From IMG/VR virus record IMGVR_UViG_3300043775_002819: a DNA stretch of 20,000 bases. One strand, written 5' to 3'. Origin of the DNA: an uncultured virus (IMG/VR IMGVR_UViG_3300043775_002819) (Duplodnaviria > Heunggongvirae > Uroviricota > Caudoviricetes). Numbering within the stretch: position 1 is the stretch's first letter; the number at the start of each line of letters is the position of its first letter. Position numbers and translations under genes: made by a program. Below, one piece after another: positions 1 through 20,000 of the stretch. The notes under the pieces were generated by a model. It had not been told where the DNA came from. It did not search any database and saw only the letters and a list, made by a program, of their open reading frames with translations.

Positions 1-267
1 AGCCCAATAAGGACAAACAACAACATGACCACCTGTAATTTGCATGATTTCGTCTGATATGTGTTCCGCAAACCAAGATGTGATGTTTGCGGCAGGATCG
101 TCGGAGTCAAAGTAAATTTTAAGGAGTGGTTTATCATCATATGTGGATTGCTCAATAAAAGAAACCTCATCAAACAAATCATATATCATTTGTTTAACCA
201 AATTAACTTTATTGTTTTGGTTTTCCTCAACAAGAACATTTTTAATATGTTGTCTAAGTTGATTCAC
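1..267 (-). CDS. Hypothetical protein, 3'-truncated by window edge, with N-terminal 'IKNVLVEE' leader
   Basis: Not in the ORF track. Manual translation from GTG at 267 gives MNQLRQHIKNVLVEENQNNKVNLVKQMIYDLFDEVSF...VCPYWA, open to position 1. It starts 2 nt after the TAA of 270..1139 and has the same leader type as its neighbours. Confidence 0.8.
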   Translation of the reverse strand, partial: MNQLRQHIKNVLVEENQNNKVNLVKQMIYDLFDEVSFIEQSTYDDKPLLKIYFDSDDPAANITSWFAEHISDEIMQITGGHVVVCPYWA

Positions 268-269
268 AA

Positions 270-1139
270 TTACATTACTTGGTTTAAGAATGTTTTAACA
301 GCTCTTACCACATTTTGAGCGTAAGAGTCAAGGTGTCTTTCATAAAAATTGAAGGGTTCAATTACATCATGTTCTATCAACATTTTAATAATTGTCATTC
401 TTTGTTCTTGTTTGTTTTGAAATGTTGATATGGTATATGTTTCTCCGTTAACATCAAAAAATATTGTCTTAAATATTATTGGTTTTTCTTCATCACCAAA
501 ATTTCTTTCCTCCACTTTATATCTTCTTAAAAGAAAGTTTAATATCTTTTGAGTTGGGTCTTCTTCGTTTTCTTGAAGTGTCTTCGATTCGTTCATATTA
601 ATTTTATTGTAATACTCACGATGTAAGTTTTTAATATCATTGTAATTATACCTAATGTCGTGGTCCAAACTTTCCCAGTCTTTTCCATTTACAAAGTCAA
701 TAGAAACATAATACCCATCTTTGTACATGTCTCTTACTTCAGGTTTTATATCAAGTTTACCTATGTTTAAATCAGCAATTGAGGAGTAAATAAATTGCTC
801 CAACAATTTTTTATCACTTTCATTTAAGTTAGAATCATCATAAATCAAATTAAGTATTGGCCAAGAGTTCGTTTCATGTATATTTTTAGCAATACCAACA
901 ACTTCAAATTCAAATGGGAATTCAATTATATCATTTTTGAAATGTCCTAAAAGATCCAACTTTCCTTTGAGTGAATCTATCATGTCCGTAAGATCAGGAA
1001 ATGGTTTCATCATTCTTTTAAGATTATTTATTCCACCAACCATTTCAGCAGCAACAAATATACCCTCATCTTTAATTACATCAAGTATGTTTGAAAGTGC
1101 TGAAGACTCTTTTAAGATATATCTAATTAACTCTCTCAT
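270..1139 (-). CDS. Hypothetical phage protein, 289 aa, MRELIRYILKES leader
   Basis: Long ORF whose start overlaps the upstream gene end. No recognisable domain. Internal acidic linker INMNESKTLQENEED. Confidence 0.85.
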   Translation of the reverse strand: MRELIRYILKESSALSNILDVIKDEGIFVAAEMVGGINNLKRMMKPFPDLTDMIDSLKGKLDLLGHFKNDIIEFPFEFEVVGIAKNIHETNSWPILNLIYDDSNLNESDKKLLEQFIYSSIADLNIGKLDIKPEVRDMYKDGYYVSIDFVNGKDWESLDHDIRYNYNDIKNLHREYYNKINMNESKTLQENEEDPTQKILNFLLRRYKVEERNFGDEEKPIIFKTIFFDVNGETYTISTFQNKQEQRMTIIKMLIEHDVIEPFNFYERHLDSYAQNVVRAVKTFLNQVM

Positions 1140-1600
1140 TTAACAAAAATGTAATTATCAACACCCAAATCTTTAGGTTCATTTTGATTAAAAACAGCCC
1201 GTGATCGTTTCATTTTGAGTTTGTTTGGTATCATTTCCTCATAAAAACTCTCTAAGTCATTTTGTAATATTCTATATTCATCGGTATCAAAGTTTTCATC
1301 TTCCTCATAATTTGTTTGAGAATACGGATATGGGTATTTTTCTCGTGTTTCGATATCCTTTTTCAAAAAATTATACCATTTTGGGTGTGGTTTCAAACCA
1401 TAAAACTCCATCATTTTCGAGTGATCAATTTCAAGGTCGATATATATTTTATAAGTCCATTTATCGGGTGAATCAGAATATTCCCAACCCACAACAAAAG
1501 GATATTGTTTTTTTAACATTATAACGGTAATGTCAATTCCTTTACGAATATCGTCAGGACTTGTTTCTTCTTTTAATATTTGTTTAATTAAATTTCTCAT
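1136..1600 (-). CDS. Hypothetical phage protein, 154 aa, MRNLIKQILKEE leader
   Basis: ORF coupled by overlaps at both ends (TAATG at 1600, ATGA at 1136-1139). Confidence 0.85.
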   Translation of the reverse strand: MRNLIKQILKEETSPDDIRKGIDITVIMLKKQYPFVVGWEYSDSPDKWTYKIYIDLEIDHSKMMEFYGLKPHPKWYNFLKKDIETREKYPYPYSQTNYEEDENFDTDEYRILQNDLESFYEEMIPNKLKMKRSRAVFNQNEPKDLGVDNYIFVK

Positions 1601-2019
1601 TATTCAGTTCTATAATCATCTTGGTGTAAATAAAATTCAATATATAATTCACCATTATTACTTTCCCAATTTACTTTAATAGCAAAAAACATGAGATAAC
1701 TATCACCATCAACTTTATTCAATTTACCGTTTTTTGAAAATTCGTATTTTCCGATAATTTGGTAAATTTGATCTTCAACTTTTTTCATTTGGGTAGATAA
1801 TTCATAAATGTCAGGATCCTCACAATAAGATTTGACTTTAATTGTTGCAGTGATATCTTTATATCTTTCGTAAAAATCAACATCAACAAATTCAATTTCT
1901 TCAATATCATTATTCACATTACTTTGAATAATATACTCAAGTGATTTCATATTTCTGAGAAATCTTTCTTTGAGTCCCCCGTCTTCTTCTTTTAATATTT
2001 TTCTAATTTTTTGTTTCAT
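1600..2019 (-). CDS. Hypothetical acidic phage protein, 139 aa, MKQKIRKILKEE leader
   Basis: ORF in a coupled run, with the shared N-terminal leader. Confidence 0.85.
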   Translation of the reverse strand: MKQKIRKILKEEDGGLKERFLRNMKSLEYIIQSNVNNDIEEIEFVDVDFYERYKDITATIKVKSYCEDPDIYELSTQMKKVEDQIYQIIGKYEFSKNGKLNKVDGDSYLMFFAIKVNWESNNGELYIEFYLHQDDYRTE

Positions 2020-2033
2020 TGTTTGTAATTCAA

Positions 2034-4871
2034 TTAAGCGGTCTTCATTCCGTCGGGATTTTTAATTGCCGCCGCCACTTTATCTTTATTTAACAATTTT
2101 GTGTTTGCCCTTGAATTAATCGCAACATCTATCAACTCTGAGTCAGATTTCCCTTGTTTTACGGCATCGGTTAATTCATTTGCAAACTTTTTGAAGAAAC
2201 CAGGTCCATTCCAACACGCATAAGTCATATGAACCAAAAGCCCTTTGTTTTTCATAATTTTGTCTTTGACTTCTTGGTCTTTAACAAAATTTGACATATT
2301 TCTATCAAATGATCTTTTCATTATTTTAGCGGCCAATTCTTTTAATTCCTCTTCGTTTTCACCACCTCGATATAACCATTTCCATTTTTTACAAAAAGCG
2401 TCCATTCCCAATTCTTCTTTTTGGTTGTCTATAATTTCAAAAAATTGTTTACCCTCAGGGGTGCTTTCTATGTTACCGTTATATCTATCTAACCCGAACA
2501 TAGTTTCTGTTGATGAACCCATACTTCCCTTCGGGTGATTTTTACAAATTCCTAATTTACTTGTGCTCTCATTTTTTGACGTTGATCCGTTCCAATATCC
2601 GCCCTCAAAATTGGCAATCACTTTTTTTGTGATTTCCATAAAATCTGAATCACTTCCTGATGTTTGAGAAACCGTCGCGGTTGATGTCTGTGTTGATTTA
2701 GTATCGTCCTCATCTGATGTTTCTTTGGATCCAAACAACGAACCAATCTTGTTTTTAAGTATTTGACTAAGATTAGACTTCAACGATCCAAAATTTAAAA
2801 TATCACCAACAAGTTGTCCTTGATTTGTTTCTAAAGATTTGTCGTCGGATAAGTTAATAACTGACGGTTCTGTCGTTTTAGAATATAAACCTTCTGATGT
2901 TTCATGTGGTGGATATTTTTCAGGTAAAGTGTATTTAAAGAAATATTGTCTGATTTTTACTCCTGACTTATTATTAAAGTCTAAAACTTGTGTAATGTTT
3001 CTTGCTCCCATTTTTTCTAATTCTTTTTTTAATGGTCCTACTTGACCCAACGCTCTAATATCGGCCCCACCACCTGCAGATCCTCTTGTTGAAACTCCCA
3101 TGTAAGCATTTCCATCTTGACTTTCATCCAAAGTTGCTTCCCACTGAACCGTATAATTTTTAGAGTCTACTGTTATGTTTATATTCACAACGTCGGGATT
3201 GATTCCTGCGTTGTAAATTTCTTTTAACTTTTCTCCAATTTTTGTTGTCATTTTACCCCCAAAACCATCTTTTTTTCTTCTTTCAAATGAGTGAAGAGCA
3301 TCAGCATCCCCTTTGGGTGCTGAATATCCATCTTTAATTATTAATGGTAAACTAATTTTTTGTTCTTTTATTAGGTTTTTTGGGTTCAGAAGAATTGATG
3401 TTGGGCTACTTAATATTTTTTTTTTAGTAATGTATTTTTCTTGTATTTTGGTGGAAGACTTTATTTTTTCTTTTAAAGTTTTTACAAACTCAGCCTGAAT
3501 GTCTTTTAACAAATCAACATAAGATTCTCTAACTCTTTGTTCAGGTTCTTGGAACTTAGAATTAGAGTATAGATAGTTAATACCAGAAATATTTGTAATA
3601 CATTTATGTCCTCCTGAATTAGCCATAATAACATCATAACCATTTACAGAAGCCTTGTTAAATACTTTTCTATCTTCCGCAGGTATTGATTTGAAAAGTT
3701 TTTTTGACATGTAATCAAGATATTTTTCAAGTTTTTCTGTCCCATAAATCTTCAAAGATGGTGAATTTCCATATATTGCTAAAAAGTCTTTAAATGTAAA
3801 TCCAACTGAAGTTTTATCAGAGTCCATTTCTGATATTCTTTTAAGTGTTCCAAATGAAATTCTTTGTTTTTCTAATTCAGGTCTAAACTTTTCTAATACC
3901 TCATTTTTTATTTCACCTAAATCAACACCCTTTAACGCTCTTTCTTTTTTATATGGATTACAAGATGCTTGAACCATTCCCATTGGAAGTCCTGTCACTA
4001 AGAACTCAGCGTCAGGATGATTGATGAATGGTGTGTAACGATCATATCCACCTGATTTTTGCGTTGGTCCTAATGTATATTGTGAAATAATACCATCTTC
4101 ATAAGTAACACCTTTTTCTTTTCTTGATTCAATATAGGACTCTTGGTTTTTTATCAATTGGTCTATTGACGCATAACCTTCTTTTTCCATTATATCTTTT
4201 ATATTTAATAAAATACTCTGAAGTGATGGTTTTGCATCCATAACTAACTTTTTCAAAAACCCAGGTTTGTTTTTAAACGCTAATAATAACTTGTTAGCAA
4301 CAAGTCCCATCATTTTTTTATTTTCTTTAACTCCTTTTGTTTTATCCACTTGGAATAGATATTTCAAAACTTGTTGTGGAGTAATATCATGTTTTGCAAA
4401 ATCTGCTGAGTCAATCATAGAAATTGTTTCGATATCGTCTTGACTAAAAATATCTCTTGGTGAAATTGATTGTGAAATTGTTTCAACATTCGATCTTGAT
4501 GGTTTGAAGTTTGTTGATGTTCCCTGTTCTACACCAGCTTGAGTGTCGTGGTGATCTGTGTGAATTACAAACATCGGTTTACCGTGAGCAAAATCCACTA
4601 AGACTGGCATTATATCACCTTCACCTTCAGGTTTATGAATTGCAAACTCTTTTGATCCATATTGAATAATTTCGGCATCAACAACTTTGATTCCGTTGTT
4701 TTCCAAATAGTTTTTCATTGCCAATGCCGTGGTAACTCCATCTAAATCTTGATGAAAATAGATTTTGGCCATTTGATATCTTTTGGAAAGTTTTTTAATA
4801 TCTCTGATACCACTTTCTTTAAGTAGTTTTTTAGATTCTTCAGTTATTACTTGAATTATTAAATCTCTCAT
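2034..4871 (-). CDS. Multidomain protein: N-terminal DHH-family phosphoesterase, central unknown domain, S/T-rich linker, C-terminal lysozyme-like (GH108-like) domain
   Basis: DHH motifs HQDLDG (aa ~40-45), LVDF, TDHHD (D106-H108) and a distal GGH (aa 420-422). The C-terminal IANFEGGYWN...ETMFGL (E756) resembles the GH108 EGGY...ETxxGI signature. Confidence 0.75.
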   Translation of the reverse strand: MRDLIIQVITEESKKLLKESGIRDIKKLSKRYQMAKIYFHQDLDGVTTALAMKNYLENNGIKVVDAEIIQYGSKEFAIHKPEGEGDIMPVLVDFAHGKPMFVIHTDHHDTQAGVEQGTSTNFKPSRSNVETISQSISPRDIFSQDDIETISMIDSADFAKHDITPQQVLKYLFQVDKTKGVKENKKMMGLVANKLLLAFKNKPGFLKKLVMDAKPSLQSILLNIKDIMEKEGYASIDQLIKNQESYIESRKEKGVTYEDGIISQYTLGPTQKSGGYDRYTPFINHPDAEFLVTGLPMGMVQASCNPYKKERALKGVDLGEIKNEVLEKFRPELEKQRISFGTLKRISEMDSDKTSVGFTFKDFLAIYGNSPSLKIYGTEKLEKYLDYMSKKLFKSIPAEDRKVFNKASVNGYDVIMANSGGHKCITNISGINYLYSNSKFQEPEQRVRESYVDLLKDIQAEFVKTLKEKIKSSTKIQEKYITKKKILSSPTSILLNPKNLIKEQKISLPLIIKDGYSAPKGDADALHSFERRKKDGFGGKMTTKIGEKLKEIYNAGINPDVVNINITVDSKNYTVQWEATLDESQDGNAYMGVSTRGSAGGGADIRALGQVGPLKKELEKMGARNITQVLDFNNKSGVKIRQYFFKYTLPEKYPPHETSEGLYSKTTEPSVINLSDDKSLETNQGQLVGDILNFGSLKSNLSQILKNKIGSLFGSKETSDEDDTKSTQTSTATVSQTSGSDSDFMEITKKVIANFEGGYWNGSTSKNESTSKLGICKNHPKGSMGSSTETMFGLDRYNGNIESTPEGKQFFEIIDNQKEELGMDAFCKKWKWLYRGGENEEELKELAAKIMKRSFDRNMSNFVKDQEVKDKIMKNKGLLVHMTYACWNGPGFFKKFANELTDAVKQGKSDSELIDVAINSRANTKLLNKDKVAAAIKNPDGMKTA

Positions 4872-4876
4872 ATCAT

Positions 4877-4883
4877 ATAAATA
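4877..4883 (-). promoter_or_regulatory. TATTTAT motif 5 nt upstream of ATG 4871 (putative phage-specific promoter)
   Basis: Minus strand reads TATTTAT-ATGAT-ATG. The same motif and spacing occur at 9749-9755, 12682-12688 and 19600-19606. Confidence 0.6.
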
Positions 4884-4932
4884 CTTTAGAAAATTTATTT
4901 ATGAAAAAAGTAATTTATTTCATTTAAAATTG

Positions 4933-4940
4933 TATCTTTG
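4933..4940 (+). promoter_or_regulatory. Bacteroidota-type -7 promoter element TATCTTTG
   Basis: Matches the TAnnTTTG consensus and lies 4 nt upstream of ATG 4945. Same geometry at 9828 and 13067. Confidence 0.65.
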
Positions 4941-4944
4941 TTGT

Positions 4945-5157
4945 ATGAAGATGAACAAAATTACCGACCGCATTTATGAGTTTATTGACTCACGTTTTGA
5001 AGATAGCATGTTTGAGTTTGATGAAGAACCTGATTATGTTGAAATAGTTGAAGAAGAAAAAAGTGTTGATATTTCCGTTTTGGAGTTTTTCTCTATGTTA
5101 AAAATCGGTTTGGATAATCTAACTGTTGAGGAAGCTGAAGAAATTGGTTTATTTTAA
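4945..5157 (+). CDS. Small acidic hypothetical protein (~70 aa)
   Basis: ORF track 4930..5157. Start moved to the in-frame ATG 4945 (MKMNKITDRIYEF...) just after TATCTTTG. Confidence 0.75.
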   Translation: MKMNKITDRIYEFIDSRFEDSMFEFDEEPDYVEIVEEEKSVDISVLEFFSMLKIGLDNLTVEEAEEIGLF

Positions 5158-5167
5158 ATTTGTTTGG

Positions 5168-5452
5168 ATGTATAAGATATTTAAATTTTTTCTCATTTAT
5201 TTATTTGCTAAGGACACTACGACTGCGGCGAAGATTTATAATTTGTTATATAATACAAATTTACCTTCACAAACTCCGAGTGTTAAAAAAGTTTTGAACT
5301 CAAACACAACTTCCGTCAAAGAGGTAAAGCCTACAACTTCTAAAAAACAAGAAATTATGGATTCGCTATCTTATTTGAAATCTAAAAAGATCCAAACTAA
5401 AAAAGATAAAGAGTCTATATATACTTTGGAGATGGTTTTAAAAAATATGTAA
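5168..5452 (+). CDS. Small basic hypothetical protein (~94 aa) with short hydrophobic N-terminus
   Basis: ORF track 5126..5452. The in-frame ATG at 5168 (MYKIFKFFLIYLFAKD...) avoids overlap with the upstream gene. Confidence 0.65.
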   Translation: MYKIFKFFLIYLFAKDTTTAAKIYNLLYNTNLPSQTPSVKKVLNSNTTSVKEVKPTTSKKQEIMDSLSYLKSKKIQTKKDKESIYTLEMVLKNM

Positions 5453-5615
5453 CTATTTAATTAGTAATTTAATAAGCTAGTTTTTTCCCTTTGTTATAAG
5501 TTTTTTTACTCTCAACTTTTATTTTGATTTTTGGTTCATAATTTTTTGGGTAATCTAGGTTCATTTTCCTTCAAGATTTTTCGAATAAGTTTTACAATTA
5601 CATTCAAATACTTTT

Positions 5616-6833
5616 CTACACAAAAACATAAGGGAGTTCATCCCAAGATGTAGTATATTTTTGAGTAATATAGTCTTGTCTCATTTCCCACTCATGAGTT
5701 TCATTCTGTGGTGCTTCAACAACTTGGACCTCATCATTGAATAAAGAGGTTTGAATAATTGTGTCGGGAGTTAGTTCATTAAAAACAATTCCACACTTTT
5801 TATATTTTTCAGATTTATTACAAAGAACTTTGTATTGTTCATGAATCTGAGACCAAATAAGATCGGGATCTCTTGTTGGGGTTTGTAGTTTGATTGTTTT
5901 AGAATGGTGATACTTATCTCCTTTATGATAGTTTCCTGAAACAAATATGGTTGCCTTATTTGCAAACAATTTGTTTTGACTTAGTTTTTTTACACCGTTT
6001 TTAATGTAGGTATACATCGCTTCACCCAATTGATCAAAGTCCTGTACATCTTTTCCAAATGAACGAGTGGAAGCGATATTCTTCTTTGGTTTGGATTTTT
6101 TTTGAATTGGAAAACAATACATCTCTGTTAACTCCAATTGTGTTTTTACACCATTGATATTCATCAACTTTCTAACAGTATATTCGTTTGTGTTAATAAA
6201 CTGACCTACCGATTCAACACCGATGTTTTTTAATTTTTTTGCCCATTTTCTACCAATACCCCAAACTTCATCTACATCAATTCCATAACAAATATTTCTA
6301 AAGTTTGGTAAGTCCCAGTATGAACACACACCATTATAGTTTAGCTGTTGTTTAGCTAAATAAGATGTTAGTTTAGCTAAGGTTTTGTTCGGACCAACAC
6401 CGATAGATACAGGGATTCCAACTTTCTTTCTTACTTCTTCTTTGATTCCCAATAATGTTTCTGTTAGATCTTCAAGAGGAATGTTTGAAAAATCAACAAA
6501 AGCTTCATCAATAGAATACACTTCAATGTCATTTCCAAACTCACCAATCACTTTCATAACCCGATCTGAGATATCACCATACAAGTTATAATTTGATGAA
6601 TAGACGCAAAATCTATGTTGGTCCATGAACTCACGGCTCTTGAAAAATGGTTCACCCATTTTAATTCCAAGATCTTTTGCTTCTTGAGATCTGGCAATCA
6701 CACATCCGTCGTTGTTTGATAATACAACGGTAGGTCTTCCAATTGACTCAGGGTTAAATAACCGTTCACAACTAACATAAAAGTTGTTACAGTCAATAAT
6801 TCCAATCTTTCTTACATTTTCTTTAATATCCAT
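5616..6833 (-). CDS. umuC: Y-family translesion DNA polymerase, UmuC/Pol V catalytic subunit
   Basis: IDCNNFYVSCE, VVLSNNDGCVIARS, SSNYNLYGDIS, YSIDEAF, GVGPNKTLAKL, VWGIG, TRSFG and C-terminal WEMRQ...YTTSWDEL are hallmark UmuC motifs. Start is ATG 6833 or 6848. Confidence 0.95.
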   Translation of the reverse strand: MDIKENVRKIGIIDCNNFYVSCERLFNPESIGRPTVVLSNNDGCVIARSQEAKDLGIKMGEPFFKSREFMDQHRFCVYSSNYNLYGDISDRVMKVIGEFGNDIEVYSIDEAFVDFSNIPLEDLTETLLGIKEEVRKKVGIPVSIGVGPNKTLAKLTSYLAKQQLNYNGVCSYWDLPNFRNICYGIDVDEVWGIGRKWAKKLKNIGVESVGQFINTNEYTVRKLMNINGVKTQLELTEMYCFPIQKKSKPKKNIASTRSFGKDVQDFDQLGEAMYTYIKNGVKKLSQNKLFANKATIFVSGNYHKGDKYHHSKTIKLQTPTRDPDLIWSQIHEQYKVLCNKSEKYKKCGIVFNELTPDTIIQTSLFNDEVQVVEAPQNETHEWEMRQDYITQKYTTSWDELPYVFV

Positions 6834-7129
6834 GTTACTTTTCCCCATAAGTTTTTTTGTCCTTTGTATTCTCTAAGTTTGAAGTGTGTTTTTTCTGTTA
6901 AAACTACCAAATCCCCATCTTTTGGATCCTCAGTTCGGTCAATTACAATTGTATCTCCTTGGTTAATTCCAAACACACTTGGTCCTGAATACTTAAAATA
7001 AAATGTTGTATAATGATCTTTAACAATTAAGTCGTTTAGATCTAACCTTTTATCAACATAGGTTTCTGCTGGTGAAGCAAATCCTGTTGTTGTCGCTTTA
7101 ATTTGAATTGGGTTTTGATGTCTTAACAT
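6812..7129 (-). CDS. umuD: UmuD-like S24-family protein, shortened (105 aa)
   Basis: TGFASPAETYVDKRLDLNDL matches UmuD GFPSPAxDY...IDLN. Also SGPSV, GDTIVID, GDLVV and WGKVT. Lies directly upstream of and overlaps umuC. Confidence 0.85.
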   Translation of the reverse strand: MLRHQNPIQIKATTTGFASPAETYVDKRLDLNDLIVKDHYTTFYFKYSGPSVFGINQGDTIVIDRTEDPKDGDLVVLTEKTHFKLREYKGQKNLWGKVTWILKKM

Positions 7130-7134
7130 ATACT

Positions 7135-7142
7135 AAAATATA
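7135..7142 (-). promoter_or_regulatory. Possible variant -7 element TATATTTT upstream of umuD
   Basis: One mismatch to TAnnTTTG, 5 nt upstream of ATG 7129. The AT-rich context lowers confidence. Confidence 0.35.
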
Positions 7143-7183
7143 GTAAATGTAAATGACATAAAAAAGAAAATATTGAAACTTTT

Positions 7184-7534
7184 TTATTTGTTTTTAACAA
7201 CTTTGAAAAGTGCTTTCTCAATAGAGAAACCGTTGTTAATAAAGTATTTCAAACTATCAACATTACAGTGAGCATAGATTGTTTTTTCTGTATCATGTAT
7301 TTTTGAATCTCTATAGTTCCAAAGTAATTTGTAGATTCCCCTATCTCTATACTCTTCTAAAACATAAGCATGGCACAAATAAATAACTGAATCATGTTCA
7401 ACATAAGAAACAATTCCAACTAACTTGTCTTTGATATAACATCCGTAGTAAGTCGCATATTCATCTAAAAGATCTGGTTTTACTTCCTTGAAGTTTTCAT
7501 AAACTTCTTTATAATTTATTTTAGTTATTTCCAT
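7184..7534 (-). CDS. GNAT-family N-acetyltransferase
   Basis: KLVGIV strand, acetyl-CoA motif A YVLEEYRDRGIYKLL, and C-terminal SLKYFINNGF. Confidence 0.85.
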   Translation of the reverse strand: MEITKINYKEVYENFKEVKPDLLDEYATYYGCYIKDKLVGIVSYVEHDSVIYLCHAYVLEEYRDRGIYKLLWNYRDSKIHDTEKTIYAHCNVDSLKYFINNGFSIEKALFKVVKNK

Positions 7535-7543
7535 ATATCAATT

Positions 7544-8113
7544 TTATTTGATAATAGTAACAAAACCTGAAATAACTTTCAATTCATCAGAGTCTAATAA
7601 GTCAATTTTCATAATCCAAGAGTATGTTCCATCAGGAACAAAACTACCATTATATGTTCCGTCCCAATTTGTATTTGCGTTTTTACTTTGCCAAACAATA
7701 TTTCCCCACCTATTATAAACCGTAAGTTCAAAGTTTTCTAAAGAAATCCCACTTGTTATTACTGGTCCCCACGTTTGATTAAATTCATTATTATCGGGTG
7801 TAAAAGAATTTGGGACCCAATAAATTAAGGGATCACATTTTGTTACACTCACATTATACACAACAGGTGGACCTGGACATCCTAAATCATTATAACCAAC
7901 CGCCACTATTTGATAATCACCAGGTTGACTATATGTAATACTCATATCGTTTCCGTTTCCTAAACTGAAACCATTCAAAAACCATTCAATAGTTCCACTC
8001 ATATCAATTGAAGTTGAATATGTCACGGTATTTGAACTTTCACATATTTCAAATTCTTGTTGTGAAAAACAAGTTAAACTAAAAAATAAAAACAAAAACA
8101 ATAATTGTTTCAT
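7544..8113 (-). CDS. Secreted protein with Ig/PKD-like domain and T9SS type-B (gliding motility-associated, CHU_C-like) C-terminal domain
   Basis: Signal peptide MKQLLFLFLFFSLTCFSQ. C-terminus YWVPNSFTPDNNEFN...LTVYNRWGNIVW...WDGTYNG...PDGTYSW...GFVTIIK matches the type-B CTD pattern PNxFTPNxDGxND...IYNRWG...WDG...GTY. Confidence 0.88.
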   Translation of the reverse strand: MKQLLFLFLFFSLTCFSQQEFEICESSNTVTYSTSIDMSGTIEWFLNGFSLGNGNDMSITYSQPGDYQIVAVGYNDLGCPGPPVVYNVSVTKCDPLIYWVPNSFTPDNNEFNQTWGPVITSGISLENFELTVYNRWGNIVWQSKNANTNWDGTYNGSFVPDGTYSWIMKIDLLDSDELKVISGFVTIIK

Positions 8114-8679
8114 TAGTTATGTGATATTGGTGTTAATGTTGGTAATGGGTTTACAACTACGTTTATTGTTGTTGAAAATGAACATCCTCCGTTTGAATAT
8201 AAATAAGATATTGTGTGTGTTCCTGCTCCCGCAGTTTGAGGACAGAATTGACCATTAACAACACCAGGTCCCGACCAAATCCCACCCGCAGGAGTTCCAA
8301 CTAAAGGAACACATGGATCTGTTGAACAAAATGGTCCAATTTGAGTTATTGTTGGAACAACATTATAAATTAAAACATTTAGGTTAACCGCTGGTGAAAA
8401 ACACCCTTGAGGACTTGTATAAGTAACCGACACACCATTATTGATAAGACCCGCAGGACAATTGGACCAATTGACAAATATTGTATTTGTTCCTTGCCCT
8501 GATTGGATTGTTGCACACGCAGGGATTGTCCAGTTATAGTTTCCATTACCAACTGAAGTAACGGTGTATTGAGAAAGGGTTCCTGATTGAAAACAAATTG
8601 TGTCGGGATTGTTTGTTGTTAATTGACCAAAAAGTGTTGTAGTCAAAAACATGAATAGTAATACAAATAATTTTTTCAT
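8113..8679 (-). CDS. Secreted adhesin-like protein with two PKD/Ig-like beta domains, C-terminal PISHN
   Basis: Signal peptide MKKLFVLLFMFLTTTLFGQ. YNWTIP...IQSGQGTNTIFVNW (PKD-like) and GTPAGGIWSGPGV...FCPQTAGAGTHTISY are segments typical of Bacteroidota surface proteins. Confidence 0.8.
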   Translation of the reverse strand: MKKLFVLLFMFLTTTLFGQLTTNNPDTICFQSGTLSQYTVTSVGNGNYNWTIPACATIQSGQGTNTIFVNWSNCPAGLINNGVSVTYTSPQGCFSPAVNLNVLIYNVVPTITQIGPFCSTDPCVPLVGTPAGGIWSGPGVVNGQFCPQTAGAGTHTISYLYSNGGCSFSTTINVVVNPLPTLTPISHN

Positions 8680-8688
8680 TTTTTTATT

Positions 8689-9744
8689 TTAATTATGGTT
8701 TATTGGACCTAACAATATTTGATTAGGTTGGGTTATAGTTACAGATCCTGTTGCTGTGCAACCACTTATATTTACCGTTACGGTATATGTGCCAGGACAA
8801 AGATTTGATATTGAAGGGGTTGTTTGTCCTCCCGGTGACCAAAGAAAAGTGGCCCCTGGTGTTGTTACATTTGAGTTTGCGGTTCCATCACATAATCCAA
8901 AACATGTGACATTTGTTGAGGTTGGGTTAACCACCAAATTAACGGGTGTGTAAGTGATTGTTAAATATCCGTGTCCTGTGTTGTTTGTGGGTAAACAAGT
9001 TCCTCCAACAGGGACAAGTGAAGATCCTCCACCGCCACCACCTCCACCGTTAGCACCAGTGCAACATCCATCATTTCCTCCACCGCCACCGCCATAACGA
9101 CCGCCACCGCCACCGCCACCTGATGCCGTTTGCCAAAATCCACCATTTCCACCTTGACCTAATGTTCCTGCTTGACCACCAGGAGGTGTTCCTGCCCAAG
9201 GAGCACCACCATTTCCTCCTGCAACTTGTGTTCCTCCTCCACCGCCAGCACCAAAGGTATTTCCTCCGTTTGCTCCGTTATTACATAAGGCTCCACCACC
9301 AGGTGTATTTGTGTTTGATCCTCCACCTTTACCACCACCCGCTCCTGCAACAATTACTCTATTTGCAAGTGCGGTTCCTCCAATTCTAATATCAGTTGCA
9401 CCTCCACCACCACAAGAATTATATGTTACATTCGCAGGGTTAGAAGCATATCCTGTTCCTCCACCATTCCATCCTCCTGAATTATTTCCACATGTCCCCA
9501 TTCCACCAACATATATATTCAGAGTTTGACCTGGTGTTACGGCTATTGTTGCGGTTATTCTTGCTCCGTTTCCTCCAATAGCACCTCCACCTTTTGCTCC
9601 TGCGGCGACTACATTGATAGAAGTAACACAAGGTGGAACAACCCATGTTTGAACAGCACCTGTATAATTAAAAGTTACGGTTTGAGTTTGTGATAAACTA
9701 ATGAAAAATAGAAATATAGATACTATAAAAGATATTAGTTTCAT
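8689..9744 (-). CDS. Secreted glycine-rich-domain protein with one SprB-like repeat, C-terminal PINHN
   Basis: Signal peptide MKLISFIVSIFLFFISLSQ (start moved from 9750 to 9744). FNYTGAVQTWVVP...GAKGG...GGGGATDIR...VIVAGAGGG is a Gly-rich domain. NVTCFGLCDGTA...FLWSPG...SNLCPGTYTVTV...GCT is SprB repeat-like. Confidence 0.82.
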   Translation of the reverse strand: MKLISFIVSIFLFFISLSQTQTVTFNYTGAVQTWVVPPCVTSINVVAAGAKGGGAIGGNGARITATIAVTPGQTLNIYVGGMGTCGNNSGGWNGGGTGYASNPANVTYNSCGGGGATDIRIGGTALANRVIVAGAGGGKGGGSNTNTPGGGALCNNGANGGNTFGAGGGGGTQVAGGNGGAPWAGTPPGGQAGTLGQGGNGGFWQTASGGGGGGGRYGGGGGGNDGCCTGANGGGGGGGGSSLVPVGGTCLPTNNTGHGYLTITYTPVNLVVNPTSTNVTCFGLCDGTANSNVTTPGATFLWSPGGQTTPSISNLCPGTYTVTVNISGCTATGSVTITQPNQILLGPINHN

Positions 9745-9748
9745 ACAC

Positions 9749-9755
9749 ATAAATA
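9749..9755 (-). promoter_or_regulatory. TATTTAT motif 4 nt upstream of ATG 9744
   Basis: Minus strand reads TATTTAT-GTGT-ATG at the head of the adhesin-like cassette. Confidence 0.55.
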
Positions 9756-9827
9756 CGACAAAAAAATAATTAGGTTTGGGCCAATGAAAGTTTATGATGT
9801 TTATGTTATTATTTGAAAGATTTTCAC

Positions 9828-9835
9828 TATATTTG
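9828..9835 (+). promoter_or_regulatory. Bacteroidota-type -7 promoter element TATATTTG
   Basis: TAnnTTTG consensus 4 nt upstream of the in-frame GTG 9840 of uvrC. Confidence 0.65.
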
Positions 9836-9839
9836 TATT

Positions 9840-11114
9840 GTGATTACAGAGAAACTTTCAAACATTCCCCAATCAAGTGGTTGTTACCTTTTCAAAAATG
9901 AGAAGGGTCAGATCATCTATGTGGGTAAGTCAAAGTTTTTACCGAAACGAGTGAAGTCTTACTTTCAAAAAAATCACAAGGATATCAAGACTACTTCTCT
10001 TGTGAGTGAGATCCGTGATGTTGAGTTCATGACTACTAACGATGAGTCACAGGCTCTTTTGTTGGAGGACGAACTTATCAAGTCTTTGAAACCAAAATAC
10101 AACATCAAAGCAAAAGACGACAGATCTCGTCGTTGGTTTATTACTTTGAGTGATGAGGAGTTCCCTCGTTTACAAGTTTGTAATCCTTCTAACTTTTCAG
10201 GTCAGATCCTTCTTGAGTCTACAAGTTCCAACTCTTGTTATGAGATCTATGAAATGGTTCACGACATCTTCAATCTTCGTTCTTGTTCTTACAACTTGAC
10301 TGAAGAAAACATTTCAAACGAAAAGTTCAAAACTTGTTTGGAGTTTCATCTTGGTCGTTGTAATGCACCTTGTATTTCAAACATTCTAAAGTTCTCCTAC
10401 AAGAAGATTGTAAGTGAGATGAAAGAAGTATTTTCTTTTGAGTTTGACAAGGTTCGTAGTCGTTTGAAAAAGTCTATGAAATATTTTTCTGATTCTATGG
10501 AGTTTGAGAAAGCTCAAGAGTTCAAAACTAAAATCTCTGTTGTTGATTCACTTCAAAAGAAACTTGAACCTTTTCGTGTTAGAAAGTATAATGATGTTGC
10601 TCGTCAGTTTAAAGAATCTTTGGGTCTTATCAATGTTCCTACTTTGATTGAGGCGTTTGACAATTCTCACACTAGTGGTGACTGTCAAGTGTCTGCTCTT
10701 GTTCGTTACAAGAATGGTAAAACTGATAAGTCAAACTACCGTAAGTTTAACATCAAAACTGTTGAGGGTCCTGATGACTACGCTTCATTCACTGAAGTTC
10801 TTTCTCGTCGTTTTACAAGACTTTTGAACGAAAAACAAGAGTTACCTTCACTTGTTGTTATTGATGGTGGTAAAGGTCAGTTGGGTGTTGCAAAACAAGT
10901 ATTTGAATCTCTTGGTTTGTTATCTCGTATTGATTTGATTTCTATTTCCAAAAACGACAAACACCAATCTCAAACAATCCACTTGACTGACGGGTCGTCA
11001 TTTGATATTCCACGAAATGAGTTTGGATTTTTGCTTGCTGAAGTTCAAAATGAAGTTCACAGATTTGTGATTTCTTTTCACCGTAAAAAAAGATCAAAAA
11101 AAGTTATTGGATAA
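9840..11114 (+). CDS. uvrC: UvrC-like excinuclease subunit (GIY-YIG, Cys cluster, UVR, RNase H-like domains; no C-terminal HhH)
   Basis: IPQSSGCYLF...IIYVGKSK, ALLLEDELIK..KPKYN, CLEFHLGRCNAPC, MEFEKA (UVR), IEAFDNSH, YRKFNI, DDYAS, PSLVVIDGGKGQL, NEVHRF..FHR. Start placed at GTG 9840. Confidence 0.92.
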   Translation: MITEKLSNIPQSSGCYLFKNEKGQIIYVGKSKFLPKRVKSYFQKNHKDIKTTSLVSEIRDVEFMTTNDESQALLLEDELIKSLKPKYNIKAKDDRSRRWFITLSDEEFPRLQVCNPSNFSGQILLESTSSNSCYEIYEMVHDIFNLRSCSYNLTEENISNEKFKTCLEFHLGRCNAPCISNILKFSYKKIVSEMKEVFSFEFDKVRSRLKKSMKYFSDSMEFEKAQEFKTKISVVDSLQKKLEPFRVRKYNDVARQFKESLGLINVPTLIEAFDNSHTSGDCQVSALVRYKNGKTDKSNYRKFNIKTVEGPDDYASFTEVLSRRFTRLLNEKQELPSLVVIDGGKGQLGVAKQVFESLGLLSRIDLISISKNDKHQSQTIHLTDGSSFDIPRNEFGFLLAEVQNEVHRFVISFHRKKRSKKVIG

Positions 11115-11760
11115 ACTTGGTATCGTAGTAACCTAAATTGTTGCCGTATGGATCCCTAAATAGGGGATAATTGTTTAAGATGTTGTCAATTTGGGGGTAA
11201 AGATTTTCTGTTTCCCAGTAACTTTCTTTGTCAGGTAGAAAGTCATTAAGATATTCACTTACAACAACTTTAGGATCCCACCACTCACCATCTTTTTCGG
11301 CTCTTACTACTTTCACATTATTGTATAAACCAAAACTTTCATTATCCCAATAACTTGTTGATACACCAACTGATTCAATAAATAATTTGTATCTTTCATA
11401 ACCAATAAAAGGAGTTCCTAATGTAAAATTAATCTCTTTAACGGAATTAAACACTTTTTGAATTCTTGATTTTAATTCTTCATTTAAATAAATTCCTTGT
11501 TTAAAGTTTGGTACAAAATACACATCAATTTTTTCATTTACAAAATCCCCAAAGTCTTCTGTTTCATCATAAATATAATCCCCAACAATTGGTGAAAAAT
11601 ATGAAACATCATTCGGGTTTTGAACTCTGAAATACATGTTAGTTCTACCATTTCTTCTAACAGATGGTTCTACTTTAACGGGTGTAACAACCAAACCATG
11701 TATGTCCAAAGGATCACCTGCAAAATGTTTGAATAGTTTTAATATTTTTTCGTTATCCAT
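11104..11760 (-). CDS. Hypothetical protein, 218 aa
   Basis: ORF coupled by TAATG overlap to the lysozyme gene. Overlaps the uvrC 3' end convergently by 11 bp. Confidence 0.8.
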   Translation of the reverse strand: MDNEKILKLFKHFAGDPLDIHGLVVTPVKVEPSVRRNGRTNMYFRVQNPNDVSYFSPIVGDYIYDETEDFGDFVNEKIDVYFVPNFKQGIYLNEELKSRIQKVFNSVKEINFTLGTPFIGYERYKLFIESVGVSTSYWDNESFGLYNNVKVVRAEKDGEWWDPKVVVSEYLNDFLPDKESYWETENLYPQIDNILNNYPLFRDPYGNNLGYYDTKFIQ

Positions 11761-12677
11761 TACCCAAACATTTTATATTCTCTTTCTCGTCTTGTTTTCA
11801 AACCAGGGTATTCGTTAAACATGTGAGAACTTGTGTTTAGTATTTCCTTTTTTGCCCCTTCCAAATCACCTCGTTTAACATATTGGATAAAATCGGATGT
11901 TCTAATACCAGGTCCCATGTTGTATGCCATAGACACCATTGCATCATACATACTTTGAGTTATTGGTGGCGTAATTCCTTGTTCTTCCCACTGATCTAGT
12001 ATTCTATTGATAATACTTTCTGCCTCTTTAATATCGTCTTTAAGTAGTGTTTCTGCTTGTTCTTTTGTGATTTTGGTTTTACCTGAAATGATTTTATTAT
12101 ATCTTGGAAGAAATTCAAACGATTCTTCTTCATCAGGAAACACAGCATGACCATAACCAATTGTTTTTGCACCATCACCAAGATTATAAGCCGTTAATAC
12201 TGGTTCACCTTTATGGATTATTGAACCTTCTTCCCATTTTAAATGATTTAATAATTTGTCTGATGACTTTCTAATCCTTAAATCCTTAACGACATTTTTA
12301 ATAATTTCTTTTTCTTGTTTAACTGCAGTTTCAAGTGGTGGTTCTAAATAATTTTTTATTTGTCCAATACTAATAAGACCAATTAAAGAAAAAATCACAT
12401 ATTTGATAATTTTTCTTTTAATTTGAGAAGGTAGGTTTTTTATTTTATTAGACAAAGTCTGTAAAAACTCTTTGGCATCTTCTTTTGTTTGAACCCAAGA
12501 TTTTGCTAAATCAATATCCTTTTTAACATTTTCAAAGTCCCATTCCATGTCTGGTTCGGTTTTACCATCATTCTCTATGATTAATGATAGTTTGAACACC
12601 ATGTCATCTATAATACTTTCATAAACGAATTTAGTTTGGATTCTTTGAAATTGTTCTTCTGTAAGTGAAACTTTCAT
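11760..12677 (-). CDS. GH24 phage lysozyme/muramidase with ~135-aa N-terminal extension
   Basis: LKWEEG...AYNLGDGAKTIGYGH, ITKEQAETLLKDDI, QSMYDAMVSMAYNMG and GLKTRREREYKMF are GH24 motifs. N-terminus has an MKVSLTEEQ leader and a hydrophobic segment YVIFSLIGLISIG. Confidence 0.9.
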   Translation of the reverse strand: MKVSLTEEQFQRIQTKFVYESIIDDMVFKLSLIIENDGKTEPDMEWDFENVKKDIDLAKSWVQTKEDAKEFLQTLSNKIKNLPSQIKRKIIKYVIFSLIGLISIGQIKNYLEPPLETAVKQEKEIIKNVVKDLRIRKSSDKLLNHLKWEEGSIIHKGEPVLTAYNLGDGAKTIGYGHAVFPDEEESFEFLPRYNKIISGKTKITKEQAETLLKDDIKEAESIINRILDQWEEQGITPPITQSMYDAMVSMAYNMGPGIRTSDFIQYVKRGDLEGAKKEILNTSSHMFNEYPGLKTRREREYKMFG

Positions 12678-12681
12678 GTCT

Positions 12682-12688
12682 ATAAATA
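12682..12688 (-). promoter_or_regulatory. TATTTAT motif 4 nt upstream of ATG 12677
   Basis: Minus strand reads TATTTAT-AGAC-ATG in a 21-nt intergenic gap. Confidence 0.6.
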
Positions 12689-12698
12689 TAGACGAATT

Positions 12699-13061
12699 CT
12701 ATTCGTAGGAAATCTTTGATATACAAAAGTCCATAATGTTAAAATAACATAACTCTTCTCGAAATAGTTGTTCCGTTTTCCAAGATCTTATTCTTCTGTT
12801 TTTATAGTTAGTGTTTGTGTAGTTACACCAACGGGAAGAATCGTTTTTTTTAACTTTGACATCCACTTCATACACAAATTTAGCGTTAGAACCATAATAC
12901 CAACTATTCGCATATTTTCTAATATTTGTGATTTCAACCAAGCAATCATCTTTAATATGAATATTACTTTCAAAAATAATAGGATTTTTTTTCAAAAGTT
13001 TTTTAACAAACTTAATGTCCTTATCACTAATTACCTTTCCTTCCTTTCTTGGGTGTTTCAT
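12699..13061 (-). CDS. Basic hypothetical protein, 120 aa
   Basis: ORF fills the gap between the GT cluster and the lysozyme gene and has its own TATCTTTG element. Confidence 0.78.
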   Translation of the reverse strand: MKHPRKEGKVISDKDIKFVKKLLKKNPIIFESNIHIKDDCLVEITNIRKYANSWYYGSNAKFVYEVDVKVKKNDSSRWCNYTNTNYKNRRIRSWKTEQLFREELCYFNIMDFCISKISYE

Positions 13062-13066
13062 TAAAA

Positions 13067-13074
13067 CAAAGATA
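13067..13074 (-). promoter_or_regulatory. Bacteroidota-type -7 promoter element TATCTTTG
   Basis: Minus strand reads TATCTTTG-TTTTA-ATG (13061). Confidence 0.65.
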
Positions 13075-13089
13075 AGAAAAAATATTATT

Positions 13090-14046
13090 CTATCTAAATT
13101 TTTTTTTCAAATTATCAAGTTTTGCCTTTTTTAAGGCAGAGTTCAAATTAGGATGATACAACATCGATCTGTTGTTGTTAATGGCATCATAATTTATTTT
13201 TTTTGGTTCTTTCGGAATATCTCTTTTTGGTTGATTAGAAAAAATCGTAGAAATAGATTCGTGTTTCAACTTTTTTTTCTCATATTCGGTTATTTCGTGT
13301 TCTTCTTTTAACTCAATCAAAGATTTTGTAAATTCTTTATTTTCAATATCAACAACTTTATATTCACTCGTTTTGAGCCCCTCCAATTTTAAAAAATGTT
13401 TTGGTTTATTTTTACTAATGAAAAAATATTTAGCCCTAATTTTTGATGATAAGTTTGTCTCAGGATGAATTGTTAAAGAATTTTTGTGTAATCTTCTATG
13501 AAATAGAATATGATTCGTATGTAATATTTTTAAATTCATTTTATATAGTCGAGACATAAGATCTGAGTCTGCGGCAACTCTCCATCCCTCAAATCCATTA
13601 ATACTTAAAAATATGTCTTTTTTAATCCCAAAAACTCCCTCACCAAATGTATTTTTTTGTTGTTTGAACTCTCGTTGATTGTTCTTATCCTCAAAATCAA
13701 TATATTTTGGTTTGATCAAATCATATATGTTTAATTGACTGTCAATTTCCTCAAATAAATTTGGCAGAATAACATCATCAGAATCAAAGAACAAAATTTT
13801 ATTATACTGACTTATTTCAACTAAAGTATTTTTAATTAGATAGGGACCTTGATTTTCCAAAAAGAAAAAAAACTTAAAGTTTTTTGGAAATTCTTTATTA
13901 TAAATGTAATCGATCGTTTCATAACAATTATCAATTCCAATCAAAACTTCAAATTCATTATCATATCTACTATTTTCTATAGATAAAAAAAGTTCATCCA
14001 AAAAAATAACATTTTTATAAGTTGGTATAATAACACTTAAACTCAT
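13090..14046 (-). CDS. Glycosyltransferase family 2 with C-terminal extension
   Basis: SVIIPTYK, EVLIGID, ENQGPY..KN, LFFDSDD (DxD), INGFE...ADSDL. Confidence 0.9.
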   Translation of the reverse strand: MSLSVIIPTYKNVIFLDELFLSIENSRYDNEFEVLIGIDNCYETIDYIYNKEFPKNFKFFFFLENQGPYLIKNTLVEISQYNKILFFDSDDVILPNLFEEIDSQLNIYDLIKPKYIDFEDKNNQREFKQQKNTFGEGVFGIKKDIFLSINGFEGWRVAADSDLMSRLYKMNLKILHTNHILFHRRLHKNSLTIHPETNLSSKIRAKYFFISKNKPKHFLKLEGLKTSEYKVVDIENKEFTKSLIELKEEHEITEYEKKKLKHESISTIFSNQPKRDIPKEPKKINYDAINNNRSMLYHPNLNSALKKAKLDNLKKKFR

Positions 14047-14993
14047 CTGAATTTCTTTTTATTAAATGTTGAAATTTGTTTTGAATTAAGTTTCAGATTA
14101 TTTGTATTAACCTGTGGTTTTTGTTGTGTATTATTTTGTAAATTTGAAAATATTCTATTAACTTTTTGGTAATCAATTGTTTTTTTATTTATTTCTAAAG
14201 TTTTTTCAATTTTTACCGGTTCATGTGGTGGTGGAGTTGGTTGCGGAATTGATATATTAGGAATTTGTTCTAACGAATTATTTTTATTATAGTTTTTTAA
14301 ATTTTCTAAGTTAATCGTTTTATTAAAAATAGAATTTACAACTTGTGTTTGTATAAAATCATTTTTAGATTCTACATCATAAATTGTGGTTTTTTGTGGT
14401 ATATATTGTATATAACCTTTTAGGTGTTTCAAACAAATAATCTCAATTTTATTTTCCATACAATATTTTCCTAACCAAACATCGGCCATATTTGGAAATA
14501 TAAAATATTCAAATGGTATTTTAAGTAAATTGGTATGAAAACACATCAATCCTGTTCCTCCAAATTGCACTTTTGTGTCTTTCGAGACCTCTTGTAAAAA
14601 ATGATATCTTTTTGATTTGGATTTGTAATATGATTGTATAGGGAAATTTTCAAAATTTCTTCCATGATAAGTAATTACTTTTTTTCTTTCGTAAAAGTCG
14701 CATTTTTGAATGATTTTTTTTATAAAATTTTTAGGGTAAATTATATCATCGTCTAATGTAATGTAATAAGCATCTTCGGTATTATTTAAAAAATAAAACT
14801 TATAAGCATCTCCCTTTGAGTTGTCAGTTATTAAAATATTAATCTTATTGTCAAAAAGAAATTTTGGTATTTCACCTTCATAAGAATTTAAGGCAACGTT
14901 TATTTTGTCACAATCTTCAATTACCGAATTTATTACTTTTTCTAAACCATCATTTCTTTTGTATGATGATATATTCACAACAATTTTACTCAT
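14043..14993 (-). CDS. GT-A fold glycosyltransferase (GT2-like) with C-terminal low-complexity tail
   Basis: SSYKR, KGDAYKF, YYITLDDDIIYP, GGTGLMCF and NMADVW motifs. Lies within the GT cluster. Confidence 0.78.
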   Translation of the reverse strand: MSKIVVNISSYKRNDGLEKVINSVIEDCDKINVALNSYEGEIPKFLFDNKINILITDNSKGDAYKFYFLNNTEDAYYITLDDDIIYPKNFIKKIIQKCDFYERKKVITYHGRNFENFPIQSYYKSKSKRYHFLQEVSKDTKVQFGGTGLMCFHTNLLKIPFEYFIFPNMADVWLGKYCMENKIEIICLKHLKGYIQYIPQKTTIYDVESKNDFIQTQVVNSIFNKTINLENLKNYNKNNSLEQIPNISIPQPTPPPHEPVKIEKTLEINKKTIDYQKVNRIFSNLQNNTQQKPQVNTNNLKLNSKQISTFNKKKFR

Positions 14994-14994
14994 C

Positions 14995-15696
14995 TTAAAA
15001 AATATTTAAGTCATTAACCATTCTTTCGTTAATGTTCATTTTTGATTTTTCAAAACCATGTTTAACTAATGATACTTTGGTATGATACATTGTATAACCT
15101 AAATCATTTAACCTTTTTGTTAATTGGTATCCAACCCCTGAACTTAAATTTGGGTCTTTGTTCCATCTGTTTTCTGAAATGGGGTTAATTTTGAAATCTA
15201 AAACCTCAAAGAATTTTTTTTCCGCAATAAAATCTAATTCAACCCATTGTGTTTGAATGTAATTGTCAATTATGTTTGGTGTAAAGTTTGACCAATTTGG
15301 TCTTTTTGTTCTTACATCGGTTCTAAACTCCAAAGAAATTTTTTTGTGGTCATTTAAATTCTCATATAAATTTGTAACGTCTAAAATAAAATTATCATCC
15401 ACTAATAAGTCATCTTGTAAGTATATATAATATTTTGATTCAATATTCCTTATATATTTAAAAGTCTGATCGATTATATACCAAAACTTTTTTTTACCGT
15501 GATTATTTGAAAATTTTATATATTTTATATTTTCATCGTAATTAATAAGATTTTCTTTACCTCCGTCATCAAAAACTACGATTTGAATTTTTTTATCCCC
15601 TTTTTGATGTAAAATTTTTTTTAAAAGGTTTTTTAGTGCCAACTGTCTATCAAAAGTGGTGATTATGATGCAGTAGTCAAATACTTGGTTTCCCAT
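14995..15696 (-). CDS. Glycosyltransferase family 2-like
   Basis: IIITTFDR, IVVFDDGG, NHGK, YIYLQDD, SLVKHG. Confidence 0.82.
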   Translation of the reverse strand: MGNQVFDYCIIITTFDRQLALKNLLKKILHQKGDKKIQIVVFDDGGKENLINYDENIKYIKFSNNHGKKKFWYIIDQTFKYIRNIESKYYIYLQDDLLVDDNFILDVTNLYENLNDHKKISLEFRTDVRTKRPNWSNFTPNIIDNYIQTQWVELDFIAEKKFFEVLDFKINPISENRWNKDPNLSSGVGYQLTKRLNDLGYTMYHTKVSLVKHGFEKSKMNINERMVNDLNIF

Positions 15697-15702
15697 AGAG
15701 AA

Positions 15703-16413
15703 TTAAATTTTAAAAATTTTTTGTTTAGATATATATTCTCTAACCATATTTTTATTTGTTCTTCCTAGTCTTTTTAAAGTAGTATTAGGGTGATTTTTTC
15801 TATAAATATAAATTGGTTCTTTTATTACAGACACTTCTTTTTTTGAACACTGTTCCAAACATGGATAACTGTATGCCAAATCTGTACAATTTGTAAAAAA
15901 ATTACCGTCCATTTTTAAAATAGTTTCAGGTATCGTATCAATCAAACTTTTTCTAAAAGTGTTTAAAGCAGTAGCTTTCCATTTTGTTTTTCTAAATAAT
16001 TTTAATTCAAAAGTTTCTTCACTGTATTCTTCAACTTCAAAAACAACATTAGTGTCCATATCAACCCAATTGCCGTATGTCATTTTTATTTCTGGTGTAT
16101 AATAATTAGTAACTATTTCCAAAGCATCTAAACTTAATTTATCATCTAAACCAACAAAAGAAACAATTTCACCTTGTGCTAATTTATTTAAGTTATACCT
16201 ACCATATAATGCACCCATATTTGTTTCATTGTTATATATTTTTATATTTTTATTTGATTTGAATTGCTCTAAAACTTTTTTGGTAGAATCAACGCTCCCA
16301 TCATTATAAATTAATATTTCAAAATTATCATATGTTTGATTCAGAATTGACCGAATACACTCTTCGGCATATAACTCACAATTGAATCCTGTTACAATTA
16401 CAGAATGTTTCAT
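15703..16413 (-). CDS. Glycosyltransferase family 2
   Basis: SVIVTGFN, CIRSILNQTYDNFEILIYNDGSVDST, NMGALYGR, YIYR. The DxD position reads FVGLDD. Confidence 0.9.
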   Translation of the reverse strand: MKHSVIVTGFNCELYAEECIRSILNQTYDNFEILIYNDGSVDSTKKVLEQFKSNKNIKIYNNETNMGALYGRYNLNKLAQGEIVSFVGLDDKLSLDALEIVTNYYTPEIKMTYGNWVDMDTNVVFEVEEYSEETFELKLFRKTKWKATALNTFRKSLIDTIPETILKMDGNFFTNCTDLAYSYPCLEQCSKKEVSVIKEPIYIYRKNHPNTTLKRLGRTNKNMVREYISKQKIFKI

Positions 16414-16414
16414 T

Positions 16415-17050
16415 TTATTTAATTACTTTACAATCTTTAAAAATATGGAAATCAGTTAGATCTCTATATCCATTTATTTCATTTAAATCTATATTGTTTT
16501 CGGGATAATTTTGTAAAAGGCAAAGTCCATGAGCAGCTTCCTGTGGTGTCATATACATATTCCAACCAATTGTTTCAATATTATCTTCTTTATAAAACTT
16601 TTCACTTCTACCCTCATATCTTGCCTTTTTAAACCACTTTGCGGCCACTTCATCGTCCGTTAGTATCATACCTCCTTTTCCAATACCAAGTTGTTTTTTT
16701 ATATGGAAAGATAAACCCATATAAGAACCAGGAATATACATGTTTGATGTTAATCTTTTTGCTGAGTCATAAATTGGATATGGTTTTAATTGATATAAAC
16801 CGCTCCAATGATTTGTAATTTCCCTTTTATCAAAAATAACTTCACCACCAGCATTAATTATACTCATAGGGACAGATAAATATGTTTTTGAGGGAATCGT
16901 AACTTCTTTAACTTGATGATATTTACACATCAAAAATAAGGCATTTGTACAACTATCAACAGATATTGCATATTTAGCACCAGTGTAAGAAGCAATTTCT
17001 TCTTCAAACATTTTTACTATTTTGTATGGGTTATGTTCTTTTATTGGCAT
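16415..17050 (-). CDS. DegT/DnrJ/EryC1/StrS-family PLP aminotransferase, compact (211 aa)
   Basis: FEEEIASYTGAKYAISVDSCTNALFL, VTIPSKTYLSV, YDSA, SFHIKKQL..GKGGMILTDD, GWNMYM. Confidence 0.85.
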   Translation of the reverse strand: MPIKEHNPYKIVKMFEEEIASYTGAKYAISVDSCTNALFLMCKYHQVKEVTIPSKTYLSVPMSIINAGGEVIFDKREITNHWSGLYQLKPYPIYDSAKRLTSNMYIPGSYMGLSFHIKKQLGIGKGGMILTDDEVAAKWFKKARYEGRSEKFYKEDNIETIGWNMYMTPQEAAHGLCLLQNYPENNIDLNEINGYRDLTDFHIFKDCKVIK

Positions 17051-17055
17051 ATTTT

Positions 17056-17820
17056 TTATTTTGGTACAAATTTTATTAATTGAGATTGTAACTTTTTCAT
17101 AAAGGCAATTTCAGTATCTGTATTTTTTTTTGTGTAGGTTCTTTCATTTATATTAAAATAACTTTTTTTGTTACAAATAATTTCACTATTTGACTCAACA
17201 ATTTCAATATCATCAGTTTTAGGTATTTTTTTTATTAAATCCCATTTCTCCTGTAAAGTTATGTCGGTAAATTGTGGTTTAACTTTAGAAGTTATATTTT
17301 TTGCAGGACTTCCGGCGTAAACTTGATCTGTTTCCATATCTTTTGTTATTACACTACCAACCAAGGCCATTGATCTATCTTTTGCGTGTATTGGTGAAAC
17401 AATACAATGACCAACAAACCAAACATCATTCCCAATTGTCAAAGGTTTATTATCGTTGTAGTTACAACCAATTAAAGGATCCCCATACTTAATATGACTC
17501 CACAATTGAGAATAGGCACCAATACCACAATTGTTTCCAATAGTAACTCCACCTATAGAATCAATTATACAACCTTGTCCAATCCATGCGTTATGTCCTA
17601 TTTTCATAGGTAAATAACCATGAATATTTGTGTGATGGTGTATTTTACAATAATCACCAATTTCTAATTCATCAATTATTATTTGAACATTGTCGCCGAT
17701 ATAAGTATTATCACCTATTGTTATTTTTTTTGCATTACCATTTATTCCTTTTATAGTTGCCTTAGGTGAAATAAAAGTATTTTTACCTACTCGGAAATCC
17801 TCACAAAAAACATTATTCAT
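17056..17820 (-). CDS. Hexapeptide-repeat (left-handed beta-helix) sugar acyltransferase
   Basis: Repeated IGDNTYIG, IGDYCKI, IGHNAWIG, IGNNCGIG, IGNDVWF and the motif GSVITKD...YAGSPAK. Confidence 0.9.
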   Translation of the reverse strand: MNNVFCEDFRVGKNTFISPKATIKGINGNAKKITIGDNTYIGDNVQIIIDELEIGDYCKIHHHTNIHGYLPMKIGHNAWIGQGCIIDSIGGVTIGNNCGIGAYSQLWSHIKYGDPLIGCNYNDNKPLTIGNDVWFVGHCIVSPIHAKDRSMALVGSVITKDMETDQVYAGSPAKNITSKVKPQFTDITLQEKWDLIKKIPKTDDIEIVESNSEIICNKKSYFNINERTYTKKNTDTEIAFMKKLQSQLIKFVPK

Positions 17821-18598
17821 AATAGTTAGAGTATAACCAAGAATTATCCGAAATAAAGGTATTTTTTATAGACTCTGAAGTTTTATAATTTATTTTACCA
17901 ATTTTTTTTGATTCATCTTCGATTTGTTGGATTAGGTTGTTAGTGTTTTTATAGGTAGAAAAAAATTCACAGTTTTCAAACCCTAAACCTATTGTTTTTC
18001 TTCCCATATAAGCCATTTCGAACATGGTAGTACAACCACCTTTTTCATTTGGTTTAATATACACAAAAGAATTTTTATAAAATTTATTTTTTAAAGTTTC
18101 AATTGTTTCGTTTTGAGTATACAAAATATTATCTTTACCAAAATGGTTTATTATTGGTTGGATTACCTCGTCCCATTTAAAATAATCTTTTCTGTTGCCT
18201 AAAATTCCTTTATAAACGTAAATTTTATCCCCACATTCAATTGGTTGGAACTCGTCATAGTTTTTTATAGGAACAAAAATTTTTTTATGTTTTATTTTGT
18301 ATTTACTTAATACTTCCGAAAAAAAACCTGGATAAACCCAAGTATAGCATGAACCAATATCTACTAAGTTTTTAACTAAACTTAAAGATTTTGGTCTATC
18401 TAAGTCAGAACCTCCCCAAATTACCAAACTTTTTCCTTTATGATTTTGCAAAAACAATCTATCTGTATTTGTGTATAAACCAAAAAAAATTGCCGGTTTA
18501 TTAGTATCGTAATAATCAACTAAATTCCATTTTTTTTTGAAATTATCAGAAAAAAATTCTGATAAATTAGAAGAAATTTTAACTTGTTTAAACTCCAT
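17813..18598 (-). CDS. Putative glycosyltransferase-like (possibly GT-B) protein, ~261 aa
   Basis: Start moved to ATG 18598 (MEFKQVKISS), 1 nt after the upstream stop. IWGGSD and YIKPNEKGGCTTMFEMAYMGRKTIG resemble the GT-B 'E...G.P.I' region. First gene of the glycosylation cluster. Confidence 0.6.
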   Translation of the reverse strand: MEFKQVKISSNLSEFFSDNFKKKWNLVDYYDTNKPAIFFGLYTNTDRLFLQNHKGKSLVIWGGSDLDRPKSLSLVKNLVDIGSCYTWVYPGFFSEVLSKYKIKHKKIFVPIKNYDEFQPIECGDKIYVYKGILGNRKDYFKWDEVIQPIINHFGKDNILYTQNETIETLKNKFYKNSFVYIKPNEKGGCTTMFEMAYMGRKTIGLGFENCEFFSTYKNTNNLIQQIEDESKKIGKINYKTSESIKNTFISDNSWLYSNYYE

Positions 18599-18599
18599 T

Positions 18600-18905
18600 T
18601 TATTTTTTCTTTCTCCCTTGACAATGAGCCTTTTGACTAAAACCTTTTGGGTTATTACAGTTGATTGATCTTTTATATTTTTCAGACCACTTTTCTTCAA
18701 TTGGTTCTTTAGATAATTTTCCTTTCCAAAACTTAAATAAGTTTTCTTTATCGTAAAGACCTTTTTTTTGGTCCCACCCACAATCATGACAAAGAAATGG
18801 ATGTTTGTCATCATTTTCTTTTTTCCAAGAGTGTTCGCACTTTTCGCATTCAATCTTTTCGTTGAATATTCTATCGGCCTGTTTTTCTGTTAATAGTATT
18901 TTCAT
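18600..18905 (-). CDS. Small Cys-rich protein (CxxC...CxxC zinc-ribbon-like plus basic C-terminal module), MKILLTEKQ leader
   Basis: CEKCEHSW...LCHDCG, then EKWSEKYKRSINCNNPKGFSQKAHCQGRKKK. TAATG overlap with the upstream gene. Confidence 0.82.
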   Translation of the reverse strand: MKILLTEKQADRIFNEKIECEKCEHSWKKENDDKHPFLCHDCGWDQKKGLYDKENLFKFWKGKLSKEPIEEKWSEKYKRSINCNNPKGFSQKAHCQGRKKK

Positions 18906-19594
18906 TAGTTACAGTTTTCTACTAAGTCATTATAAATATCTACTAAATAATTGTGGTATTTTTCTTCTAAATATTCTTCTACCTCATCTCTAACCTCAAC
19001 CATTTCGTCTGGTGGATATTCATAGTCTTCATCTTCATCATCGTTGTAATAAAAATAAAGTCCTTGTCCAATACAATAGTCAGCATAGTCATTCTCATCC
19101 TCAAAATCACATGGATCTTGTATTTCAGTTTGATACTCTATTGACTCTCCAATTTTTTCAAGTTCACTAAATCTTCGTCTTAGTTTAGTACTCATTTCAC
19201 GACTTTCAGAAATCACTTCTTCATCACGATCATTTAATTCCATGTCCTTAATATCAAACCCATATTTGTGTGTTCCTATTATATTTGCAACTTTAAGTAT
19301 TAATGTGATTTCAAAATCTTGAAAGTCCGCTCTTTGAAACCATTCTTGATCTGTGTGTATAGAAAGTTTTACATCATAATGGTCGTGTATTTTTTTTACT
19401 TCTAAAACTTTAAGTTTTGTTGTTCCGTTCTTGAACCCTTTACAAAGTGCAAGTTCAAGATTTCTAAATGCATGTCTTCTAGAACAACCTTCAACATAAT
19501 CTTCAACCGCCATATCAACAAGATTTTGAACTGAATCAATTTGTTTTGATTCAAGTAATACTTTTTGTTGATCTTCTGAAATGATGATTTTCAT
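18905..19594 (-). CDS. Hypothetical protein, 229 aa, acidic C-terminal half, MKIIISEDQQKVLLES leader
   Basis: ORF with the shared leader and an internal EEVISES linker. Confidence 0.85.
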   Translation of the reverse strand: MKIIISEDQQKVLLESKQIDSVQNLVDMAVEDYVEGCSRRHAFRNLELALCKGFKNGTTKLKVLEVKKIHDHYDVKLSIHTDQEWFQRADFQDFEITLILKVANIIGTHKYGFDIKDMELNDRDEEVISESREMSTKLRRRFSELEKIGESIEYQTEIQDPCDFEDENDYADYCIGQGLYFYYNDDEDEDYEYPPDEMVEVRDEVEEYLEEKYHNYLVDIYNDLVENCN

Positions 19595-19599
19595 ATTAA

Positions 19600-19606
19600 A
19601 TAAATA
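19600..19606 (-). promoter_or_regulatory. TATTTAT motif 5 nt upstream of ATG 19594
   Basis: Minus strand reads TATTTAT-TTAAT-ATG in a 15-nt intergenic gap. Confidence 0.6.
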
Positions 19607-19609
19607 GTT

Positions 19610-19999
19610 CTAAATGTGAGTTACATAACCATGTCTGTCTGTTATAGAAGCATCCCAAACACCAGTTAAGTTATATTGTGTATTTTTATTAACCTCTGGA
19701 AAAAAGTGACCAAAAACATCACCAATTTTATCATAAATTTCATCACCTAATTCTTGACTATAAAATTCATCCTCTGTTAGGGACAAATTTGTTTTTATGT
19801 TAAAAAAATAATAAGGTAGTCCTCCCCAATCTCTATCAATACTTACCTGTAATCCATCAAACCAAGAATAATCGTCCAACTCTCTTTGGACATTTTTAGA
19901 AACCACTTTTTTTAATTTTATGGCCCTGTCATATAGTTGTTGAAGATCCATATCCACAATGGAATTTTCTTTGAGAAGACTAACTTGTGATTCTGTAAT
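19610..19999 (-). CDS. Hypothetical protein, 5'-truncated by window edge
   Basis: The frame stays open upstream of 19957, reading ...ITESQVSLLKENSIVDMDLQQLY. This is the same leader type, so the true start lies just outside the window. Confidence 0.8.
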   Translation of the reverse strand: MTESQVSLLKENSIVDMDLQQLYDRAIKLKKVVSKNVQRELDDYSWFDGLQVSIDRDWGGLPYYFFNIKTNLSLTEDEFYSQELGDEIYDKIGDVFGHFFPEVNKNTQYNLTGVWDASITDRHGYVTHI

Positions 20000-20000
20000 T

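Follow-up and report, generated by a model that had tools for sequence, protein, structure and literature searches.

Three adjacent minus-strand genes, here called A, B and C, were identified in a 20,000-nt stretch of viral DNA (the window), and they probably encode a modular, multi-chain type IX secretion system (T9SS) cargo, in which A, B and C would be chained tail into groove and exported on the C-terminal domain (CTD) of C via a host PorP/SprF shuttle. The key feature, overlooked in the preliminary description of this DNA, is a C-terminal tail shared by A and B. The positions of the genes and of their main parts are given in Table 1.

Table 1. Features of the three-gene cassette in the window
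Feature	Position	Strand
Gene A, the variable tip: signal peptide, Gly-rich domain, a single SprB-like repeat and the tail; without a CTD	8689..9744	-
ALK/LTK-type glycine-rich domain of A (PF12810)	9016..9606	-
A tail (PNQILLGPINHN-stop), which may act as donor to B domain 1	8689..8727	-
Gene B, the conserved adapter: signal peptide, PKD_6, another Ig domain and the tail; without a CTD	8113..8679	-
B tail (NPLPTLTPISHN-stop), which may act as donor to the Ig domain of C	8113..8151	-
Gene C, base: signal peptide, Ig domain, type-B CTD	7544..8113	-
Type-B T9SS C-terminal domain of C (PF13585, TIGR04131)	7553..7816	-

The ORF of A is open to position 9750 (353 aa), and translation probably begins at its second Met, at 9744, which is also the end given in the preliminary description; B and C consist of 188 and 189 aa, respectively. 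A and B are separated by 9 nt, the B stop and the C start overlap by one base, and the three products together amount to about 680 mature residues. As had been described, each gene begins with a signal peptide followed by Gln; the signal peptides were called by eye and from hydropathy (peak 10-residue mean 2.9-3.2). That of C has a basic start, a hydrophobic core and an invariant Gln18, and the Gln after the signal peptide is invariant in 48 of 48 B rows and 37 of 37 C rows. Comparison of the window genes with three orthologous cassettes gave dN/dS values of 0.05-0.21; A, B and C are each under purifying selection.

C matched CHU_C (PF13585) with 61.3 bits (cut-off 27) and TIGR04131 with 48.4 (cut-off 35), which confirms the type-B CTD assigned earlier to the last gene, and the CTD motifs are kept across 37 C rows. 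According to the accessible part of PMC12618676, type-B cargo need five CTD motifs, A to E, for secretion. The CTD profiles of Pfam and NCBIfam gave no match on A or B. B matched PKD_6 (PF19408; 29.8, cut-off 25) and has a second Ig domain, in agreement with the PKD/Ig-like pair reported before. The N-terminal domains of B and C are homologous (hhalign, 96.9%), and the Ig domain of C, the homologue of B domain 1, is without its first ~10 residues. A had been described as Gly-rich plus SprB-like; the Gly-rich part is borne out by a match to ALK_LTK_GRD (PF12810; 37.2, cut-off 24.5), and the repeat is supported by an alignment of the last 84 aa to a repeat of a SprB-positive fused protein of the same genome (44% over 77 aa), but Pfam SprB itself gave no match on the window's A. 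Two other A proteins (L004, L053) are matched by Pfam SprB. A search of solved structures with A returned a single low-complexity match.

The tail of A and B reads (P)-I-x-H-[N/D/F/Y]-stop, with A ending in ILLGPINHN and B in LTPISHN. Among the matches listed (120 of 365), 118 of the 120 B homologues end in I-x-H-[ND], and the other 2 are shorter and look truncated. The tail is present on B in all 82 viral B loci. The distinct tails number 90 for A and 56 for B; all of them have His at position -2, 144 of the 146 have Ile at -4, and marine-type variants have F or Y as the last residue. The His codon varies silently (CAT 127, CAC 64). None of 1270 other distinct ORF ends from 176 related loci carries the motif, and in the source record (G000) only A and B carry it among 109 ORFs. 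We rejected two other views of the tail. The view that such tails are common in Bacteroidota found no support: a strict DNA pattern was found in 1 of 401 sampled genomes, the same number as for the control, and that match was not at a stop. An intein end consists of a Hint domain and His-Asn followed by a nucleophile; here there is no Hint match, a stop follows, and the last residue may be D, F or Y.

What the tail may do is suggested by single-chain relatives of the cassette. The source record itself encodes an 816-aa homologue of the whole cassette with a different tip (G000:C1:40201-42651; L131:402-2852), consisting of SprB repeats, PKD_6 and a type-B CTD (CHU_C), and fused versions are also found in G408, G409, L012-14, L183-185 and the 635-kb phage LR745206. 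At both joints of the fused proteins (the 816-aa protein, L012, L120 and L242), tail-like residues stand directly before the xxC start of the next domain, which reads DTVC or ELC and is where mature B and C begin. The internal joint of B shows the same tail-like pattern, which giant bacterial repeats share. In the fused forms the tail-equivalent residues open the next Ig domain, and B and C are without that domain start. In a model of a natural B-C fusion (pLDDT 93.8), the PKD domain 4u7k matches residues 158-240 (Z 8.7, rmsd 2.0, 80/86 aligned), a range that covers most of the tail-equivalent stretch 158-168, absent from split C; single PKD domains align from residues 156-163 onward. That stretch is modelled as a confident coil, not as a DSSP strand, and this linker has no Ile. 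Nothing in the fused linkers corresponds to the invariant His-x end, which thus appears to be an addition, and B keeps 5-6 N-terminal residues that overlap the place proposed for the tail. From the fused joints and the fold ranges we infer that the tail of A may complete B, and the tail of B may complete C, in a tail-into-groove manner. The preliminary description had suggested that the three chains assemble with a single export signal; the shared tail and the fused homologues give this suggestion a concrete mechanism, the assembly itself being our reading of them.

Instead, some factor of the host or the phage could recognise the tail as a small signal for sorting or anchoring, and A and B would then be dealt with separately from C. 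The invariant His and the fixed spot at a free C-terminus do look like a recognition motif, and in the model of the B monomer (two Ig domains, pLDDT 91.6) the tail is unpaired yet confident. However, tail genes were seen only beside B/C-type neighbours or at contig ends, the 10 without a recognised neighbour being A genes next to a contig end that cuts B off; four large virus records contain no tail-ended ORF besides A and B; and in fusions the tail sits exactly where the next chain starts. We therefore regard a sorting signal as unlikely.

To see how the cassette is distributed, 96 viral loci were compared, which are the best hits of three scans (one kept 80 of 117) and are redundant, with many near-copies. 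They comprise 78 A-B-C, 5 B-C-A, 6 A-B, 1 B-C and 6 fused arrangements; the cassette thus recurs in 90 of the 96 (a redundant and phylogenetically clustered set), in line with the expectation that the three genes co-occur elsewhere. Of 324 metagenome loci, 80 were taken, with 39 A-B-C, 3 B-C-A, 3 A-B-B-C and 1 A plus B-C fusion; the two B copies of the A-B-B-C loci are 83% identical in protein and 77% in DNA. B and C are constant across loci, and A is swapped among unrelated domains bearing the same tail: GRD, CUB, GEVED, PKD-bearing and an unnamed 197-aa class. The last is the commonest tip (L051:4158-4751); it belongs to no Pfam family, and its Atlas clusters are unnamed and viral. Further signal-peptide genes lie directly upstream of A in L005, L050, L072, L093, L112 and L049, and in that of L049 (2484-4934) a type-A CTD just reaches the cut-off (PF18962, 27.1 bits).

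Of 120 long single-chain proteins among the matches listed, 96 have an N-terminal domain with 56-84% identity to the window's tip; a type-B-like CTD stands at the end of 90 of these 96, and the tail at the end of none. This agrees with the earlier statement that the modules normally occur in one host polypeptide, and the tips therefore appear, by sequence, to be taken from host adhesins. The split form occurs in cells too, rarely: in L029, a Flavobacteriales MAG, where it lies between SRP54-type GTPase/guaA and lolA/ftsK genes, and in the cell-like A-B-B-C contigs L194-L196, which have radical SAM and DEAD helicase neighbours and a 927-aa CUB/PKD tip. L029 is the one split case among 34 genome loci, and a sample of 401 genomes contained no further one. 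A profile of B domain 1 matched 39 of these 401, with L029's source genome as the one strong match, and no tail cassette was present in 12 regions that were inspected. The best 150 matches among 50%-identity representatives are giant repeat proteins only, none with the tail. In the ESM Atlas the clusters of B are named only 'PKD-like' and are 95-100% viral.

The source record (IMG/VR) is a contig of 70,579 bases, 24% complete. The whole window is 100% identical to part of a 140-kb virus record, G409, which has a T4-like Gp23 capsid match (E 1.5e-64) at 33-35 kb on the minus strand; the contig is thus viral rather than cellular, as had been presumed. G409 also has a bS21-like match at 38.8 kb on the plus strand, below cut-off (23.7/27). 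In the search of related virus records, bS21 matches were over cut-off in G407 and G408, and G406 had none. A Gp23 match in G408 (C1:267424-268926) has two internal stops (TAG, TAA) and is perhaps a split or interrupted capsid gene. In a quick tree of 88 CTD-side segments, the viral and metagenome rows formed one branch (SH-aLRT 100), which also takes in a long-branched cell-like row; L189, a relative of L194-L196, lies inside this branch on a long branch. The nearest bacterial rows are Crocinitomicaceae and unclassified Flavobacteriales, weakly supported. Our best reading is that the cassette is carried by a large T4-like phage of aquatic Bacteroidota. In a search for RNA evidence, five runs contained small shares; four of them, when compared in detail, consisted of contigs, three probably of DNA, with pieces from relatives. 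A promoter and terminator scan gave chance-level results.

Several other genes were recorded. The cassette is flanked by a umuD/umuC-like pair (5616-7129, minus strand) and a UvrC-like gene (9813-11114, plus strand). Positions 13090-18853 (minus) encode four GT2 glycosyltransferases, a DegT-type aminotransferase and a hexapeptide acyltransferase, which could modify phage or cell-surface glycans; 11760-12677 (minus) encodes a lysozyme with a long N-terminal part, and 2034-4871 (minus) a protein of 945 aa that matches DHH weakly and has a relative in L004 that is two genes. A leader motif of the MK(I/R)I(I/L)xE type stands at the N-terminus of many unrelated-looking ORFs at 270-2019, at 18600-19957 and across the source record, which have no family matches. 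G000:C1:26801-27316 (L132) encodes a 171-aa secreted-looking protein with, by eye, a T9SS-type-like end and no Pfam match.

The complex might belong to the phage particle, as a Hoc-like Ig decoration or fibre tip whose disulfides are folded in the periplasm and which joins the particles at lysis. A tail-tube-like gene lies less than 1.5 kb from the cassette or fused gene in 27 of the 96 viral loci (the gp19 match is weak, E 0.0047), RB49 Hoc is tied among the top fold matches (Z 9.2, rmsd 6.4), and the Gly-rich part of A also matches unnamed PHROGs. Against these stand the conservation of the CTD motifs, the presence of the same cassette in cells, and window neighbours that are uvrC-like, GNAT and umuDC-like genes, so that a virion accessory seems improbable; the tail-tube neighbourhood leaves some room for a role late in infection or in the virion.

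Export would need a PorP/SprF shuttle. Type-B cargo leave the translocon on PorP/SprF-type carriers (PMC10994853, in its accessible part), and SprA is reported to let folded cargo through (bioRxiv 2024.01.29.577165, part of the text). No PorP/SprF gene was matched in the window or elsewhere on the 70.6-kb contig (controls silent), as the preliminary description had noted for the window, and none in related virus records of 296 kb (100% complete), 263 kb and 436 kb, for which a bacterial control gave 24 matches. This absence is not anomalous, because in F. johnsoniae the orphan type-B cargo, 3 of the 12 described in the accessible part of PMC12618676, share one host shuttle and go to the gliding machinery. 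The lack of a phage shuttle gene would also suit a decoy, in which C occupies the host translocon or shuttle and stops adhesin export and gliding, with A and B as bulk that need not reach the surface; likewise, the mutations that make F. psychrophilum resistant to phage lie mostly in gliding genes (PMC9804748, as far as its accessible text goes). Tips that can be exchanged, are of ligand-binding type and are under purifying selection are easier to explain by a role outside the cell, and we consider a decoy quite unlikely. That A, B and C are fragments of a decaying host adhesin gene is extremely improbable and was rejected, as it had been earlier: the breaks do map onto the single-chain layout, but the genes have their own signal peptides, conserved tails, the low dN/dS values given above and a permuted order, and exist in freshwater-type and marine-type variants.

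The multi-chain cargo that we favour would work as follows. A, B and C, judging from their signal peptides, would each enter the periplasm by Sec. The A tail would dock into B, at its incomplete first Ig domain, and the B tail into C, at its incomplete Ig domain; this would restore, without covalent links, the order of tip, stalk and CTD that is found on a single polypeptide in hosts and some phages. Through its type-B CTD, C would then engage the host's translocon and a PorP/SprF shuttle of the host, probably one that serves orphan cargo, and would take A and B along, so that one export tag serves a swappable tip. The infected cell would display a phage-chosen tip, and the split form would let the phage swap it as one small gene, a swapping that is observed across loci. 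The adhesin-type, exchangeable tips suggest action outside the cell. Masking of, or competition with, host T9SS adhesins that other phages need and sticking of the infected cell near new hosts appear about equally likely as the use; the former is made plausible by the gliding-gene mutations of resistant F. psychrophilum in the part of PMC9804748 cited above. A bolder version for Bacteroidota and their huge phages, to which we give low credence, is suggested by the A-B-B-C loci: B might accept its own tail (A-Bn-C), so that CTD-less subunits chained by a His-tipped C-terminal donor segment would form an extended stalk, a fibre drawn through the T9SS on one CTD as a tip-swappable pilus that re-dresses infected cells.

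T9SS cargo is defined by its own CTD; if a tail allows proteins that have none to travel on a partner that has one, the range of export would be wider. If the conserved 10-12-residue tail is such a rider signal, it would flag cargo missed by CTD searches, and it could serve as a plug-in display tag. The cassette is also a small, clonable test of the passage of multi-chain complexes through SprA, and it points to a widespread, uncharacterised surface change of infected Bacteroidota by huge aquatic phages, with exchangeable host-derived adhesin tips. The open-access literature that was searched gave no precedent for CTD-less chains carried through the T9SS; it likewise yielded no report, the accessible part of PMC5445135 included, of a split, tail-linked type-B cargo.

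Among known systems, the bS21-encoding freshwater myoviruses (Chen et al. 2022, PMC9723584, cited here from its accessible part), of ~300 kb and ~31% GC and with freshwater Bacteroidetes as predicted hosts, are a group to which the source phage may belong. They have the Gp23 capsid gene and bS21 on opposite strands, as may the matching G409 with its bS21-like match below cut-off, and the supplement lists 'PKD domain' and 'gliding motility-like' genes, whereas 'secretion' and 'PKD' are absent from the main text. Some 'PKD' rows of the supplement show low or zero transcription; these rows need not correspond to A, B or C. Phage T9SS cargo as such are known from print, in the cryophages of Bellas et al. 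2020 (PMC7468147, accessible part), which are likewise phage-encoded and variable and presumably leave by the T9SS of the host; they consist of one chain each and carry type-A CTDs (enzymes, PA14), whereas the form described here is type-B, split and tail-linked, and in this form we found no earlier report of it.

With type-B T9SS cargo (TIGR04131/PF13585; SprB, the orphans Fjoh_1123/1720/4934, GhpA) the cassette shares a signal peptide, a tip, an Ig/PKD stalk and a type-B CTD. GhpA of Aureispira (PDB 9FLP) is both the best sequence match (E 7e-32) and the best fold match (Z 10.0, rmsd 6.8, 306 aligned), but it has 5,898 residues against the sum of A, B and C given above. The cassette differs from these cargo in consisting of three small chains with one CTD and a shared C-terminal tail, in being phage-encoded and in having no porP/porE neighbours. 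SprB is a giant chain with many SprB repeats and A has one SprB-like repeat, so that the name 'SprB-like', first given to the cassette, does not fit it in size or family.

In donor-strand pili, namely the type V fimbriae of Bacteroidota and the chaperone-usher pili, each subunit lends a terminal segment to the one that follows and so completes its Ig-like fold. The cassette resembles them in the proposed completion of the next fold by a terminal segment and in having tip, stalk and base subunits. Pilin, lipoprotein and chaperone/usher families of Pfam and NCBIfam gave no match on A, B, C or the window neighbours. Unlike these pili, the cassette has no gene for a lipoprotein precursor, maturation protease, chaperone or usher, and it has instead PKD-type domains and a T9SS CTD as the export tag.

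Follow-up and report, generated by a model that had tools for sequence, protein, structure and literature searches.

Three adjacent genes on a phage genome probably encode one adhesin of the T9SS, split into a head (gene A), a stalk (gene B) and an anchor (gene C) that would be rejoined by non-covalent C-terminal donor-strand complementation, with heads that can be swapped. Proteins A and B end in a shared tail, and B and C begin with an Ig domain that we propose as its acceptor. The tail is real, conserved and widespread across phages and bacteria. Its structural role is well supported by homology and modelling, and export of the CTD-less pieces by piggy-back on the CTD-bearing one may plausibly be inferred.

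The three-gene cassette

We analyzed a 20,000-nucleotide stretch of DNA (the window) from a 70.6 kb virus record (IMG/VR IMGVR_UViG_3300043775_002819), estimated to be 24% complete. Besides many small genes that lack annotation, the record has endolysin, UmuC- and UvrC-like genes, and relatives occur on viral contigs of up to 483 kb. The cassette (Table 1) is flanked by ORFs for UvrC and a GNAT, with no linked chaperone or usher gene. Scans for promoters and terminators gave matches at chance level, and RNA runs, which contained only small shares as contigs, are uninformative about expression.

Judged by eye, each of the three genes opens with a hydrophobic leader followed by Gln, as in a Sec leader with Gln at +1, and this Gln is invariant in the alignments of genes B and C. 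The Gly-rich domain of gene A matches PF12810 (E 4e-9); the start at 9744 used in the preliminary description corresponds to Met3 of this gene and may be the true one. A type B CTD is confined to gene C, which matches CHU_C (PF13585, E 1e-16) and TIGR04131 at its C-terminus and whose ATG overlaps the stop of gene B (TAATG, one shared base). The type B CTD, together with leaders that have Gln at +1, points to a probable phage host among the Bacteroidota. A search for PorP in the record itself, at 24% completeness, gave no match, and the search control was equally silent.

Table 1. Features of the putative split adhesin (positions in the window)
Feature	Position	Strand	Description
Gene A, putative head subunit	8689..9750	(-)	353 aa from first ATG; leader, Gly-rich ALK/LTK-like domain, one Ig-like repeat and putative donor tail; no CTD
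Gene A putative donor tail	8692..8727	(-)	last 12 codons; PINHN at 8692-8706
Gene B, putative stalk subunit	8113..8679	(-)	188 aa; leader, putative acceptor Ig (PKD_6), second Ig and putative donor tail; no CTD
Gene B putative acceptor Ig domain	8365..8625	(-)	residues 19-105; starts without the P-x-P-T-I-T-G strand carried by internal copies
Gene B putative donor tail	8116..8151	(-)	residues 177-188; PISHN at 8116-8130
Gene C, putative anchor subunit	7544..8113	(-)	189 aa; leader, putative acceptor Ig and type B T9SS CTD
Gene C putative acceptor Ig domain	7835..8062	(-)	residues 18-93
Type B T9SS C-terminal sorting domain	7553..7816	(-)	CHU_C, residues 100-187 of gene C

Three other regions of the window, all on the minus strand, were recorded as side observations. 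A 945-aa ORF at 2034-4871 has a weak DHH match at its N-terminus, and the homologous region in another locus (L004) consists of two ORFs of 529 and 494 aa. An endolysin-like lysozyme (PF00959, phrog_7) with a long N-terminal extension lies at 11760-12677, and a cluster at 13090-17820 contains genes that by eye resemble those for glycosyltransferases, aminotransferases and acetyltransferases, possibly for surface or virion glycosylation. Across the window and the record, dozens of unrelated ORFs share an N-terminal motif resembling MK(I/K)I(I/L)xE(S/E)Q or MRxLIxxILKEE.

Conservation of the terminal motif in phages

The preliminary description held that two otherwise dissimilar proteins both end in PIxHN, and that the third carries the CTD and lacks the motif. 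Each of these observations was borne out. Proteins A and B end in GPINHN and TPISHN, their best BLASTP alignment has an E value of 0.20 and is confined to the C-terminal end, and PIxHN is absent from the CHU_C/TIGR04131 protein encoded by gene C. Among the 78 ORFs of at least 100 aa in the 70.6 kb record, exactly two (A and B) end in PIxHN, against an expectation from composition of 0.00025, and these are also the only two that end in HN at all. The shared ending is far beyond chance.

The motif is also kept in homologues: 118 of 120 listed homologues of B (817 were found) end in PIxHN, and the other two end in PIQHD. A locus search with B recovered the A-B-C order in 11 of 14 loci, with A replaced by unrelated proteins that still end in GPIxHN, while the other three encode a fused single chain. 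An association with acceptor or CTD genes emerged from a scan of viral contigs with a DNA pattern for G-P-I-x-H-N-stop (Pro fixed as CCA), which is blind to the cassette. It returned 67 stretches, of which 8 lie in short frames (chance) and 59 end frames of 150 or more codons; all but one of these 59 directly precede an acceptor or CTD gene. The long frames amount to 46 distinct sequences, many of them close relatives and two identical to this phage. The single exception (L040) is an orphan gene for a 384-aa propeller-like head. By BLAST clustering, the tail-bearing heads form five unrelated groups, and further such heads occur downstream of gene C in two loci (L031, L046). The TAATG overlap of B and C is found in 40 of 51 phage loci; the gaps between A and B differ among loci (mostly 2-19 nt) and follow no fixed frame. 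The loci are related to each other, so that counts in phages and in bacteria do not represent independent events. As a separate observation, two loci encode a secreted protein of 816-819 aa, with a CTD that looks type A-like by eye, directly upstream of gene A (L005:2473-4932 and L076:4548-6998).

Bacterial operons with the same split layout

Both Flavobacteriales and Bacteroidales have operons, apparently chromosomal, with the same split layout, and porP/sprF is often a neighbour. When applied to bacterial genomes, the same DNA scan gave at least 121 stretches, and nearly all of those listed were due to chance. The real genes among them came from five Flavobacteriales genomes and, as in phages, preceded acceptor or CTD genes. 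Bacterial loci were then selected with a profile of the N-terminal acceptor domain, which excludes the tail motif. A search of bacterial genomes with the close gene B alignment found no loci, a loose IxH[NY]-stop DNA pattern was no clearer in five genomes than its reversed control, and a phylum search with the gene C alignment returned mostly fused CTD proteins.

The acceptor profile matches 102 of 401 Flavobacteriales genomes, counting N-terminal and internal copies together and including the seed genomes. Of 60 regions, 58 were analyzed (56 around matches that start at the model start, plus the G004 and G005 clusters), leaving out two G001 regions that showed no acceptor. Each of the 57 acceptors that carry a CTD is preceded by an ORF whose end lies no more than 200 nt away, and 47 of these ORFs end in IxHx. 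Among 60 CTD-less acceptors, 48 have an abutting upstream ORF, 32 of which end in IxHx, and 12 have none. Several other bacterial acceptors adjoin unrelated genes. Within the 58 regions, none of the 64 CTD frames has the IxHx ending; of the 269 other frames only 6 have it, and these six lie inside the same clusters. Ile at -4 alone is uninformative, being present in 97 of the 269 background frames through conserved neighbours.

In the order of a Bacteroidales genome, the profile matches 93 of 201 genomes. Across 32 Bacteroidales regions, an ORF lies upstream of 34 of the 43 acceptors; 14 of these 34 ORFs end in IxHx, and 22 have IxH followed by 1-8 residues, such that the motif is often not terminal. 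The downstream gene is PorP/SprF in all four Bacteroidales loci tested. In samples centred on one Cyclobacteriaceae genome and one Niabella genome, almost all of the matches listed are internal, and one of eight regions checked is split (L430). Many bacterial copies lie among housekeeping genes (gyrB-, guaA- and ftsK-like, with names read from translations) and for this reason appear to be chromosomal.

Further arrangements were noted in these genomes. Two Flavobacteriales loci (L333, L335) contain two complete stalk-anchor-head cassettes in tandem, with the heads downstream of the CTD gene. In L325, L331, L341, L414 and L415, stalk genes have no abutting upstream head gene, and heads may come in trans. 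In L426 (minus strand, frames of 1915 and 312 aa), L428 and L420, large proteins with a tail-like end (PTPIILH in L426) lie upstream of small PKD-like proteins whose Lys-rich end resembles, by eye, a type A CTD; chaining may extend to type A cargo.

A rival possibility is that the subunits form an open-ended polymer, in which B, carrying both acceptor and donor, repeats between an A tip and a C anchor to give a chaperone-free pilus-like fibre exported by the T9SS. The tails of A and B in the window are nearly identical, the acceptors of B and C align to one model, and operons with two middle genes exist (L312, L423). Overlapping stop and start codons, however, usually accompany coupled and near-equal translation, and most phage loci have the TAATG overlap of B and C. 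Tails in Flavobacteriales are also position-specific: Gly stands two before the Ile in 52 of 56 tails that face a CTD acceptor versus at most 2 of 43 that face a middle acceptor, where it is outside the four commonest residues, a contrast that shared ancestry could also explain. Stalk length would instead be set by the length of the B gene, which varies from 150 to 640 aa. We regard the polymer as quite unlikely.

The tail as the probable first half of a split strand

For comparison with fused forms we used 149 proteins from a whole-library profile search, almost all of them giant repeat adhesins, none of which ends in HN, HD or IxHx. In 69 internal domain copies within giant adhesins, the sequence up to a conserved Cys reads P-x-P-T-I-T-G-P-x-x-V-C, with Ile in 84% and Gly in 92%. 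N-terminal acceptors start mostly 5-10 residues ahead of this Cys and lack a strand that is present in their complete homologues. Gly occupies the position five before the Cys in 45 of 50 internal copies and is outside the four commonest residues there in 88 acceptors. The same phage record encodes, outside the window, a fused paralogue of 816 aa (G000:C1:40201-42651) with head, repeats, PKD-like Ig and CHU_C, in which P-I-T-G-S stands where gene A has P-I-N-H-N, just ahead of the PKD-like domain. Because fused homologues carry a strand at that spot and the acceptors begin without it, the tail is best read as the opening half of strand A in the domain that follows, His standing where Gly would be.

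Fused single-chain forms are also found in L012-L014 and in a 635 kb phage. L005 and L012 belong to one contig, on which split and fused adhesins coexist as well. In a quick, unfinished tree of the last Ig domain and CTD (81 rows, the short ones including leaders), three fused phage proteins group with 11 split phage anchors in a branch with 97% support, and two fused bacterial proteins fall among split ones. This nesting suggests that split and fused forms may interconvert. When the 7-row alignments of B and C were compared as profiles, only the leaders matched.

An alternative is that the tail serves as a sorting signal or chaperone-binding site for a host factor, such as a minimal secretion signal or a PDZ/BAM-type C-terminal motif, and contributes no structural strand. 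The conservation of His beyond the needs of strand pairing, the usual location of the motif at the extreme C-terminus and the orphan motif-bearing head away from any acceptor (L040) would suit such a signal. Recognition of a terminal carboxylate fits poorly with Bacteroidales tails that extend for several residues, and a signal of this kind would not predict a motif exactly at the strand A position of fused homologues, next to acceptors that lack that strand. We consider it very unlikely, and retain the split strand as our reading of the tail.

Structure models

AlphaFold2 predicted gene B alone as two tandem Ig domains with no strand after residue 177 and an unstructured tail; its fold matches are tandem Ig proteins, including GhpA. 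Strand complementation was then assessed with a complex model of B and C, which covers the B-C junction, with A-B joining proposed by analogy. In this model, the tail of B inserts into the Ig domain of C with a score of 0.73, against 0.00 for the best control. The mark for this score is reached by 116 of 157 solved pairs and 2 of 215 mismatched pairs, a benchmark that applies only roughly because we used our own 7-row alignments. Runs share at least 98% of contacts, and partner pLDDT is at least 81.

On the B side, the interface comprises residues 177-188 and four further residues (116, 118-120). The strand formed by the tail is short, at about 6-8 residues, and might not hold during translocation; in the model it is antiparallel to strand 30-38 of gene C. 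I185 packs against Y32, T34, I69, A71, V84 and Y86, and L182 against T34, I36, I42, A71, G73 and V84, which together line the predicted groove. These two residues make the top contacts, and the strong conservation of His is not accounted for by them. The model indicates fit rather than binding, since the two halves of a split gene tend to score well when they resemble solved tandem Ig proteins made as one chain; GhpA and All3314 are relatives of this kind. Folding the fused L012 segment from its sequence alone gave a pLDDT of 35, and the result was set aside.

Covalent and non-covalent joining

The preliminary description proposed that PIxHN is either a donor strand or a covalent linkage site that chains subunits head-to-tail onto the CTD-bearing protein. 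Conservation, gene-order association, equivalence to strand A of fused homologues and the B-C model support the donor strand and the chaining by it. The covalent option, a link through the terminal Asn or His-Asn by isopeptide, transpeptidation or intein-like succinimide chemistry, fared less well. HN is nearly invariant in the phage family, and in bacteria a tail Thr often faces an acceptor Glu, so that an ester is possible in principle; however, this Thr/Glu pair is absent from the proteins of the window. In the 99 bacterial tails that have Ile at the fourth position from the C-terminus, the final residue is N in 53, Y in 24, W in 10, F in 6, D in 4, and Q and L in one each (46 other than N), and His is present in 79 and absent in 20. 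With Y, W, F or D as the terminal residue of many bacterial tails, and with others extending beyond the His, the Asn route is unsupported.

Mature protein B has no Lys, as is the case for 119 of 120 homologues, and the only Lys of gene C near the acceptor (K92) is outside the modelled interface. Gln at +1 is cyclised to pyroglutamate in Bacteroidetes (PMC10653852, PMC5837995), so that the subunits, whose mature N-termini are Gln, would offer no free N-terminal amine. An invariant Asn with an acceptor amine, as in Lys-Asn isopeptide or sortase-type linkage, is thus not what we found, and a covalent link appears extremely improbable.

Tail and acceptor residues gave one further hint. The position three before the tail Ile covaries with acceptor columns 17, 18 and 58, and Glu goes with 51 of 61 polar tails but with none of the 14 Leu/Ile tails, one gap row being omitted. 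Column 58 (strand F) is Glu in 81% of the N-terminal acceptors from bacteria, against 10% of internal copies, where Tyr accounts for 68%; this Glu tends to accompany a polar residue three before the tail Ile. We keep this covariation as a hint only because it tracks phage versus bacterium (12 of the 14 Leu/Ile tails are from phages); the three operons that have mixed tails gave one case in agreement, one against and one that is ambiguous.

Another group of readings is, taken together, just as improbable: that the genes are remnants of a single decaying adhesin, that readthrough or frameshifting fuses them, or that their products belong to the virion. In favor of these are the fused paralogues, the one base shared by B and C, and the match of the Gly-rich domain of gene A to phage families of unknown function. 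Against them, every piece has retained a leader of its own with the invariant Gln, the same break turns up in different phages and in two orders of bacteria, the A-to-B gaps are variable, and chromosomal copies lie among housekeeping genes.

Proposed assembly and its implications

Taken as a whole, the split-adhesin reading has the three genes encoding one type B T9SS surface adhesin, with a variable head, an Ig stalk and a CTD-bearing anchor, each piece probably exported by Sec with its own leader. The break would fall within the opening beta-strand of a PKD-like Ig repeat. The first half of this strand would stay on the upstream piece as a C-terminal tail ending P-I-x-H-x, and the downstream Ig domain, judging by homology, starts without it. 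In the periplasm, the tail of B is predicted to zip antiparallel to strand B of the acceptor in C, burying its Ile in the acceptor core without a covalent bond, and the tail of A would complete the N-terminal Ig domain of B in the same manner. The rejoined chain would have one terminal CTD, by which the CTD-less pieces could ride along through the host T9SS and be retained by a protein of the PorP/SprF type. A head could be encoded by any gene with the tail at its end, making tips swappable. The layout appears to be a host design of bacterial chromosomes that large aquatic phages carry as well; these phages presumably alter the surface of the infected cell.

A broader version would make this a general T9SS plug-and-socket, in which any periplasmic IxH-tailed protein loads onto an acceptor-CTD anchor, middle pieces repeat into a chaperone-free pilus-like fibre, and phage heads, including the orphan L040, re-tip host or phage anchors in trans. 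This seems rather unlikely to us.

By definition, T9SS cargo has a CTD of its own, and searches for this domain are used to predict lists of cargo. If the split-adhesin reading is true, Bacteroidota from marine, freshwater and anaerobic settings export a class of surface proteins that have no CTD and are missed by such predictions. Adhesin tips could then be exchanged one gene at a time, and the pairing of a tail of some 8 residues with a 90-residue socket would make a simple display tool. On this reading, large aquatic phages also carry host-type surface adhesins, both split and fused in one genome.

Comparison with known systems

In the literature covered, which included few subscription papers, we found no account of cargo without a CTD that a terminal strand links to a CTD protein, and none of such cassettes in phages. 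Transport of complexes is not addressed in the passages of PMC10994853 covered, and those covered on potempins, considered as a piggy-back precedent, make no statement on how they are exported.

As in chaperone-usher pili, an incomplete Ig fold would be completed by a neighbour's strand, and the order is tip, shaft and base. The chaperone-usher donor is N-terminal and replaces a missing last strand, with the help of a chaperone and an usher, whereas here the donor is C-terminal, would give the first strand, and has no chaperone or usher gene linked to it. Type V pili of Bacteroidota (FimA/Mfa1) would share the phylum and donor-strand assembly with the proteins described here, and their donor is C-terminal. 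Donor-strand complementation is established for both kinds of pilus (PMC4789730; for type V, also 10.64898/2026.07.16.738973 and PMC5954841). Type V pilins, however, are described as protease-matured lipoproteins with a different two-domain fold (PMC4789730), unlike the present proteins with Gln+1 SPI-type leaders and PKD-like Ig domains, which match PKD_6 and CHU_C but no fimbrillin in Pfam and tandem Ig proteins in fold.

Gingipain adhesin complexes (RgpA/Kgp, ABM motifs) offer another parallel, as T9SS cargo pieces that are held together non-covalently on the surface, remaining so after cleavage (PMC5266723). There, one CTD-bearing polyprotein is cut after export, whereas separate genes would require joining before export.

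Single-chain type B T9SS cargo proteins such as SprB, PG1035 and Aureispira GhpA likewise have a Sec leader, tandem Ig-like repeats and a CHU_C/TIGR04131 CTD; GhpA matches gene B in structure and the CTD of gene C in sequence. T9SS cargo is reported to fold in the periplasm and to be recognised through its CTD (PMC10202324), and type B cargo to pair with PorP/SprF through this domain (PMC9143113, PMC12618676). In the Bacteroidales operons tested porP/sprF comes next, whereas the phage cassette has no adjacent porP. Known type B cargo carries head, stalk and CTD in one chain, while here two of the three pieces are separate, CTD-less and yet predicted to be exported.
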